A DNA stretch of 64,000 nt from Spirochaetota bacterium (GTDB lineage: Bacteria; Spirochaetota; UBA4802; UB4802): contig JBBFLA010000005.1 in the NCBI GenBank assembly GCA_037481795.1, positions 25,512 through 89,511 on the forward strand, in the 5' to 3' direction. Both the position numbers and the translations under genes were made by a program. Under the pieces are notes generated by a model. It did not search any database. It was not told the origin of the DNA and was given only the letters and a program-made list of their open reading frames with translations. Shown here piece after piece: positions 1 to 64,000 of the stretch (positions are counted from its first letter, which is position 1; the number at the start of each line of letters is the position of its first letter).

Positions 1-732
1 GAAAATGAGCTTGATATTGCCAGTAACCTGCAACAGTGCCTTTTCCCGGTTGTTTTCCCGGATATTAAGGAATTTTCTTTTTATCTCAAATTTAAGCCTG
101 TTGAAAAAATAAGTGGTGATTTTTTTGATTTTATAATTCATGATGAAAAGCATTTCTCATTCATTTTTGCTGATGTTTCTGGCCATGGGGTGCCAGCTGC
201 TCTTTATTCTGCAATCGTAAAGACTGCCATAACAACATTTGTTGATATATCTAAGTCACCTTCTGATATATTAAAAGAAATGAATCAGTTCTTAATACAG
301 ACGCAAAAGATGATGAGCTACAATTATGCAACCATATTCTTTGCACATTTTGATTTGGCTCAATCCTGTATTGAATATGTAAATGCAGGCCTGCCTTCAC
401 CAATAGTAATACATCCGGATGGGAACATAATCAGGATGGAAACAACGGGTCCTTTTGTTGGCATATTTGATACTTCCCTGTATACAACCAAAAAAATTGA
501 ATTATTTCCTGGTGATAAATTACTTTTCTTTTCAGATGGTGCCTTTGAGTGCCCTGACAGAGTTGATAGAATCCTGGGAGAAAAACGATTTCAAGAATTA
601 ATTGATGAGCATAGCAATCTGGAAATACCGGAACTGATAGAATTTTTATTTGATAAAATTCAGGATTTTTGTGGAGTTGATCGTTTTGTAGATGATGTAA
701 CCATGTTAGGAATGAAGTTTAGTCCACACTGA
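1..732 (+). CDS. SpoIIE/PP2C-family serine phosphatase, C-terminal part (5-prime end lies outside the window)
   Basis: Frame +1 is open from base 1, whereas the ORF track starts at an internal Met at 190. The translation ENELDIASNLQ...KISGDFFDF...FIFADVSGHGVPAALY...FFSDGAFE...VDDVTMLGMKF carries the RsbU/SpoIIE PP2C catalytic motifs. Confidence 0.85.
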   Translation, partial: ENELDIASNLQQCLFPVVFPDIKEFSFYLKFKPVEKISGDFFDFIIHDEKHFSFIFADVSGHGVPAALYSAIVKTAITTFVDISKSPSDILKEMNQFLIQTQKMMSYNYATIFFAHFDLAQSCIEYVNAGLPSPIVIHPDGNIIRMETTGPFVGIFDTSLYTTKKIELFPGDKLLFFSDGAFECPDRVDRILGEKRFQELIDEHSNLEIPELIEFLFDKIQDFCGVDRFVDDVTMLGMKFSPH

Positions 733-840
733 TTAATTATTGCACTTTTGAGAATAAATAATAGTACTTATATAACATAAAGAACATACTTGTTTATAAT
801 TAAATGTAAGTAATATGTAGTTAATAAAATGGAGGATTTC

Positions 841-1869
841 ATGAGAAAAGACATGTTTATATATTTGGTACTTATTGTGACTATTTTGTTATCAGTACCC
901 TGTGTCTATGCATTAGAGATTAGCTTTGTGGTTGGGGATGTCATTGTTGAACGTGATGGGAAAGAGAATCTAGCGGTAGTGGGAATGAAGCTGTCACAGG
1001 GAGATGTGGTTGTAACAAAAAATGCAAGTATTGCAGAATTGCTGTATGCAGATAAAAGTACTGTTCGTATTTTTGAAAATACAAAGATTAAAGTTGCAGC
1101 AATACACGATAATCAGGAGAATGTTTCTATCATTAATGGTGTTATCAAGGCAAAGATTTCTAAATTACAGAAGGGCGAGTCTAAAAAAGTATATACTCCA
1201 ACCACTGTTTGTGCAATCAGAGGAACAGAGTTCTTTGTGGCTGTTAGCGATAGTTCAAATTCACGGGTTAATATGGAAGAAGGGTCTCTGGCACTATCAA
1301 ATCCGTATGGAGAAATAAATGTAAAAGGTGATGAGCAGGCTACTGTTGAGGTAGCAAAAAAGCCGTTGCTGGATGATAACCCCAAAAATCCTGAATTGTG
1401 GAAAAACACAGCCGATAAAGATTTTGTCCTTGAGCCGCAAAAATATGCAGAAAGCTATAATGAATATTTAGCAACGTTAGAGCAAAGAAGTTCAATGCAA
1501 TCAGCTGAAATAGAAAAATTGAAACAATCATCGGTTAAGAAGAAGGATTCTAAAAAGTTAGAACATGATATGAATGAACTGGAAAATAAAGTGGCTGTCA
1601 TAGCAGATGACTTTTTTTTAGGCGATTGTGCAAATGCAGCAGTGGATAATGTTTTGCAAATTTATAAAGATAAGAAACAGGAAATATTCGATAGTTTCAA
1701 TAAAGTAAAAGAACAGGCGGATAGAGTTGTTCAACAACAAAAAGCTAATTATGAGGCAATAATGGCCATAAAGGAAGCTTATAGAAAAAGCTATGAAGAT
1801 ATAAAAGGGAAGCATAAGGAAAGCATTGAAAAAATAAAAGAAGAAATAAATAAAGTACAGGAACAGTAA
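841..1869 (+). CDS. FecR-domain protein with N-terminal signal/anchor and K/E-rich coiled-coil tail
   Basis: GGAGGA at 831-836 favours the ATG at 841 over the one at 829. A hydrophobic N-terminus is followed by a FecR-like block (VVGDVIVERDG...GDVVVT...STVRIFENTKIKV...TPTTVCAIRGTEFFV) and a long charged helical tail. Confidence 0.75.
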   Translation: MRKDMFIYLVLIVTILLSVPCVYALEISFVVGDVIVERDGKENLAVVGMKLSQGDVVVTKNASIAELLYADKSTVRIFENTKIKVAAIHDNQENVSIINGVIKAKISKLQKGESKKVYTPTTVCAIRGTEFFVAVSDSSNSRVNMEEGSLALSNPYGEINVKGDEQATVEVAKKPLLDDNPKNPELWKNTADKDFVLEPQKYAESYNEYLATLEQRSSMQSAEIEKLKQSSVKKKDSKKLEHDMNELENKVAVIADDFFLGDCANAAVDNVLQIYKDKKQEIFDSFNKVKEQADRVVQQQKANYEAIMAIKEAYRKSYEDIKGKHKESIEKIKEEINKVQEQ

Positions 1870-1876
1870 AATAGTA

Positions 1877-2788
1877 TTAGGATAATAAAAATTTTTTAGC
1901 AGACTGTACACCCTGTTCAAATCCTTCCAGAATTTTTTTGGGGTCACGGGTCAATCTGTCTACATTGAAATCATCCGGCGGATAGATAATATCTATTTTT
2001 TTGTGTTTATGTTCCAGTTCGTCAAGAATGGAATTATACATGAGGTACCTGTTTTCCAGTGCCTGAATAAGATAGCGATATTTTGAATCCTTAAAGTAAT
2101 TTTCAATAAGATACCTGATCCAGAATGATTCTTCTTTTTTTCTGTACCCTTTTTTTCTTGTTACAACAACAAGGATATCCTCTTCCTTGTAACCAAGGTT
2201 TAATGCTTTTTTATAAGGTATGGGATCAAGCAACCCTCCATCGCATAGTTTGCGGTTGTTATATTCTACAAATCCGCGATATAATACAGGTATTGCGGCA
2301 GATGCCTTTAATGATGTAATAATATCATCTTTTCTTGAATGAAGATATGCTGTAGATGGAGGGTTATTATCGCTGTATTCAGTGGCAGTTATCAATACAG
2401 GGATGGAGTGCTTCAGGTATTGAAAATTCAGTGTTTCTTTACCTTCAATGACTGTTGAAACCATCCAATCTAAATTTAATATATGCTTTGTTGGCCGGAG
2501 TATATTTGATATTTTTATAAAACTTTCACTTAACAGGACCCCAAAAAAAGCATCGCGAGCTAAATAAATCTGGTGTGCAGAGTATGCAACACCTGTTAAA
2601 GCACCAGCTGATGAACCTATGATTAATGTAAAAGGAAAATATTCTCTGTCGGTGAATGCCTGGAGAACTCCTGTTAAAAATACTCCACGCATACCACCGC
2701 CTTCCAGGATAAGTACTTTCTTTTTTGGGAATGATTTCTTTTGACGATCTTTTGATAAGTACCTGATAACTGGTGATACTATGAGCAT
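1877..2788 (-). CDS. patatin-like phospholipase
   Basis: Carries the GGGMRG oxyanion motif, the GSSAG (GxSxG) nucleophile elbow and a C-terminal DGG catalytic Asp motif. Confidence 0.9.
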   Translation of the reverse strand: MLIVSPVIRYLSKDRQKKSFPKKKVLILEGGGMRGVFLTGVLQAFTDREYFPFTLIIGSSAGALTGVAYSAHQIYLARDAFFGVLLSESFIKISNILRPTKHILNLDWMVSTVIEGKETLNFQYLKHSIPVLITATEYSDNNPPSTAYLHSRKDDIITSLKASAAIPVLYRGFVEYNNRKLCDGGLLDPIPYKKALNLGYKEEDILVVVTRKKGYRKKEESFWIRYLIENYFKDSKYRYLIQALENRYLMYNSILDELEHKHKKIDIIYPPDDFNVDRLTRDPKKILEGFEQGVQSAKKFLLS

Positions 2789-2833
2789 ATATGGTAACTC
2801 CTATTATACCAGGATTTAGAATTAATTTTCATT

Positions 2834-3088
2834 TTGATAAACGAAGCAATGAAGGATATCGTGGTTTACAAATATGATTCTTTGATTCATTTCAAAATGA
2901 AAACTATTTCCTTATTTTCCAAAAGATTTAAAGGTTGTAAAATAATAGACCGCTTATTAAAAAAATACAGTGATTATAATGAATGTAATGTAGCAAAAGT
3001 CAACATGAAAAATAATAGTATTGACAGTGTGTTTTTTAAAGTATATAATCAAACAGTAAAGGCTAATTTAAATAATTTCATTAATTGA
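2834..3088 (+). CDS. hypothetical small K/N-rich protein (doubtful)
   Basis: Only ORF in the 337-bp gap between the patatin gene and the sixA-like gene. It has a TTG start, no clear RBS and no recognisable motif. Confidence 0.2.
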   Translation: MINEAMKDIVVYKYDSLIHFKMKTISLFSKRFKGCKIIDRLLKKYSDYNECNVAKVNMKNNSIDSVFFKVYNQTVKANLNNFIN

Positions 3089-3125
3089 GTAATGAATTAT
3101 ACTCCTCTTATACCTGGAGGGTAAC

Positions 3126-3611
3126 ATGGAAGCAATTGTAGTGCAGCATGGCGAAGCTGTTGAGACATCGGTAAACCCTGAAAGGCCATTATCAATAAAA
3201 GGGCAGGAGCAATTTCAAAGATTAGCTCAATTTTTGAAAATCATTAACTGGAAACCGGATATTATTATTCATAGTGGAATATTGAGGGCATATGAAAGTG
3301 CGGCGATAGTTGCTGGGGAATTTCAATGCGAAGTTGCAGTCAACAAATCTATAAACCCCAAAGACAATCCCGATGATATTATACAGTATTTATTGCTTGA
3401 AAAAAGGAATGTTATCGTAGTAACCCATAAACCATTTATTGATGTACTGATTGCAAGGGTGTTATCAACTTCTCAAACCGGTTTAGTAACTATAACAAAT
3501 GCTTCCCCCGTTTTTTTATCCAGTGATGGTGAAATGCTATATTGCAGGGCACATATTCCTGAATCAATGATAGATGCCATTATTCGTTCTTTTTCAAACC
3601 GGCAATCATAA
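3126..3611 (+). CDS. sixA: SixA-type phosphohistidine phosphatase homologue (RHG motif reads QHG)
   Basis: GGAGGG lies upstream of the ATG. The protein is colinear with SixA: VVQHGEA / ERPLSIKG / HSGILRAYES / VVTHKPF correspond to RHGDA / RPLT.G / SPFLRAEQT / ISHLP. Confidence 0.75.
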   Translation: MEAIVVQHGEAVETSVNPERPLSIKGQEQFQRLAQFLKIINWKPDIIIHSGILRAYESAAIVAGEFQCEVAVNKSINPKDNPDDIIQYLLLEKRNVIVVTHKPFIDVLIARVLSTSQTGLVTITNASPVFLSSDGEMLYCRAHIPESMIDAIIRSFSNRQS

Positions 3612-4560
3612 GAATGATAATACCAATCACAGACCATACAAATGTTCGCAATCTTCGTACAATACCAATAGTAAGCCCTAATGAAGGGTCATACCCTAAT
3701 AATTTTAACGCTAACGAATATGAGCCTTCACTGGTCCCTAAATTTGCTGGCATAAAAAACATAACAGATGTTAAAAAAAGCCCAAATACATACAAAAATA
3801 GTGCATGGTAGATATTAAAGGGGATATTAAGAAAATATACAATCAGATATATCTCCAATGTGCAGGAAATTGTCACTGCGAAATAATGAAGAAGTATAGA
3901 TATGATGAACTTATGTATGTGCGATTTGCTGCTGAAAATATATTTAATTTCTTCATCCAATTCTTCAATTTTTTTCCGCCTTTCTTCTGTTATAAGCTTG
4001 TTGCTAAAACGCGATGGTACTAAAGAAATAATAAAATCCAGTAAACCTTCCCGTTGCTTTTGTATAATGAGAGCAATAATAATTAATGTCAGTAAAAAAA
4101 ACCCCAATGCAATAGCAGTGATATATGATGGCAATTTGAGAATGAATAAACTCAATATAATACCTGTTAAAAACATTAGTGCATTTGCCAGTGAATGCGC
4201 TGTTCTATCCAGAACAACAGAGGCAAGGCCAACCTGCAGGGGGATGTGTTCTTTCATATACATTGCTTTTAATGGTTCTCCGGCTATTGAGCCAAACGCA
4301 TTAATTGAAGATGTTGAATCGCCTCCAATACGGGCAAGTACAAGTAGTACAAACGTTTTGAAGGTAACAGGATGATTGATCAAAACCTTCCAGCCCAGGG
4401 TAAGAAAAATATGGCTGAAGATAAATATGCTAACAATGACCCAGAATCCCCAGCCAACAGATATGATTTGTGATATTGTTTTTTGAAGACCAAACGTTTT
4501 AAAAAGAAAAACAAGTATTAGAATTCCAATTAATAAAAAAATATAACGAGCTGTTTTCAT
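3580..4560 (-). CDS. polytopic inner-membrane protein, UPF0104 / flippase-like (LPG-synthase TM-domain) candidate
   Basis: About 8 hydrophobic segments. Start placed at the ATG at 4560 (MKTARYIFLL...) because the longer ORF to 4728 would overlap the upstream gene, which ends at 4577. Confidence 0.55.
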   Translation of the reverse strand: MKTARYIFLLIGILILVFLFKTFGLQKTISQIISVGWGFWVIVSIFIFSHIFLTLGWKVLINHPVTFKTFVLLVLARIGGDSTSSINAFGSIAGEPLKAMYMKEHIPLQVGLASVVLDRTAHSLANALMFLTGIILSLFILKLPSYITAIALGFFLLTLIIIALIIQKQREGLLDFIISLVPSRFSNKLITEERRKKIEELDEEIKYIFSSKSHIHKFIISILLHYFAVTISCTLEIYLIVYFLNIPFNIYHALFLYVFGLFLTSVMFFMPANLGTSEGSYSLALKLLGYDPSLGLTIGIVRRLRTFVWSVIGIIILMIAGLKKNE

Positions 4561-4576
4561 ACGGTATCCAGAAAAA

Positions 4577-6325
4577 TTAAAATTGAATGGCAAGAACAGT
4601 AAAATCATCCACAAATTCTTTGTCAACATCCTGAGTAACAAGATTATCCTGGAGTCTCTGGATAAGGGAATCAGGTCCCTTTTCAAGGGATTGAAGTGCG
4701 ATTTCAATGAGTCTTTTTTCGCCTGCATCCATGTTCCCGTTGCCTAATAGGTCAAGAACCCCATCTGTAAATAGGACAACAAGGTCTCCATCCTCAAAGA
4801 ACAACGCCTTTTCTTCATATTTTGCATTGTTGGTAATGCCAAGAGCTACTCCTCTGGCATTCAGATGAATTGTCTCACGTGTTTTTGAACGTATTAACAA
4901 TTGATTATTATGTCCCGCACTGCCATAGGTTAAAAGTTTATTATGTGAATCAATAAGCATGTAAAATACTGTTACAAACATACCATATTCCGAATCTTCA
5001 TAAATATATTTGTTGGCATGGGTAAGCAGCTGGCCAGGCTGGTTGTTGATACGGGATTCTGCTCGTAATACATTTCGTGCTGTACCCATGAATAGTGCTG
5101 CGGGGATGCCTTTGCCTGATATATCAGCAATGAGTAAACCAAATTTTTCATTATCAAACTGGAAAATATCGTAAAAATCCCCACCAACCTCTTTTGCCGA
5201 TTTATTAAATGCTGCTAAGTGGTGATTGTTGATTAATTGAGGAATCTTTGGGAGTATTCTCTTCTGGATTTCTGATGCAATGTCAATTTCCTGTGCAAGT
5301 CTTCGCTGCTCTTCAGTTTGTTGTAAATACAGTGAATTCTGATAAGCTTCTACAATCTGATTGGCTATGGTGGTTGCAACTCTCAGGTCATATGCGTCAA
5401 AACTGGTTTTATCTAATTTGTCTGCTAAGTTTAAAACGCCAATAATGGTATTTTTATATCGCAAAGGAATTGAGATAAATGAAGGGGTAATATATTCATG
5501 AATTTTTGCAAAAGAAGCAAGTGATGGGTCTGCTATTATATTATTTACCAGTAAAGGGTCCCCGCTTGTAAAAACATGATAGGCAATAGGTGCCTGATTT
5601 TTATTTAATGGGGAATTAATAGATTCAGGAAGATTATACGATGATGCAATAGTAAATTTGTCGGTTGTGGTATTATACAATAGTATGGATGCACGTTTAA
5701 CACCAACTGATGAGGCAAGTGGTTGAATTATCTTTGAAAATATATTTTCCGAAGGACCAGAATGAGCAATAGCCTGAGATATCTCATACATTATTTCCAG
5801 CTCTTTAAGTCGTGTCGTCAAATCCTGATACAGCTGGCGGTGTGTAATTGCAATAGCTGCAGAATCAGCAATATACATTAATACTTTAAGATCATCCCGG
5901 GTAAATGAATCCCTCCCAATAGTGTTTACTGCCTCAATAACTCCAACTAACCTGTCAACAAGAACCATTGGAGCACAGATAATATTTCGTGTATGAAAAT
6001 GAGCCTTGTTATCAATCTCTTTATAAAACCTTTCATCATTTTGAGGGTCATTGACAATAACCGGGGTATTGGTAAGAGCAACATGACCGGCAATCCCTTT
6101 TCCCTTAGGAACTATCTCCCCCTTGATAAGAGAGTCACTTCCTCCTCTGACAATGTAAAAATAGAGGTCTTCAGTAATAGGATCAGTAAGAAGGATTGAA
6201 CAACCTTCAGTTTGCAACATATCTTTGGTTATATCAAGAATGACCATCAACAAATCTGAAAGTTTCAGATTGGAATTAATTCTTTTGTTAATAGCGCTGA
6301 ATTTTTCAATATCATACTGTAACAC
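4577..6325 (-). CDS. GAF-GAF-SpoIIE(PP2C) protein phosphatase
   Basis: GTG start. Two GAF-like modules (GKGIAGHVALT..., IIGVLNLADK...) are followed by a PP2C domain (EVGGDFYD, LLIADISGKGIPAALFM, LFTDGV, DDFTVLAI). Confidence 0.88.
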   Translation of the reverse strand: MLQYDIEKFSAINKRINSNLKLSDLLMVILDITKDMLQTEGCSILLTDPITEDLYFYIVRGGSDSLIKGEIVPKGKGIAGHVALTNTPVIVNDPQNDERFYKEIDNKAHFHTRNIICAPMVLVDRLVGVIEAVNTIGRDSFTRDDLKVLMYIADSAAIAITHRQLYQDLTTRLKELEIMYEISQAIAHSGPSENIFSKIIQPLASSVGVKRASILLYNTTTDKFTIASSYNLPESINSPLNKNQAPIAYHVFTSGDPLLVNNIIADPSLASFAKIHEYITPSFISIPLRYKNTIIGVLNLADKLDKTSFDAYDLRVATTIANQIVEAYQNSLYLQQTEEQRRLAQEIDIASEIQKRILPKIPQLINNHHLAAFNKSAKEVGGDFYDIFQFDNEKFGLLIADISGKGIPAALFMGTARNVLRAESRINNQPGQLLTHANKYIYEDSEYGMFVTVFYMLIDSHNKLLTYGSAGHNNQLLIRSKTRETIHLNARGVALGITNNAKYEEKALFFEDGDLVVLFTDGVLDLLGNGNMDAGEKRLIEIALQSLEKGPDSLIQRLQDNLVTQDVDKEFVDDFTVLAIQF

Positions 6326-6561
6326 GGATTTTCACCATGTTCCTTAAAAATATTTATTTGCCTTAAAATTTCACAGAACTCAGTATAAGAATTTAGATGA
6401 TTGAATCAAATCTAAATTAATATTTACTATTACAAAATAATTTTATTAAATGTCTATCTTTTTTTAACAAATTAATATTGAATTGTTATATACTTCCATG
6501 AATGTCATTGTATAGTGTTATGGCATATTAACATTAGCATAGGATATTCAATTTTATATAT

Positions 6562-8139
6562 TTGTATAGTAATGATGATATGAAAGTTATTGTTGAATTA
6601 TCAGTGGCACCAGATTTCAAAGAAGAAGAATTATCAAAGGAACTATCGCTCCTTTGTGGTTGTAGCATTACTTCATATTCTATTCTGCGTAAAGCGCTGG
6701 ATGCCCGCAAGGCACCAGTATACCGTTATCGATGTTGTGTGGATATACCACACCATGTTGCAAAAGCACTTATATCAAAAGGCAAAGCAACTCCATATAG
6801 AGAAGAGGAACCTGTGACAATTCCAAAAGTAAATACCAATAAACGGGTACCAATAGTTGGAAGTGGTCCTGCGGGATTGTTCTGTGCTCTAACACTGATT
6901 GAAGCAGGGGTGGCCGTAGATATCTATGAACGGGGTAAAACATTAGATCAGCGGCACAGGGATGTTGCCATGCTTCGTGAAAATGGTATCCTTGATGTCA
7001 ATAGTAATGTTGTGTTTGGTGAAGGTGGTGCTGGCACATATTCTGATGGAAAATTGACAACGCGCATTAATAAAAAAGAAATAAAACTTTTTTATGATTT
7101 CCTTGTACAATTTGGAGCACCATCATCAATTGTGTATGAAGCTAAACCGCATATTGGCACTGACAGGCTGATTGGCATCATTGAAAATATCCGAAAGTAT
7201 ATGATACAGAAAAACTGCACAATCCAGTTTGGTAAAAAGCTTACCGATATACTCATACATAACGATACGCTCCAGAGTTGTTACTTTAACAATACAGAGG
7301 AGATAGTTACTGATATTCTGGTCCTTGCTACGGGACATTCAGCGCGTGATGTGTATCAGATGTTGCATGCTCAAGGCGTTGCATTACAGAAAAAAGGGTT
7401 TGCAGTAGGTGTACGCGTTGAACATCCACGAGAGCTGATAGATGAAATTCAGTATGGCAGGGAAAAAGATAGGTATGGGTTGCATGGGGCTGAGTATCAG
7501 CTAACGTTTAAAGATATAACAGGGAGAGGGGTATATTCATTTTGTATGTGCCCGGGTGGATTTGTTATTAATTCTTCGTCCGAGGAAGAACGATTATGTG
7601 TGAACGGGATGAGTTACTCAAAACGTGATGGGGCCAGTTCAAATGCTGCTCTGGTGGTAACTGTTTCACAGGATGATTTTAAAGATATTTTTGATGGGAT
7701 TAATTTTCAGATTTTACTGGAAGAAAAAGCATATCAGGCAGGTGGTGGTAAATTTAGTGCTCCTGCTCAGCGTATAACATCTTTTTTGCAAAATTCGATT
7801 GATTCTTCATTGCCGGTATGTACGTATAAACCAAAGATTGTTGCCAGCAATTTTAATGATATTCTACCTGATTTCATCCGGGAGCCATTACAGAGAGCTA
7901 TCGTGCACTTTGGAACCAGAATGAAAGGCTTTGTTACCATGGAGGGGATTTTGGTGGGTGTAGAAACCAGGACATCTTCTCCAATACGGATAGTTCGTGA
8001 TGAAACGTTTCAGTCAATTAATTGTAAAGGGTTATTTCCTGTTGGCGAGGGTGCCGGATATGCCGGAGGGATAGTAAGCTCAGCAGTTGATGGCATACGT
8101 GCTGCACAAAAGATATTAACATTATTAGAGAGGGTATAA
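6562..8139 (+). CDS. FAD-dependent oxidoreductase (COG2509-like NAD(FAD)-utilising dehydrogenase)
   Basis: Has the GSGPAGLFCAL dinucleotide-binding fold and the C-terminal GEGAGYAGGIVSSAVDG motif. The start could be the TTG at 6562 or the ATG at 6580. Confidence 0.75.
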   Translation: MYSNDDMKVIVELSVAPDFKEEELSKELSLLCGCSITSYSILRKALDARKAPVYRYRCCVDIPHHVAKALISKGKATPYREEEPVTIPKVNTNKRVPIVGSGPAGLFCALTLIEAGVAVDIYERGKTLDQRHRDVAMLRENGILDVNSNVVFGEGGAGTYSDGKLTTRINKKEIKLFYDFLVQFGAPSSIVYEAKPHIGTDRLIGIIENIRKYMIQKNCTIQFGKKLTDILIHNDTLQSCYFNNTEEIVTDILVLATGHSARDVYQMLHAQGVALQKKGFAVGVRVEHPRELIDEIQYGREKDRYGLHGAEYQLTFKDITGRGVYSFCMCPGGFVINSSSEEERLCVNGMSYSKRDGASSNAALVVTVSQDDFKDIFDGINFQILLEEKAYQAGGGKFSAPAQRITSFLQNSIDSSLPVCTYKPKIVASNFNDILPDFIREPLQRAIVHFGTRMKGFVTMEGILVGVETRTSSPIRIVRDETFQSINCKGLFPVGEGAGYAGGIVSSAVDGIRAAQKILTLLERV

Positions 8140-8145
8140 TAAACC

Positions 8146-10023
8146 ATGATTCCTGTTTTATTACGATTGAAAAATCCAAACAGTATTGATGACAGACAAC
8201 ATTTCCCAAGACCGGATTTACTTCGATTACCAACGTATAGTCTCAACGGTCAGTGGGTGATAGTGCCTGATAAAAAAAATCGTGGCAAAATGTTACAATG
8301 GTATACCAAGACCAATGTTCAAAAAATACTGCAGCAATGGTATAATATTGATGAATTTGAATCATATCCTGTTATTGTCCCTTTTCCGCTTGAATCTGAT
8401 AAAAATAGTGAATTTCATAAACAAAGTGGAATAACACCCAAACAGATTGTATTGCATAAGCGTTACTGGTATTTCTGCACATTTTCAATTGAAGACATTT
8501 CTACCGGGATACTTCATTTTGGCGCCTGTGATTATAAAGCTACAGTGTGGCTCAATGGTAAGCTTTTGGGGACACATGAGGGCGGATACACACCTTTTTC
8601 GTTTTTTACTCATTTTGAAGATACAAATTATTTAGCTGTACTGATTGAGGACAGCCTTTCACCTTCGCAGGTACGGGGTAAACAGACATTCCTTAATAAA
8701 CCCTTTATGGTTTGGTATACCAACATAACAGGTATATGGCAGGATGTCTGGGTTGAAAAGGTTGGGTCATCATATATCAGTTCAATTACATGCCAAAGAA
8801 CAGGAAGTAGTGTCCGCTTTGTTATTGATGTGGTAACCAGCGAAAATATTGCAAATGATTTCAGAATTGAATTGTTAATCTATGCATCACAGGTACATGG
8901 TAAAAAAAGTGCATTAAAAACACCTGTCAAGACATATCGTGATATTGTGATGTTTGATGTTTTTAAAAAAGGCCAGGTACTATTTGAGGTGCCCGAATCG
9001 CTTTTTACTACCTGGAGCCCTCAATATCCTGCACTCCATCCACTTCAGATAATCTTGAAAAAAGGGACAAAAGAGGCTGATTGTGTGTATAGTTATTTTG
9101 GTAGAAGGGATATTGAAATCAAAAATGGTTCTATTCTTTTAAATAAAAAAAATCTCTATCAGCGATTGCTGCTCAACCAGGGATATTATCCTGAAGGGCT
9201 ATACAGGCCTGTGAATAACTCTATGTACAAAACTGATATTGAGACCATGAAAAGTATGGGTTTTAATGGATGCCGTATTCATCAGAAGATAGAGGATCCA
9301 AAATTTTTATACTGGGCTGATCTTTTGGGATTTTTAGTATGGGAAGAAATGCCCAGTTACTATCTCCCATTACATAAAAACATGAAAAAACTCTATGCAC
9401 AGCTTCAGGAGGTTATGAAACGGGATTGTATGCACCCTTCAATAATTACGCTTGTGCTATACAATGAAAGCTGGGGGCTTTATTCCATGTTTTTTTCAAA
9501 AAGGGTGCGCGATAGTCTTATTGCACTGTTTACCAGGGTAAAAGCAGATTTTCCGGGATACATGGTGATAGATAACAGCGGATTTCATCATGTAAAAAGC
9601 GATATTGCCGATATACATCATTATCTGAAGCGATTTGAAGATATTGAAGAGTTTTATCGCAGGCTTGTTGCAGGTGTTCGCGAGGCACCACTGTGGGCAA
9701 ATTTTATATCCATGATTTTGGGCAAAGAAAATATTCAAACACCATATTTAAAAGGGTATGCTGATAAACAGGTACCGCTTTTAATAAGTGAAATGGGTGG
9801 TTTTGGTTTTGGCATGTATCAATCGGAGGCTAAAACCCTGGAAGAAAGTTTTCAGAAACATTGTGCCATACTGGCAAAGTTCCCTCAAATTCAGGGTTTT
9901 TGTTACACCCAGTTTACTGATACGTTTCAGGAAAAAAATGGAGTATGCACGTTTGACCGTACAATGAAAGCAAAACTTTTGCCCATCATGCAAAAAGCGC
10001 TTTCAAAACACATATTTTGGTAA
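8146..10023 (+). CDS. glycoside hydrolase family 2 protein
   Basis: GH2 sugar-binding block (GACDYKATVWLNGKLLGTHEGGYTPFSF), a TIM-barrel region with the acid/base motif YNESWG, and the nucleophile motif ISEMGG. Confidence 0.85.
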   Translation: MIPVLLRLKNPNSIDDRQHFPRPDLLRLPTYSLNGQWVIVPDKKNRGKMLQWYTKTNVQKILQQWYNIDEFESYPVIVPFPLESDKNSEFHKQSGITPKQIVLHKRYWYFCTFSIEDISTGILHFGACDYKATVWLNGKLLGTHEGGYTPFSFFTHFEDTNYLAVLIEDSLSPSQVRGKQTFLNKPFMVWYTNITGIWQDVWVEKVGSSYISSITCQRTGSSVRFVIDVVTSENIANDFRIELLIYASQVHGKKSALKTPVKTYRDIVMFDVFKKGQVLFEVPESLFTTWSPQYPALHPLQIILKKGTKEADCVYSYFGRRDIEIKNGSILLNKKNLYQRLLLNQGYYPEGLYRPVNNSMYKTDIETMKSMGFNGCRIHQKIEDPKFLYWADLLGFLVWEEMPSYYLPLHKNMKKLYAQLQEVMKRDCMHPSIITLVLYNESWGLYSMFFSKRVRDSLIALFTRVKADFPGYMVIDNSGFHHVKSDIADIHHYLKRFEDIEEFYRRLVAGVREAPLWANFISMILGKENIQTPYLKGYADKQVPLLISEMGGFGFGMYQSEAKTLEESFQKHCAILAKFPQIQGFCYTQFTDTFQEKNGVCTFDRTMKAKLLPIMQKALSKHIFW

Positions 10024-10084
10024 CAAATATATACAATACAGTCGATAAGATGAGTAAGGTATAATACTCATTGTACGATAGATA

Positions 10085-11002
10085 ATGATTATGAAAAAAT
10101 TTGCATTAATAGTTGTTTTCATCCTGCTGGCTATTGCTATATATCCCAATGGTGGCGACTACCTTACGGTAACGCTGGTAAGCCCAAAATTATCCTATGA
10201 TGAAAACGACGATGTCATTGTATATTGCATTGTGCATAACATCGCAGGTGTACCTGTTGAATTTACTGTGTATGATGCTCCCTATACCACATTTCAACCT
10301 GTGGTATATTCATTTGACGGCAAAGAAGCCCCTTTAAAAGTTGAATACCGATTGAAAAACATCCCAACAGCACAAATTCTTACCAATGAGCAGGGGCGAA
10401 AAATAATATTACAGCCTGATGAAAAGTTTGTGTATACAGCATATTGCAATAACTTCTATGCATTTACAAAAAATGAAAAATACAGGATAAAAGCGTATTT
10501 TTATCCAGATGCAAAGGATGATTTTGTTATAAAATCTGCTAATGAATTAACTATTACTATTCTACCAGTACCACAGTTTGCCATGCGTACGGGGATTATC
10601 AAACATGAACGCAAAGTGACCCCTTCAGAAGTGGTTATGCTGGCATTAATGGCCGAAAAGAACAAACAGTGGGGAAATGTTGTTAAATACATAAATATAG
10701 AAAAATTTATTTATGCCTATTCAGAATTTGCCAAGCGATATTCAACAACAAATGATTACGAGCGCTTGATTGTGCAGCAGGATTTTATTAATTTTATTAC
10801 GAAGGAACGTTCTGATTATTTGATTGACTTTTCCATAATTGGAGAGCAGATAATACCCCAGACCAATGTGGCGTATGTTGATGTTAAGGTTAAACGGTGG
10901 GGGCCACGGTTCCCTGCAATAATGAAATACAGGTATACTCTGGAACCGTATAAGGATTTATGGGTGATAGTTAATTTAGATGCTTCGATAGTTAAGGAAT
11001 AA
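10085..11002 (+). CDS. hypothetical secreted protein, ends 4 nt before fliM
   Basis: 305-aa ORF with an N-terminal signal-like hydrophobic segment. No motif recognised. Confidence 0.65.
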   Translation: MIMKKFALIVVFILLAIAIYPNGGDYLTVTLVSPKLSYDENDDVIVYCIVHNIAGVPVEFTVYDAPYTTFQPVVYSFDGKEAPLKVEYRLKNIPTAQILTNEQGRKIILQPDEKFVYTAYCNNFYAFTKNEKYRIKAYFYPDAKDDFVIKSANELTITILPVPQFAMRTGIIKHERKVTPSEVVMLALMAEKNKQWGNVVKYINIEKFIYAYSEFAKRYSTTNDYERLIVQQDFINFITKERSDYLIDFSIIGEQIIPQTNVAYVDVKVKRWGPRFPAIMKYRYTLEPYKDLWVIVNLDASIVKE

Positions 11003-11005
11003 TCT

Positions 11006-12028
11006 ATGACAGAGATACTTTCACAGGATGAAATTGATGCCCTATTAACTGCCATCTCAACAGGAGAGGCGGATACAACAGATTACACTGCTGTAAAAGA
11101 ACAGCGGAAGGTCAAAATCTATGATTTCAGACGACCTGACAAGTTTTCCAAAGACCAGATACGCACGCTGCAGATGATGCATGAAACATTTGCGCGTTTG
11201 ACCACCACTGCTCTGTCAGCACAATTACGAGCGCTTGTCAGTGTACACGTTGCTTCGGTTGACCAGCTTACCTATGAAGAATTCATCCGTTCCATACCCA
11301 ATCCAACTACCCTGGCTGTAATTAATATGGACCCTCTGAAAGGTTCTGCGGTACTGGAAATAGACCCTTCAATTACCTTTACTATAATAGATAAACTATT
11401 TGGCGGTACGGGTGAATCCACCAAGATTAGCCGTGAACTGACCGACATTGAGCTATCGGTTATGGAAGGCATTATAGTGAGAATACTTGGAAATCTTCGT
11501 GAAGCATGGTCAAATGTAATAGATTTGCGACCACGCCTTGGCAATATTGAAACCAACCCTCAGTTTGCCCAGATTGTACCGCCCAATGACATGGTAGTTC
11601 TTGTGACACTGGAAACAAAGGTGGGCGAAGTTGAAGGGATGATGAACCTGTGTATACCATACATTACCATTGAACCGGTTATTTCAAAATTATCTGCTCA
11701 GTATTGGTATTCAAGTATCCGTAAAGGAGCAACTGATGAAAACGCTGCAATTATTCAAAGCCGTCTTGAAGCAGTTGAGTTGCCCATAGTTGTTGAAGTT
11801 GGTGAAGTGGAAATAACCATGGAAGAATTGCTTGCTATTCAGGCAGGTGATGTTATTAAGCTGCCCAATACAAAGATTAATTCAGACATGATATTGAAAG
11901 TAGGCGGAAGAAAGAAATATAAATGCCGCCCGGGGGTTATTGGTAACAGGGTTGCCGTGCAGATAGGCGAAAAAATAGAAGAAATCCCGGATGAACTGCT
12001 TGTCAGCAAGCGAAGTGAAGAAGAATAA
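11006..12028 (+). CDS. fliM: flagellar motor switch protein FliM
   Basis: The N-terminal LSQDEIDALL is the CheY-P binding peptide. The central FliM domain and the C-terminal SpoA-like region (VEVGEVEITMEELLAIQAGDVIKL) are both present. Confidence 0.95.
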   Translation: MTEILSQDEIDALLTAISTGEADTTDYTAVKEQRKVKIYDFRRPDKFSKDQIRTLQMMHETFARLTTTALSAQLRALVSVHVASVDQLTYEEFIRSIPNPTTLAVINMDPLKGSAVLEIDPSITFTIIDKLFGGTGESTKISRELTDIELSVMEGIIVRILGNLREAWSNVIDLRPRLGNIETNPQFAQIVPPNDMVVLVTLETKVGEVEGMMNLCIPYITIEPVISKLSAQYWYSSIRKGATDENAAIIQSRLEAVELPIVVEVGEVEITMEELLAIQAGDVIKLPNTKINSDMILKVGGRKKYKCRPGVIGNRVAVQIGEKIEEIPDELLVSKRSEEE

Positions 12029-12032
12029 CCCT

Positions 12033-13043
12033 TTATTGATTAACAACTTTATTTAAGTAAGGCAGCGGATCTACAAATTCAGTTCCAATTTTTATCTGAT
12101 AAAAACATATGTGGCGTGTAGCATTGCCGGTTTTTCCAACATAGCCAATAACTTCACCTTTAGTAACCTTTTGCCCTTCTTCAACAGTAACCCTCTGGCA
12201 ATGGGAATACACTGTAACAAAACCATATTTATGTTTAACCGATACGGACAATCCTAATTGGCTATCCCATCTTACGGATTCAACAACACCAGGCGCAGTA
12301 ACTCTGATAGGAGCACCCGGGAATGATGCTATATCCACACCTTCATGAAATTCTTTCTGGAATGTGTAGGGAGATGTCCGTATCCCATACCGTGCAATGA
12401 CAAAGCCATCAACAGGCCACATCGATGGGGTGTTTTCAATAACCTTACGCCGTTCGCGCATAAATTTCTTAATATCTTTGAGAATGTCTTTTGCAGTTTC
12501 TAAATCCTGCACCATTTCCTCAATGTTTAAAATTTCAATAGGCGGGGAAGGCTGTTCCTGTTCAACATCAATATTTTCAGACACGCCACCTTTTGCCCAC
12601 AGAGTGTCGGCCCTGTTTCCAGGTGTTAATGAATAGAGGTACGATAGTTCCGGTTTTAAACGCTGAAATATATCATATAGTTTATTAATTTCTTCTTTAT
12701 ATTTTGCAATCTGAATTTTAGAGTTTGAACCATACATCTTCAGGCGGGATACCTCTTTTATGGTAGATGTATGATTAATTATAAAAATTGATGTTAAAGT
12801 TAAAATAAGTATTAAGGATACAATAATACCTGTCAGTGCAAAAAGAGTAACATGTAAATTAACAATCTTTTTCTCTGAATGAGGAATAACCATAATGGTT
12901 AATCGCTCATTTCCCCTTTTTTTAATATATTCCCACTGCGTTAACAGTTTGTCACGAATATGACCCCACCTTGCATATAGTAGATCCTGTAGTTGTTTCT
13001 GGAGGTCACTTATATTTGATTCTTTGAACGGATTTAATCCCAT
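12033..13043 (-). CDS. membrane-anchored coiled-coil M23/LytM-domain protein (EnvC-like architecture, variant HxH motif)
   Basis: One TM segment and a coiled-coil are followed by a LytM domain with HEGVD (HxxxD) and YSH. The terminal motif reads GNATRHICFYQ rather than the usual G..TGPHLHFE. Confidence 0.85.
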   Translation of the reverse strand: MGLNPFKESNISDLQKQLQDLLYARWGHIRDKLLTQWEYIKKRGNERLTIMVIPHSEKKIVNLHVTLFALTGIIVSLILILTLTSIFIINHTSTIKEVSRLKMYGSNSKIQIAKYKEEINKLYDIFQRLKPELSYLYSLTPGNRADTLWAKGGVSENIDVEQEQPSPPIEILNIEEMVQDLETAKDILKDIKKFMRERRKVIENTPSMWPVDGFVIARYGIRTSPYTFQKEFHEGVDIASFPGAPIRVTAPGVVESVRWDSQLGLSVSVKHKYGFVTVYSHCQRVTVEEGQKVTKGEVIGYVGKTGNATRHICFYQIKIGTEFVDPLPYLNKVVNQ

Positions 13044-13673
13044 AGATTTTTTAAAACCTTTTTATATAATATTGGAAAATAAATTATGTAATATAATCCA
13101 TAAATATTATTTGTATAAAAAATGCCTGTCTATTGTAATATTCGGCTAATTATTGTCAAGTTTATTCTTTTTTTTGCTTGTACCCTGATGAACCAGTTTT
13201 CAGGAAATGAATGTAAAGTTGAAATAATATGAAATAAGTTTTATTATAAAATTAAATATTAGCTGTTTATGATGTAAATATGGAATAGAAAAGCAGTATA
13301 GCAGATAAATAATCACAGTAAAATTTTTTTAAAAAATTTCTAAAGCAAAAATTTCAGATTCCGAAATGATGATTAAGGGAAAATATGTATAAATTTTACT
13401 AAATAGATAAAAATAGGTAATATTTTAACATATTTTGCTATAAACGCTTATAAATAGATATAAATAGATATTAAAGCCTTCAATAATATACATATTGCTA
13501 CCGAACATCACAATAAGCTGTAAGGGTCTTTGAAAACGTAAATAAAGTAGCTGCAACGCCATGTACTTCATTTTTGTAAGGTATACCGTATGTCAGTTTA
13601 AAATGAGGGACAGGGGGTTGTAGTGAAATAAAAAAGGGTATTCCCTTTTTTAACAGTCACCAACCCGGTTTTA

Positions 13674-13713
13674 TCCCTGATAGGGAGATCAGGGACAATT
13701 TAACACAAAGGAG
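13674..13713 (+). promoter_or_regulatory. flaB 5-prime leader hairpin presenting GGA in its loop, plus the GGA-containing Shine-Dalgarno (candidate CsrA binding pair)
   Basis: TCCCTGAT (13674-13681) pairs perfectly with ATCAGGGA (13688-13695), leaving the loop AGGGAG. The SD AAGGAG lies at 13708-13713, 7 nt before the ATG at 13721. Confidence 0.4.
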
Positions 13714-13720
13714 TGTGTGT

Positions 13721-14572
13721 ATGATTATTAACCACAATCTAACTGCCATTAACTCTAACAAGGTCCTGAAATTTAAACACTGGGACGTTGACAAGTCAAT
13801 GGAAAAGCTATCATCCGGTATGCGTATCAACCGCGCAGGAGATGATGCTTCAGGTCTGGCTGTTTCAGAAAAAATGAGAACTCAGATTCAGGGTTTGCGT
13901 CAGGCTGAACGAAATACTGAAGATGGCATGTCGTTTGTACAGACTGCTGAAGGGTATTTAAACCAGACTGCAACAATACTCCAGCGAATCAGGGTTCTGG
14001 CTGTACAGTCTTCCAACGGAATTTATACGCTTGAAGACAGACAGCTCATCCAGGTTGAGGTATCAGCTCTGGTTGATGAAATTGACCGGATTGCATCCCA
14101 GGCTGAATTCAACAAGTTCAAACTATTACTTGGTGATTTCTCACGAACCAATCCAAAAGCAAGTATGTGGTTCCATATGGGTGCCAATATGCATCAGCGT
14201 GAAAGAGTATATATTGGAACCATGACTTCATTGGGATTGAATTTACGAGAAAAAACCGGGAAGTTTTTGGCAAATCTTTCAACTGCCGAGGGTGCCAACA
14301 GAACTATTGGTATCATAGACGAAGCTTTGCAGAAGATAGCCAAACAGCGTGCTGACTTAGGTGCTTACTATAACAGGTTAGAACATGCAGCAAAAGGCTT
14401 GATGAATGCGTATGAAAACATTCAGGCATCTGAAAGCCGTATACGCGACGCTGATATGGCTGAAACAATGGTAGACTTAACCAAGGATCAAATCCTTGTA
14501 CAGAGTGGTACTGCGATGCTTGCTCAGGCAAATTTACGACCACGGACAATCTTACAGCTTTTAGGAACATAA
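13721..14572 (+). CDS. flaB: flagellin, spirochaete FlaB-type core filament protein
   Basis: [12 protein letters not shown]...[20 protein letters not shown]...[13 protein letters not shown]...YYNRLEH...DADMAETMV...[14 protein letters not shown]. There is no variable middle domain (283 aa). Start taken at the ATG at 13721, behind AAGGAG. Confidence 0.95.
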
Positions 14573-14618
14573 TATAAAAACGCTGAAATGTAGCAGGGAA
14601 TACCCGCCCAAAACAATA

Positions 14619-14647
14619 TACCCGCCCAATGTGGCGGGTATTTTTAT
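14619..14647. terminator. rho-independent terminator shared by convergent flaB and the pyrophosphatase gene
   Basis: TACCCGCC (14619-14626) pairs with GGCGGGTA (14633-14640) and is followed by TTTTTATTT. ATACCCGCCCA also occurs as a direct repeat just upstream. Confidence 0.8.
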
Positions 14648-16272
14648 TTGTGCGACAGCTCTTCTAATATTCTTAAAATCTCGGGCAACAACTGTTTTTT
14701 ACGGGATAAAATGCCAGGAAGGTTGTACATATGTGGTCCACGAGGTGAAAAACTTAGCTTTTGTTCTCCAATAAAATCAGTTGAGAAAAGAATACTGTTT
14801 TGAGTTGTAATATCAGTTACCAGCAGGAGTGCCCAGTGAACATTTCTGCTTTGTGCGAAGTGGGAAAGAGCGTTTAGAAGGGATTCTTTGACACTTTCAA
14901 TATCATCAAGCGTAATAACCTCTACCTGCGATATGGCGACCGATATGCCATATTCCTGGTATATCTTGCAGTCATTGCTCACCGCATACATAGGGTCTAT
15001 AGTTTTAAGGCTTTCGGTAGATGAAAGAAGCTTCTTCCCATATTCTTCATAGTATATGCCTGCTATTGCTGACAGCTCTTCCAGTGCTTTTTTGTCAATT
15101 TGGGTGCTTGTAGGTGATAAAAGCATTGCAGTATCAGATAATATTCCGCTACATAAAAGCAATGCTATGTGAGGCTCTGGTTGAATGGCATTATATTTGT
15201 AAAGCTCATAAACCAGTGTACATGTGCTGCCTACTGGTTTAGAATACACAAATATTGGAGTAGTGGTTTTGATTGCTCCCAGGCGATGATGGTCAATGAT
15301 TTCAATGATATGTGCAGTCTCGGCACCTTCAACTGCCTGCGATAGTTCATTATGATCAACCAGTATCATTTTTTTTGCATATTGCTTAATGAGGTCAGAA
15401 CGGGTTATGATACCTGTGAGTTTACCATTGTCACATACAGGAAGTCCCCGATATTCGCTGTTTAATATTTTTTCTCGTGCCTGTTGCACAGTGCTATCAG
15501 GCAAAATAATATCTGACTTTTTCATGATGGAATGGCAGGGAATGCTTAAGGTAAGCAGGCGCAATGTATTGAATGTATCCAGTTGTGAAAGGTATACCCA
15601 GCCTGAATAGGTGGTGGTATCGTAATTAAAATCCTGAATACCGGTTACTATGATTGCAGCAAAATTATTCTTAATTGCAAATTCAATTATTGATTTTCGG
15701 TTCCCAACAATGAGTACAGTGTGATCAGGTTTGACGTTTTTTAACACATTAAGAGATTGGGCTGATTCCATTGCGCCAATAACAATATGGCCTTCAAATT
15801 CTTCATTTTGCCCCTTTTTAATGCAACGTCCGGGAATGGTAGTAATAAAATTCGCAGGCTTAAAGTAATAGAGTGGTTGAGCAGTGGAAGTAGCAGAAAA
15901 GTAAAACTCTGCCAGCTCTGCAAAGCTTACGATACCTTTATAGTAACTATCGCCACTAACAACAGGTATTATGCGCACACGGTCTTTTTCAATGTGTGTT
16001 ACTATGGAAAGCAGGGGATCGTCAGGATGCGCAGTTATGACATTGCGGGTCATTATATCGCTGACTTTAGGATATACATCTTTCAGCATTTCCGGTGGCT
16101 GGAGGTTAACCTCTTCAAAAACAAATCGTGTTTGCCTGTTTACATTGCCACAGCGGTATGCGGTGTATCGGTAATGAGGGTCAATGATGTTTTTCAGATG
16201 TGCATAGCAATATGCTGCACATATTGAATCAGTATCAGGATTTTTATGGCCAATGACAATAATCTCTTCCAT
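14644..16272 (-). CDS. CBS-domain family II (DHH/DHHA2) inorganic pyrophosphatase
   Basis: Has HKNPDTDSICAA, VDHNE and IIDHHRLG DHH motifs, with a CBS pair inserted between them and a DHHA2 C-terminus. Confidence 0.85.
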   Translation of the reverse strand: MEEIIVIGHKNPDTDSICAAYCYAHLKNIIDPHYRYTAYRCGNVNRQTRFVFEEVNLQPPEMLKDVYPKVSDIMTRNVITAHPDDPLLSIVTHIEKDRVRIIPVVSGDSYYKGIVSFAELAEFYFSATSTAQPLYYFKPANFITTIPGRCIKKGQNEEFEGHIVIGAMESAQSLNVLKNVKPDHTVLIVGNRKSIIEFAIKNNFAAIIVTGIQDFNYDTTTYSGWVYLSQLDTFNTLRLLTLSIPCHSIMKKSDIILPDSTVQQAREKILNSEYRGLPVCDNGKLTGIITRSDLIKQYAKKMILVDHNELSQAVEGAETAHIIEIIDHHRLGAIKTTTPIFVYSKPVGSTCTLVYELYKYNAIQPEPHIALLLCSGILSDTAMLLSPTSTQIDKKALEELSAIAGIYYEEYGKKLLSSTESLKTIDPMYAVSNDCKIYQEYGISVAISQVEVITLDDIESVKESLLNALSHFAQSRNVHWALLLVTDITTQNSILFSTDFIGEQKLSFSPRGPHMYNLPGILSRKKQLLPEILRILEELSHK

Positions 16273-16278
16273 AAAGAA

Positions 16279-17169
16279 TCAGTGCCCTTGCTCAAGGATT
16301 GTTATTGCTCTGGGATAGACTAAGGCTGTAATTGCATAGATTTCCCATGCAAACGTTGCAAACCCAATATACCCTAAAATGGGCATTTCAAATAATTTAA
16401 TGTGCGGGAGGATAGGAACGGTATATATCCATTTTGTTGCAGCCCAAAAGTTCCAGAATTCCCAAAAGTATCCGCATAAAAGCCCGGCAAGTATAAGTGC
16501 TAATAGTTTAGAATATTTACCCAGCACAAGCTCAGCATATAGGGAAGGACGGTTAAGGAGATAGTTAAGCGGTTCAAGAATGAAAATAAATGCCAGCCAT
16601 ATAAAACCTGCAGTAAATTCACTGTAAAACGTATTTGCAGACCATGAAAGCCAGATGAAAAGATCAGGGTCTGCTGCTCTATTTAAGTAATACATTGAGA
16701 AGGGAATTATTGGTATAAAAAGAAAGAATAACCCAATAATAAAGGACGCAATAAGAAAAGAAGATGTCAAGTGAATTTGCTTATACAGAATTTTAGGCAT
16801 GATTGTCAGTATAATCCCATACACCAGGAGGACCCCAGGGAATATTGTTGCAAATGCCCAGATATAACCAAGGTATCTGATATGCAGCGTTTGCAGTAAA
16901 CCCTGATAATGCCAGTTTGAAAAATATATGTTGAACCACTCAAACATCCACCAGGATAGTACTGAAATAAATGCTAATTTTCCCAATGCCCGGTTGTGGA
17001 TTAATGAACGATTGGTTTTAGCAAGTATCCCGTCAGTGAGCAGGATTAAACCTGTCCATAAGGTTGGGGTTGCCCATATAGTTATGATACGAATATCCAG
17101 GAATAAACATATTTGCATAAATAGTATTAATAAGATTCCTGTATAAAAATAAAATGGATACGATTTCAT
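16279..17169 (-). CDS. hypothetical polytopic membrane protein
   Basis: 296 aa with about 8 hydrophobic, aromatic-rich segments. It is 6 nt upstream of the pyrophosphatase gene. Confidence 0.65.
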   Translation of the reverse strand: MKSYPFYFYTGILLILFMQICLFLDIRIITIWATPTLWTGLILLTDGILAKTNRSLIHNRALGKLAFISVLSWWMFEWFNIYFSNWHYQGLLQTLHIRYLGYIWAFATIFPGVLLVYGIILTIMPKILYKQIHLTSSFLIASFIIGLFFLFIPIIPFSMYYLNRAADPDLFIWLSWSANTFYSEFTAGFIWLAFIFILEPLNYLLNRPSLYAELVLGKYSKLLALILAGLLCGYFWEFWNFWAATKWIYTVPILPHIKLFEMPILGYIGFATFAWEIYAITALVYPRAITILEQGH

Positions 17170-17199
17170 AAAAACTCCTTGTAACGAAAGATTAATATG

Positions 17200-18066
17200 T
17201 TACCCATGCCAGAATTCATCCAGTATTGATTTAACTGCTGCAGATTTATTTAATGGATAAAAATGAAAACCCGGTACGCCATACGATTGCAGTTCTTTAC
17301 ACTGGTTAATAGTAAATTCTATGCCTACTTTACAAACATCATCAGGGAGGGTGCATTTTTCAAGCTCTTTGAGCAATGTTACAGGCATGTCAGGATTGCA
17401 CATGGTGGTGACCTTCTGAAGTTGTGCCATATTTGTCAGGGGCATGATGCCGGGGATGATAGGAATGCTGATACCGGCTTTTGCAGTTTTTTCCATAAAG
17501 GTATAGAACTTGTCATTGTTAAAGAAAAGTTGGGTAATGATGAAATCAGCCCCTGCATCAACTTTTTTCTTCAAATTTTGAATATCAGTATCTAAATCAG
17601 GTGCTTCAATATGTCCTTCAGGATATCCAGCAACACCTATGGTAAAATGATCCATAGTACGGATAAATTCTACCAGTTCGCTGGCATATTTAAAGCCTTC
17701 AGGGTGTGGTGTGAAATGACGTTGCCCTGCCGGTGGATCGCCACGCAATGCCAGGATGTTGTTAAAACCCAGCGACTGTACATGGTTCAGATAGCTTGCA
17801 ATATCATCCCTGCTTTGTCCAACGCAGGTAAAATGAATTAATGGTTCAATTGAAAATGTGGATTTTATACGGGTTGCTATCTCTAATGTTTTTTCTCTGG
17901 TAGATCCGCCAGCACCATAGGTAACGGAGATAAAATCAGGTTTAAAGCGTACCATGACCGATAGCTCATGAAATAAATTTTCTTCCCCAATGGGAGTTTT
18001 TGGCGGAAAAACCTCAAAAGATAACAGCGGCTTTTTTTGCTGTAAACAAGTAACAATATCCATCAT
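17200..18066 (-). CDS. metF: 5,10-methylenetetrahydrofolate reductase
   Basis: SFEVFPPKT, ISVTYGAGGSTR, LRGDPP and ITQLFF motifs are colinear with MetF. Confidence 0.92.
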   Translation of the reverse strand: MMDIVTCLQQKKPLLSFEVFPPKTPIGEENLFHELSVMVRFKPDFISVTYGAGGSTREKTLEIATRIKSTFSIEPLIHFTCVGQSRDDIASYLNHVQSLGFNNILALRGDPPAGQRHFTPHPEGFKYASELVEFIRTMDHFTIGVAGYPEGHIEAPDLDTDIQNLKKKVDAGADFIITQLFFNNDKFYTFMEKTAKAGISIPIIPGIMPLTNMAQLQKVTTMCNPDMPVTLLKELEKCTLPDDVCKVGIEFTINQCKELQSYGVPGFHFYPLNKSAAVKSILDEFWHG

Positions 18067-18483
18067 GCTCTCTCACGTCTTTATAAGTTATTGCATTCCA
18101 ACGTTTAATGACAGGATAAAAGCATATCCCTGTTGTTTAATATCATGGATACATTGGAATGTGCAGAAATGTTCTAATAATAAGAAAAAAAATCAATAAT
18201 AATTGCCAAGAAATAAACCATAAATAAAGAAATAAATATTAATTTCTTGACACGCATTAAGTAATATTGCATACTATCGAAGACAGGTATGTTTGAAAAG
18301 AAGGCATTATTCAATCATATCTGTTACAACTAATACTTATTATATTAGCTATGATATCAAATTATTATTAAATTTCTTTACTTTTTTTTCCGATTATGTA
18401 TATGATATCATAGTAATATGATAGTGGTGTAGTAGAGTAATTGCGTATATTGTTCCATAATCTTTTTTATAAAGGAGTCGACA

Positions 18484-19215
18484 ATGAGAAGGGAGGTCAA
18501 AGCTTTTATATTGTCGCTTGCCATCGGTAGTCTGGTATTAATTGTCGGTGGAGGCAATATAATGGTGCAGGCGCAGGAAGCGCAGCAACCAAAGAAACAG
18601 CAAACAGGTTTGGTTGAAGACTGGATGGATGATTTTGAAGCATGTGAGGACTGGCGTGCAGCATCAACATGCCCCATAGGTGAAACAAAAATCAGGAAAA
18701 TACCTGGAAAACCCCGTCCTATAGATGATAATGGAAATGAGATCAACTATCCTGATACAATAACTGACGACAATGGGATCACTCATGAAAATAAATTTGT
18801 TCTGGGTGTTAAAACCTATTATTTAGACAGGGGATATGACAGAGTTGAGGTATTCCCGCCAAATGAATATATTATCCGAGGAAAAGCTAAAGAAGTTAAA
18901 GTATGGGCTTTGGGCAGAAAATTCAGGCATACCCTTTTTATCAAACTTCGCGATTATAAAGGGGCAATTCATAAAATTAAAATAGGAAGACTTGATTTCT
19001 GGGGATGGAGGGAATTATCTGTTGTAATCCCAGGCTGGCTGCCTCAGAGTCCAGGATATGCATTACTGGACAAGAACCTGCATTTTGTTTCCTTTTTTGT
19101 TGAAAGTGATCTTTATGAGGTTCCAGGGACATTTTATTTCTATCTTGATAATTTTAGAGTCATTACCGATCTGTCTGAATTCACTGGTGATACTAGCATC
19201 AGAGATAACTGGTAA
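18484..19215 (+). CDS. flaA: flagellar filament outer-layer (sheath) protein, FlaA family
   Basis: AAAGGAG RBS and a signal peptide. The FlaA hallmark block is present: VKVWALGRKFRHTLFIKLRDYKGAIHKIKIGRLDFWGWRELSVVIPGWLP. Confidence 0.8.
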   Translation: MRREVKAFILSLAIGSLVLIVGGGNIMVQAQEAQQPKKQQTGLVEDWMDDFEACEDWRAASTCPIGETKIRKIPGKPRPIDDNGNEINYPDTITDDNGITHENKFVLGVKTYYLDRGYDRVEVFPPNEYIIRGKAKEVKVWALGRKFRHTLFIKLRDYKGAIHKIKIGRLDFWGWRELSVVIPGWLPQSPGYALLDKNLHFVSFFVESDLYEVPGTFYFYLDNFRVITDLSEFTGDTSIRDNW

Positions 19216-19256
19216 AAAAGCATGATGACCAAATATGAGACCTCGGAGGCATTAAT

Positions 19257-20087
19257 ATGAAATATACACGATTTATTGCAATATGTGTTATGATAGCAAG
19301 TGTGGTGTTTGTAGGGGTTTTCCCCGAGAAAGCACAATCAAGAATTGTTACTAATGTTCAGCCTGATATTAGTGCTGAGCAGTATAATGCACTTGTGGTG
19401 GAAGATTTTGAAACACAGTCAGATTGGGTTTTGGAGACAGTTCCTAAAAAACATCAGGACCCCAAAAAAGATCCTGTACCATTACTGGAAATGAAATATG
19501 TTGATGGTGGACCAGCTGACCTGATTCCGGAAAAGTGGAGCCCTCTCAACAAGGGATTGGAAAAGAAGAAATGTTTAGGCATTCACTTTAAATTTAAATA
19601 TCCCGGATTTAATTCTGTTCATATATTGCCGCCTTTGGAAGTTCGCTGGGATGATCCAACACAAAAAGTATTAACGTATGACTCTCGCGCTGGTCAGGAA
19701 GTTCAGGAACGTGCTATACAGCTTCCAGGAAGAGCGAAAGCAGTTTCTGTATGGGTACATGGCAGAGGAAATAATTATGATCTGGAAGTTTGGATAAAGG
19801 ATTATAAAGGTGATGTACATATATTAAAGATGGGTTCGTTGAATTTTGTTGGTTGGCGACCAATGAAAGCATATATTCCTGAGTACGTGCCACAGGAAAC
19901 CAATTCCTACCCTCAGACACGAGTTACCAAAATTGTGCGTTTTGTAGTCAGGGCAAAACCTGAAGCCGGAAATGAAGATGTATATCTATTCTTTGATCAG
20001 ATAAAAGTTCTTACTGATACATTTGAGGTCAATTTTGACGGGCAGAATCTCCATCAATTAATGGAAAAGGGTGGAGGGATAAAATAA
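19257..20087 (+). CDS. flaA: flagellar filament outer-layer (sheath) protein, FlaA family, second paralogue
   Basis: Signal peptide, then VSVWVHGRGNNYDLEVWIKDYKGDVHILKMGSLNFVGWRPMKAYIPEYVP, the same block as the upstream gene. Confidence 0.8.
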   Translation: MKYTRFIAICVMIASVVFVGVFPEKAQSRIVTNVQPDISAEQYNALVVEDFETQSDWVLETVPKKHQDPKKDPVPLLEMKYVDGGPADLIPEKWSPLNKGLEKKKCLGIHFKFKYPGFNSVHILPPLEVRWDDPTQKVLTYDSRAGQEVQERAIQLPGRAKAVSVWVHGRGNNYDLEVWIKDYKGDVHILKMGSLNFVGWRPMKAYIPEYVPQETNSYPQTRVTKIVRFVVRAKPEAGNEDVYLFFDQIKVLTDTFEVNFDGQNLHQLMEKGGGIK

Positions 20088-20120
20088 ATTTTATCATCAA
20101 GTCAAAAATCATTTGGACAG

Positions 20121-20154
20121 GCAAACACCACGGGAATCCGTGGTGTTTGCTTTG
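20121..20154 (+). terminator. rho-independent terminator after the flaA pair
   Basis: GCAAACACCACGG (20121-20133) pairs with CCGTGGTGTTTGC (20138-20150) across the loop GAAT, followed by TTTG. Confidence 0.75.
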
Positions 20155-20411
20155 AAGTTATGTTAAAGAAAAATGTGCCTTTCAATAAAAGTTCTTGCTT
20201 TTTTGTTATAGAAAATTTAGAGTATACCAAATTACCTGGTATATTATTAATTCCTTCCTTTATAATAATTATGGGCTAAATATTTTGGTGCATATGCTTT
20301 GAAGGGTGAGGTAGTATTTAAGCGAAATTAAAGTGATGGCTAAAACTATACAAATTATATAATATGTAGTATGCAGATACATAATACTGTGTTCATTAAT
20401 GAGGGGCAGAT

Positions 20412-23108
20412 ATGGAAAAGGAAAAGTTGATTGAACGTGTAAATTCAATGTTTAAAGAAGAGATGTGGGGAAGGCTTGACCCCAAAGATGTAGGGATATC
20501 ACGTTTTAGAATACTTGATGATCTCTTCAATTCTATAGTTGCTGCAGGAATTGTAAAAGAAGTTAGAGATATATGTAAGGAACACATCCAGAGTCATCCA
20601 GATTCTATTGTTGCATCGTATCTTATTGGGTTAACCGGATATCATCTTGATATTATTGATGATAAAATGGAGATGCGACGGATGATTGATATGTATCAAA
20701 AATATCATAAATGGGTCATTGTTGAACTTCTATCAGAAAAGGTTCTAGAATATGGGGAAAGCAGTTTTGCTTTAAAATCATTAGCAACAAGCTTAGAGCG
20801 ATTGGGAAGAAGCAAGGAAGCCATTCCGGTTTGGGAAAACCTGCTTAAAATAGATAGATTTGATGCTGAAGTGGCAAAAAAATTAGCTGTTGCCCTGATA
20901 GATGAGGATAAACCAAAAAGTATCCAGTACATGAAGCTTTCAATTGAAGGGCATATTAAGAATGGACTTTATGATGAAATTGCTGACCTGTGGAACAAGC
21001 TTGTTCAAGTATCATGGGAAGATATTCAGTTTTTTGAAAGAATTGAAAGGATGCTTATTGAGGCACGCCAGTATGAACTGACAGCTTCACTGTTAAAAGT
21101 ATTACTTCACAAATATAAAGATGAAGAACATCCTGACCAGTCAATTCAAATACTAAAGAAGATACTGGAATATACACCCAATGATACAGCAGCTCGCAGG
21201 GATTTGGTAAAATTATATGAAAAGAAATACGGTGCTCATTCACAGTTCCAGCTCTTCCTGAAGTTATCAAAACTTAACAATTTTAAATATCCGGTGAAGC
21301 ATGCTATTCAGGATTTTGAAAACAGTATAATTTTTGATAAAGGACATTATGTGCGGCATAGAAGCTGGGGTGTGGGAAGAATTGTAGATATTACTCCAAA
21401 TAACATAATAATTGATTTTAAAGAAAAACCCGGACATCAGATGTCTGTTCAAATGGCGCTACAGGCATTAACGCCTCTTAAAAGCGATCATATCCAGGTA
21501 TTAAAATATGAAGACTATGAAGGTCTTAAAAAGCTTTTTGAAGAAGATTTTCTGCAGTTTTTTGAAATTCTTATCCGCTCATACAATGGTAGTATAGCAC
21601 TAGCAGATGTAAAAAAGGAACTGATACCGGATTTTGTAAGTGAAAAGGCATGGGCAAAATGGTGGAGTAATAAAAGAACTGAAATTAAGAAGTCACCTTT
21701 GTTTGGCATTTCACCGGAGAAAAAAGATGTTATAATAATGCGTGATAAACCGCTGACGTTTGCCGATGAATTACTTGATAATTTCCTTAAGACAGATTCA
21801 TTTACTGAAAAACTTGATGTTGCCATTGAGTTTGTAAATAATATTGATGCCGGAGAAGGAGTTGCCGTAACACAATTCTTTATTGATTATTTTTCGGGGG
21901 AATTGAAAGGAGATTCAGTTACTAGAAAGATCTTATCGTATTTTATTTTAAACGGACTGAGCAAGTTTATAGATGCAAAAAAGCTTAAACTTGATCAGGC
22001 ATATAAGAATATAATTGCAATAGTGAAAGAATCACAGGATCTTCCATCAATATCACGCAAAATAGGATCTTATGATTATAAAAAGGATCTAATTAATCTA
22101 ATAAAAGAAGCAAGAGAAGACTGGGCTGATATCTATTCTCAAATTCTTTTTGAAACACCTGTCCGAATACATAAGTATATCGTTAATATTTTAATCAGAT
22201 CACATGAATATGGTATTATTAACAGATTTGTTGAAAAGGCGCTTATTGGGGCAAAAGAGTTCCCTGAAATATTTTTGTGGGTATCAAGAAACCTTCTTAC
22301 AAAATCATGGGATTATGAATGGCTGGATTATTCCCGCGAACAACTGGTGCTTACTTTATTCAGATTAATGAATGAACTCAAGAAAATTGAACAAAAGGGT
22401 AGCAAACTTAAAAACCTGGCGCTGGACATTATATTTGATAATGATGCTGCCGTATTAAAAGATATTGTTAATACCTTTGACATTCAATTTTTAGGAAAAG
22501 TATATGATATAGTTGGCAGTATACCTTATATTGAAGATTCTATGCGGGATAAATTTTTAGAAATTATTAAATCACGCTATCCCGAATTCAAACCATTGCT
22601 GAAAACTACAGAAGAAGAATGGAAAGTTGATGCTGAGGTGCTTATAACAACACAGGAAGGATATGTTCGGAAACAGGAAGAGCTTAACAGACTGGTAAAT
22701 ATAGAGTTAGCTGCAATTTCAAAAGAGCTTGCTAAGGTTTCTGATGCAACAGGAGATGTCCGTGAAAATGTGGAATATAATGCTTTGCTTGAAAAACAGT
22801 CAATACTCAAACGAGATATTAATAAACTGGAAAGCGAGATTAAGAAGGCTCAAATACTTGATTTGAACTCTGTGTCAATTGATAAAGTAAGTATAGGTAC
22901 TGTGGTCACAATAAGGGGAGATGGTGAAAAAGAAACTTTTGCCATTCTGGGACCGTGGGATGCTGATTTTGAAAAACGTATTTTATCCTATCGCTCACCT
23001 ATTGCGCAGGCGTTACTTGGCAAAAAACAAGGTGATGTGGTAGAAATACGAAAAAATGAGCAGATTAAACAATATACCATTGAAACAATTGAGAAGTATA
23101 AGCCATGA
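20412..23108 (+). CDS. greA: giant GreA-family transcript cleavage factor (about 730-aa N-terminal extension plus C-terminal GreA module)
   Basis: The last ~165 aa are colinear with GreA (GDVRENVEYNALLEKQ coiled-coil, then VSIGTVVTI...ILGPWDADFEKRILSYRSPIAQALLGKKQGDVVEI). The N-terminus is helical-repeat rich and contains a GHYVRHRSWGVGRIVDI segment. Confidence 0.85.
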   Translation: MEKEKLIERVNSMFKEEMWGRLDPKDVGISRFRILDDLFNSIVAAGIVKEVRDICKEHIQSHPDSIVASYLIGLTGYHLDIIDDKMEMRRMIDMYQKYHKWVIVELLSEKVLEYGESSFALKSLATSLERLGRSKEAIPVWENLLKIDRFDAEVAKKLAVALIDEDKPKSIQYMKLSIEGHIKNGLYDEIADLWNKLVQVSWEDIQFFERIERMLIEARQYELTASLLKVLLHKYKDEEHPDQSIQILKKILEYTPNDTAARRDLVKLYEKKYGAHSQFQLFLKLSKLNNFKYPVKHAIQDFENSIIFDKGHYVRHRSWGVGRIVDITPNNIIIDFKEKPGHQMSVQMALQALTPLKSDHIQVLKYEDYEGLKKLFEEDFLQFFEILIRSYNGSIALADVKKELIPDFVSEKAWAKWWSNKRTEIKKSPLFGISPEKKDVIIMRDKPLTFADELLDNFLKTDSFTEKLDVAIEFVNNIDAGEGVAVTQFFIDYFSGELKGDSVTRKILSYFILNGLSKFIDAKKLKLDQAYKNIIAIVKESQDLPSISRKIGSYDYKKDLINLIKEAREDWADIYSQILFETPVRIHKYIVNILIRSHEYGIINRFVEKALIGAKEFPEIFLWVSRNLLTKSWDYEWLDYSREQLVLTLFRLMNELKKIEQKGSKLKNLALDIIFDNDAAVLKDIVNTFDIQFLGKVYDIVGSIPYIEDSMRDKFLEIIKSRYPEFKPLLKTTEEEWKVDAEVLITTQEGYVRKQEELNRLVNIELAAISKELAKVSDATGDVRENVEYNALLEKQSILKRDINKLESEIKKAQILDLNSVSIDKVSIGTVVTIRGDGEKETFAILGPWDADFEKRILSYRSPIAQALLGKKQGDVVEIRKNEQIKQYTIETIEKYKP

Positions 23109-24358
23109 ACTCATTCAGAGAATATTTTACATACCGCAATGGCAAACTATACTGCGAAGATGTTTCATTGGAAGAGATAGCAGAAAAGTATGGTACTCCT
23201 GTGTATGTTTATTCTTCAAAATGCTTTATTGATAAATTTACACAGCTTGACAAAGCATTGTCCAACCATCCGCATCTTATTTGTTATTCAGTAAAATCTA
23301 ATTCAAATATTAATATTTTGCGAATGATGCAAAGCGTGGGTTGTGGAATGGATGTAGTGTCAGGTGGAGAAATTTACAGAGCTATCGCTGCAGGGGTCAA
23401 ACCTGAAAAAATTGTTTATGCAGGTGTTGGAAAAACAACTTCTGAGATTGAACTTGCCCTTACAACAGGAATACGTATGTTTAATTGTGAATCCTTGCCA
23501 GAAATTGAAAGAATTAATACGGTAGCTCAAAGTATGAACAAAACGGCACATATTGCAATACGGGTAAATCCGGATGTTACAGCTAATACTCACCATTATA
23601 TTACAACAGGCAGGAAGGAAAATAAATTTGGTATTTCAATGCAGCTACTGCCCCATATTGTCAGTGCTATAAAGAATATGCCACATGTAAAATTGACTGG
23701 ACTCCATGTTCATATAGGGTCTCAGATCACTGATGTTGAGCCATTTGAAGAAGCATGCAATAGGGCACTGGAAGTAATGCTTAAACTCAAGGCAATGGGG
23801 ATGGATGAATGTACAACGTTAAATTTAGGTGGTGGTTTTGGCATTCAATATAATGACGGAAATTCGCTTGATATAGGCAAGTGGGCAACAATCATTGATA
23901 ATGTAATTAAAGATAAACATATATTTTTGATTATTGAGCCAGGAAGATATATTTCCGGAAACAGTGGTGCACTGCTAACACGCGTACAGTATAAAAAGAA
24001 AGCTGATACAAAAACGTTTATTATAGTTGATTCGGGCATGCACCAATTAATCAGGCCAACATTGTATCAGGCATATCAGCATATTGCAAATGTAACATTG
24101 CGTGAAGGGGAGGAGATAGTTGATGTAGTTGGTCCCATTTGTGAATCAGGAGATTTTTTTGCCAAGGACAGAGTAATTTCATATACCAAGCAGGATGACT
24201 GTCTTGCGGTGCTATCAGCAGGGGCGTATGGTATGGCAATGGCTTCCCGGTATAATTCGCATCCATTGCCAGCAGAGGTGCTGATAGAGGGTAATACGCA
24301 CAGGCTTATCCGCAGCAGGGAAACATATGAAGATCTTATTGCACAGGAAAGAGTATAA
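23105..24358 (+). CDS. lysA: diaminopimelate decarboxylase
   Basis: YSVKSN (PLP lysine), GGGFG and CESGD motifs. ATGA overlap with the greA stop. Confidence 0.92.
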   Translation: MNSFREYFTYRNGKLYCEDVSLEEIAEKYGTPVYVYSSKCFIDKFTQLDKALSNHPHLICYSVKSNSNINILRMMQSVGCGMDVVSGGEIYRAIAAGVKPEKIVYAGVGKTTSEIELALTTGIRMFNCESLPEIERINTVAQSMNKTAHIAIRVNPDVTANTHHYITTGRKENKFGISMQLLPHIVSAIKNMPHVKLTGLHVHIGSQITDVEPFEEACNRALEVMLKLKAMGMDECTTLNLGGGFGIQYNDGNSLDIGKWATIIDNVIKDKHIFLIIEPGRYISGNSGALLTRVQYKKKADTKTFIIVDSGMHQLIRPTLYQAYQHIANVTLREGEEIVDVVGPICESGDFFAKDRVISYTKQDDCLAVLSAGAYGMAMASRYNSHPLPAEVLIEGNTHRLIRSRETYEDLIAQERV

Positions 24359-24418
24359 CAATTAAATTTTTTATTTGACAAATATATAATGTGATAAAAT
24401 CAATACTAATAAAATAAA

Positions 24419-24502
24419 GCCGCGATGGCGGAATTGGTAGACGCGCCAGGTTCAGGGTCTGGTGGGCGTACGCCTGTGAGGGTTCAAATCCCTCTCGCGG
24501 CA
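24419..24502 (+). tRNA. tRNA-Leu (anticodon CAG), class II with long variable arm; CCA not encoded
   Basis: The acceptor GCCGCGA pairs with TCGCGGC and has discriminator A. The anticodon stem is CCAGG/TCTGG with loop TTCAGGG. The variable arm is GTGGGCGTACGCCTGTG. The T arm is GAGGG-TTCAAAT-CCCTC. Confidence 0.93.
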
Positions 24503-24512
24503 ATTTTATCCC

Positions 24513-25154
24513 TCATATCTTCTCTATCATATCAAGAAAAACATTAATTGGCTGAGCGCCTACAAATTCATAAATATCGTTAATCACCACTTTAGGTACT
24601 GAAGAAACATTATGTTTTACTGCCAGTGGTGTAAATGTGGTACTTTCTACCATGTCAGCAGTGATGTTTGAGTTTTCAATGGCTATTCTATGAGCTGTTG
24701 TCACCGCACCTGGACAGTATGGGCATGTTAATGTAACAAATACTTGTATATGAATTGGCTTTGAAATCTTTTTTATACGCGATAGTATTGAATCAGGTAA
24801 TGACTCCGTTACACCGGAGATTTCAACACACGCTGCAATGAATGAATTAATTTCATATCCTGCAGGTATACCAAAAAAACGCACACCTTTAATGTTCTTA
24901 TTTGCATCGGTAATGACAATTGCAGGGATTTTATCAATCCCAAATTCTTTAGCGATATCCGCATTTTTTAAAAAGTCGTACACATTAAGTGAAATCCTGT
25001 CATTGAGGCTTGCTATTTCTTCAACAAACTGATGTGTAGTCTGGCAGGTGGGACACTCCATTTCTTGAGTAAAAAAATTAATGATAATGGGGTTCTTAAT
25101 TTTAGACAGTAACTGTGATAATTGTGATTTAACTTTCTCGTCAAAAAGAGCCAT
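24513..25154 (-). CDS. two-domain glutaredoxin/thioredoxin-like protein (PDO / AhpF N-terminal-domain-like)
   Basis: Two thioredoxin-fold halves, each with a CxxC: CPTC in the first half and CPYC in the second. Confidence 0.75.
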   Translation of the reverse strand: MALFDEKVKSQLSQLLSKIKNPIIINFFTQEMECPTCQTTHQFVEEIASLNDRISLNVYDFLKNADIAKEFGIDKIPAIVITDANKNIKGVRFFGIPAGYEINSFIAACVEISGVTESLPDSILSRIKKISKPIHIQVFVTLTCPYCPGAVTTAHRIAIENSNITADMVESTTFTPLAVKHNVSSVPKVVINDIYEFVGAQPINVFLDMIEKI

Positions 25155-25173
25155 ACTTGCCTCCGTAATAAAT

Positions 25174-26157
25174 TTATTTATTGGTTAATACGTAGTCACA
25201 TGCTGATAATGCTGCTTTTGCTCCTTCTCCAGCTGCTATGATTATCTGCTTGTATGGGACGGACGTAACATCACCAGCTGCAAATATCCCCGGACGAGAT
25301 GTCCTGCAGCTGCAATCAATAATAATTTCGCCATATTCATTCAGCGAAACAACATTTTTAACCAGTTCGGTATTGGGTACAAGACCTATCTCAATAAAAA
25401 TTCCTTGAACAGACAATGTATTGTCTTTTTTGCTTTTAATATCATGAACGGTAACAGTTTCTACTGCGCTAGTTCCGTGTATTGCTTTAACTTCATGTTC
25501 ATACAGTATGGTGACATTGGTAAATTTTGATAATTCATCTACAAGCACCTTATCAGCAGTTAATGCAGGCAACAGTTGAACCACTGTTACTGATGTTGCA
25601 AGTTTTGCCAGATCAATTGCAGCTTCAATAGCAGAGTTCCCACCTCCAACAACAATGACATCTTTATCCTTAAAAAGTGGGGCATCGCAGATAGCACAGT
25701 ATGCAACACCCTTTCCGGTAAGTTCAGCTTCCCCCGGGACATTGAGTCTGCGCCATCGCTTGCCGGTGGTTATAATTATCGATTTTGCCTGATAGACATT
25801 CCCATCTTCACATTCTACTTTTTTAATATTTCCATCTATGACTTTGGTTGCCTTGTACCCTTGAAGGAATCCTATCTCAAATTGTTCCACCTGTTCTTTA
25901 AAACGCTGTACCAGTGAGATGCCTTCAATATGCCTGTAGCCCATATAATTTTCTACTGTTGATGTTTCGGCAACCTGACCACCAACATCCAGAGTAATGA
26001 GACCTGTTTTAACTCCTTTGCGCATGCAGTAGACTGCAGCAGTCAATGCTGCTGGCCCACCACCAACTATCAACACATCATATAAGGTTGAACTATCAAG
26101 CGGAACAGTTCTTTGTTCAATTGTTTCAAGTCCTGGAAGATTAAATGTTAATTCCAT
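25174..26157 (-). CDS. thioredoxin-reductase-like flavoprotein (AhpF C-terminal-like)
   Basis: VGGGPAALTAAVY FAD fold, redox CAICD, VVGGGNSAIEAA NAD(P)H fold and FAAGDV. Confidence 0.88.
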   Translation of the reverse strand: MELTFNLPGLETIEQRTVPLDSSTLYDVLIVGGGPAALTAAVYCMRKGVKTGLITLDVGGQVAETSTVENYMGYRHIEGISLVQRFKEQVEQFEIGFLQGYKATKVIDGNIKKVECEDGNVYQAKSIIITTGKRWRRLNVPGEAELTGKGVAYCAICDAPLFKDKDVIVVGGGNSAIEAAIDLAKLATSVTVVQLLPALTADKVLVDELSKFTNVTILYEHEVKAIHGTSAVETVTVHDIKSKKDNTLSVQGIFIEIGLVPNTELVKNVVSLNEYGEIIIDCSCRTSRPGIFAAGDVTSVPYKQIIIAAGEGAKAALSACDYVLTNK

Positions 26158-26333
26158 GGAGACTCCTTTTAAACATTCTTATTTTAAAATAGTAATATAA
26201 CATTTATTATTCGTCAAGAAATAAATTGAGTATTCTATTCCCTGGTAATTAGGAAATTATCAATGGAGATCAGAAATTAGGGATATGATTATTAGATAAT
26301 TCAAAGTGAGATAAGCTTATATTAAAATGAATA

Positions 26334-26363
26334 AAGATGGGCACATTTCCATGTACCCATCTT
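26334..26363 (-). terminator. hairpin terminator downstream of the GntR-family gene
   Basis: AAGATGGGCACAT (26334-26346) pairs with ATGTACCCATCTT (26351-26363) with one mismatch. The minus-strand downstream sequence is T-rich. Confidence 0.55.
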
Positions 26364-26378
26364 CATTTGGAAGATATT

Positions 26379-27128
26379 TTATTTTAATATCCTTTTCAAT
26401 GTGCGCTCTAAATAGTCTATGTGTTCAACAACAGCTTCACGTGCCAGATCTGGTTTATGTGAGTTTATGGCATCCAGGATCTTGATATGGTGTTCATAAA
26501 TATCATTAGATGTGTTTTTTACTTTGGCTAATTTTTCACGGCTATAAGGAAGGACGCCTCTCAGGATAGTTGATATTGCATTGAGTATATGTGCAAAAAT
26601 GGTATTATTGGTTGCTTCGTAAAGGTGATTATAAAATTGTGCATAAAATTTACCACCTTCGCGCTTTTGAATCAGGTTTTCTACTCCCATCAGTTCAATC
26701 TGGGTTCTGAATGAATTGAGTTTTCTTCTTTGTTCCTCATTTGCGCGTAAGGCTGCTAACGCTGCAGCTTCAGCGTCAATGATGCGGCGTACTTCCAAAA
26801 GCTCCCATATTTTTTTATGGTCAATCTGTATTAAGCCTTCGATTGGGGTTTTGATTGCATCATCAACAACTGACTTTACATATTTGCCTTTTCGTCCCTG
26901 GGACTCAATATACCCTTTGGCTTCTAATAGCTTCATTGCTTCGCGTAATGAAATACGGCTGATACCAAAGCGCCGTGTCATCTCCAGTTCGGATGGAAGC
27001 CTGTCGCCTGGTTTTAGAACACCGGAAGAAATGAGTTCAATAATTTGTGAAACCACCATGCTTGGGATATCAGGAGCTTTTTCAATCTTATTGATCATTA
27101 ACTGTATGCCTTTATTTCTTGCTGCCAT
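26379..27128 (-). CDS. GntR-family transcriptional regulator, FadR/FCD subfamily
   Basis: AAGGAG lies 9 nt upstream of the ATG. It has a winged HTH (LPSELEMTRRFGISRISLREAMKLLEAKGYI) and a helical FCD-type C-terminus. Confidence 0.88.
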   Translation of the reverse strand: MAARNKGIQLMINKIEKAPDIPSMVVSQIIELISSGVLKPGDRLPSELEMTRRFGISRISLREAMKLLEAKGYIESQGRKGKYVKSVVDDAIKTPIEGLIQIDHKKIWELLEVRRIIDAEAAALAALRANEEQRRKLNSFRTQIELMGVENLIQKREGGKFYAQFYNHLYEATNNTIFAHILNAISTILRGVLPYSREKLAKVKNTSNDIYEHHIKILDAINSHKPDLAREAVVEHIDYLERTLKRILK

Positions 27129-27831
27129 GTATTAGATCTCCTTTTTTTGTTGATGTGTTATTATTAATTTTAAAAAAAAACTTTTTTAAAAAAAGCTGTA
27201 TTTGGTAATATCGTAATACATAATATAATATTAAATTATTTATGTCAATCATAATAATATTGCAAATTGCTATAGCGATACATACAAATTAATATAATTA
27301 AAAGAACAGGAAAATTATTGTATTATTATATCATTACTATACAACAAATCTAAAAAAAATATGATTTGATTTATTGTATGTCAATATTTTGAGTTTATGT
27401 AATATTGTTATAATACAGGTGGGATTGAAAGTGTAGATAATTATTAATTCGAGCTATTAATTAAACAATTTTATGACTAAAAACGTAAACATGATTGCCA
27501 AGAAGAATAGTGATTGAGTTAGTTTTGTAAATGGTATATCACATGGTGTGATTATTGAGATGTAACTTTGCAGTCAGTTGTAGCAAAACACTTTGGGTAA
27601 CTGCAACAGATTTTTTCTTAAAACGACCATTTAGATATACCTGTGTGATACTATTTTACAGTATATTTATAGATATTATTTATGTCTTGTGTGAAAACTA
27701 AAGCTATATGATCTGGTATGTACATTAAACTACAATGATATAAAAAAGTTTTAATTGACGGGTATGTTAATATACCCTCTATTGATTGAAGATTTTAAAT
27801 TCAACCGGTATGTGGAGGATGCTGATAAACC

Positions 27832-29439
27832 ATGAAGATAATTGTAACTGGTCCAAAGGGTGTTGGAAAATCAACAATTGGGAAAAGAATTGCTGAAGTC
27901 TTACATATACCTTTCTATGAAACTGATGAGATGATTGAATTCCTTTTTGAAGAAAAACATGGTAGTAAAAAAAGTTGCCGGCAGATTGCAAAAGATTATG
28001 GCGAATCATTTTTCAGAGAACTTGAAAAAGAGGCAATTAAAAGAGCTGCGTTATATGATTGGTGTATAATAGCTACTGGTGGCGGGGCAATGCTTTTTCC
28101 AGAAAACAGGATATTGCTTAGAAAAGAAAGTTTAATTATTTTGTTGAAAGCTGATGTTGGTTTTTTATGGCAAAGGATGCAGGTTACCGGTATTCCGCCA
28201 TTTTTACAGGGCGACAACGCGTTTGATAACTATAGTCACCGTGTTCAAAAAATATATGAAGCCACAGAACATGTAAGTGATATTATTTATCTTGTAACAA
28301 AAGAAAATGAAGGTATTGCTCATGAGGAATTAATACAACAGATATCCTTTGTATTATCGCAATATATGTATGCACCCAATACATTTGGGCAGGTGCTAAA
28401 AGTCACAACATTTGGTGAAAGTCATGGCAAAGCATTAGGGGCTGTTGTGGATGGGTTAAAACCGGGAATCCCATTATCCCTGGAAGATATTCAGAAACAG
28501 CTTGACCGGCGTAAACCCGGCCAGAGTTCAGTCAGCACCCAGCGGAAAGAAGCTGACAGTGTGGAAATTGTTTCGGGTTTGTTTGAAGGGAAAACAACAG
28601 GAACCCCCTTGTGTATGATTGTTTATAATAAAGATCAGGATTCCAGAGCATATGAATCTATTAAAGATATATTCAGACCTGGCCATGCTGATTTTACATT
28701 CTGGCATAAATATGGGATACGGGATTATAGGGGAGGAGGAAGGTCATCCGGGCGCGAGACAGTGGGAAGGGTTGCTGCGGGAGCTATTGCCCTGAAAATG
28801 TTGGAAGAAAAAGGTGTAACAATATTGGCGTATGCTGAAGAAATTGCTGGTATAAAAGGAGAAAAAGTATATTTTGATTTTATTGAAAAAAATTCTGTGA
28901 GGGCTGCCGACCCGGATAAAGCGCATGCAATGGAACAGGCTATAAAACAGGCTCAGGCTGAGCATGATTCTGTGGGCGGTATTGTTGCATGTGTTGTTAA
29001 AGGATTGCCTGCCGGTTTGGGCGATCCGGTGTTTTGTAAGCTGGATGCGCGGATTGCAATGGCCGTTATGTCGATTGGCGCGGTAAAAGGTATTGAATTT
29101 GGAAGTGGGTTTGCTGCTGCAGGTAAGCGTGGCAGTGAAAATAATGACCAGATGAGTGATGGAAAATTTTTGACTAATAATGCAGGTGGCATTTTAGGTG
29201 GCATATCAACAGGTCAGGATGTAATGATGCGTATTGCAGTTAAGCCAACACCATCCATAGCAAAGCCACAGAAAACCATGGACATATACGGGAATACGGT
29301 TGATGTATTCATTAAAGGCAGGCATGATCCATGTATTGTGCCACGAATAATTCCGGTTGTTGAGGCAATGGTTGCCCTTGTAATATATGACGCATGGTTA
29401 CTACAGGAAAGGATGGGGCGTTATGACGGTTCTGTATAA
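27832..29439 (+). CDS. aroC: fused shikimate kinase - chorismate synthase
   Basis: Residues 1-~170 are a shikimate kinase: GPKGVGKST Walker A, ETDEMIE, ATGGGAM. The remainder is a full chorismate synthase: TFGESHG, GHADF, GGGRSSGRET, RHDPC. Confidence 0.88.
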   Translation: MKIIVTGPKGVGKSTIGKRIAEVLHIPFYETDEMIEFLFEEKHGSKKSCRQIAKDYGESFFRELEKEAIKRAALYDWCIIATGGGAMLFPENRILLRKESLIILLKADVGFLWQRMQVTGIPPFLQGDNAFDNYSHRVQKIYEATEHVSDIIYLVTKENEGIAHEELIQQISFVLSQYMYAPNTFGQVLKVTTFGESHGKALGAVVDGLKPGIPLSLEDIQKQLDRRKPGQSSVSTQRKEADSVEIVSGLFEGKTTGTPLCMIVYNKDQDSRAYESIKDIFRPGHADFTFWHKYGIRDYRGGGRSSGRETVGRVAAGAIALKMLEEKGVTILAYAEEIAGIKGEKVYFDFIEKNSVRAADPDKAHAMEQAIKQAQAEHDSVGGIVACVVKGLPAGLGDPVFCKLDARIAMAVMSIGAVKGIEFGSGFAAAGKRGSENNDQMSDGKFLTNNAGGILGGISTGQDVMMRIAVKPTPSIAKPQKTMDIYGNTVDVFIKGRHDPCIVPRIIPVVEAMVALVIYDAWLLQERMGRYDGSV

Positions 29440-30355
29440 CTTATCTGAGCGTGATGAAGTTTTTAGAAATCCTGTAATCACCATAGGAAGCTTTGATGGA
29501 GTCCATAGAGGACACAGGGCAATATTTGATCGTATGCTGACGCTGGCGCAGTCATTAAATGGGGAACCGATAGTTTTTACATTCAGTGAACATCCCCGAA
29601 AGCTTTTAACACCACACACACCACCCAGGATATTGACAACAGCTATTGAAAAAATCCATGCAATTGAACAGGCTGGCATCAGCAATATTGTCATGATGCC
29701 CTTTACCCATGATATTGCAGCTCTAACAGCAGAGGAATTTTTATATAAGATTGTATTCTACCATATTGGGAAAGCACATATTGTGGTAGGCTATGACCAT
29801 GCGTTTGGAAAAGGAAGGCAGGGGGATTTTGAATTTTTAAAAGAGGTGGCATTACGTGAGGGATTTCTGGTTGAGCGCGTTGAACCGGTCTGTATTCAGT
29901 CGCGGCCGGTATCTTCATCATGGATACGCACAGAGATTGAGGATGGGAACATTGCACTGGCAAATATGCTTTTAGGAAGGCATTATACTTTACGTGGTAC
30001 AGTGGTTAAAGGACAGATGCGGGGGCGGCTTTTAGGATATCCTACTGCCAACATTATCCCTGATGACCCCGATAAGATAATTCCAAAAGATGGAGTGTAT
30101 GCAGTAAAGGTATGTGTCAAAGGCAAGCTGCATCATGGTATGCTTAATATTGGTACCAACCCAACATTTGAAAACACCGAACAAACAATTGAGGTTCATA
30201 TATTTGATTTTGATGAAGATATTTATGGCCAAACCCTTGAAGTGTTTTTTATTGAACGCATTCGGGATGAGAAGCGATTTGGTTCCGTTACTGAACTTAA
30301 GGAGCAACTGCATAATGATAAACTGGTCAGTGGAAAAATATTAGCTGGAAGCTGA
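29423..30355 (+). CDS. ribF: bifunctional riboflavin kinase / FAD synthetase
   Basis: GSFDGVHRGH, then the kinase half GRLLGYPTAN...E.HIFDF. Start taken at the ATG at 29423 (MTVLYNL), which overlaps the aroC end by 17 nt. Confidence 0.9.
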   Translation: MTVLYNLSERDEVFRNPVITIGSFDGVHRGHRAIFDRMLTLAQSLNGEPIVFTFSEHPRKLLTPHTPPRILTTAIEKIHAIEQAGISNIVMMPFTHDIAALTAEEFLYKIVFYHIGKAHIVVGYDHAFGKGRQGDFEFLKEVALREGFLVERVEPVCIQSRPVSSSWIRTEIEDGNIALANMLLGRHYTLRGTVVKGQMRGRLLGYPTANIIPDDPDKIIPKDGVYAVKVCVKGKLHHGMLNIGTNPTFENTEQTIEVHIFDFDEDIYGQTLEVFFIERIRDEKRFGSVTELKEQLHNDKLVSGKILAGS

Positions 30356-30357
30356 AC

Positions 30358-30879
30358 ATGCGCAGTAACCTGGAATTCTATACATATTTGAAATATTCAA
30401 TATATGAAACTGTTACATTTTTTAATTACAGGATATATATCTTTGGTAGTGAAAAAACAGTTAAAGCAATTATGTTCGATAGTTACTGCAAAAAAGATGT
30501 TTTTGAAAGTATAATTAATTCAGCTCACAGAGGGTTAACTCCTATAATAAAAGAAGCAATAGTTTTTTTTAAGCAGTATGAAAAAAAAGTATTTCTCCAA
30601 CCTCCACTATGTGATTTATCCCTCTATACCGGTAATGAGCAGAACGTTTTAAAGGAATTACTTTTGATACAACCTGGCAGTACAATATCGTATGGGAAAC
30701 TTGCTGCACAATGCGGTTATAAAGGAGGTGCACGGTTTGTGGGGAATGTAATGGCAAAAAATATATTTCCTGTTATCTATCCGTGTCACAGGGTAATACG
30801 GAGCAATGGGGATATTGGCAATTACAGTGGTGGTTTGAGGATAAAGGAGTTTTTGCTTGAATGGGAAAAAGACAATTAG
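30358..30879 (+). CDS. ogt: methylated-DNA--protein-cysteine methyltransferase
   Basis: Has the active-site PCHRV motif (IYPCHRVI) and a preceding YG.LA helix-turn-helix. Confidence 0.88.
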   Translation: MRSNLEFYTYLKYSIYETVTFFNYRIYIFGSEKTVKAIMFDSYCKKDVFESIINSAHRGLTPIIKEAIVFFKQYEKKVFLQPPLCDLSLYTGNEQNVLKELLLIQPGSTISYGKLAAQCGYKGGARFVGNVMAKNIFPVIYPCHRVIRSNGDIGNYSGGLRIKEFLLEWEKDN

Positions 30880-30950
30880 CTGTTCAATGAAAAAAATGAG
30901 AAATGCTTTACGCAGAGCAGGCAAAAAAAATAGAAACCACAGAAAAAATC

Positions 30951-33900
30951 TTAATGTTTAATATTAAAATTCTTTTGGTAGCTATTGAATAATATTGGTG
31001 TAATAATTAATATACATACAAATGAACCACACAGACCCGATATTACTGTAACAGCAAACCCCTGCCATAGATGACTTCCACTAGAAGAAATAACCAGCGG
31101 TAACAAACCAGATACAGTGGTTATTGTTGTTATCAGCATTGGTTTACTGCGATGCTGATTTATGGTGTGATAATCTTTTATTAATAAAAATTTCTTTTGT
31201 CTTGAAGATTTGATGTGTTGCAAATAACTATCTAACAAAAGTATTGAATTGTTAACCACAATACCGGTTAATACTACAAATCCCATAATGGTTGCTATAT
31301 TACACTGAATGGTAAAGATATATACTGTCCAGATTGCCCACATCCATGCTATTGGTACTGATACGATAATTATCCATGGTAGTATGAAAGATTCAAATAT
31401 AGAAGCAATCACCATGTACACTAAGGCAATAGCAATGCATATATAGATCACCATATAGATAATGGATTGTTTATGCTGTGTAAAGGTCTTGTCATATTCT
31501 ATGTAATATCCATCGGGGAGTGATAATTGTTGAATGGTGTTGTAAAGGATCTTTTCCATTTTATGAATGGGAACTTTTGGAATAATGCTGATTGTTTCAG
31601 ATCGCATTTTATCGTGATGCCATACTGTGGTAACGATATTTGATGTAGAAACTGTTGCAATATTCTTTAATGGAATTACCCTATTATCCAGAGGAAGTGT
31701 TATATCATTAATTTCATTAACATCATAGTGGTTATTTGTAATACGAACATCAACTTCTTTGTCATCAATGTATTTGGTTATCACAGGACTATAGAAAAGA
31801 TTTCTTATGTAATCGCCTGCATAGGCAATGGGAATGCCTGTGTATGCACATTTCATCCTGTCAAATTGAATTAATACTTCGGGACGCTCGTCTTTGAAAT
31901 GATAGATAATATCTTCAACTGCTGAAGTTGTTTGCAACTGTGCAGCAAATGTATATGCTAACTGTCGAGTAACCTGTACATCCCTGCCTTTTATGATGAC
32001 TTCAATTTCATTGTGTATTATGCCACCTGTACTGGTAAAAATTAATGAAGTATCTGGTAGAAGCTGTAATTGCTTTTTTATCATTTCACTGTTTATTGTA
32101 CCATCTGTATCAATAATAAACTCTGCATGTTCCTGCTCAATTCGTGTTGAGATATTGTTAATTGATTTAATGTGTTGCAACTGCTTTTCTATAGTAAAAG
32201 CAGCCTGAGATGTTGCCTGTAATGATGAACCTGAGGGCATTTCCAATCGTGCAAAGAGTTTATTTTGATCGGTAAAGGTAATATCATCAACAGTTATTTT
32301 TGAGATTGGAATCACCGTGCTGGTAATTGCAAGCAGGGTAATACCATAGAGTTTTTTTTGATTATTAAAAAAATATTCCATTGTTGAGTTAACATGTGCA
32401 ATTGATACATATTTTTTGCATTTCTTTACAAAAGATGTAACTACTGTTACATTTAGAAATTGTGGAATTAATTTATGGAGCAAAGAAATAGATAACGATG
32501 GTAGTGGTTGTATAAATACGGTTACATGTAAACACCATGGTACAAATATAATAGCAACTATCAGTGATGAAACTATAGCAACTATCACAGTGCCAGCTAA
32601 CTGGATGAATAAAGCAGTACTCTTTGTTTTTAATAGCAACACGGGAATAAATATTACTATTGTAGTTAGGCTTGATGCAACCAGGGCTCTTGCAACCTTT
32701 TGTGTTGATGATATAATATGTTCATCGGTAATAGTTTTGCGCTTTGAATGTGAAAATATTTTTTCAATGACAATAATGCTATTATCAACAACCATGCCTG
32801 TTGCAATGGCAATTGCAGAAAGTGTTATAACATTAAGTGTGGCACCGCTGGAAAATAAATAAATTGCAATAGCCATAAATGAAAATGGGATTGCAATAAT
32901 GACTGCTATAGTAGCCCGTATATTTTTTAAAAAAATATATACCACCAGCATTGTCAATATCATACCAGCTATACAACTTATATAAAGGTTATGAAGTGCT
33001 TTTTGTATCTCTTCTGCACTGTTATAGGTTATATGTGCTGTAACACCAGGTAGTGAGCATTGGGACAGTATGCTCGCTACCTGTTGTGATACATCTATAG
33101 GATTGGCTGTACTGGTTTTATAGATATATAATGAAACCTGTTCCAGAGCGTTGTAACGTGATAATGAGTCCTGTTTGCCCGCATAATCTTTTACAGTAGC
33201 TATTTGGCCTAAACGTTTCAGTAAACCAGCAGATGCTGATACTAATGGCAGGTTTTTAATTTCTTCCAGTGAAAAAAATCTACTTTTAAGGCGCAATGTA
33301 TAATCATTCATGGGATCATGCAGAATTCCCAATGAATGAATAAAATTGTTTTTTTGAATTTGTTCTGCTATACGATGCAATGGTATGCCGTGAGCAACAC
33401 AGTAATTGTTATCAGCAGTCACATGAATCTCGCGTTTGTTGCCTCCGCCTATCTCAATCATTGAAATGCCTTCAACACGTTCCAGGGCTTTTTTGTATTT
33501 GCCTTCAGCTATATCTCGCAGTTTGTTAAGGCTATACTGTGTACTTGATAATCCAATTACCATAATAGGCGAATAGTCAATTCCCTGAAGATATATCTCG
33601 GGTTCATTGACATCTTCTGGAAACATGGCACGCACGGGTTCTATCTTTTCATGCAGTTCATACACTTTATATTGTAGCGGTGCATCGTTTTCAAAGGTTA
33701 TGTAGATGCGGGCTTCATTGTCATTGCTTGAAGAAACAATTTCTTCTATTCCGCCAATAGTGCTAATAGCTTCTTCAAGTGGATTGGTGATTATCTCCTC
33801 TATTTTATACGGCGACTGTCCAGGATACCGCACTACAAGCGTTATGGCGTGATTACTCATATCAGGCAAAAGTGATGACGGCAATGATGTAAATGCAAAA

Positions 33901-33977
33901 AAGCCTGTTGCCATGATACCGCAAAAGATCATTAATGTTGTTATTCTATGGGTAACGAAATATTGTATTAATTTCAT
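30951..33977 (-). CDS. RND efflux permease (AcrB/MdtC-like), second of tandem pair
   Basis: About 1009 aa with the 12-TM RND layout and two large periplasmic loops. Start set at the ATG at 33977 (MKLIQYF...), which forms an ATGA overlap with the upstream RND stop. The ORF-track extension to 34130 lies inside the upstream gene. Confidence 0.88.
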   Translation of the reverse strand: MKLIQYFVTHRITTLMIFCGIMATGFFAFTSLPSSLLPDMSNHAITLVVRYPGQSPYKIEEIITNPLEEAISTIGGIEEIVSSSNDNEARIYITFENDAPLQYKVYELHEKIEPVRAMFPEDVNEPEIYLQGIDYSPIMVIGLSSTQYSLNKLRDIAEGKYKKALERVEGISMIEIGGGNKREIHVTADNNYCVAHGIPLHRIAEQIQKNNFIHSLGILHDPMNDYTLRLKSRFFSLEEIKNLPLVSASAGLLKRLGQIATVKDYAGKQDSLSRYNALEQVSLYIYKTSTANPIDVSQQVASILSQCSLPGVTAHITYNSAEEIQKALHNLYISCIAGMILTMLVVYIFLKNIRATIAVIIAIPFSFMAIAIYLFSSGATLNVITLSAIAIATGMVVDNSIIVIEKIFSHSKRKTITDEHIISSTQKVARALVASSLTTIVIFIPVLLLKTKSTALFIQLAGTVIVAIVSSLIVAIIFVPWCLHVTVFIQPLPSLSISLLHKLIPQFLNVTVVTSFVKKCKKYVSIAHVNSTMEYFFNNQKKLYGITLLAITSTVIPISKITVDDITFTDQNKLFARLEMPSGSSLQATSQAAFTIEKQLQHIKSINNISTRIEQEHAEFIIDTDGTINSEMIKKQLQLLPDTSLIFTSTGGIIHNEIEVIIKGRDVQVTRQLAYTFAAQLQTTSAVEDIIYHFKDERPEVLIQFDRMKCAYTGIPIAYAGDYIRNLFYSPVITKYIDDKEVDVRITNNHYDVNEINDITLPLDNRVIPLKNIATVSTSNIVTTVWHHDKMRSETISIIPKVPIHKMEKILYNTIQQLSLPDGYYIEYDKTFTQHKQSIIYMVIYICIAIALVYMVIASIFESFILPWIIIVSVPIAWMWAIWTVYIFTIQCNIATIMGFVVLTGIVVNNSILLLDSYLQHIKSSRQKKFLLIKDYHTINQHRSKPMLITTITTVSGLLPLVISSSGSHLWQGFAVTVISGLCGSFVCILIITPILFNSYQKNFNIKH

Positions 33978-36900
33978 GAATTTTCCCTGATTGCTAAATG
34001 TATGAAGTGTGGCAGGCAGAGCATAATAAAACCTGTTCCTGCAATCATGCCGCCAATGATGGAAATTGCAAGTGGTGATTGGACATCTGAGCCTTCCTGT
34101 AATCCTAACGCCAGTGGTATAAGCCCGCAAATGGTGGTGAGGGATGTCATTATGATTGGTCTAAGACGCTGTCTGCAGGATTTTGTAATTAATTCAAACA
34201 CATTGCTATTATGGCGATAGTTATGAATAATAGTATCAAGAAGCAATATAGCATTATTTACAATAGTACCTATAAGAACAACTGCTCCCATGAGTGACAT
34301 GATATTAATTGATTTTCCCGTAAAAAAAAGAAATATGAATGATCCACATAAAGCTACAGGCACTGATGACATGATTAACAGCGGATAAAGAAGTGATTCA
34401 AATTGTGAGGCAATAATCATGTATATTAATACAATAGAAAGTATAAGAATAGCATACAGCGATTGAAGTGATTCTTTTGTTTCAATCATTTCCTGTGATA
34501 AAACAAACGAAACATTTTGTTGTTTGTGTTTTTCCCACAACCGTTGTAATTTTTCTATTGCGTTTTCCTGTGAGATGCCGTTTGTTACAATATGAATGGG
34601 TATGCATCGTTGCTGATTGTTTCGTATAATTGAAGAATATCCCTGTGAATTGGAAATTGAGGCAATAGTGTGAAGTAATGTACATGTAGCACCCCCATTA
34701 GCCCTAATGGGTATCATTCCTATGTCATCTATGCTGTCACGGAAGTTGCTATCAAATCGTGTAACAATATCAACCGCATGATCTGATTCATTGTATTTTC
34801 CTGAGTGTGTTCCATACACAGCAGTGTGTATAAATGAAGCAACATCCTGAAGTGTTAATCCATAAGAAGCTAACCTATCAGTATCAGCCTGTATTGTAAG
34901 TTCAGGCTTGCCCTGTTTAATTTCGCTGTAACATTGTGTAATCCATGGTTGTCCGGTGCATTCTTGTATAAATGCAGCGGCAGCAGCATTAATATCATGT
35001 AATGAATTTCCTGTGCAGTTAATGGTTATAGCACCACTACCTGTACGCGACACCTGTAAAAAATCAATATTTGTTACATTGTATTCAATATGAACATTAT
35101 CTGCCAGTTTCACATTTTTCTCTAAATATGTAATGCAATCCCTTGCATCTTCTCCATTGTGCAATAGTACATAAATCTGGCCAATATTGGTATTCTTTTC
35201 CCTGCCAAAGTATTCAGTATAATCTTCAGGGTTATAGCCTGCTGTTATTAATCGTTTGTCAATGTCAGGATAGTGTTTCAATATTGAATCAATATATTGA
35301 AGCATATTAATTGTTTGTTGTAATGTGGTACCAGGAGGCGCCTCCAATCTAATAGTAAACTCACTTTGTTTTGTATCAGGCATCAGCGACCTGGTCATAA
35401 TGCAAATGGTACATACACCAAGAACAATAATAGCGATTGTTACCATGTAAATACATTTAGTCCGTGAAAGTACCATATCAAGCAGTGAAACGTATCGGTG
35501 TTCGATAGTATGCAGCAATGAATTAATTTTGTGGAAAAATGAACTAATATGAACTATCGCCACAAAGTGCTGTTGCTTTTTAGCATGATGAACTTTTTGT
35601 GACAGAATAGTGTACAGTGCAGGGATGAGAAGCAGGGCAACAAAAAGAGAAGCAAAAAGGGCGATAGTTACTGTGATGGCTAAATGAGCAAATAGTGCAC
35701 CGCCCAATCCTTTTATGAGTAACAGTGGTAGGAAAATGACCACACTGGTTAATGTTGATGCAATAAGTGATGGGGCAATTGTATATATGGCTTGCTGGAG
35801 TGATGTATTTTTTACATTGGAAATAGATTCAATTACTACTATGCCACAGTCAACAAGCATGCCCACGCATATGGTCAATCCGCCTAATGACATCATGTTG
35901 ATATTAATGGAAAATAAATTCATGAAAAAGAATGTAATGATAATTGATACAGGTATTGCTATGGTAATAATGAATGCAGAAAAGAAACGCTGCGTGAAAA
36001 GTAGAAGAACAAAAAATGCAATAAAAGAACCAGCTATAGCAGAAGACACAACACTGGATATGGCACTGCGGATGTACTGTGATTGATCGTTTATTATATC
36101 AAATGTTAGTCTTCTGTCATATTTTTTCTGGAGGTTTTCAACAAGGTGCCGCGTCTTACGGCACACCTCAACAGTGTTTTTGCCTGACTCTTTAATGATG
36201 GACAGAGTAACACACGGGTGACCGTTGATAAATGACTGGCTGGTAATTTCTTTAAATCCATCTATAACGCGGGCAACATGTTTTAAAAAGATTAATCGGC
36301 CATCCTGGGTTTTCTTAACAGAAACATTTTCAATGTCACTGATGTTTTTAAACTCGCCTGAAGTCCGTATAAGGAGTTCTTTATTGCCTGTAACAAGGGT
36401 GCCCGCAGGATAATTGAAGTGTGATGACTGGATGCTATCGATTATCTCATGTATCCCTATACTGTATGCCTGCAGTGCATCACGGTTTATGAGTACTTCA
36501 ATCTGGCGTACCTTGCCTCCCGTTACTTTAGCATTACCAACTCCTTCAATTCTTTCAAAAAGTGGTACTATATTTTTTTCTGTTTCATGGCGCAGCTGTC
36601 GTAAATCCATATCCTGCGAGGTAATGGCTATGTTCATGACTGGAAGGGAGTTTGGATCAAAGCGTGTAACGATTGGCTTATAGACATCCTGAGGAAGGAT
36701 ACCTTTTACAAGATCAACTTTTTCACGAACTTTTAAGAGAGCAAAATCAATATTGCTTCCCCATTGCAGTGTGGCGACAACCAGGCTTGCACCTTCAATT
36801 GATTCAGAATGTATGCGCTTTACTCCAGCAACGCTGTTTACTGCCTCTTCAACTGGTCGTGTGATAAGTTGTTCAATTTCCGATGGAGCAGCACCAGGAT

Positions 36901-37045
36901 ACAGTGTAATAACGGAAATCTCAGGATACTGTACAGGAGGCAGCAGATCCATGGTGAGGTTGCACAGTGATATAATACCAAAAAGGCACAGTGCACAGAA
37001 TGCCATAATAATTGTTACAGGACGTTGTACTATTAATGTTCCCAT
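33974..37045 (-). CDS. RND efflux permease (AcrB/MdtB-like), first of tandem pair
   Basis: 1023 aa. The N-terminus MGTLIVQRPVT...LPPVQYPEISVITLYPGAAPSEIEQLITRPVEEAV is typical of the AcrB family. Confidence 0.9.
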   Translation of the reverse strand: MGTLIVQRPVTIIMAFCALCLFGIISLCNLTMDLLPPVQYPEISVITLYPGAAPSEIEQLITRPVEEAVNSVAGVKRIHSESIEGASLVVATLQWGSNIDFALLKVREKVDLVKGILPQDVYKPIVTRFDPNSLPVMNIAITSQDMDLRQLRHETEKNIVPLFERIEGVGNAKVTGGKVRQIEVLINRDALQAYSIGIHEIIDSIQSSHFNYPAGTLVTGNKELLIRTSGEFKNISDIENVSVKKTQDGRLIFLKHVARVIDGFKEITSQSFINGHPCVTLSIIKESGKNTVEVCRKTRHLVENLQKKYDRRLTFDIINDQSQYIRSAISSVVSSAIAGSFIAFFVLLLFTQRFFSAFIITIAIPVSIIITFFFMNLFSININMMSLGGLTICVGMLVDCGIVVIESISNVKNTSLQQAIYTIAPSLIASTLTSVVIFLPLLLIKGLGGALFAHLAITVTIALFASLFVALLLIPALYTILSQKVHHAKKQQHFVAIVHISSFFHKINSLLHTIEHRYVSLLDMVLSRTKCIYMVTIAIIVLGVCTICIMTRSLMPDTKQSEFTIRLEAPPGTTLQQTINMLQYIDSILKHYPDIDKRLITAGYNPEDYTEYFGREKNTNIGQIYVLLHNGEDARDCITYLEKNVKLADNVHIEYNVTNIDFLQVSRTGSGAITINCTGNSLHDINAAAAAFIQECTGQPWITQCYSEIKQGKPELTIQADTDRLASYGLTLQDVASFIHTAVYGTHSGKYNESDHAVDIVTRFDSNFRDSIDDIGMIPIRANGGATCTLLHTIASISNSQGYSSIIRNNQQRCIPIHIVTNGISQENAIEKLQRLWEKHKQQNVSFVLSQEMIETKESLQSLYAILILSIVLIYMIIASQFESLLYPLLIMSSVPVALCGSFIFLFFTGKSINIMSLMGAVVLIGTIVNNAILLLDTIIHNYRHNSNVFELITKSCRQRLRPIIMTSLTTICGLIPLALGLQEGSDVQSPLAISIIGGMIAGTGFIMLCLPHFIHLAIRENS

Positions 37046-37053
37046 ATATATCG

Positions 37054-38598
37054 TTACATATTAAGATAAATAGCAAATGGATGTAGCATGTAATTGCCTG
37101 AGGTATCCTTAATACCATTGGTGCCATGATTAATGGATAATCTGTAATATGATTGTGGAGTAAGATTGAACATATATATATCAATGCAATCGGGATGATT
37201 ATCTGGTACTTCAATCTTCCATATTTTTGGGATTGGAGTAGGACTCAATTGTGATGCAGTGAGGCTCAATGATATAGCCTGCATTGCTGAAGGCAAATCC
37301 AATGACGCAATAGTAGCCAGTGTATTTGTTGTATTGGCAAATTGTATCCTGAATATCAAGACTGTAACATTAGTATTGTTAATGAGCTTGTAACAAGCAT
37401 ATGGCGGTGCCGAGTCAATGATATCGTCATTTTCTAATACACGCAACAAACTATCATCAGCATTGCCGTTGGAATCCCAGCCTAACTGATATATATATTT
37501 GCTGATATTGCCATACGGTGTAACTTCAATTGGTTGTGAATACTGTGAATATATTTTAAATGGGAAATTATATACCTGATCAAGAGTATTCCCTGCCATG
37601 TCCTTTGCCTGTGAAGAAATAGTCAGCATATACGTTTGCATCAGATTTAGTGGTGAAGAGGGTATTATACGGAGGTTCTGGTCATCTTCCCATGTAAAAG
37701 AAGCATTACAGGGAGGGGATATGCTGATACTTTCCCTGGTATCAATACGCTGCATAGCTTTTGAAAATCGTATAAGTAAGCTTGCATTTTTATCGATGCC
37801 TTCTGTTGTTGTGAAAGGTTGCAGTCGCATTGCTGTGTCAGTGTAATGCGCAAAACATCCAACAGAATAATCAGGTGGCTGTACTGCTTCAGGATATAAC
37901 GTTGGAGCAATGAAGTCAGTACCACATATAAAGATACTTTTATATTCTTTTAATAGATGATTCCCTGCTATATCTACAATATCTGTTGATAGAGTAATGG
38001 TGTATGTTGTACCATGTATATAATTATTATACGGAGTGAATACTAAAGTAGAATTGTCATCCTGCAGCGTAATATCACCGGCAACGTATGGGGTAATGAC
38101 AAAGCCTTTTTTTACTGAATCTAAACTAATAGCTTCAGAAAACTGTACAATCAGTGGCAAAAATATGTCAGATATTCGTTCTCCATCCGCAGGTTGTATT
38201 ATGAGAGCTTCAGGTTTAATAAGGTCAATACCAGTTGAAAATGATGATGTATAATCTTCTTTAAGATTGTTGCCATGACTGTCTTCCGCACTGGAGCGTA
38301 TAATGATTGTATAAACAGTAGCATCTTTACAATTTTCAATAAGGTCAAAATAAAGCTTATTGTTTTCCCATCGGAAATGTCCCTTTGGCTGATGTTCTCC
38401 ACTAATGGAAAAAGCTTCTTCGGTTTTTGGTCTGTCCATGGATTCAGAAAATTCTACACAAATAACAGGGCGATCTTCTAAAACTACGGATCTGTTAGCA
38501 GGGGTTATGCTAATGACTTCAGGTGGATCAATATCCACAAAATAATTACAGGATAGGAGCGTAAAAGACAGTAAAATTGTGGTAAAGGGTACTTTCAT
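37054..38598 (-). CDS. lipoprotein with repeated Big_5 (SbsA-type) Ig-like domains
   Basis: AGGAGA RBS, start at 38598, lipobox LLSC. It has repeated P-P-E-V-I-S-I-x-P...V-x-F-S-E-x-M-D modules (VICVEFSESMDRPKTEEAF, LIVQFSEAISLDSV, LLIRFSKAMQRIDT). Confidence 0.8.
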   Translation of the reverse strand: MKVPFTTILLSFTLLSCNYFVDIDPPEVISITPANRSVVLEDRPVICVEFSESMDRPKTEEAFSISGEHQPKGHFRWENNKLYFDLIENCKDATVYTIIIRSSAEDSHGNNLKEDYTSSFSTGIDLIKPEALIIQPADGERISDIFLPLIVQFSEAISLDSVKKGFVITPYVAGDITLQDDNSTLVFTPYNNYIHGTTYTITLSTDIVDIAGNHLLKEYKSIFICGTDFIAPTLYPEAVQPPDYSVGCFAHYTDTAMRLQPFTTTEGIDKNASLLIRFSKAMQRIDTRESISISPPCNASFTWEDDQNLRIIPSSPLNLMQTYMLTISSQAKDMAGNTLDQVYNFPFKIYSQYSQPIEVTPYGNISKYIYQLGWDSNGNADDSLLRVLENDDIIDSAPPYACYKLINNTNVTVLIFRIQFANTTNTLATIASLDLPSAMQAISLSLTASQLSPTPIPKIWKIEVPDNHPDCIDIYMFNLTPQSYYRLSINHGTNGIKDTSGNYMLHPFAIYLNM

Positions 38599-38630
38599 AA
38601 TAAACTTCTCCTGTAAATGGTGCAATTTTT

Positions 38631-40055
38631 TTAATCTACCGGATGAAAATAAAATATATACCATACATCGTTCTGCATAGGTATGCCATAGGCTGACTTT
38701 ATGCCGTCAGTACCGCCTTTAAAGGTTAATTTGTATACGTTTCCACCTTCAATTGCAGAAATAGTTAATTTCAATGTCTGGCTATCGTCTATCCACCTGT
38801 ATTGATTAATATTCCCACTTATTTCAGGTTGTTCACCATACAGACATTGTATTTTTATATTATCTGGAACAGAATTCCTGAGCACTGGAGTTGAAAACTT
38901 TACAGTAAACTCATAGGTGGTGTTTTGATTGAATTCATTACCTAAGTCGGTAACGCTTAATGGAGTTAGAGCCTTTTGTTCATAAAGCATACATTCAAGT
39001 TCAGAAATTAGTACTGTTCTTGAAAGATTACCATTCGTTACTATATATACACACAGATCGTTGAGTAATGTGTTTTGAGCTATATCTTTTAGATTGGTAT
39101 TTATGCGTATTTCATATCGAGTATTAACTTCAAGTGGTTGCGGGAAACAAATAGTACAGGTTTGGTTTGAATTATCCCAGTAAGCGTCCCAGCTGGTTTG
39201 CGGCGAAATAATAAATGAGCTTGTTATTGATGAAGTATCTATGGGTTCGCTGAAAGTAATAATAATTTCATCATTTATGTTTGCTCCTTGGTATACTGTG
39301 AAATTCTCAGATTGTGCCATATTTTGTGAAATTGAGGTTGTGTAGAGTCCAGTAATGAGTGGCCGTATATATTCGCTGCCTGTTCTGAACCGGCACGTCA
39401 CTGGTTGTATCATCGTGTTATGGGAAAGGTCTTCGCATTGAGATATATTAATCTGATACCAGGTATTAAATAGTAACGGTTTATATGGTGTTATGGTTAG
39501 TATGGTATTTGCAGTATTCCATATACATGTATAATCAAACGAAGGAGTAAACCGTATATTTTTTTCTACTGAAGCGGTGTCCATAGGTTCAGAAAAGGTA
39601 ATTGTTATTGATGTGTTCAATGATATATTTTCGCTACAATCAACTGGTTGTAATGATTGTATTTCTGGCGGGATAGTATCCAGTCCTATGGTAAAATTTG
39701 ATATATGCTGGGTAACAAGAGTATTGTTATGAGTATCGCATGCGGTTTTTTCTATAATGAGTCGATAGTAACCATTGCGCAGTGGCAATTCAGGTGTAAA
39801 TGTCATTACAGTATCATTATTGCTCCAGGCAAAATTCCCCTTTACGGAACTATCGCCATATTCCCCATATACCAATACAAATGCCTTTTGTGTTTTATCC
39901 TTATTCATTGAATTGGAAAAACAAACGCTCACCGGGCATGATGATGGTACTGTAGCATTATGAGGTGGTGAGTACGAAACAATCTCTGGCGGCTGTATGT
40001 CCATGCTGCATGAAATCAAAGAAACCATAAGTATGAAATTTAATAACGCTTTCAT
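38631..40055 (-). CDS. lipoprotein with repeated Big_5 (SbsA-type) Ig-like domains, paralogous architecture
   Basis: Lipobox LISC. Three modules: PPEIVSYSP...VSVCFSNSMNKDKT, PPEIQSLQP...ITITFSEPMDTASV, IIITFSEPIDTSSI. Confidence 0.8.
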   Translation of the reverse strand: MKALLNFILMVSLISCSMDIQPPEIVSYSPPHNATVPSSCPVSVCFSNSMNKDKTQKAFVLVYGEYGDSSVKGNFAWSNNDTVMTFTPELPLRNGYYRLIIEKTACDTHNNTLVTQHISNFTIGLDTIPPEIQSLQPVDCSENISLNTSITITFSEPMDTASVEKNIRFTPSFDYTCIWNTANTILTITPYKPLLFNTWYQINISQCEDLSHNTMIQPVTCRFRTGSEYIRPLITGLYTTSISQNMAQSENFTVYQGANINDEIIITFSEPIDTSSITSSFIISPQTSWDAYWDNSNQTCTICFPQPLEVNTRYEIRINTNLKDIAQNTLLNDLCVYIVTNGNLSRTVLISELECMLYEQKALTPLSVTDLGNEFNQNTTYEFTVKFSTPVLRNSVPDNIKIQCLYGEQPEISGNINQYRWIDDSQTLKLTISAIEGGNVYKLTFKGGTDGIKSAYGIPMQNDVWYIFYFHPVD

Positions 40056-40074
40056 AGCATTTACACCTTTAACG

Positions 40075-41457
40075 TTAATTGGTTTTTGATATTGGTTTTA
40101 CTTTAGCTTTATCATATAAGAGCTTTATCTGTGAGCTGGCTATGATGTCACCTTCCTGTAGCCCATCCACCAGTATTTCCTCATTAATTCTTTCTTTAAC
40201 ACTAACTTTCTTTTCAAAGGCCATATTATTTTTTATGATAAAGACACTGGAACTATCGCTTTCTTTAAGAGATGTTGCAGGGATGCATATCGCATTGGAT
40301 ATTGTTTGTACATTAATAGATACACGGGCAAACATACCGGGTTTCAGGTTATTATCATTATTTGAACATATAATTTTTACATCTGCTGTTCTAGATGTCT
40401 GGTCAAGTACAGGGCTTACAATTTCAACCGTGCCATAGTATGTTTTGCTTAATGCATCGATGATGATTTCAGCTTTCTGGCCAGGCTGTATAAAAATTAG
40501 GTCATTTTCATTAAGCTGAGATATGCAATATACCTTTGATGTGTTAATGATGACAAAAAGATTGGTATCCTCACTTACCTTTTCGCCTATATCAATTGAA
40601 CGAACAGCAACAATACCATTAATGGGTGATGTAATTGAAGCTTCGTTTATATTGGTTTTGATTATGTCTAACCGTGTTTTTGCCTGCTCAACCTGGCTTT
40701 TTGCTGCATCGCGTTCTGCTTGTTCCATTGTGGTATTTATTAATTTCAAAAGCTCATTTGTTTTTGACTCATCCTGTGGTTTGTTAAAACCAGCCTTAGC
40801 TATATCACTATCTCTAAAGCCTACAATCAGTGTTTCGTAATCTTTCTTAGCCTGTAAAAATTGTGTCTTTACCGTATGATAATTAGTCCGCAATGTATTG
40901 AGCTCTGTTTCAGTAACGCCACCTGCTTTAAATAATTTTTCTTTTTTTCTGAGTATATCTTCAGTATTTTGAAGTGTTACATATTTATCAGTAAGTTCTA
41001 ATTTTGATTTTGCAATTGCTTTCAGGCGCTGTTCAACATTTCTTTCAGCCTGCAACAATTTCTCTTCAGCTAAGCGTAGATTAGCCTGAGCTTTTTTAAG
41101 TTCGGCTGTAGCTTCTTTAAGTTGCAATTCCAGTGTATATGTTTCAATCTTAGCTAATAATTGTCCTTTCTTTATATGCGTGCTCTGTTCCACAAATATT
41201 TTTTCTACGCGCCCAAATATCTTGGATGAAATAATAGCTTTGTCTTTATACTGTACTGTTGCAATGCTGTTTACTTTTTTTGTTATTGTTTTTGCTTTTA
41301 CGGTATAGGTTTCAACCTGAATGGGCATTTCCTGTATTACAGTATTTTTATGCAAAGATAAAGAAAGTATTGAATATGCTGTTGAGATAATTATGCATAG
41401 TAAAACGAATAAATAAATTTTTCTTTGATATTCTTTAAGTAACGTAAAGAAGTTCAT
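40075..41457 (-). CDS. RND-system periplasmic adaptor (MFP/HlyD family)
   Basis: N-terminal anchor, a lipoyl/barrel-sandwich segment (GQLLAKIE), a long alpha-hairpin coiled-coil, and beta-barrel and MP domains. Confidence 0.85.
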   Translation of the reverse strand: MNFFTLLKEYQRKIYLFVLLCIIISTAYSILSLSLHKNTVIQEMPIQVETYTVKAKTITKKVNSIATVQYKDKAIISSKIFGRVEKIFVEQSTHIKKGQLLAKIETYTLELQLKEATAELKKAQANLRLAEEKLLQAERNVEQRLKAIAKSKLELTDKYVTLQNTEDILRKKEKLFKAGGVTETELNTLRTNYHTVKTQFLQAKKDYETLIVGFRDSDIAKAGFNKPQDESKTNELLKLINTTMEQAERDAAKSQVEQAKTRLDIIKTNINEASITSPINGIVAVRSIDIGEKVSEDTNLFVIINTSKVYCISQLNENDLIFIQPGQKAEIIIDALSKTYYGTVEIVSPVLDQTSRTADVKIICSNNDNNLKPGMFARVSINVQTISNAICIPATSLKESDSSSVFIIKNNMAFEKKVSVKERINEEILVDGLQEGDIIASSQIKLLYDKAKVKPISKTN

Positions 41458-41459
41458 GA

Positions 41460-42839
41460 TTAATTATACATCTCCCGTATATTTGCAAATATAGATTCAA
41501 TAGGCAGTCCAACAGCATTTTCTAATGCTGCCAGTGAAACAAAAACATCAGTTATTGCTTCCTGCAGCTTGAGACGTGCCTGCGAAAGCTCCACCAGCGT
41601 TTTTAAAACATCATAGCGGGTGATATCACCTAAACGAACCTGCTCATTTTCAATTACCGATTGTTTTTCCAGAAGCAGTACGGTTTGCCTGGCTATTTCA
41701 ACTTTTTTCAAAGACTCAATCACAGTATCATAAGCTTTTGAAACATCAGCACGTATTATCTGGATAAGTTGTTGGTGATTCTTCTGTGCTTGGGTATATG
41801 CTGCTTCAGCATCAATTATAGATCGTATAAACGATGGATTGTCGTAGACAGCAACAGATGCACTGGAATGTACGTCTGTTGCATTGCCATTGTCTTTTTT
41901 TCCATATGAATTGGTTAGTGAAGTTGTATTTCCAAAAAGCAAACTTGTTATTGACAGGCCAACATTCCACATTTTTTTATTCATGGGAAATTCAGACCCG
42001 CTATAGCCATAACTTGCAAAAAGTTGAATTCTTGGCAGATAGTAATACTGTGCCAGCTGGTATTCTTTTTGAGTTTTAATAAGTGTATAATAACTTTTCT
42101 TTAGTTCATTGCGATTTTGCATTGATAAGGATACCAGGGTATCTTTACTTGCCATAGTGATGTTTTGTAGTTCAGTATATTCCTGTTCCGGGAATTGAAT
42201 AGATGCATAGTTAATGCCTAAAGTAGTAGCAAAATCCTGCAATGAATTGACATATTGATTTTGTGCACTGAGGATATTGTACTGAGCTTCAGCAATTTTC
42301 CCATCAACCTGTATTTGCTGTAGCTCTGTGGCCATGCCCAATTGTTGTTGTGCAGTAATAATGTTTTTTTGTAACTGAAGGCTTTTTAAAAGGAGCTGAT
42401 AGATTTCAATTGCCTTTCTTTTTCTTTGTAGTGCAAAGTATGCCTCTTTGGTTGAAAGAATAATTTTATTTTTTTCTATGGTATATTCTTCATTTGCAAG
42501 CATTGATTCAATCTGTGCTATTGAATAGGCAATCAACGATTGTTGGTTTGTAAAAATATCATATTGTACCGTACATACAAGCGATTGCAAACGTGTATCA
42601 TCTTCTCTAATGGCAACAGTATCATTTTTTGAATATTGAAAAGTTATATTGGGAAGCAATTCACGCCATCGTTCGTGTACAATCATTCGCGATGATTGAA
42701 TCCTGACTTTCAACGTTTCAAGCTGTACACTGTTTTTTAATGCTAACTCACACGCCTTTTGCAATGTCAGTGTATCCTGACTCCATGCAAAACTAGTTGC
42801 AATGATGTAAAAAACAAAAATACCAAAAACCTTTTTCAT
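41460..42839 (-). CDS. TolC-family outer-membrane efflux protein
   Basis: Signal peptide followed by two internally repeated halves of alternating coiled-coil and beta segments (LTLQKACELALKNS... start typical of OEP). Confidence 0.85.
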   Translation of the reverse strand: MKKVFGIFVFYIIATSFAWSQDTLTLQKACELALKNSVQLETLKVRIQSSRMIVHERWRELLPNITFQYSKNDTVAIREDDTRLQSLVCTVQYDIFTNQQSLIAYSIAQIESMLANEEYTIEKNKIILSTKEAYFALQRKRKAIEIYQLLLKSLQLQKNIITAQQQLGMATELQQIQVDGKIAEAQYNILSAQNQYVNSLQDFATTLGINYASIQFPEQEYTELQNITMASKDTLVSLSMQNRNELKKSYYTLIKTQKEYQLAQYYYLPRIQLFASYGYSGSEFPMNKKMWNVGLSITSLLFGNTTSLTNSYGKKDNGNATDVHSSASVAVYDNPSFIRSIIDAEAAYTQAQKNHQQLIQIIRADVSKAYDTVIESLKKVEIARQTVLLLEKQSVIENEQVRLGDITRYDVLKTLVELSQARLKLQEAITDVFVSLAALENAVGLPIESIFANIREMYN

Positions 42840-43300
42840 CTTTTAACAACCATAGCGTCAATTTTTTGAGCGATAGCTTTAGCTATCATTGCCTGATCAA
42901 AACTTTCCTGTAAGCAATAGCTTTTTGAGATAATCCGTATGCTTGCAACATGGGTTGATGCATCATTAATTAATATGAAAAGAGATACGTTTTCCACCTG
43001 GTTAAAAATGTCGCCAGTTTTTGAGATGAAAATATCAACAGTAGCCGTATATTTAAAATCCTGTTGGCGATAGACAGGATTGAAATATGAAGCAGCCTTG
43101 AGATTATTCTTTTGCAGATGGAAAACAATATGTGAAGCTAATGAATCCTTTATGTTGCTGTATTGCTCATTGTGAATGCGTACGTCTTTGATAAAAATTG
43201 AATCATTTGCAAAAGGAGCATGCTGAACTGTTTGAATATCTAAAGACTTACATGCGGTAATAAATACAAAGAAAGATACAATAATCATATGCTTTTTCAT
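42836..43300 (-). CDS. small lipoprotein, unknown function
   Basis: Lipobox ITAC. ATGA overlap with the tolC start. Confidence 0.7.
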   Translation of the reverse strand: MKKHMIIVSFFVFITACKSLDIQTVQHAPFANDSIFIKDVRIHNEQYSNIKDSLASHIVFHLQKNNLKAASYFNPVYRQQDFKYTATVDIFISKTGDIFNQVENVSLFILINDASTHVASIRIISKSYCLQESFDQAMIAKAIAQKIDAMVVKR

Positions 43301-43302
43301 TG

Positions 43303-43887
43303 TTATTCTCCATTTGTAGAATCATCAAATTTTTTTATGGATTCAAGAATAGCCTGGTGATATGCAGCTCGCTCAGGCATGTGCATTGCACTATACATTT
43401 CCTGTAAGTGCCTGTGTATCTGCATAAGGGGAAAGTAGTTAGCAAAAGCTCTGTGGAATGTTATAATAGCATCATCATACTGCTTATTTGCGTACTGAAT
43501 GGTACCAAGAAGATACAACGCGACAGGATCATTGGGTGAATGTTGAAGTGCTTTTTCAAGATACCTGATGGCCTCATCCTGTTTGTGGCTTCTTATAAAC
43601 CACCGTGCATATAAAATATATCCTTGAGAGCTATGGGTTAACCTGATATACTTTTCTATTATTTTTTCAAAATCGGGATTATTGGTAAAAAAGTATATCT
43701 TTGCTAAAAGCAAATACGAATCAGGTAAATCGGCCTTTTTGATTGATTCCAAGCATAACGTCCTTGCACCTTCAAAATCTTTGTTTGCATAACGTGTAAG
43801 TGCTTTGGTATATAATTCTTTTGACTGATTGATATTGCTACAAGCAATATAGAAAAAAAGTACTATTATACCGGTAAATGCTCTCAT
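43303..43887 (-). CDS. TPR-repeat lipoprotein
   Basis: Lipobox YIAC followed by 3-4 TPR-like helical hairpins (A..Y..A...P....A.Y.LG pattern). Confidence 0.75.
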   Translation of the reverse strand: MRAFTGIIVLFFYIACSNINQSKELYTKALTRYANKDFEGARTLCLESIKKADLPDSYLLLAKIYFFTNNPDFEKIIEKYIRLTHSSQGYILYARWFIRSHKQDEAIRYLEKALQHSPNDPVALYLLGTIQYANKQYDDAIITFHRAFANYFPLMQIHRHLQEMYSAMHMPERAAYHQAILESIKKFDDSTNGE

Positions 43888-44669
43888 TTTCCACCCTTGA
43901 TATTTGATAGTAATGTTGTTACAGCCAATGCTATAAGCTGTTGTTTATGCAGATCGCTGTCTATATTGGAATCAAGGTATTTACTGAAATTATCTGACAA
44001 TGATAGGGTAGGATTGGTGCTTATCCATTGTTTCATCTTATTTGAATAAGAAAAATTACTTGTTAATGTGAAGTAAACTTGGGGTATGGTTAGAAGCTTC
44101 TTCTGTTGAAATAAGTCAAATGATGTTAAACGAACACTACCCCGCCACACAATAACATTATGGACAGAAATACTTGCGTTAATTTCAGCAAAGTAGTAAT
44201 GATATGGATAAATTGTTGTAGTACCCACATGTTTGTGCAATAAACTTAGAGTTTCAGATATTCTCTCAATACGGAGTGTGTCGATTATTAATGAGGGATG
44301 TTGGTTCTGTTGTTTATTTTCATCAAACAGTGTAATGGTTCTATTTTCTTCGATTATTTGAATTCCCTGTTGTAATAATGCTTTCTGTATTTCATTGTTC
44401 CATAGAATAAGTTCCTTTTTATTATTTGAATCATTTTCATCATTGTTTACGTATGTAACATTAATAGCATTTATTGAGACGATGACTCCAGACGGTGAGG
44501 TCATGTGTTCCACGGCGTGAAGTTTGTTGTAATTATCTATAGTATATACTTCAGTTATACTATTAGATTGTGGTTTTGGTGGGATGGTTGCCGTTGTACA
44601 TGAAATACAAAAAATAATGATTGATATACAAGTTGTAAAATTTAACATTTTTAAAGAAATGTGTATCAT
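43884..44669 (-). CDS. lipoprotein, unknown function (first gene of the efflux operon)
   Basis: Lipobox CISC after a hydrophobic stretch. Start uncertain: 44669 is preferred, with 44648, 44705 and 44720 also possible. ATGA overlap with the next gene. Confidence 0.65.
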   Translation of the reverse strand: MIHISLKMLNFTTCISIIIFCISCTTATIPPKPQSNSITEVYTIDNYNKLHAVEHMTSPSGVIVSINAINVTYVNNDENDSNNKKELILWNNEIQKALLQQGIQIIEENRTITLFDENKQQNQHPSLIIDTLRIERISETLSLLHKHVGTTTIYPYHYYFAEINASISVHNVIVWRGSVRLTSFDLFQQKKLLTIPQVYFTLTSNFSYSNKMKQWISTNPTLSLSDNFSKYLDSNIDSDLHKQQLIALAVTTLLSNIKGGK

Positions 44670-44959
44670 GGTATAATTCCCCCGGATAAAATATATATTC
44701 TTCATCTTTGACTCTGTCACACCTTCTGCCGTACATTGTTTTTACTTCAATCAGAGTGATGAGATTGCATTTATTATGAGATTAATTTGTACTAACCCCA
44801 TCACTCAAAAAGAAATGAAAGAAATTGGATTATAGACTCACTATATACAACGCAGGAATTAGAAAAAATTAACGGGAAAATATAAAAAATTTTTATTTTT
44901 TTAAAAATTTTTTATGGTTATTGAGGGTTGAACCGCTGTTGAAGGTGGTGGGATATACT

Positions 44960-46084
44960 TTATTCTTTATTATTAGCGTAAATCTCTTCCCATCTTTTAT
45001 ATTCTTGAAGAAATCTATTCTCTGCAATACTTTTCTGTATGCCTTCAATAAATTGCTTCATAAAATACAGATTATGGTAGGTATTGTAAATAAGGGCTGC
45101 TATCTCATTCATTTTATAAATGTGTCTAAGATATGCTCTGGTAAATGTACGGCACACATAGCACTGGCAATTTTCATCAAGAGGGCTAAAATCCTGTGCA
45201 TATATACCCGACTTGATGTTGACACGTCCTTTTGATGTAAAGAGTGTACCATTACGGGCAATGCGTGTTGGCATCACGCAGTCAAACATGTCTACTCCGT
45301 GTTTTATAGCTTCAAGTATTTCAAGTGGACTGCCAACACCCATCATGTATCGGGGTTTATCCCATGGTAACATGGGTGCTGTTATGGCTGTTATCCGTGC
45401 ATATTCACTTTTTGGTTCACCTACAGAAAGCCCGCCAATAGCATAGCCAGAAAATTCATACTCCAGTAATCCCTCAACACAATGTTTCCGTAAATCAGTG
45501 AAGGTACTACCCTGTACTATGGCAAAGAGTGCCTGCCTCTCTGTATTAAATGTATTTTTCCAGTATTGAAATGAGATTGATGCCCAGTGCAGTGTCCTGT
45601 CTACTGCCTTCTGTGCAGCATGCTGTGTTGAAGGGTATTCAACACATTCATCTAAAACCATCATGATATCCGAACCAATAATCCTCTGTATATCCAGAAC
45701 CTTTTGGGGACTAAAAAAATGTTTGGAGCCGTCAATATGTGACTTGAATTCTACGCCATTATCATGCACCTTGCGTAAATCTGCCAATGAAAATACCTGA
45801 AACCCGCCCGAATCGGTTAAAATGGGTTTGTGATAATTCATAAAATTATGAAGACCGCCCACCTCATTGAGCAGTTCAATGCCAGGACGAATATACATGT
45901 GGTATGTGTTGGACAGAATTATCTCAAATCCAATTTCTTCAATATCACGGATTGTTAATGCGCGGATAGCACCCCGTGTAGCAACAGGCATAAAGACAGG
46001 AGTGTGTACGGTACCATGGTGAGTGTGGATAATCCCTGTGCGTGCCTGTGTATCACAATCTTTGTTAATAATCTCAAAATGCAT
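44960..46084 (-). CDS. tgt: queuine tRNA-ribosyltransferase
   Basis: Has TPVFMPV, LTDSGGFQ and the zinc site CQCYVC...H. Confidence 0.95.
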   Translation of the reverse strand: MHFEIINKDCDTQARTGIIHTHHGTVHTPVFMPVATRGAIRALTIRDIEEIGFEIILSNTYHMYIRPGIELLNEVGGLHNFMNYHKPILTDSGGFQVFSLADLRKVHDNGVEFKSHIDGSKHFFSPQKVLDIQRIIGSDIMMVLDECVEYPSTQHAAQKAVDRTLHWASISFQYWKNTFNTERQALFAIVQGSTFTDLRKHCVEGLLEYEFSGYAIGGLSVGEPKSEYARITAITAPMLPWDKPRYMMGVGSPLEILEAIKHGVDMFDCVMPTRIARNGTLFTSKGRVNIKSGIYAQDFSPLDENCQCYVCRTFTRAYLRHIYKMNEIAALIYNTYHNLYFMKQFIEGIQKSIAENRFLQEYKRWEEIYANNKE

Positions 46085-46102
46085 TGCTGTAGCCTATGAG
46101 TG

Positions 46103-46996
46103 TTATGGTTGCAAAAATTCCGGTTTTGAAAATTCAGGATGCGGATACGTATAAAATCCTTTGCCAGTTTTTGTTCCCAGCAAACCTTTGTCAATATAAT
46201 GCTGTAAAAATGAAGCATTCTTTTTACCCTGTTTATCATTTAACAAATCTGCCCAGTATTTTGTTACTTTGTATACTGTATCAAGCCCAATACTGTCCAT
46301 TATGCCAAAAGGACCAATGGGTGTGCCCATAACACCCATAAAACTTCTATCAATATCATAGATAGAAGCTACCTCGTTGGCTGCCAGTGTCAGTGCTGAA
46401 CTTATTAACGTCATGAGCATTGTATTGAAGACATACCCATTATTTTCTTTTTTTAGTACAATTGGAATCTGTCCTAATTTTTTTGCAAAAGCGATAGTTA
46501 CCTCTATAGCTTGCTGGCTGGTTTGTGGATGGGGCATAACATCAACAATCTTTGTTGTTCTGACATCGTGAAAATGGAATGCCAGGAATCTATCAGGCCT
46601 TCCTGTTTCTTTTGCAATTTGCGATGGCACCAGCGATGAAGTATTGGTTGTAAATATAGTGTGCTGTGGGCACAGAGCATTAAAATCACTGAATATTTTT
46701 GCTTTTAATGCTGGGTCTTCAGGTACTGATTCGCTTACAAAATCAACACCCTGAGCTGCTTTTGCAGCATCAGTATAATAATACAGTAATGGCAATGCAC
46801 CAGAAGTATTTTTTACATTATGTTTTTCAAACCATTCGGCCAGTTTGACAATTCTTTCCCGGGCACTTTGTAGAGCATCTTCCTTTACATCATACATGTG
46901 TACTCTATAACCATGCATAGCGCATAGAAAGCCTATCTGTTGTCCCATAGTCCCGGAGCCAATAATTAAAACGGTTTTAATGGCGTCAACATCCAT
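46103..46996 (-). CDS. 3-hydroxyacyl-CoA / 3-hydroxybutyryl-CoA dehydrogenase
   Basis: IIGSGTMGQQIG Rossmann motif, a TNTSSL segment and a C-terminal dimerisation domain. Confidence 0.88.
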   Translation of the reverse strand: MDVDAIKTVLIIGSGTMGQQIGFLCAMHGYRVHMYDVKEDALQSARERIVKLAEWFEKHNVKNTSGALPLLYYYTDAAKAAQGVDFVSESVPEDPALKAKIFSDFNALCPQHTIFTTNTSSLVPSQIAKETGRPDRFLAFHFHDVRTTKIVDVMPHPQTSQQAIEVTIAFAKKLGQIPIVLKKENNGYVFNTMLMTLISSALTLAANEVASIYDIDRSFMGVMGTPIGPFGIMDSIGLDTVYKVTKYWADLLNDKQGKKNASFLQHYIDKGLLGTKTGKGFYTYPHPEFSKPEFLQP

Positions 46997-47103
46997 ACTT
47001 TCCCCCTAAAGGATTAGTGTATAGTAACTATCGCACAAATGCAATTGTAAAAATTAATGGTAATAACAAAAGTGTTTTTATGTTCGTCAACTATTATATG
47101 AAT

Positions 47104-47125
47104 AAAAAAAGGGGCATAGAGCCCC
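47104..47125 (-). terminator. rho-independent terminator after the paralogue pair
   Basis: On the minus strand, GGGGC-TCTAT-GCCCC is followed by TTTTTTT (on the plus strand, AAAAAAA GGGGC ATAGA GCCCC). Confidence 0.75.
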
Positions 47126-47159
47126 CTAATGTAACATTTCTATACGTGTATGGGTAAAA

Positions 47160-47762
47160 TTATTTAAAAGGCACTCTTAAGGCATCAACACCAACCTTAT
47201 AACCACCCGATACAGTGACATATCCTTTATAAAGGTCTGTGGTGTCAGTGATCTTTGCCATGAACCAGTTTTCATTCCTTGCTTCATCTTTATTTTTTGG
47301 TGGCATTGCAATATTATTTTGATAATTACCGTCAAACATAATCACTACAGTGCCTATTTTGATATCTGCTTTGGTTGCTATCCTGGATTTCCAGTAATAT
47401 TTAGTCCAGATTTCTTTGCCATCCTGAACCTTCATAAATTGTCCCTCATATTTGGTCTGGGCTGTTGGTGCGGTGATAACTTTAGCAATATACACATATA
47501 TCCACCCCTGATTTGGGAATTCACGGTCAGCAATAAAATAATCTGATGGTTGAATATAATGTGCATCAGCATCTGAAGGGACATAGTCGCTAGAAGATTT
47601 TGTTTTTTGCGTTGTTTCTGTTGATTTTGTTGTTAAACTATCAAGCGCTGCATCAGTAACTCTGCCTTTTATTGTATCACTGAGATAATTTGAGTCACTT
47701 TGGCAACCAGAAATGACTACTATTAATAAACCAGCTAAAAGAAGTATAAATGTTCTTTTCAT
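47160..47762 (-). CDS. lipoprotein, unknown family (paralogue A)
   Basis: GAGGAG RBS, then the ATG at 47762. Lipobox ISGC. A low-complexity S/T linker is followed by a conserved ~135-aa domain shared with the upstream gene. Confidence 0.8.
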   Translation of the reverse strand: MKRTFILLLAGLLIVVISGCQSDSNYLSDTIKGRVTDAALDSLTTKSTETTQKTKSSSDYVPSDADAHYIQPSDYFIADREFPNQGWIYVYIAKVITAPTAQTKYEGQFMKVQDGKEIWTKYYWKSRIATKADIKIGTVVIMFDGNYQNNIAMPPKNKDEARNENWFMAKITDTTDLYKGYVTVSGGYKVGVDALRVPFK

Positions 47763-47781
47763 ATACTTGCTCCTCATTAAA

Positions 47782-48258
47782 TTATTTTATAATTAGACGT
47801 AGATTGTCTTTATAGATTTTATAACCACCTGACACTGTGATGTAACCTTTATACAAATCAGAAATATCGGTTATCTTTGCCATGAACCATGCTCCATTGC
47901 GGGCATTATCCTTGTCTTCTGGTGCATGGTACACATCATCTTTCACATTGTCATTAAAACAAATAACAACAGTACCAACCTTACACTCAGCCACAGTTGC
48001 AATTCTTGTTTTCCAGAAATGCTTAGTCCACAACTCTTCCCCTTCGCGAACAGTCATAAACTGAGCTTCATTTTTTGTTTCCGGTTTTGCAGGCTGAATC
48101 ATCTTTGCAAGCTCTACATAAATCCATCCCTGTTTGTAAGGCTCCTTGGAAATAAAATAGTCATCATCTTGAATGAAGTGCGCATCATCAAGAGCAAATA
48201 CGACGAATGGGATTAACAAACACAAAACAATCGCAATGATAAAAAATTTGCGATACAT
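47782..48258 (-). CDS. secreted protein, unknown family (paralogue B)
   Basis: AGGAGG RBS 7 nt before the ATG at 48258, and a signal peptide. By my hand alignment, roughly half the residues are identical to paralogue A over the shared domain (GWIYV...QFM.V..G.E.WTK..WK.RIAT...GTVV...ARN..WFMAKITD..DLYKGY.TVSGGYK). Confidence 0.8.
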   Translation of the reverse strand: MYRKFFIIAIVLCLLIPFVVFALDDAHFIQDDDYFISKEPYKQGWIYVELAKMIQPAKPETKNEAQFMTVREGEELWTKHFWKTRIATVAECKVGTVVICFNDNVKDDVYHAPEDKDNARNGAWFMAKITDISDLYKGYITVSGGYKIYKDNLRLIIK

Positions 48259-48380
48259 ATACAACCTCCTTTGATTATAAATATTCACTTTATTACAAGC
48301 TGGCAGGTGTTAATGTCAAGGTGTAATAAAGTGTTTATATTCTTTATACAAAAACCAGTACTCTATCCAGTAACTATTGC

Positions 48381-49019
48381 CTATAATGCTTCATGAATAT
48401 GAATGCCCGGTATATTTGCTTTTGCTGTCTGAATCATGGATGCAGCAACATGTTTTGCTTCTACGGGTGCGTACTTTTTTAAAGGCCCTTTCAGTATATA
48501 GTGTAATGGCTTTGTACATCGTTGGGCTATATCCTCAAGAAACCGCTTTTCGTCCCTTTGGCCCACTAAAAGTGATGGCCTGAATATATGAACTCCTTCA
48601 AATGGGATTGAAGCTATATCTTTTTCCATCTGTCCTTTTGTTCTATTATAAAAAAACAGTGAATGTGGATGTGCCCCAACAGCACTGACAACCAAAAATT
48701 GTTTTGCTCCCTGTACATGAGCAATTTTAGCTGCTTTTACTACATATTCGTAATCAACCTGTTTAAATGCTTCTTTTGAGCCTGCTTTTTTCATTGTGGA
48801 ACCCAGGCAGCAAAAGACATCATCAACGGCAAATGCATTGGCTACCGTTTCAAGATTATTAAAGTCAGCAATATATTGAGTGACTGTGTTGACTTGTTGA
48901 GGAACCTTTCGCCTTGTTATAACATTAATAGTAGAGTAATAAGTATCACTGGTGAGCAACGATAGTAAATTTGAACCAACAAGACCAGTTGCACCCAGCA
49001 CACACGCTTTTTTATTCAT
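48381..49019 (-). CDS. NAD(P)H-binding atypical SDR-like oxidoreductase
   Basis: VLGATGLVGSNLL Rossmann motif at the N-terminus. 212 aa. Confidence 0.75.
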   Translation of the reverse strand: MNKKACVLGATGLVGSNLLSLLTSDTYYSTINVITRRKVPQQVNTVTQYIADFNNLETVANAFAVDDVFCCLGSTMKKAGSKEAFKQVDYEYVVKAAKIAHVQGAKQFLVVSAVGAHPHSLFFYNRTKGQMEKDIASIPFEGVHIFRPSLLVGQRDEKRFLEDIAQRCTKPLHYILKGPLKKYAPVEAKHVAASMIQTAKANIPGIHIHEAL

Positions 49020-49067
49020 AATAGTAATGTTATAAATATTTGTAATAAAGTCAACTGAAAATGAAAA

Positions 49068-49565
49068 TTATTTTTTAAACAGACGTATTTTAGGCAGGAT
49101 GAAAGGGGTGGTTTGTTTATAGTGTATATAGTCATTACCAAATTTACGTACCAGTTCTTTTTCTTCAAAAAATGCATCATAGAGTATATGAAAAAGAACT
49201 ATTGCTAATAATAGTGCTGCAGCAATTCCATGGTTAATAATAATTCCTGCACCAGTGTAATACAGCATAAGGCCCAGTGTCATGGGATTGCGGCAAAACC
49301 TGTATGGACCTGTAACAATAAGTTTTTGAGGACCAAATAAGGGGACAGGTGTTCCCTTACCTATGGTTATTTGTGAAATAACAGCCCATAGAGAGATTAA
49401 CAGGCCAATTATTCCCACTGCAACACCTATACCTGTAAGCTGTGTGGTGTGAAACGGCATGGGTAAAATTTTAAATGAAAATAGAGCGATAGTTACCGGT
49501 AATAGTATAATCCAGAAAATAATACCAACTATTGTTATAATAATTTTAAAAATCACAGATAGCAA
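49068..49565 (-). CDS. ICMT/PEMT-like membrane methyltransferase family protein
   Basis: 4-5 TM segments. The segment GPYRFCRNPMTLG resembles the R(H/N)PxY.G motif of the family. TTG start, position uncertain. Confidence 0.55.
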   Translation of the reverse strand: MLSVIFKIIITIVGIIFWIILLPVTIALFSFKILPMPFHTTQLTGIGVAVGIIGLLISLWAVISQITIGKGTPVPLFGPQKLIVTGPYRFCRNPMTLGLMLYYTGAGIIINHGIAAALLLAIVLFHILYDAFFEEKELVRKFGNDYIHYKQTTPFILPKIRLFKK

Positions 49566-49641
49566 ATCCTTTCAACATAAAATCTTTAGCCATAAAAACG
49601 TAATAATTATTACCATGTGAGATAGTAATCATACTTAAAAG

Positions 49642-50343
49642 TTAATGATGAATAAGCTCTTCTGGATTTATTGACTGCTTACCTTTATATACCTCATAGT
49701 GAAGATGTGGTCCGGTTGCTCTTCCAGTAGCACCAACAGTTCCTATCTGTTGACCTTGTTGTACCACGTCCCCAGATTTAACCAGACGCTTTTCCAGATG
49801 TGCATACAGTGTTTTTACATTGTTTTCATGTTCAATGATAATGCAATTACCGTATCCATTATTCATATATTGCGATGTAGCAACTTTGCCATTTGCACTT
49901 GCTACTACTTTAGTACCTTTTGGTGCAGCTATATCTATTCCTTTATGAAATAAATATTTTTTGGTGACGGGATTTACCCTATATCCATATTTACTGGTCA
50001 TTTTTCCTTTTGTTGGTGCAATTAAGGATTCTTCCTTACCCTTTTTGTCTTCTTCGGGTTTTTTCTCAGGTATAATTTCTTTTTTTGCATATTCATCATG
50101 GTCAACCACATCAGTAGCATTAGAAGGCTCAACAGGTACTACAAGGTTTTCTTTTCCACCAACGTTTGCATTAATTTCTTTCATAAGTGCGTGTATTTTT
50201 TTGATTATTGCTTCCTTCTTTTCAACATCAGATGCATACTGCTGTTTTACTTTTTCAGTATCAGCCTGTTTTTGCTTCACTACAGAGGCTTGAATATTTG
50301 CTAACATTGTAATAATTATTAATGTAATCCATTTTTTATTCAT
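49642..50343 (-). CDS. secreted M23 metallopeptidase (canonical motifs)
   Basis: Signal peptide, HKGIDI (HxxxD), YAHL and GATGRATGPHLHYEV. Confidence 0.9.
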   Translation of the reverse strand: MNKKWITLIIITMLANIQASVVKQKQADTEKVKQQYASDVEKKEAIIKKIHALMKEINANVGGKENLVVPVEPSNATDVVDHDEYAKKEIIPEKKPEEDKKGKEESLIAPTKGKMTSKYGYRVNPVTKKYLFHKGIDIAAPKGTKVVASANGKVATSQYMNNGYGNCIIIEHENNVKTLYAHLEKRLVKSGDVVQQGQQIGTVGATGRATGPHLHYEVYKGKQSINPEELIHH

Positions 50344-50569
50344 ATAACATTAATCTCCTTAATAAATGACATTTTACTGCAAAACGTGACTTTAAAAAAA
50401 ACTGTACAAAAGCTTCTGTCAAAAAAATTATAGATTCTGTGCTTTAATCAAAATGAAAGTTATTATCTAATATACGTTAAATCGATAAACGATAATCTTG
50501 TGATAAAGATAATCGCTATCGAAGACAATGGTACCTATAGTATATTTTCGGAAGTATTAAAGAAAAGAC

Positions 50570-53500
50570 TTACTGTGCAAGTACTTCGTTAATTACTTTT
50601 ATTATCTCTTCAATTCTGTATGGTTTTGCAATAACACCTTTGAATCCATATTCTTTATAATGTGACATCACAGGATCATTGGAATAGCCGCTTGAAACAA
50701 TAACTTTTGCATTAGGATTTATTTCTAAGATTTCCTGTACTGCCTGAACACCACCCATGGCTCCAGGTACTGTTAAATCCATTATAATAAGGTCATACGG
50801 GTTTCCTGATGCAATTGATGCTTTGTACTGTGCAATTGCCTTTTCACCAGTGTCAACCCAATCAACTTCAAAGCCATAGATATCAAGCATATGCGAAGCA
50901 ACCTCATAGATAGTGAAATCATCATCCATGAGTAGTATTCTTCCTCCTGGCGGAGCAATATGTTCTTCCTTGCCTTTGTGACTATGAATGCTTTTTTCTG
51001 TAGCATGGAGATAGATTATAAACTCTGAGCCCTGGCCAACTTCTGAATGCACTTCAAGATAGCCACCATGTCTTTTAATAATTGAAAAACTTGTTGCTAA
51101 TCCCAGGCCACTGCCATGTTGCTTAGTTGTAAAAAAAGGATCAAATATCCGTGATAAATTTTCTTTTGGAATACCAATCCCTTCATCTTTCACTGTTATC
51201 TTTACATAATTACCAGGTAACAGTGGTTTTTGCTGAGTACCATCGTATACAATATTTTCTGTTTTAATAGTAATAACTCCCCCGTGAGGCATGGATTGTG
51301 CTGCATTAATAATTAGATTTTGAAATACCTGACTCATCTGCCCCACATCTACTTCACAATTCCACATATTGGATTGTATTTCAAAATTACACCTTACATT
51401 AGAACCTGATAGTACAAACTGTGCTGTGTCTTTGATTACCTGTTCCAGTGAAGTTACTTCTTTTATTGGCTCTCCACCCTTGGAAAATGTTAAAAGCTGC
51501 TTGGTAAGGTCAGCTGCTCTCTGCGCTGCGTTTTCAATGCGTTCGATATATTCTTGATATAATTCTATATCAGTAAGTTTGACTTTCAAAATTGAAAGAT
51601 TACCAATGATGGATGTTAATAGATTATTGAAGTCATGAGCAATACCGCCAGCTAAAATACTCAGTGACTCCAATTTACTTATCTTTTGAATTTCTTTTTC
51701 CAGCCAGTATTGACCGGTAATGTCATGCATAACTATGACGGTACCAATGATGTTCCCTTCAACATATATTGGGGCACCCGATAGTTCTATAACTACATCT
51801 TTATCAGAAGATTGAAATGTCAGAGCAAAGCCACTTGTATCAAGCTCACCATATTGTAAAATTTCATTTACGGGATTTTTGAATTCTTCCCTGGTGGTAA
51901 CATAATAAAATGTGAATATTGAATTAAATGGCCTGCCAATTATATCTTCCGATGATTTGCCTGCTAATTTTTCGGCTTTGTCATTGATCAGAATAATATT
52001 GCCATGTAGATTGGTTGCTACAACACCATCATATATAGAGCGCAGCGTTGCATGCAATCGCTCAGTCTCTTCCTCAAGCTTATGTGTAGTCTCAGTGAGT
52101 TCATAATGCGTCCGTACCATTTCTTCATTCATTGCTTCCAGTTCTTCATACTGTGACTGTATTTCCTCATACTGTTGGTGAATGGTATGATACGCTTCTT
52201 TCAGTGCACTGATATCAGTGATAATGGCTATGCTTGTGTGTATTCCATCCAGTATAACCATCTGAGCTGAAATGAGGACATCAATTAGATTGCCTGTTTT
52301 TCGTTTTAGCTGGGCTTCATATTGCACTTTTGCTTCTTTCCCTTGCAAACGGTTATTATACTGGGTTAATACCTCTTTACCCAGCTCAGTATCAGCAACA
52401 ATTTGTTTTAGGTGCATGTTTTTAAGTTCTTGCGCAGTATATCCAATCATCCGTGCAAATGCACCATTTGAATAGACAAGCTTCCAGTTTTGAACCAGGA
52501 TGATGCCATCATGTGCGTTTTCAACAAGGGTACGGTAGCGAGCCTCTGAGGTGGCAAGTTGTGACAGTGCTCGCTCTTTATCGCGTCGCCACGTATTTAC
52601 CTTATCAGCAATCCCCAACGAAAACAGTATAATCATTGCCGAAGAGCCCAACTGATATCCCCATGCAGTAAAGAAGTTATCACCTAATACACCAAATGAG
52701 CGCAATCCAATAAGCAATACTCCTAATACAAAGCTTAATGTGGCAATATTGTAAAAGATTGCTTCTCTGATTTTTTTTATTTGTGCTATTATCCCAATAA
52801 CAATAACTGAAACTGAGCCAATAGCTGCCATGAGTACTGATAGCTGTGTAGCATAATAATATGGTAGTAAAAATGGTGCTAACGTAAAGAATGAGGTTAT
52901 TAATGTCATGAAAAGAACAAATATATCCAGTTTTCTTATAACAAAACGCAATGATAAAAACTCACGTGTAAAGAGCAGTATCCCGATCATTGCAAAAAAT
53001 ACAGAAAAAGGATGACATATATTGCTCCACCAGATACTTGAAGGCCACAAATATTGAGCTGCAAGTCCATTGTTAGCCATAGCAAACAGTGTCACACCAA
53101 TGATAAACATGCCAACATATAAGAAGCTTTTTTCACGAGTAGATATAAATAAAAATAAATTATAAAAAAGAAGTGCAAGCATCAGACCATAATGCATCCA
53201 TATTAATGGCAATGAGCTATTTCGCATATCTTCAAAAGCCTTTAATCCCCACAATTTTAACGGCAAAACGAGGGATCCTTCAGAACGGATTCGAAGAAAA
53301 TATGTAGTAAATCCTGGTTTTACTTCAAGGGGGAATACAAACGATCTATAGGGAAATGGACGTGATGAAAATGGGAAACGGTCACCAGTTTGTATTTTTT
53401 TAAAATGTGCACCATCGGGTATTAAAAGTGTAATATCATCAATAATGGGGTAATCATACTCCAAAAGCAATTGCACAGGTTTTTTGGATATATTTGCAAG

Positions 53501-53770
53501 AGTAAAACTTACCCATATACAGTTGTGAGAATATCCAAACGACGGGTTTATATCGGTAGATTCTTTAAATTGATTGTTTTTGTATGCGGTTATGATTTCA
53601 TTAATATCAGTATGTGGTGGCACATCACGTAAATATTGCACATACAGTCCAAGATTGGCAACATCAAAGTCATCAGTAACAAATAGTGTATCATCGGCAA
53701 AAACTGCGGTAACTATCGCCCCAAAAAAAATAACGAATGATAATAGTAGTATTATGTTCTTCTTAGGCAT
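50570..53770 (-). CDS. 7TMR-DISM hybrid sensor histidine kinase (DISMED2 - 7TM - PAS - PAS - HisKA - HATPase - REC)
   Basis: An extracytoplasmic beta-rich domain precedes seven TM segments, two PAS modules, the H-box AHDFNNLL, the N/G boxes (NLIINAAQ, GSGLGL) and a C-terminal receiver (LLMDDD...DLIIMDLTVPG...K). Confidence 0.9.
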   Translation of the reverse strand: MPKKNIILLLSFVIFFGAIVTAVFADDTLFVTDDFDVANLGLYVQYLRDVPPHTDINEIITAYKNNQFKESTDINPSFGYSHNCIWVSFTLANISKKPVQLLLEYDYPIIDDITLLIPDGAHFKKIQTGDRFPFSSRPFPYRSFVFPLEVKPGFTTYFLRIRSEGSLVLPLKLWGLKAFEDMRNSSLPLIWMHYGLMLALLFYNLFLFISTREKSFLYVGMFIIGVTLFAMANNGLAAQYLWPSSIWWSNICHPFSVFFAMIGILLFTREFLSLRFVIRKLDIFVLFMTLITSFFTLAPFLLPYYYATQLSVLMAAIGSVSVIVIGIIAQIKKIREAIFYNIATLSFVLGVLLIGLRSFGVLGDNFFTAWGYQLGSSAMIILFSLGIADKVNTWRRDKERALSQLATSEARYRTLVENAHDGIILVQNWKLVYSNGAFARMIGYTAQELKNMHLKQIVADTELGKEVLTQYNNRLQGKEAKVQYEAQLKRKTGNLIDVLISAQMVILDGIHTSIAIITDISALKEAYHTIHQQYEEIQSQYEELEAMNEEMVRTHYELTETTHKLEEETERLHATLRSIYDGVVATNLHGNIILINDKAEKLAGKSSEDIIGRPFNSIFTFYYVTTREEFKNPVNEILQYGELDTSGFALTFQSSDKDVVIELSGAPIYVEGNIIGTVIVMHDITGQYWLEKEIQKISKLESLSILAGGIAHDFNNLLTSIIGNLSILKVKLTDIELYQEYIERIENAAQRAADLTKQLLTFSKGGEPIKEVTSLEQVIKDTAQFVLSGSNVRCNFEIQSNMWNCEVDVGQMSQVFQNLIINAAQSMPHGGVITIKTENIVYDGTQQKPLLPGNYVKITVKDEGIGIPKENLSRIFDPFFTTKQHGSGLGLATSFSIIKRHGGYLEVHSEVGQGSEFIIYLHATEKSIHSHKGKEEHIAPPGGRILLMDDDFTIYEVASHMLDIYGFEVDWVDTGEKAIAQYKASIASGNPYDLIIMDLTVPGAMGGVQAVQEILEINPNAKVIVSSGYSNDPVMSHYKEYGFKGVIAKPYRIEEIIKVINEVLAQ

Positions 53771-53932
53771 TATTGTAAACCTTATAAATGATAATACTGG
53801 TATTTGTGATTTAATTCAAATGTTTTTTAAGATAATTGTAACGTTATGGTGGAAAATTTTATATTGACAGTATATTTGTAAAGTATTTATTGGTATATAA
53901 GATTTGTATATTCAGCAAAAGGGTTTTGTAGT

Positions 53933-54073
53933 ATGGCACACTATAAGCTTGATGGGGCAAAATTTGAATCGCTTGAAGAATTAAAAGAAGTTATGTGGCA
54001 GCTATATAAAGACAAGATGTCTCGTGAAGAATTTGAAAAGTACGTTGAACAGAATGTTCAGATTTCCGAATAA
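53933..54073 (+). CDS. possible 46-aa helical small protein (below ORF-track cutoff)
   Basis: An ATG opens MAHYKLDGAKFESLEELKEVMWQLYKDKMSREEFEKYVEQNVQISE, ending in TAA. There is no strong RBS. The 3-prime end overlaps the convergent HAD gene by 16 nt. Confidence 0.3.
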   Translation: MAHYKLDGAKFESLEELKEVMWQLYKDKMSREEFEKYVEQNVQISE

Positions 54074-54834
54074 TTTTTTACTATTGTGTCAATCAACTCA
54101 CTAAAACCACCGGGTCCAGTTTTTTCTGTTCTATGTATTGCAGGGCATAGCTTCTTTATAGTTTTCCATAAATCTTTTCTTCCAACAAAATAAGCTTTAT
54201 CAACTGTATTAAACATGTCTGCATCATTAATGCCATCGCCTATCGCATATGAGTATACTGTAGCATATTTTTCCCGGTACATTGTCTGTATCACCTGAAC
54301 TGCATTCCCTTTATTAACAGTGCTATCAATAACACAAAAAAACCTCCCACCGGTTGTTATGGCAATACCATACCGGGTAAGTTTTTTGTTAATTTTTTTA
54401 ATATCAAGCGGATTGGGTGCTATGAATAACACGGATGCCATGCGTGCCATCATATCCTTAACTTCTTTTATGGAAAGCCCGGTGTATGCCGATAGTTCCT
54501 GCGATGAAAGGGTATCTGCCCACACTACCTTATCACATGCCTGTTCTATCACGGGTTTATACGTGAGTAGTTTGTCATACGATTTACCATACAGAATATA
54601 GCTTGCATCTGGTTTGGCAATACCAGCGCCATTTTCAAAGATAAACGGGTAGATAAGTGAAAGCTCTTTGTGTAGCTTCAGCATTTCAGCATACGTTTTG
54701 CTTGATACTAAAATAAGAGGGATGCCCCTGCCGACAAGCTTTTGTATCGCCGGCAGGGATAGTGTATATGAATATGTGGTGTAATCAAGAATGGTTCCGT
54801 CTATATCAGAAAATACAACAGGGAACACATCCAT
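54058..54834 (-). CDS. HAD-IIB hydrolase, mannosyl-3-phosphoglycerate-phosphatase-like (YedP family)
   Basis: FSDIDGTILD motif I, VSSKT motif II and GDGINDADM motif IV. Confidence 0.78.
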   Translation of the reverse strand: MDVFPVVFSDIDGTILDYTTYSYTLSLPAIQKLVGRGIPLILVSSKTYAEMLKLHKELSLIYPFIFENGAGIAKPDASYILYGKSYDKLLTYKPVIEQACDKVVWADTLSSQELSAYTGLSIKEVKDMMARMASVLFIAPNPLDIKKINKKLTRYGIAITTGGRFFCVIDSTVNKGNAVQVIQTMYREKYATVYSYAIGDGINDADMFNTVDKAYFVGRKDLWKTIKKLCPAIHRTEKTGPGGFSELIDTIVKNYSEI

Positions 54835-54836
54835 GC

Positions 54837-57461
54837 TTACTTTACCGGTACATCTTCAGGCTTCACTAAAAGAAACTCAACGCGGCGGTTTCGTCTTCGG
54901 TTTTCAACGCTTGTGTTGGGTAAAAATGGTGATGTTTCTCCCATACCGCGTGATGATAAGCGCTTTTTATCAATGCCCTTTTTAACAAGATAATCCATAA
55001 CCGATTGAGCTCGCGCTTCAGAAAGCTTCAGGTTATACTGTTCCTCACCTATGTCGTCAGTATGCCCTTCAATCAAAACGTTGTACTTCTCGTATTTGTT
55101 CAATATCTCAGCAACTCTGTTTAAAATAGGGAATGCTTTCCCGGTTAATTTTGCACTGTCAAATGCAAATTCAATGTTACTGATGCGAATCTTTAATCCT
55201 CGTTCTGTCACCATGACCAGTACATCAATGGGTAACTTTATGCGTTTTGTCTTTGCAGAATTTCCGGTTATATCGATGGCCGATAATTCCATGAAGTAAT
55301 CCGCGGCAGATTCAACAAGCTCATTGTTTATCCCAATGCCATCCCACTTGAGCTCTGCAGGCGCTTCAGTGCCTTTGAATGTTTTAAATACATATCCAGC
55401 TGGTGCATAGATTACCAATTCCCAGCTTCTGATTCCAACATTATCGTTAAGAGTTGGGGTTATGGTGAGAATATCGTTTTCTCCATCACCATCAGGTGAG
55501 AAAAGCCCGGGTTCATAGGATAGATTGACATCAGGTGGAGTATTATCAATGGTAAAAGATTTTACGAATGACTGTGGGTTATTGCCACTTAAATATTCAG
55601 CACTAAATCTGTAGCGATAGATGCCATCATTTAGTTTTTTGCCTTTGTCTGTCATGCAATCCCAGGTAATTGTTTTTGGTATCACCTGGCCTTCAGTCTG
55701 ATATACAGGCTTATCCTTTTCATCAGTTACAACCAGTTGCCATTTAACAAGGTCTTTGGTGTCAGAGACTATAGGGGTAAATACTATAGTGTTGTGTAAT
55801 GCATGTGAAAAATATTCCCGTGATGCACTGATATCTACTGTCTGGTACTGGCGGGTTAAACTGATTTCACGGATTGTAGCCTGTGCTTTATTGCCCGCAT
55901 TGTCGGTGCATTGAATCTGATAGATATACAGTCCTTCAGGTACATCATTGCCAGCGTCATCTTTACCATCCCATACCAGTGTTTTGGGAATTTCAGCACC
56001 CTGAAACGTAAATTTTTTTACAATTTTCCCATCTTTATCTATAAACGTTGCATGCCATACATCATTACCTTGAGTCTTTATAGTTTGGATTATCTTTAAA
56101 GTATCCTTACGGCCATCATTGTTTGGTGAAAAGAATCGGTCTTCAACAGAGAGTTCAACAACAGGAGGAGTATTATCTATAGTAATAACCCCGCTCACCT
56201 CAGGTGATATGTTATCTCGCTCATCCCATGCCATAAATGCATATACATAGTCACCGTCTGGCAAAACATTTGCATTGGTATCGGTGCCATCCCAGAAAAT
56301 GGTTTCAGGAACCACGGCGGATTCCTTTGGAGTCCATATCTTCTGTATAAAACTTTTTACTGTCAGTGATTCTTCAACATCTCTATCGCTTACCCTGAAT
56401 TCTTTAACTACAGTTCCTGCATCATTTCTAATCTGTAATCGCCAACCACCAATCTTGCTTGCATCGCTCACACTTACATTAAACAGTACAAAATCCTGAA
56501 CTCCATCCGTATTGGGGGATATATATCGCTGGCTTGCGTTTACAGCAGTTTGTGGTGGCTCCTTATCTAACCTTCCATAGCGTACCTGTGTACCAACATA
56601 ATGGACAAAATCAGTCTTTTTATAATGTACCAGTGCATAATTAAATTCGGCCTGATATTCCTGCCCGGTGAGCCTGTAGCCAGCGCCTGCCGAAAAATCA
56701 GCATATTTGTACGGTCCAGGGGCCATAAAACCCAAACGAACAAAATAAGTATTTTTATAAACACCTTCGGCACCAACCTTTACTGCTATCTCATCATATT
56801 GTACTAAAGTATAATCATTAAGCAGGCTCACCTGGATATCATTTCTTTTATACAATGGGAGCGTATAGCCAGCAGTTACCTGATTCATGTCGGCAAAATC
56901 CCTGTCACTTCCCATTGGGAGCCCTGCATTAAGAGCAATACCAATGGTTGGGGAATACAAGCCAAAGCCTTTACCAATATCAACATTAAAAGCAGTTTGA
57001 TACATGCTGCCAAGAGTGATACCTGTAAAATATGCACCAGAGTCAGGTCCATTGCCTAACAAAAATGATAGCGATACACCCATGGAAAGCCGCCGTGTAA
57101 ATTCTTTGGCACCACCCACTGCAAACTGATAGCCATTGAGGGTGTCAGAGCCAGAGATCATCCTGAATGCACCTGCAATGACACCGTATGAGGTGGGAAA
57201 GCCTGCAACTACTGATGGATTATAGTAATCAAAAAGGAGATTGCCATAGTTAAATGAGCCAATAAAACGCTCTTCTTTTGCAATAGCTGCCGGGTTTATA
57301 AAGAAGGTGTCAGAGCCAGAGTAGGCAACACCGGTATCAGCTCTTCCAAACATGCTGGCACTGCCTCCAAGCAGCATCAGTGCAGTACCATCAGAAGCAG
57401 CATGTACTATGGTGTCAGAGCAAATAAATAGTATAGCAATGATAACAAAACGGATTTTCAC
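54837..57461 (-). CDS. large outer-membrane protein: N-terminal barrel-like region, four FlgD-Ig-like modules, C-terminal OmpA peptidoglycan-binding domain
   Basis: Signal peptide. Four repeats of FSPN.DG..D...W.L...D..G......WDG.D..G..VPDG.Y.Y...A.D.AGN...IDNTPP. The C-terminus FAFDSAKL...EGHTDDIGEEQYNLKLSEARAQSV...NRRVEF is an OmpA domain. Confidence 0.85.
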   Translation of the reverse strand: MKIRFVIIAILFICSDTIVHAASDGTALMLLGGSASMFGRADTGVAYSGSDTFFINPAAIAKEERFIGSFNYGNLLFDYYNPSVVAGFPTSYGVIAGAFRMISGSDTLNGYQFAVGGAKEFTRRLSMGVSLSFLLGNGPDSGAYFTGITLGSMYQTAFNVDIGKGFGLYSPTIGIALNAGLPMGSDRDFADMNQVTAGYTLPLYKRNDIQVSLLNDYTLVQYDEIAVKVGAEGVYKNTYFVRLGFMAPGPYKYADFSAGAGYRLTGQEYQAEFNYALVHYKKTDFVHYVGTQVRYGRLDKEPPQTAVNASQRYISPNTDGVQDFVLFNVSVSDASKIGGWRLQIRNDAGTVVKEFRVSDRDVEESLTVKSFIQKIWTPKESAVVPETIFWDGTDTNANVLPDGDYVYAFMAWDERDNISPEVSGVITIDNTPPVVELSVEDRFFSPNNDGRKDTLKIIQTIKTQGNDVWHATFIDKDGKIVKKFTFQGAEIPKTLVWDGKDDAGNDVPEGLYIYQIQCTDNAGNKAQATIREISLTRQYQTVDISASREYFSHALHNTIVFTPIVSDTKDLVKWQLVVTDEKDKPVYQTEGQVIPKTITWDCMTDKGKKLNDGIYRYRFSAEYLSGNNPQSFVKSFTIDNTPPDVNLSYEPGLFSPDGDGENDILTITPTLNDNVGIRSWELVIYAPAGYVFKTFKGTEAPAELKWDGIGINNELVESAADYFMELSAIDITGNSAKTKRIKLPIDVLVMVTERGLKIRISNIEFAFDSAKLTGKAFPILNRVAEILNKYEKYNVLIEGHTDDIGEEQYNLKLSEARAQSVMDYLVKKGIDKKRLSSRGMGETSPFLPNTSVENRRRNRRVEFLLVKPEDVPVK
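57141..57151 (+). repeat. GGTGTCAGAGC copy 1 (inside the OmpA-like gene, antisense to it)
   Basis: Exact 11-mer. The 16 nt GGTGTCAGAGCCAGAG are identical to copy 2. Confidence 0.95.
57306..57316 (+). repeat. GGTGTCAGAGC copy 2 (inside the OmpA-like gene)
   Basis: Exact 11-mer, followed by CAGAG as in copy 1. Confidence 0.95.
57411..57421 (+). repeat. GGTGTCAGAGC copy 3 (inside the OmpA-like gene, signal-peptide region)
   Basis: Exact 11-mer. Confidence 0.95.
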
Positions 57462-57654
57462 GATTATCCTCCTGTATAAGTGTGGAATTTTTATATTTTT
57501 TTTACATTCATTATACGCAAAATATTTTTTGTCAAGTGGTTATATTTTTACATAGGGGAATTGACAAAGGTCAAAATGATTAGTATTTTAGAATATACTT
57601 TATAAATGCTATTTAAGTGAGTATTAATAAACATTTTATCATGAGGATAGAACA

Positions 57655-58128
57655 ATGAAAGAAGATATTTTATTAAACAAACCTGCTCCCCAATTCAAGC
57701 TCCCTGATAAAGATAAACAGGTAGTAGAAAGCAATAATTTCAGAGGCAAGTGGGTAGTTGTTTATTTTTATCCCAAAGACAATACCCAAGGATGTACCCT
57801 GGAAGCTATCGATTTTACCAAAAGCATAAATGAATTTAAAGATTACAATGCTGTTGTTTTAGGCATTAGCCCCGATAGCCCTGAAAGCCATTGCAGATTT
57901 TATGATAAACATAACCTTAATCTGATTCTCTTGTCGGATACTGATCATACAGTGGCAAAAGCATACGGGGTATGGAAAAAAAAGAGCATGTATGGCAAAA
58001 ACTTTATGGGGATAGAGCGAAGTACATTCCTGATTGATCCTGAAGGCAGGGTCAGAGCAGTATGGCGAAAGGTTAAGGTGCCAGGGCATGTTGAAAAAGT
58101 ATTGCAAACGATCAAATCTTTACAGTAA
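57655..58128 (+). CDS. bcp: thiol peroxidase / peroxiredoxin Bcp
   Basis: The segment FYPKDNTQGCTLEA carries the peroxidatic Cys. AhpC/TSA fold length (157 aa). Confidence 0.9.
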   Translation: MKEDILLNKPAPQFKLPDKDKQVVESNNFRGKWVVVYFYPKDNTQGCTLEAIDFTKSINEFKDYNAVVLGISPDSPESHCRFYDKHNLNLILLSDTDHTVAKAYGVWKKKSMYGKNFMGIERSTFLIDPEGRVRAVWRKVKVPGHVEKVLQTIKSLQ

Positions 58129-58139
58129 AGGAGGTTGCC

Positions 58140-58697
58140 ATGAAATTGCAGGAAGCTATTGAGACAAGAAGAGCATACAGGTCACTTGCAACGGTAACAA
58201 TTAATGAAACAATGGTGTCAGAGCTTGCAAAAGCGGCCTCCCTTGCCCCATCGTGCTATAATAATCAGCCATGGAGGTTTGTATTTGTCTATGAATCGGG
58301 AAAACTTAACGAAGTAAAAAAAGCCCTGGCAAAGGGCAATGAATGGGCTCTTAAGGCTTCCATGATTATAGTGGTTTTCAGCAAGGAAAAGGATGATTGT
58401 ATCTTGAAAAATCGTATATATCATCAATTTGATACGGGAATGGCTACAGCACTTTTACTTCTTAAAGCAACTGAATTAGGTTTGGTGGCTCACCCCATAG
58501 CAGGGTATGATGAAGAGGCAGTTAAAAAAGCGTGCGCTATACCTGATGAGTTTACTGTAATTACCCTGATCATTGTTGGTAAAAAAGATGATGTAATACA
58601 TGATGATTTGAGCCAATGGCAAAAGGAAAGCGAAAAGAGCCGCCCACCACGAAAACCGTTACACGAATTTGCGTTTCATAATGTCTACGGTGGTTAA
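58140..58697 (+). CDS. nitroreductase-family protein
   Basis: Has RRAYRS, APS..N.QPW.F and HP..G motifs. 185 aa. Confidence 0.85.
   Translation: MKLQEAIETRRAYRSLATVTINETMVSELAKAASLAPSCYNNQPWRFVFVYESGKLNEVKKALAKGNEWALKASMIIVVFSKEKDDCILKNRIYHQFDTGMATALLLLKATELGLVAHPIAGYDEEAVKKACAIPDEFTVITLIIVGKKDDVIHDDLSQWQKESEKSRPPRKPLHEFAFHNVYGG
58214..58224 (+). repeat. GGTGTCAGAGC copy 4 (inside the nitroreductase gene, sense strand)
   Basis: Exact 11-mer, read as M-V-S-E-L (codons 25-29). Confidence 0.95.
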
Positions 58698-58707
58698 AGG
58701 TTTAAGG

Positions 58708-59280
58708 TCAGAGCCGCAATTCTCCCATCACAATTGCTTTGAAGCACTCAATGCATTCCTCAAGGCTATCACCCAGCTCTAAAAAATAATCATGATATGT
58801 TATTGTTATATGTGAGCGATAGTTACTGTCAAAATAAGCTTTAGATCCACCAAAGTAGCTTTCAAACGGGCTTTTTACCTTCCCTGCACGCACCGGATTG
58901 TTAGCAAAATACCAGATTAAATTAAGTAAATACATGCGTGGATTATCTGCAAATTCAACAATGGTATCTTTAAAGCGCTCATTCCACACAGGACCAGTTC
59001 GACCAGTTAATCTATTATACTTTTGTGCAAAACGCGATTTGATATACTGCACAATACGGGAGATGGTAGCCCCATCTGGCACAGTTGTAATAAGCAGGTG
59101 AATGTGATTATCCATAATCTGGTAGTTTATAAGTTTAAATGAGTATTTTTCCTGAGCGCGTATAAGATAATACTCAAGAATAGCTTTCATGGTATCATCC
59201 GACAATAAGTTTTTGCATTCTATAAGACGGCTTGTGACATGATAGGTTAAATTTGGAGCAATGATACGTAATTTACGCAT
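58708..59280 (-). CDS. REP-associated tyrosine transposase-like protein (RAYT; HUH/Y1, IS200-like fold)
   Basis: Has YHVTSR, the HUH motif MDNHIHLLI, GPVWNERF and the catalytic-Tyr motif WYFANNPVRAG. At 190 aa it is longer than IS200 TnpA. No IS ends or tnpB lie nearby. Confidence 0.78.
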   Translation of the reverse strand: MRKLRIIAPNLTYHVTSRLIECKNLLSDDTMKAILEYYLIRAQEKYSFKLINYQIMDNHIHLLITTVPDGATISRIVQYIKSRFAQKYNRLTGRTGPVWNERFKDTIVEFADNPRMYLLNLIWYFANNPVRAGKVKSPFESYFGGSKAYFDSNYRSHITITYHDYFLELGDSLEECIECFKAIVMGELRL

Positions 59281-59381
59281 GGTAATTTCCTCCCAAAGTA
59301 TAAGATTTTTATGGTGTGCTATATATACAAACGCTTGAGGACGAAAAATTGTAAAAAAAAAATTAAAATTTCGGAAAAAAA

Positions 59382-59716
59382 GGTGTCAGAGCCAGGGGAA
59401 GTAAGTGGGTGAGATGTGAGGGGTAAGGAGATGACATTGCTGGTGTCAGAGCTGGAAAGATGAAAGCATGAAAAGTAAGGTGTGAAGTGTAAATAGTTGG
59501 GAAGAGATGGATAAGGTGTCAGAGCTGCAACAATAGCAAGGTTTGAGGAGATTAAAAGATGATGTGATAGGGATTAATTATATTTCATTATCATAGAAAT
59601 CATGGTGTCAGAGCCAAAATTATATCACTGTGCTGGAGTTCGCAAAAATAAATGGATTAGCGAAACAAAATCAAAGTGCAGGACATAAGATTTTTAAATA
59701 ACCGTGGTGTCAGAGC
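59382..59716 (+). repeat. array of five direct GGTGTCAGAGC copies (copies 5-9) with non-repetitive spacers of 49, 62, 78 and 91 nt
   Basis: Exact copies start at 59382, 59442, 59515, 59604 and 59706. The array lies in the 5-prime flank of the RAYT gene. The first ~190 nt are G/A-rich and almost devoid of C on the + strand. Confidence 0.95.
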
Positions 59717-59771
59717 AAAAGATTTTCATAATTTCCTTGCACAATATAACTATTATTCATACGATGTATTC

Positions 59772-59999
59772 ATGGATGGGTTACTTTTGAACAGGCAACT
59801 TCTATTGCTAATTGTATTGGGAACTATATTTGGAATTTTTGCTGCAATAGCTGCATTTGTTAATGTCTATAATGGATACAGCCATTTCCCCAATATATCA
59901 AAAACTAAGCGGATACGCATATCTTTATCTATAGCGCTTGGTGCATTTATTATTATTCTTGCAATTACTATTATTTCTATGCTGGTTTTAAACAAGTAA
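59772..59999 (+). CDS. small two-TM membrane protein (75 aa from the ATG at 59772; the ORF track starts at the GTG at 59676)
   Basis: Two clear hydrophobic helices (LLLLIVLGTIFGIFAAIAAFV and ISLSIALGAFIIILAITIISMLVL). No RBS is evident. Confidence 0.4.
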   Translation: MDGLLLNRQLLLLIVLGTIFGIFAAIAAFVNVYNGYSHFPNISKTKRIRISLSIALGAFIIILAITIISMLVLNK

Positions 60000-60144
60000 A
60001 AAATGAAATTGATAACATACACCATAATCAAATTATTGACAATTTTTACACTTATTTTTTTGTTGAAAACACATGCAATAATGGATAAAATACTAGTATG
60101 TTATCCGGCGATGGAGTTCGCCGTAAACCGCTCTTAAAGAGCTG

Positions 60145-60185
60145 ATAACTCCTGTGGCAAATATATTACTATAACAGGAGGTTAT
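60145..60185 (+). promoter_or_regulatory. Shine-Dalgarno-sequestering hairpin in the leader of the dynamin-like gene
   Basis: ATAACTCCTGT (60145-60155) pairs with ACAGGAGGTTAT (60174-60185): 11 bp with a one-G bulge and an 18-nt loop. The 3-prime arm contains the AGGAGG SD, which ends 9 nt before the ATG at 60191. Confidence 0.55.
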
Positions 60186-60190
60186 TTTAT

Positions 60191-61999
60191 ATGAGCGGTA
60201 ACACCAACACCAATGTTTCACATCACAATAGCCATCAGTTGACACAATCTCTTTTAAGTTTAATTCAGCTTATTGAAAAAATGGGCAGTGAATATGAGCT
60301 CTATAAAATTAAACTTGAAGAGATAGCAACGCGTTATTCGCAGGGGAAAATCCATCTGGCAGTGTTGGGACAGTTTAAACGAGGGAAAAGCTCTTTGCTG
60401 AATGCTATACTGGGAGCCAGACTACTACCTACTGCTGTAATCCCTCTGACGTCAATTCCTACATACATACGATACAGTGATCGCCCGTATGTACATGTTA
60501 CCTTTGCGCACAATAAAGCAGGAGATACATTTGCCTCAGATAAGCCCGAAGAGCTGCAACAATTCCTTTCTATGTATGTTTCAGAAGAAGCTAATCCTAA
60601 CAATGCATTGCATGTTGAAAGTGTTGAATTTTATTATGATGCTGACATTTTGCTCAAAGGAGTAGTGCTTATTGACACTCCGGGAATAGGATCCACCCAT
60701 AAGCACAATACCGAGGCAACCCTCAATTTTTTACCACAATGTGATGCGGCGCTTTTCCTGATATCGGCCGACCCACCCATTACCGAGGTTGAGCTTGATT
60801 TTTTGCGTCAGGTAACTACCAAGGTTAATAAGATATTTTTCATACTTAATAAAATTGACTATCTTACTACAGATGAGTTGAATGAGGTACAGCAATTTAT
60901 ATCAAGAGTTATTCGGGAGAGAGCTAGTATAACTGAAGATTTGGCAATGTATCCGGTTTCAGCAAAGCATGGATTGCAGGCAAAATTAAGTAACGATGCC
61001 GTCTTGCTATCAAAAAGCAGATTAGATGTCCTTGAAAACCATATTGTTGATTTTATGTCAAAAAAGAAGGAAGCGGTTTTGCAAAAGAGCGTTCCCAGAA
61101 AAAGTCTTGATATTCTCTCTGATCTGGAATTGCAATTACAGCTTTCGCTAAAAGCGTACATGATGCCTCAGGAAGAATTACAACAAAAACTAATAGTATT
61201 TGACCACACCATACAGCAGGCAGAACAGCAGAAAACATTTTCTTCGGATATTCTGACGGGAGAGAGGAAACGGCTGCTTGAGCTATTGGAAGAGCAGGCA
61301 GAAAATTTGCGAAAGAAAGCCAGAAATTATTTAGAATCAGTTGCATACCGTAACCTATATGAAAATGGTACAGTAAATGAAGATGACATTACCAAAGCTT
61401 TAGCCGAAGCTATACCGGAATTTTTTGAGCGCGAGTTGGGAACAATGTCACAATTTTTTGACAACCATGTTGCACAGGTTATTGAAATGCATCAGAAACG
61501 TGCAAATGAGATAATAGACTCAGTGCGCAAAGCAGCTTCGGATTTATTTGATATTCCGTATATCCCTCATGCCCCAATCAGTGGTCTGGAAGTAACAAAA
61601 GAACCGTATTGGGTAATGCATCAATGGCGCTATTCGTTTATGGCAGTGCCTGAAGAGCTTGTTGACAAACTATTGCTAAAAAATGTTAGGATTAAACGTA
61701 TAAAGAAACGAATTGACCGGCAAATTCAAGCTCTGGTACTCAACAATGTAGAAAATTTGCGCTGGGCAACTGTGCAGAATCTGGATTCAACATTCCGTAC
61801 TATAATGCTGAGCATTGATGAACAGTTTGAACGGGTTATCACCATCACCCGTAAGGCAATTAATATTGCAGTTGAGCGGAAGCAATCATATAGCAAGGAA
61901 GTTGCAGACCAGATAGAGCATTTGAAACACTTAATTGCTGCATTGAGTGAGTACAAGAAGAATATAGCTTCATTCATCACGGATACTGTTTCGGTTTAA
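60191..61999 (+). CDS. bacterial dynamin-like GTPase
   Basis: G1 GQFKRGKSSLLNAILG, G3 LIDTPGIGS and G4 ILNKIDYL, followed by a long helical stalk region. Confidence 0.85.
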   Translation: MSGNTNTNVSHHNSHQLTQSLLSLIQLIEKMGSEYELYKIKLEEIATRYSQGKIHLAVLGQFKRGKSSLLNAILGARLLPTAVIPLTSIPTYIRYSDRPYVHVTFAHNKAGDTFASDKPEELQQFLSMYVSEEANPNNALHVESVEFYYDADILLKGVVLIDTPGIGSTHKHNTEATLNFLPQCDAALFLISADPPITEVELDFLRQVTTKVNKIFFILNKIDYLTTDELNEVQQFISRVIRERASITEDLAMYPVSAKHGLQAKLSNDAVLLSKSRLDVLENHIVDFMSKKKEAVLQKSVPRKSLDILSDLELQLQLSLKAYMMPQEELQQKLIVFDHTIQQAEQQKTFSSDILTGERKRLLELLEEQAENLRKKARNYLESVAYRNLYENGTVNEDDITKALAEAIPEFFERELGTMSQFFDNHVAQVIEMHQKRANEIIDSVRKAASDLFDIPYIPHAPISGLEVTKEPYWVMHQWRYSFMAVPEELVDKLLLKNVRIKRIKKRIDRQIQALVLNNVENLRWATVQNLDSTFRTIMLSIDEQFERVITITRKAINIAVERKQSYSKEVADQIEHLKHLIAALSEYKKNIASFITDTVSV

Positions 62000-62278
62000 C
62001 GAAAAATTTTTAAGCATTACTTTAAAGCGATAGTTCATCGTAAAAGGATTATTGTGATAATTTTTCCTCAAATGACATTGCATCAAAGGATACTGTATCG
62101 GCACCGCTTTTTTTTATAAGCTATTAGATAAGGCTAAATTATAGAATATCATGAACCCTGCTTTTTAAATATTACGTACTCACAAATGGTAATGCTGTCC
62201 TGCCATTGGGCACCCATTGTGTTAAATGCTCCCACATTTTGTAACGACATTAACACATGAATAAATATAATTTTTTTA

Positions 62279-62308
62279 TTGACAAATACAAATTAATATA
62301 TATATATT
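62279..62308 (+). promoter_or_regulatory. candidate sigma-70-type promoter for the acyl-CoA ligase gene
   Basis: TTGACA at 62279-62284, followed at 16-18 nt by TATATA/ATATAT/TATATT. It is 40 nt upstream of the TAGGAGA RBS. Confidence 0.35.
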
Positions 62309-62344
62309 ACAATATAATGATTATACAAATTAGGAGATTAATTT

Positions 62345-64000
62345 ATGAAATCACCATATGCTTCAAAACCATGGTTAAAACATTATGACAAGGATGTCCC
62401 GGCAACAATACAATACCACCAGACGCCATTGCATAAAATGCTTGAAAAAAGTGCATATGAATATCCTCACAACACTGCACTCATTTTTGAAGGTTACAAG
62501 GTAAATTATATTGAACTTTTATTTATGGTAAAAAAATTTGCAACTTTTCTCAGTTCAATTGGCGTCAAAAAGGGGGATGTGGTTGCTATCCTTTTGCCAA
62601 ATATGATTCAAACTGTAGTGGCATATTATGCCACTATAAGTATTGGTGGAATTGTTGCCATGTGTAACCCACTGTATAGTGACCGAGAGCTTGAATACCA
62701 GTTTAATGATTCAGGGGCAAAGGTTTTGGTATGTCTTGACCTTCTTGCAAACCGCATGATTAAGCTTCGCTCTGTCACCGGCATTGAGCACATCATTTAT
62801 GCTTCTATTGGTGACTATCTCCCATTTCCCAAAAATATTCTTTTTCCTCTTGTTGCCAGTAAAAACAACATGAAGGCCACGGTGTCTCCTGCATCAAATG
62901 TCTATCATTTTAAATATTGCATCAAGGTGTCAGAGCCCAATCCTCCAAAAGTAGATATTACCTTTGATGATGTGGTTGCCTACCAGTACACTGGCGGAAC
63001 AACGGGTGTATCAAAAGGAGCAATACTCACTCACCGCAATTTGGGGTGTATGGTGCAGATGTACGAAAAATGGTTTAATACCAATCGTGGTGAAGAAATA
63101 GCAATGGCTGCACCGCCAATATTTCATGTATTGGGGATGTCAGCTGCTATGAATTTGCCATTATATATGGGATGGACAATAGTTCTTATACCAAAACCAC
63201 AGCCGGAAAATCTGCTTAAAGCCATACGCTTGTACCGACCTACCATGTCACCGCTTGTACCAACAATGTATGTTGGCATGCTGCAACATCCTGATTTAAA
63301 GAAAACCGATATGACCTGCTTCAAGCTGTTAACATCAGGTGGTGCTTCATTGCCACTTGAAGTATTGCAGGAGTTTAAGAGGCTTACCGGTGTTGAGATT
63401 AATGAAGGCTTTGGCATGACCGAAACATCACCACAGACCCATCTCAACCCGTATAAGGGAAAGAAAAAACCGGGCAGCATTGGCATACCATATCCTGATA
63501 CTGAGGTTAAAATAGTAGATTTGGAAACAGGAACAAAAGAAGTGCCAATTGGTAAGCCAGGTGAGATGCTTTTCCGCGGCCCACAGGTAACCCAGGGGTA
63601 TCATAATAAACCTGAAGAAACCAAAAAGGCTTTTACTAAGGATGGATTTTTAAAATCTGGCGATATAGCTTATATGGATAAAGATGGGTACTTCTTTGTC
63701 GTTGACCGCAAGAAGGACCTCATTATTTCGGGTGGATACAATATATACCCGCGTGAAATTGAAGAAGTGCTGTATCAGCATGAAAGAGTTGCTAAATGCG
63801 CCGTTATAGGCATACCTGATGCAAAACGTGGGGAAAACGTTAAAGCGTTTGTTGTTTTAAAAGAGGGTATGAGTGCAACCCCTGATGAATTAATTGATTT
63901 CTGCAAAGAGCGTCTGGCTAAATATAAATGGCCTGTTGAAATTGAAATCAGAAAGAGCTTGCCCGAATCCAATGTTGGTAAGATTCTTAAAAAGGAATTA
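62345..64000 (+). CDS. long-chain-fatty-acid--CoA ligase (AMP-binding family), 3-prime end outside the window
   Basis: TAGGAGA RBS. The frame is open from 62345 to the window end, so the gene is absent from the ORF track. It has the AMP-binding motif YTGGTTGVSKGA, GFGMTE and GDIAYMDKDGYFFVVDRKKD. Confidence 0.9.
   Translation, partial: MKSPYASKPWLKHYDKDVPATIQYHQTPLHKMLEKSAYEYPHNTALIFEGYKVNYIELLFMVKKFATFLSSIGVKKGDVVAILLPNMIQTVVAYYATISIGGIVAMCNPLYSDRELEYQFNDSGAKVLVCLDLLANRMIKLRSVTGIEHIIYASIGDYLPFPKNILFPLVASKNNMKATVSPASNVYHFKYCIKVSEPNPPKVDITFDDVVAYQYTGGTTGVSKGAILTHRNLGCMVQMYEKWFNTNRGEEIAMAAPPIFHVLGMSAAMNLPLYMGWTIVLIPKPQPENLLKAIRLYRPTMSPLVPTMYVGMLQHPDLKKTDMTCFKLLTSGGASLPLEVLQEFKRLTGVEINEGFGMTETSPQTHLNPYKGKKKPGSIGIPYPDTEVKIVDLETGTKEVPIGKPGEMLFRGPQVTQGYHNKPEETKKAFTKDGFLKSGDIAYMDKDGYFFVVDRKKDLIISGGYNIYPREIEEVLYQHERVAKCAVIGIPDAKRGENVKAFVVLKEGMSATPDELIDFCKERLAKYKWPVEIEIRKSLPESNVGKILKKEL
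62926..62936 (+). repeat. GGTGTCAGAGC copy 10 (inside the acyl-CoA ligase gene, sense strand)
   Basis: Exact 11-mer, read as K-V-S-E-P (codons 194-198). Confidence 0.95.

Follow-up and report, generated by a model that had tools for sequence, protein, structure and literature searches.

RAYT-like genes that carry their own flanking repeats have been described as TIRtrons, with TIRYT enzymes (Di Nocera, De Gregorio & Rocco 2013; PMC3733652). Many of the repeats share the motif GGGGWSAS; they are described as 'long TIRs', may overlap the 5' or 3' end of the gene, and occur singly, as dimers or in clusters, and Spirochaetota lay outside the coverage of that study. TIRtrons are the closest precedent for the 11-mer GGTGTCAGAGC (the word) in the 64-kb stretch of DNA analysed here (the window). 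As in a TIRtron, a non-REP repeat lies on either side of a RAYT-like Y1 gene, two inverted 11-mers form the exact termini of a RAYT unit in the MAG DAOLVF, and the exact 11-mer adjoins distant RAYT-like genes too. The sister-clade word GGGGTCAG fits GGGGWSAS at 8/8 positions and the window word GGTGTCAG at 7/8. Unlike TIRtron repeats, however, the flanking copies in the window are direct rather than inverted and just 11 nt long, and this RAYT family (190–200 aa) has no C-terminal HTH domain. The upstream and downstream copies share one orientation in the window, L002 and L003, whereas they are inverted in sister clades 2, 13 and 14. The in-gene copies arising by substitution, the distance-dependent cloud and the synonymous-site constraint reported below are undescribed in PMC3733652 and new here, as is the gain and loss of array units consisting of motif plus spacer.

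REPtrons (Nunvar 2010; Bertels & Rainey 2011; Ton-Hoang 2012; Messing 2012, PDB 4ER8) are alike in enzyme fold and catalytic motifs, and also in having a gene, often single and syntenic, with its own cognate repeat on both sides, a repeat that co-evolves with the enzyme. The repeat itself differs. DNA folds of the ten exact copies with 25-nt flanks gave z values of −1.6 to +1.4 and no common structure, and a search for inverted repeats involving any copy found none, in agreement with the original prediction, which had seen no conserved hairpin beside the copies. Neither the word nor its flanks contain a GT[AG]G (or CGTC) head, and with neither hairpin nor head the word is therefore not a canonical REP. 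Nor is it confined to extragenic DNA, arranged in inverted doublets, or dispersed in hundreds of copies in the window or the control loci examined. On the grounds of missing hairpin and head, in-gene copies and unconserved flanks, we rejected a canonical REP/REPIN.

IS200/IS605 elements (IS608, ISDra2) likewise combine a Y1 HUH transposase with a short, specific boundary word that serves as cleavage or target site, and the RAYT unit is multi-copy in one MAG. In contrast to these elements, the window locus has neither subterminal hairpins nor tnpB, and its tyrosine motif is Y-x3-NP where theirs is Y-x3-Q; the ends of the sister-clade unit are inverted, whereas theirs lie on the same strand. This assignment was rejected for the lack of hairpin and tnpB, for the Y-x3-NP motif, and because the locus is syntenic in relatives. 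TnpA_Y1 subclass 2.1 (Quentin 2018) comprises proteins of ~238 aa that carry YIELNP or Y[IV]HLNP together with an HTH-like domain at the C-terminus, and was rejected since the window RAYT has 190 aa, a Y1_Tnp domain only, and YFANNP. By analogy only, USS/DUS uptake sequences also place exact copies in coding DNA at peptide-compatible sites through substitution, but are genome-wide, whereas the cloud here centres on one gene. Subterminal transposase-binding repeats, in which a short protein-binding word is repeated several times near element ends, offer a second such analogy; the Tn7 TnsB sites, Mu att sites and En/Spm 12-bp motifs are bound as dsDNA by DDE transposases.

The word and the RAYT gene in the window

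An exact search of the whole window returned ten matches to GGTGTCAGAGC within 57141–62936, all on the + strand (starts 57141, 57306, 57411, 58214, 59382, 59442, 59515, 59604, 59706 and 62926), reproducing every start and the common orientation claimed in the original prediction; the other 58 kb held no exact copy. Shuffles gave an expectation of 0.01 and none of 100 reached ten copies, upholding the claim that this is not chance. Allowing one mismatch added just two sites, 55758 (+, GGTGTCAGAGA) and 62769 (−, GGTGACAGAGC), the latter an inverted near-copy already predicted, and left positions 1–55757 without any copy. All exact and one-mismatch copies thus fall inside 7.2 kb of the window. 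The sequence flanking the ten exact copies showed no conservation past ~1 nt. Five exact copies form an intergenic array (59382–59716) and five lie within three ORFs (three in an OmpA-like gene, one each in nitroreductase and acyl-CoA ligase genes), so that the predicted mixture of intergenic DNA and unrelated genes was recovered; with variants counted, five of the ten exact copies plus three variants lie within Pfam-supported genes. The copies read S-D-T in all three OmpA-like sites and V-S-E in the nitroreductase and acyl-CoA ligase. Two degenerate copies expected in bcp and at the RAYT stop are present and position-conserved in orthologous loci. The features are as follows.

55758..55768, +, one-mismatch copy GGTGTCAGAGA in the OmpA-like gene, at a distance of 3 kb from RAYT
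57141..57151, +, copy in the OmpA-like gene (a − strand gene), G-S-D-T; exact in L002, L255 and L290
57306..57316, +, copy in the OmpA-like gene, G-S-D-T; exact in L002, L178, L255 and L290
57411..57421, +, copy in the OmpA-like signal peptide, C-S-D-T; exact search
58049..58058, +, variant copy GGGTCAGAGC in bcp, R-V-R-A; kept in 5 orthologs
58214..58224, +, copy in the nitroreductase gene, V-S-E; exact in 4 orthologs
58706..58715, +, degenerate copy GGTCAGAGCC overlapping the RAYT stop; the gene's downstream flanking copy
58708..59280, −, RAYT-type Y1 HUH nuclease gene, 190 aa; Pfam, profile and fold matches
59281..59381, −, RAYT upstream region, A/T-rich, presumed promoter and ribosome-binding site; nine-locus comparison
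59382..59716, +, array of five exact copies (59382, 59442, 59515, 59604, 59706); exact search
62769..62779, −, inverted copy of variant GGTGACAGAGC in the acyl-CoA ligase gene; one-mismatch search
62926..62936, +, copy in the acyl-CoA ligase gene, K-V-S-E-P; exact search

The RAYT protein matches Pfam Y1_Tnp (E = 2e-12, 47.7 bits, cutoff 23), and scores 71.8 bits with NCBIfam REP_Tyr_transpos, below the cutoff of 80 but far higher than the 37.8 obtained with the IS200 model. Its HUH motif is NHIH and its catalytic tyrosine lies within YFANNP; H59, H61, Y124, N128 and P129 are invariant in an alignment (A3) of 26 homologs. A profile search matched PDB 4ER8 (E = 3.9e-5), which is also the best Foldseek PDB match of the AF2 model (pLDDT 93.3; E = 6e-8, TM 0.61/0.70), followed by IS200/IS605 TnpAs. 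The protein is accordingly a RAYT-fold HUH enzyme; Y1_Tnp was the only domain found, with no recognisable dsDNA-binding module. The TCA of GGTCAGAGCC supplies the RAYT stop codon TGA on the − strand, and GGGTCAGAGC occupies the matching site in L002, L178, L181, L233, L255 and L290. Upstream, a block reading caagcgttt[gr]tatata ... gggaggaaat ATG is kept among clade members (nine loci) and presumably comprises the promoter and ribosome-binding site.

The array sits on the upstream side of the RAYT gene, in divergent orientation, its closest copy ~100 nt from the ATG. Its spacers are unique and 49–91 nt long, with irregular start-to-start steps of 60, 73, 89 and 102 nt. Orthologous arrays hold 3–8 copies, with spacers that are unrelated or rearranged unit by unit, and whole units of motif plus spacer have been gained and lost between orthologous loci. 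Breakpoints and deletions at related loci end at arrays or word copies, and the GGTGACAGAGC variant recurs in the arrays of L003 and L009. The window locus is single and syntenic in at least five related genomes, and looks domesticated.

RAYT homologs and their words

We compared 81 homologous RAYT loci from Spirochaetota genomes, counting the word or its clade-specific variant within 1.5 kb. All 81 had at least two copies and 79 had at least three; among close homologs, at least two copies were present in 8/8. Neighbouring genes differ among the loci, so that the word moves with RAYT into unrelated neighbourhoods, and no other gene is common to all 81. RAYT clades have words of their own (GGTGTCAGAGC, AGGGGTCAGAGCCTTA, GG[GT]GTCAGAGTAAAA, GGCTCAGAGCC, GGTGCCAGAGTAAAA and TCCTCAGAGTAAAT), and paralogs inside one MAG bear different variants. 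Over the 500 bp upstream of RAYT the word occurs at 4.3/kb, and over the 500 bp downstream at 2.5/kb; its density falls to 0.3–0.9/kb at 0.5–2.5 kb and ~0.1/kb past 3 kb, and reaches background ~3–4 kb from the gene. A single copy was present in ~100 kb of control DNA (no copy in 55.7 kb of the window, one in ~45 kb of related-genome control loci). The MAG DAOLVF carries four copies of a ~760-bp RAYT unit (DNA identity 91–94%) whose homology begins exactly at GCTCTGACCCC and stops exactly at GGGGTCAGAGC.

A metagenome search with the doubled word alone retrieved RAYT homologs of 85–92% identity beside low-GC arrays, together with distant RAYT-like genes (31–35% identity) in other taxa. One such distant gene beside an exact 11-mer showed, on visual inspection, an apparent helix-turn-helix-like C-terminal stretch.

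Some sister-clade loci, such as L162, have arrays far from RAYT. The original prediction's expectation that RAYT-free orthologous loci would lack the word held in part: L171 has no copies, which favours the link, whereas L010 keeps the acyl-CoA ligase (ACS) copy and L169 seven variant copies with no adjacent RAYT, and RAYT proximity is therefore not strictly needed for retention. Taken together, sequence comparison strongly supports the link between word and RAYT, and bears out the first option of the original prediction, a RAYT-associated repeat that is non-canonical and has no REP hairpin, since the word follows RAYT homologs and co-varies with the RAYT clade.

Copies inside genes

Comparison with orthologs revealed no indels at the intragenic copies; the copies in housekeeping genes came about by substitution and not insertion, a new finding. 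At the signal-peptide site (57411) orthologs hold the recurrent variant GGTGACAGAGC; the place in L002 orthologous to 55758 reads AGTGTCAGAGA; and the bcp site reads GTGTCAGAGC in L013, whose RAYT has decayed and whose nitroreductase copy is gone. The acyl-CoA ligase site at 62926 is exact in 8/11 orthologs and GGTGTCAAAGC in 3/11, while orthologs of 72% identity or less have K-N-Y-D-P or similar there at equal length.

Third codon positions were invariant at 19/23 sites within copies versus 300/1175 outside (p = 2.4e-8). The intragenic copies are thus under DNA-level, synonymous-site constraint, which is likewise new. A radical-SAM gene has seven copies beside RAYT versus none in the ortholog lacking RAYT within 5 kb, also a new observation, and at other loci copies lie inside genes for Mfd, radical SAM and arginyl-transferase proteins. 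The coding copies use three different reading frames, and distal copies are not randomly oriented, yet their orientation does not follow local GC skew. Y1 nucleases are not known to have any mechanism for making copies by substitution, a point against the reading favoured below.

Readings of the word

The copies might be double-stranded operator or sink sites that regulate or sequester RAYT near its own gene, rather than substrates to be cut and joined, with the host selecting extra nearby sites that would occupy a potentially genotoxic nuclease. Such a role is consistent with an array always ~70–140 nt upstream of the RAYT start, with copy density declining away from the gene, with in-gene copies that arose by point substitution under purifying constraint, as selected binding sites would, and with a single, syntenic locus that is not IS-like. 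We nevertheless consider it unlikely: the protein consists of a Y1 HUH domain without a recognisable dsDNA-binding module, a multiplied unit in a sister clade begins and ends exactly with the word, and arrays vary by whole units with deletions stopping at copies, the last two of which indicate that DNA is broken and joined at the word. The operator and cut-and-join models are not mutually exclusive.

It is very improbable that another host or element protein binds the word, as an iteron, centromere-like or recombinase site that RAYT genes merely tend to adjoin. Short direct repeats with irregular spacers do resemble iteron or partition-site clusters, and the tie to RAYT comes from sequence comparison, but the 81 loci share no second gene, and word variants track RAYT phylogeny even among paralogs in one genome, a pattern for which a single host factor cannot account. 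Plasmid iterons (the original prediction had offered iteron-like binding sites as an option) and parC-type centromeres were rejected because spacing is irregular, spacers are unique, and no Rep or Par gene is present at the locus. We assign almost no probability to a genome-wide over-represented or skewed word, such as an uptake sequence, Chi or KOPS, or to a by-product of codon usage or a repeated peptide. Although coding copies in several frames are reminiscent of uptake sequences, and the genome holds another dispersed 11-mer, GTAACTATCGC, the window outside the cluster is empty, as the earlier argument against such words had it, and the related control loci nearly so; use of three frames and intergenic copies as exact as coding ones also speak against this reading. 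Uptake sequence, Chi and KOPS were rejected for the window, given the confinement of the copies to 7.2 kb.

We therefore favour, as the probable reading, that the RAYT-type Y1 HUH nuclease next to the copies has GGTGTCAGAGC as its cognate recognition or end word, linear and hairpin-less. A hairpin is required by the known RAYT and IS200/IS605 enzymes, and its absence here counts against this reading. We infer that RAYT binds and cleaves the word, as well as the strand used and the reason for local build-up. RAYT would recognise the word on single-stranded DNA, then cut and rejoin DNA there. Its gene is bracketed by copies, namely the upstream array and the one giving the stop codon, and in sister clades two inverted copies are the exact ends of the unit multiplied in the genome; because the flanking copies in the window are direct and not inverted, this IS-like picture may not hold at the window locus. 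Recombination or slippage between copies would add or remove whole array units, and now and then delete or rearrange adjacent sequence. RAYT action, or the benefit it brings, may be greatest close to the gene, and the copy cloud would therefore grow within ~3–4 kb, neighbouring genes included, where point substitutions create copies wherever the peptide tolerates the word, to be kept afterwards at the DNA level. The word would thereby be to this enzyme what REPs are to classical RAYTs and terminal inverted repeats to TIRYTs.

The word and its gene setting in the window

A pattern search of the window returned the ten exact + strand copies of the 11-mer GGTGTCAGAGC (the word) claimed in the original prediction, at the same coordinates between 57141 and 62936, against a chance expectation of 0.01 copies from shuffles of the window. 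Allowing one mismatch across the whole window added only 55758(+) and 62769(-), and no copy, exact or with one mismatch, was found in window positions 1–55757. The word is sharply bounded, with no common sequence in the 40 nt on each side. The clustered word is real and lies far beyond chance. Its copies are distributed among the following features:

54837–57461, - strand: OmpA-like gene (OmpA), holding three copies, all in frame S-D-T
57655–58128, + strand: bcp
58140–58697, + strand: nitroreductase gene (NTR), holding one copy in frame V-S-E
58708–59280, - strand: Y1_Tnp/RAYT gene, 190 aa; a 400-bp intergenic stretch and then a small membrane ORF come after it
59382–59716: intergenic array of five copies spaced by 60, 73, 89 and 102 nt, upstream of and divergent from the RAYT gene
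60098–60161, + strand: fluoride riboswitch RF01734 (58.7 bits), directly upstream of the dynamin-like gene
60191–61999, + strand: dynamin-like GTPase gene (Dyn)
62345 to window end, + strand: acyl-CoA ligase gene (ACS), with one copy in frame V-S-E

The degenerate copy at 58706–58715, which had been said to overlap the RAYT stop codon, in fact supplies it: on the - strand, CTC TGA reads as the last Leu codon followed by the stop. Rfam matches in the window were limited to a tRNA and the fluoride riboswitch, with no family covering the array. A scan of 58600–60200 for consensus promoters and terminators gave matches no more numerous than in shuffles, and a literature search for the exact words returned unrelated primer sequences only. 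Dyn is syntenic in relatives; to our knowledge, a dynamin-like GTPase is not a usual fluoride-regulated gene.

No conserved hairpin had been noted beside the copies, and DNA folding and an inverted-repeat search agreed. Folds of all ten copies gave z-scores of -1.6 to +1.4 with no common structure, no inverted repeat includes a copy, and no GTAG head occurs with the word. A hairpin or REP structure for the word was rejected on the basis of these two analyses.

Unrelated to the word, a further 11-mer, GTAACTATCGC, frequently with a C after it, is dispersed over the whole window on both strands, with exact sites at 15943(+), 35661(-), 46491(-), 47024(+), 49486(-), 53709(+) and 58816(-) and nine one-mismatch sites between 3303 and 48370 (16 sites at one mismatch or fewer, against 0.54 expected). 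Its sites are mostly intragenic, in several frames, and one lies within the RAYT gene. The close relatives L001–L003, L009–L011, L013 and L116 also have it, and in them it is conserved within a single array spacer unit; L004–L008 lack it. A link to the RAYT, suggested by the sites in one homologous array unit and in the RAYT gene, was rejected, and we treat GTAACTATCGC as a separate phenomenon, because it is evenly spread over the window. It looks like a genome-wide word, similar to an uptake sequence, or another element's repeat.

Association of the word with RAYT homologs

The proposed connection between word and RAYT was supported, in that the word accompanies RAYT homologs into unrelated neighbourhoods and varies with RAYT clade. 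A protein search over 185,579 species genomes yielded eight RAYT loci, all in Spirochaetota MAGs and 49–74% identical. The exact 11-mer is clustered at the RAYT in six of the eight; L006 has the one-base variant GGTGTCAGAGT, while L008, the most distant, has GGGTCAGAGCA instead. Neighbour genes are common to the window in L002 only, and there on one side only; elsewhere the RAYT has unrelated neighbours, among them mfd, a B12-binding radical-SAM gene and an arginyl-tRNA-protein transferase gene. Every one of these loci carries 2–6 copies within 100–450 bp upstream of the RAYT start, the nearest lying 70–140 nt from the ATG and followed by an A/T-rich tract. A profile-based scan enlarged the set to 81 loci, all of which hold at least two copies, and 79 at least three, within 1.5 kb of the RAYT. 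Pooled over loci, copy density shows a decay with distance from the gene:

Density of the word by distance from the RAYT gene (pooled loci), in copies per kb
500 bp upstream: 4.3
500 bp downstream: 2.5
0.5–2.5 kb: 0.3–0.9
Beyond 3 kb: about 0.1
Chance expectation: about 0.01

Control DNA of ~100 kb (window 1–55 kb plus L010, L071, L075 and L171, from MAGs carrying clade-1 RAYTs) held one copy. Distal copies are more co-oriented than chance (162 of 205, against 136 expected). A replication-strand cause was rejected, as orientation did not correlate with local GC skew (rho = -0.17, p = 0.31), which over ~12 kb is a weak proxy for replication strand. In the higher-GC relative L162, arrays of six GGGGTCAGAGCA copies with 25–30-nt spacers were seen at 669–862 and 8346–8599, 2–5 kb from the RAYT and with no second RAYT in the locus; thus, in some genomes the word also forms arrays away from the RAYT.

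The consensus of the word varies with the RAYT clade. The window clade has GGTGTCAGAGC, and further clades have AGGGGTCAGAGCCTTA, GGGGTCAGAGCAA, GG[GT]GTCAGAGTAAAA, GGCTCAGAGCC, GGTGCCAGAGTAAAA and TCCTCAGAGTAAAT; natural variation includes T or G at position 3 and C or T at position 11. Paralogs within one MAG also differ in variant, for example L101 versus L108 and L122 versus L129. Only clade 12 has a self-complementary variant (GGCT-CAG-AGCC), and the pairing is broken in other clades, indicating that structure is not the conserved feature. Taken together, these comparative sequence data show a specific, co-evolving partnership of enzyme and word.

The RAYT protein matches Pfam Y1_Tnp, and its NCBIfam REP_Tyr_transpos score is just below the cutoff and far above that for IS200. 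The HUH (NHIH) and Y-x3-NP (YFANNP) motifs are conserved in its homologs, and its best PDB match, both by profile and by fold, is E. coli TnpA_REP (4ER8; AF2 pLDDT 93, TM 0.61/0.70).

As a reverse test, metagenomes were scanned for the doubled word alone. The scan recovered low-GC contigs with RAYT homologs of 85–92% identity beside the array, as well as eight contigs of other taxa (including L196, L192, L213/L251, L227, L231 and L252) where distant RAYT-like genes (31–35% identical, 217–313 aa; motifs NHYH or NHFH and YIYxNP-, YIEANP- or YIHLNP-type) are flanked by the exact 11-mer. From this, the word family seems to extend beyond Spirochaetota and to be older than the phylum. These contigs have other GC contents, and a C-terminal stretch of the L227 protein resembles a helix-turn-helix by eye. 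About 100 of the 120 doubled-word matches lacked any RAYT homolog, and many of these are strictly periodic tandem repeats containing GGTGTCAGAGC in high-GC DNA (L174, 25 copies with a 28-bp period; L209/L249, 56-bp period; L172/L208, 42-bp period), which are probably unrelated repeats that chance to include the word and are uninformative about the RAYT system.

Intragenic copies and turnover of the array

Comparison of orthologs shows, at the level of sequence, that the coding copies arose by substitution rather than insertion. The radical-SAM gene adjoining the RAYT in L003 holds seven copies, placed where orthologs encode a compatible or near-compatible peptide (GSDT, ALTP, VRA, ALTL, CSDT). 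These orthologs were obtained by protein search followed by look-up of the encoding contigs, a search of genome contigs with the L003 protein having matched itself only. An insertion footprint, or in-frame REP insertion, was rejected because six of the seven sites lack indels in orthologs, and ortholog alignments without indels likewise ruled out an insertion origin at the ACS, NTR, bcp and OmpA sites. Between the window and L002, no intragenic site shows a gap in the alignment. At the ACS site, the peptide K-V-S-E-P found within the clade is replaced in orthologs of 72% identity or less by K-N-Y-D-P, A-N-F-S-P or similar peptides of equal length.

The expectation that orthologs without a RAYT would lack the copies stood in part. 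All seven copies are missing from the radical-SAM ortholog in L171, where 5 kb around the gene contain no RAYT; copies are nevertheless kept, without an adjacent RAYT, in L010 (in ACS) and L169 and partly in L170. In L170, where a RAYT is absent and a single intergenic copy stands alone, sites 1 and 4 are clear copies and site 2 holds a GGTGACAGAG-like variant. The short contig L169 shows no RAYT over the 300 nt upstream; at 68% overall nucleotide identity, it matches at six of seven sites, exactly or as variants, with one extra variant-like match. Within the L169–L171 orthologs, differences fall mostly at word positions 3 and 5, and position 3 is likewise where the words of the RAYT clades chiefly differ. 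In L013, where the RAYT is decayed, the NTR copy is lost (5 of 11 bases changed), and in L010 the ACS copy is kept without a nearby RAYT, indicating that RAYT proximity favours copies and is not strictly required to keep them. L013 and L170 hint that copies decay once the RAYT is lost.

In alignments of orthologous OmpA, bcp, NTR and ACS genes (5–11 sequences), third codon positions are invariant at 19 of 23 positions inside copies versus 300 of 1175 outside (Fisher p = 2.4e-8). Restricting the comparison to codons with an invariant amino acid gave 16 of 17 versus 247 of 884 (p = 2.5e-8). It follows from this invariance that intragenic copies are under synonymous-site constraint and maintained at the DNA level.

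The sister-clade MAG DAOLVF contains a RAYT unit in at least four copies (L100, L106, L112 and L114) of 91–94% DNA identity; AMR_MDS_4586 is named with this MAG for the four loci. Homology begins exactly at GCTCTGACCCC, ~135 nt upstream of the ATG, and stops exactly at GGGGTCAGAGC, ~12 nt past the stop codon, with unrelated flanks. Here the word is the perfect 11-bp inverted terminus of a multiplied ~760-bp unit, which behaves like an insertion sequence with a Y1 transposase and terminal inverted repeats; no clear target-site duplication was seen for this unit. Members of the window clade have their upstream copies oriented like the stop-codon copy. The window locus looks resident rather than recently mobile, since at least four further assemblies (L178, L255, L290 and, on one side, L002) share the order OmpA-bcp-NTR-RAYT-array-Dyn-ACS.

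Orthologous arrays contain 3–8 copies each. Where two genomes have flanking proteins ~90% identical, their spacers are for the most part unrelated. L290 and L255, a close pair, differ by entire units of word plus spacer: five units bounded by copies are in one array and missing from the other, which has one 28-nt unit of its own. Comparison of L002 with L010 places a synteny break at the array: in the L002 genome, the Dyn-ACS segment lies 580 kb from the RAYT half of the locus and has neither array nor RAYT. In L013 (1000–1400) the RAYT N-terminus, array and Dyn region are deleted, with GGGTCAGAGC inside the ~75-nt junction. These comparisons show that the array turns over unit by unit, with breakpoints at copies. 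The RAYT is also the fastest-evolving gene of the locus, its protein being 76–77% identical to the orthologous-position RAYTs of L178, L255 and L290 versus 82–93% for the OmpA, bcp, NTR and ACS proteins, which suggests rapid evolution or replacement by a paralog.

Relation to known systems and significance

Few domesticated transposases are as widespread as RAYTs, which have no known function; reports describe several of their subclasses as having no associated repeat. Canonical REP/REPIN elements, IS200/IS605, uptake sequences, Chi/KOPS and iterons were each rejected for the word when their defining features were tested. The word-RAYT system is best filed as a relative of the TIRtron kind. 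TIRtrons (Di Nocera et al. 2013, PMC3733652) consist of a RAYT-like gene (TIRYT) between inverted repeats that bear no relation to REPs; GGGGWSAS is common to many of those repeats, which occur as singles, dimers or clusters and sometimes overlap gene ends. GGGGTCAG fits this consensus and GGTGTCAG is one base off. The system described here differs in its 11-nt word, direct orientation at the window locus, short protein without a helix-turn-helix, unique-spacer arrays, gene-centred cloud and constrained intragenic copies. The RAYT signature is nearest to subclasses 2.4/2.6 of Quentin et al., not the helix-turn-helix-bearing 2.1. Spirochaetota RAYTs fall outside the coverage of Quentin et al. 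and Di Nocera et al. (PMC3733652). Quentin et al. and Bertels et al. detected repeats via hairpins or abundant 16-mers, as standard searches do, and an 11-nt linear word would escape such methods.

By analogy with established HUH Y1 chemistry, the RAYT would recognise the word on single-stranded DNA and cut and rejoin there. The build-up of copies in neighbour genes fits selection for cis-acting binding sites, serving as a sink, operator or landing pad, and it fits local molecular drive. We suggest only tentatively, and consider it rather unlikely, that a RAYT-family nuclease imposes, or the host selects, a distance-dependent cloud of an 11-nt word on genes within a few kb, overwriting synonymous sites and tolerant amino-acid positions of housekeeping genes. 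If so, the cloud would reflect a molecular drive acting locally around the gene, or else a sink acting in cis. It would resemble the accumulation of uptake sequences but be focused on one locus, and a hairpin-independent Y1 HUH enzyme would be shaping the coding sequence of its neighbour genes.

For annotators, exact repeated 11-mers in conserved genes can signal a mobile or domesticated element rather than a protein motif. The locus and its about 80 relatives offer a clean system, comprising one small enzyme, one short word and natural specificity variants, in which the reading of DNA by a Y1 HUH enzyme without a hairpin, the role of RAYT sites in cis and the preservation of intragenic copies become open to test.

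Follow-up and report, generated by a model that had tools for sequence, protein, structure and literature searches.

A direct-repeat array beside a RAYT-like Y1 nuclease gene as part of a putative module of motif-bounded cassettes in a Spirochaetota bacterium

What kind of element is a short sequence that recurs five times, each time joined to a different stretch of unique DNA, next to the gene for a Y1 HUH nuclease? The question is raised by a locus in the 64-kb stretch of DNA analyzed here (the window), where GGTGTCAGAGC occurs on the + strand in exact copies starting at 59382, 59442, 59515, 59604, and 59706. The first four copies each open a unit consisting of the motif and a spacer. Unit 1 (59382–59441, motif 59382–59392) carries a 49-nt unique, purine-rich spacer, unit 2 (59442–59514, motif 59442–59452) a spacer of 62 nt, unit 3 (59515–59603, motif 59515–59525) one of 78 nt, and unit 4 (59604–59705, motif 59604–59614) one of 91 nt. 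The fifth copy (59706–59716) is the distal boundary of the array and is followed by the upstream region of a small membrane-protein ORF. An earlier note, made from the letters alone, had described five copies with start-to-start steps of 60, 73, 89, and 102 nt, and the exact matches bear this out. It had also said that no ORF spans the array; indeed, the only ORFs that touch it are one of 33 aa at copy 1 and one of 107 aa at copy 5. Allowing for at most one mismatch, GGTGTCAGAGC has 12 matches in the window versus 0.24 expected, and 12 matches were reached in none of 100 shuffles.

Two features had been stressed as defining for this array, its graded spacing and its G/A richness. Both are real here: between 59393 and 59580 we count exactly 7 C in the 166 nt outside the motif copies, where about 7 had been noted, and the purine fraction of the same DNA is 0.72 versus a window mean of 0.51. 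Both are missing from relatives generally. The steady widening has no parallel among about 30 related arrays, which hold 2–8 copies at irregular spacing with no gradient, and a monotonic order of four intervals arises by chance about 1 time in 12. In relatives, the C depletion of the cassettes is mild (14% vs 17% C), and three other stretches within the window are as poor in C as the array. Graded spacing was accordingly rejected as a design feature, as was C depletion as a general property. Since the relatives are irregularly spaced and only mildly C-poor, the widening, which is incidental, and the strong purine richness belong to the particular cassettes of this array and not to the mechanism. 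We also considered that the spacers might be diverged duplicates of each other; compared pairwise, no two of them scored above shuffled sequences, and this idea was rejected.

The gene adjoining the array lies on the − strand (58708–59280) and encodes a 190-aa RAYT/TnpAREP-like Y1 HUH nuclease that matches Pfam Y1_Tnp with E = 2e-12. Its score of 71.8 bits with the NCBIfam model REP_Tyr_transpos is under the equivalog cut-off of 80. Across 24 homologues, H59 and H61 of the N58-H59-I60-H61 motif are invariant and the Y124-x3-N128-P129 motif is nearly so. The top PDB match to the AlphaFold model of the protein (pLDDT 92.6) is E. coli TnpAREP (4ER8; E = 2e-7, TM 0.62/0.70), followed by the ISDra2 and IS608 TnpA transposases, and a profile search also returns 4ER8 with E = 6.5e-5. 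The Y1_Tnp match, the conserved HUH and Y-x3-NP motifs, and TnpAREP as the best fold justify the label RAYT-like, although the equivalog threshold is missed. Judging by the conserved HUH and Tyr motifs and a predicted fold like that of TnpAREP, IS608, and ISDra2, the enzyme looks active. With respect to the subclasses of Quentin 2018, the HUH-to-Tyr distance of 63–65 aa speaks against 2.3, 2.4, and 2.6, and the Tyr motif YFANNP is a better fit to 2.4 or 2.7 than to 2.1. Between the gene and the first motif copy is a leader (59281–59381, − strand) that contains a GGAGG ribosome-binding site, a GCGTT(T/G)TATATA block, and an A/T-rich tract. The block resembles an extended −10 element, is conserved in 15 aligned leaders, and is probably a promoter. 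The neighboring genes in the window encode a nitroreductase, a peroxiredoxin, a dynamin-like GTPase, and an acyl-CoA synthetase.

Does the motif accompany the gene elsewhere? A pattern scan for paired motif copies at a distance of 48–78 nt, run on one genome per species, gave 85 loci versus about 2 expected by our own estimate, many of which were set aside as coding G-S-D-T repeats or true CRISPR repeats. A Y1 gene is located within the same 8-kb block at 7 of the 85, these being loci of Leptospirales, Uabimicrobium, Sandaracinaceae, a gammaproteobacterium, and Spongiihabitans. In the last four, the distant Y1 homologues beside the identical 11-mer have HMM E values of 1e-24 to 1e-37. A metagenome scan with an alignment of Y1 homologues yielded 80 loci, and motif densities were counted over 76 non-identical Y1-homologue loci, split at 64% identity into 26 loci at or above that value and 50 below it. 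On the strand opposite the gene, between −600 and −80, the core GTCAGAGC is present at 8.9/kb in the ≥64% clade and at 4.1/kb in the <64% clade; past 5 kb from the gene it falls to 0.02–0.13/kb. The tie to the RAYT gene claimed in the earlier note thus holds, as a motif enrichment that we observe at 76 Y1 loci. The region 0.6–4 kb downstream of the Y1 gene is also enriched, coding genes included. In the ≥64% clade, 13 of the 26 loci have a copy at the 3′ end of the gene (+540 to +640) on the strand of the upstream array, so that direct copies bracket the gene; in the <64% clade, where 28 of 50 loci have the 3′-end copy on the gene's own strand, the copies are arranged as inverted repeats.

The sites yield the logo RG[T/G]GTCAGAGC[A/C] and have flanks that carry no information. 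At position 3, T is found in 66% of the sites of the ≥64% clade and G in 91% of those of the <64% clade; the variant GGGGTCAG makes up 32% of the sites in the clade of the window and 91% in its sister clade. With T mostly found at this position in the one clade and G in the other, motif and protein co-vary. Three loci of Candidatus Uabimicrobium (L018, L051, L062) contain perfect tandem units of 19 or 22 nt in 7–16 copies within ~8 kb of a Y1 homologue. Each unit is GGTGTCAGAGC followed by an A-rich 8–11 nt, and these tandem arrays are an extreme short-cassette form of the motif array. Secondary motif arrays also occur at a distance of 6–9 kb from the Y1 gene, and no further Y1 gene adjoins them (L166, ~3080–3450; L113 and L129, ~800–1080).

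The earlier note had confined the array to 59382–59716, and this did not survive a search of the whole window. All 10 exact copies of GGTGTCAGAGC fall within 57141–62936 and on one strand, with none in 1–55000; the five exact + strand copies outside the array, at 57141, 57306, 57411, 58214, and 62926, are all intragenic, and degenerate copies are found at 58704, 58048, and 55758. The copy at 58704–58714 (+; AAGGTCAGAGC) overlaps the Y1 stop codon, for which its complement GCTCTGAC gives Leu-TGA, and is the right-hand boundary of the gene cassette. The copy at 58214–58224 (+) is in the nitroreductase gene and that at 62926–62936 (+) in the acyl-CoA synthetase gene, both read V-S-E. A variant, AGGGTCAGAGC (58048–58058, +), sits in the peroxiredoxin gene and is kept in all relatives examined. 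The remaining three (57141–57421, +) are antisense in an 874-aa OmpA/FlgD_ig-type gene (54837–57461, − strand), where all are read S-D-T at spacings of 165 and 105 nt, each a multiple of 3. Recombination among these copies would delete 55, 35, or 90 codons in frame near the N-terminus of what is a surface protein. The extra copies recast the upstream array as a motif-bounded module.

Intragenic copies are conserved in syntenic relatives at a local identity of 82–92%. In another chromosomal context, one intragenic site is perfect in five genomes though its flanks are 72–82% identical, and another site differs by a cluster of 4 nt, with two amino acids changed as a result. These two cases argue that intragenic copies arise by substitution and not by insertion. 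Six relatives that have a Y1 gene also have a perfect motif in the nitroreductase gene, whereas in L186, which lacks the Y1 gene, this motif is degenerate (GGTGTTTGAGC). This decay is suggestive only, as a hint that the site may depend on the enzyme.

A second short sequence, the 12-mer GTAACTATCGCC, is strongly over-represented in the window on both strands and in coding DNA too, with 24 matches at up to two mismatches versus 2.3 expected. It is exact at 15943 (+), 35660 (−), and 53709 (+), and has one-mismatch copies at 3302, 7299, 34213, 39846, 46490, 47024, 48370, 49485, and 58815. Its density is 0.36/kb in same-clade loci and 0 in loci from other phyla. It also occurs within many array cassettes, 6–12 nt ahead of a motif copy, and L010 contains the palindrome GGCGATAGTTATCGCC. 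This 12-mer may be uptake-sequence-like or HIP-like.

Comparison between strains shows that the units of the array act as cassettes. An independent assembly (GCA_049654865.1, L001) has the same array, in which four of the five units are present. Its identity to the window is 99.66% on the left side of the array; it has unit 1 with three substitutions, and it lacks exactly 59442–59514, that is, one motif and one spacer. Gain or loss of units between strains, which the earlier note had put forward as a comparison, is thus observed, and the assembly artefact that it had named as a refutation is not, the array being present in both assemblies. Over 59260–59441, the leader and spacer 1 differ from L001 by ~6–7%, against 0.34% in the left flank and 2.6% in the right flank. 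The array coincides with this step in divergence, which is possibly a recombination boundary. Cassette turnover is fast: in L102, whose protein is 92% identical in amino acids, most of the leader is retained and no spacer is in common.

Clustering the spacers across 32 arrays revealed the same cassettes in different orders and numbers. Among loci with Y1 genes 87–100% identical, we observe permuted and duplicated cassettes: L104 reads C1 C2 C3 C3 C4 and L110 reads C2 C3 C3 C4 C1, while L108 has C1 C2 C4 and four others. L129 and L130, with genes 99% identical, carry C1 in fourth and first place, respectively. Six loci (L081, L037, L031, L019, L056, L073) contain nested spacers, which are prefixes of variable length of the DNA that follows the motif, joined to the constant 5–10 nt that precede it. 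This pattern indicates that breaks and joins recur beside the motif. As a separate observation, cassette C2 (L104, L108, L110, L112, L115), the first spacer of L091, and the secondary array of L166 consist of 5–6 tandem heptads GTTCAAN. Its presence in arrays of the two Y1 clades alike (55% and 77% identity to the protein of the window) suggests that this cassette is conserved and functional.

The gene itself appears to follow the same rule. Two loci, L186 and L187, are syntenic with the window (peroxiredoxin, nitroreductase, small membrane ORF, riboswitch, and dynamin-like gene) and have neither the Y1 gene nor its leader. After the nitroreductase stop they contain one AGGGTCAGAGC, one cassette in common with L108 and L114, a degenerate copy, and the same distal flank. 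We thus observe a presence/absence polymorphism in which the gap in gene and leader falls exactly between motif copies. This empty site implies that the gene and leader (58704–59381) are themselves a motif-bounded unit. The riboswitch at these loci is a fluoride riboswitch (RF01734; window 60098–60161, +, and L186 1609–1672; 58.7 and 54.1 bits) that in two species lies directly upstream of the gene for a ~600-aa dynamin-like GTPase, which is not a usual fluoride-regulated gene.

The 64-kb window has one copy of the Y1 gene. Y1 genes of its clade are located in at least four conserved chromosomal contexts, and one MAG (DYLU01) has contexts A, B, and C all present. Sites beside mfd, beside hbd, and beside the context-B genes are among the contexts of relatives. 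The Y1 sequences (L103–L124) cluster by species and not by context: nucleotide identity is 87–96% within a species group across contexts and 81–88% for the same context between groups, and arrays in different contexts of one species group have common cassettes. This within-species likeness points to concerted evolution or to repeated replacement of the gene cassette. The modules appear to be multi-copy and homogenized within genomes, through either gene conversion or motif-level exchange.

The reading that we favor, with a probability of roughly 60%, is that of a REPtron/TIRtron-like module whose cassettes, the gene included, would be recombined at the motif, most likely by the Y1 enzyme acting on single-stranded DNA. 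The array would be the densest part of a module of one-strand cognate sites (RG[T/G]GTCAGAGC) for the RAYT-like Y1 nuclease, with each motif and its spacer making up one cassette. Recombination of two motifs on the same strand would delete the intervening DNA and leave one motif, and the reverse reaction, or copying, would insert or duplicate a cassette. The nuclease gene with its leader (58704–59381) would likewise be a motif-bounded cassette. The likeliest catalyst would be the Y1 enzyme working on single-stranded DNA in the "peel and paste" manner of IS200/IS605, where two cuts on one strand would produce a circular single-stranded intermediate that reinserts at another motif copy. We infer the Y1 cleavage, the strandedness and single-stranded intermediate, and the direction of each event.

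Some of the same products could come about in other ways. Precise deletions could also be obtained by replication slippage between direct repeats of 11–13 nt, circular permutations could follow from unequal exchange and deletion with no enzyme, and ordinary gene conversion could account for the within-genome homogenization of Y1 paralogues. The intragenic copies within about 4 kb, which came from substitution and not from insertion, are left unexplained by the cassette model. The motif also lacks structure. On neither strand does the array fold better than shuffled sequence (z of +0.71 and −0.15), with no hairpin, and the folding of the flanks of 220 and of 183 motif sites resembles that of random 51-mers; on these array folds and ~400 flanks, a REP-like or hairpin structure was rejected. 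To our knowledge, all characterized Y1 transposases and TnpAREP proteins recognize a hairpin (PMC3479197, PMC6006769), and a hairpin-less motif therefore counts against the cassette model.

A different account gives the motif a role in binding alone: the copies would be an operator or architectural array by which the Y1 protein, or some other factor, controls the divergent promoters, and the cassettes would change passively by replication slippage and unequal exchange. The positions of the outer copies are in its favor: the first copy lies at a narrow distance from the start codon, −95 to −170, just upstream of the conserved −10-like block, and the last often directly precedes the TTGACA-N17-TATAxx promoter of the neighboring gene. 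Deletion between direct repeats, moreover, requires no dedicated enzyme. However, a copy number of 2–8 with free spacing is unusual in operator arrays, and copies also bracket the 3′ end of the gene and occur within neighboring genes. The nested breaks and joins, the relocation of cassettes, and the presence or absence of a whole gene are hard to obtain by slippage alone, and the protein retains its catalytic HUH and Tyr residues. We consider this account unlikely.

The cassette reading may also be carried further. The Y1 enzyme and the 11-mer might form a self-contained cassette platform with integron-like logic and HUH chemistry, a means of programmed local diversification and not a decaying transposon. 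A small number of landing pads, each marked by the motif and fixed in its place on the chromosome, would then exchange non-coding cassettes and the nuclease gene, and the enzyme would also sharpen or maintain intragenic motifs, giving hot spots of in-frame deletion such as the 165- and 105-nt intervals in the OmpA-like gene. We put this forward as a speculation that is quite unlikely.

The layout of repeats and unique spacers, the conserved A/T-rich leader, and the complete turnover of spacers between close relatives also recall an array that is transcribed and processed into short RNAs, or a CRISPR-like store of captured foreign single-stranded DNA. The repeat is just 11–12 nt and unstructured, however, and the spacers range from 9 to >200 nt. 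No cas-type genes adjoin the array, a search of 54–64 kb against Rfam at E ≤ 1 gave nothing in the array and only the fluoride riboswitch elsewhere, and within the array no promoter or terminator exceeds shuffle expectation and no + strand sigma-70-like promoter faces in. The spacers have no significant matches in phages or plasmids, none in the rest of the window or in the 180 loci other than L001, and only three unrelated matches in viral contigs. The cassettes common to paralogous arrays in different contexts suggest copying and not independent capture. We regard this possibility as very improbable, and the earlier judgment, which set the array apart from CRISPRs and from simple tandem repeats, stands. 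A chance cluster or an assembly artefact, for which only the shortness of the repeat speaks, can be dismissed in view of the 12 matches against 0.24 expected with none of 100 shuffles reaching that number, the recurrence of the array in an independent assembly and at dozens of related loci, and a 13-nt repeat below the assembler k-mer size, which makes collapse unlikely.

How does the cassette module that we favor compare with known systems? One close system is the REPtron, a RAYT/TnpAREP gene flanked by REP/BIME clusters, as in the E. coli yafM type (PMC3479197, PMC8266576, PMC6006769). As in a REPtron, a class-2 Y1 HUH protein (Y-x3-NP) with 4ER8 as its best structural match is encoded by a gene that has clusters of a single specific short repeat on its flanks, and repeat and protein co-vary. 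Unlike REPs, the repeat of the window is a non-palindromic 11-mer with no hairpin and no GT[AG]G tag (neither GTAG nor GTGG is found at either end of the logo), and its copies all point the same way, separated by unique spacers that differ in length. Within the window they are concentrated in the ~4 kb around the gene and several are intragenic, whereas REPs are high-copy, dispersed, and extragenic; the relatives appear to have 3–4 gene copies per genome and not one. In TIRtrons, Y1 genes (TIRYT) are flanked by inverted repeats that share GGGGWSAS (Di Nocera 2013, PMC3733652; subclass 2.1, Quentin 2018, PMC6006769). GGGGTCAG fits this consensus, inverted copies bracket the gene at the 28 of 50 loci in the <64% clade, and the distant ~240-aa homologues beside the same 11-mer match subclass 2.1 in length. 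In the window, however, the copies at 58704 and 59382 are direct (on the same strand) and not inverted, the motif GGTGTCAG has T at position 3 where the consensus has G, and the 190-aa protein is without a helix-turn-helix tail.

The IS200/IS605 elements IS608 and ISDra2 have the same fold and catalytic motifs, and both boundaries of a unit are on one strand. A further likeness, inferred here for the cassettes and the gene, would be that the donor is resealed with one site after excision and that insertion takes place beside the same short sequence. The window array differs in that folding of the array and flanks gave no subterminal hairpins, there is no tnpB, and the "element" can be as small as 20–100 nt of non-coding DNA; the gene copies are at the same few contexts across species and are not scattered. 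As in an integron, a recombinase gene is divergent from an adjoining array whose cassettes appear to be excised, reinserted, and reordered at a short site, plausibly via single-stranded substrates, but here the protein is a HUH Y1 nuclease and not an IntI tyrosine recombinase, attC hairpins are lacking, and the cassettes are very short pieces of non-coding DNA. CRISPR arrays likewise combine short direct repeats with unique spacers that turn over rapidly, next to an A/T-rich leader. Their repeats, however, measure 23–55 nt versus 11 here and their spacers are near-uniform, whereas the window has irregular spacers (49–91 nt) and no cas genes, repeat structure, or protospacer matches. Genuine CRISPR arrays with a 36-nt repeat and ~30-nt spacers do occur at three Acidobacteriota/Terriglobia loci (L012, L023, L082), where the repeat starts with GGTGTCAGAGCC, the 12 bases of the Y1 motif. 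In the literature searched, the 11-mer gave unrelated primer matches only and the supplements of the key papers did not contain it. We likewise found no hairpin-less direct arrays of an 11-mer with unique cassettes in that literature, and no strain-level cassette shuffling, gene as cassette with an empty site, or motifs seeded in neighboring coding genes.

The arrays described here bear on how RAYT-type domesticated Y1 nucleases act on repeats in cells and on what the non-REP subclasses (TIRYT, groups 1 and 4) do. They are natural records of breaking and joining at a defined, hairpin-free 11-mer, which have left exact deletions of units, permuted cassettes, nested duplications, and, for the gene itself, an empty site. 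One short linear motif is a simple substrate for biochemistry, and the arrays add a population-genomic read-out to a question approached so far mostly via the REPs of E. coli. If the intragenic copies are functional, the system could also vary surface-protein genes locally and in frame, which would make it a new source of such variation.
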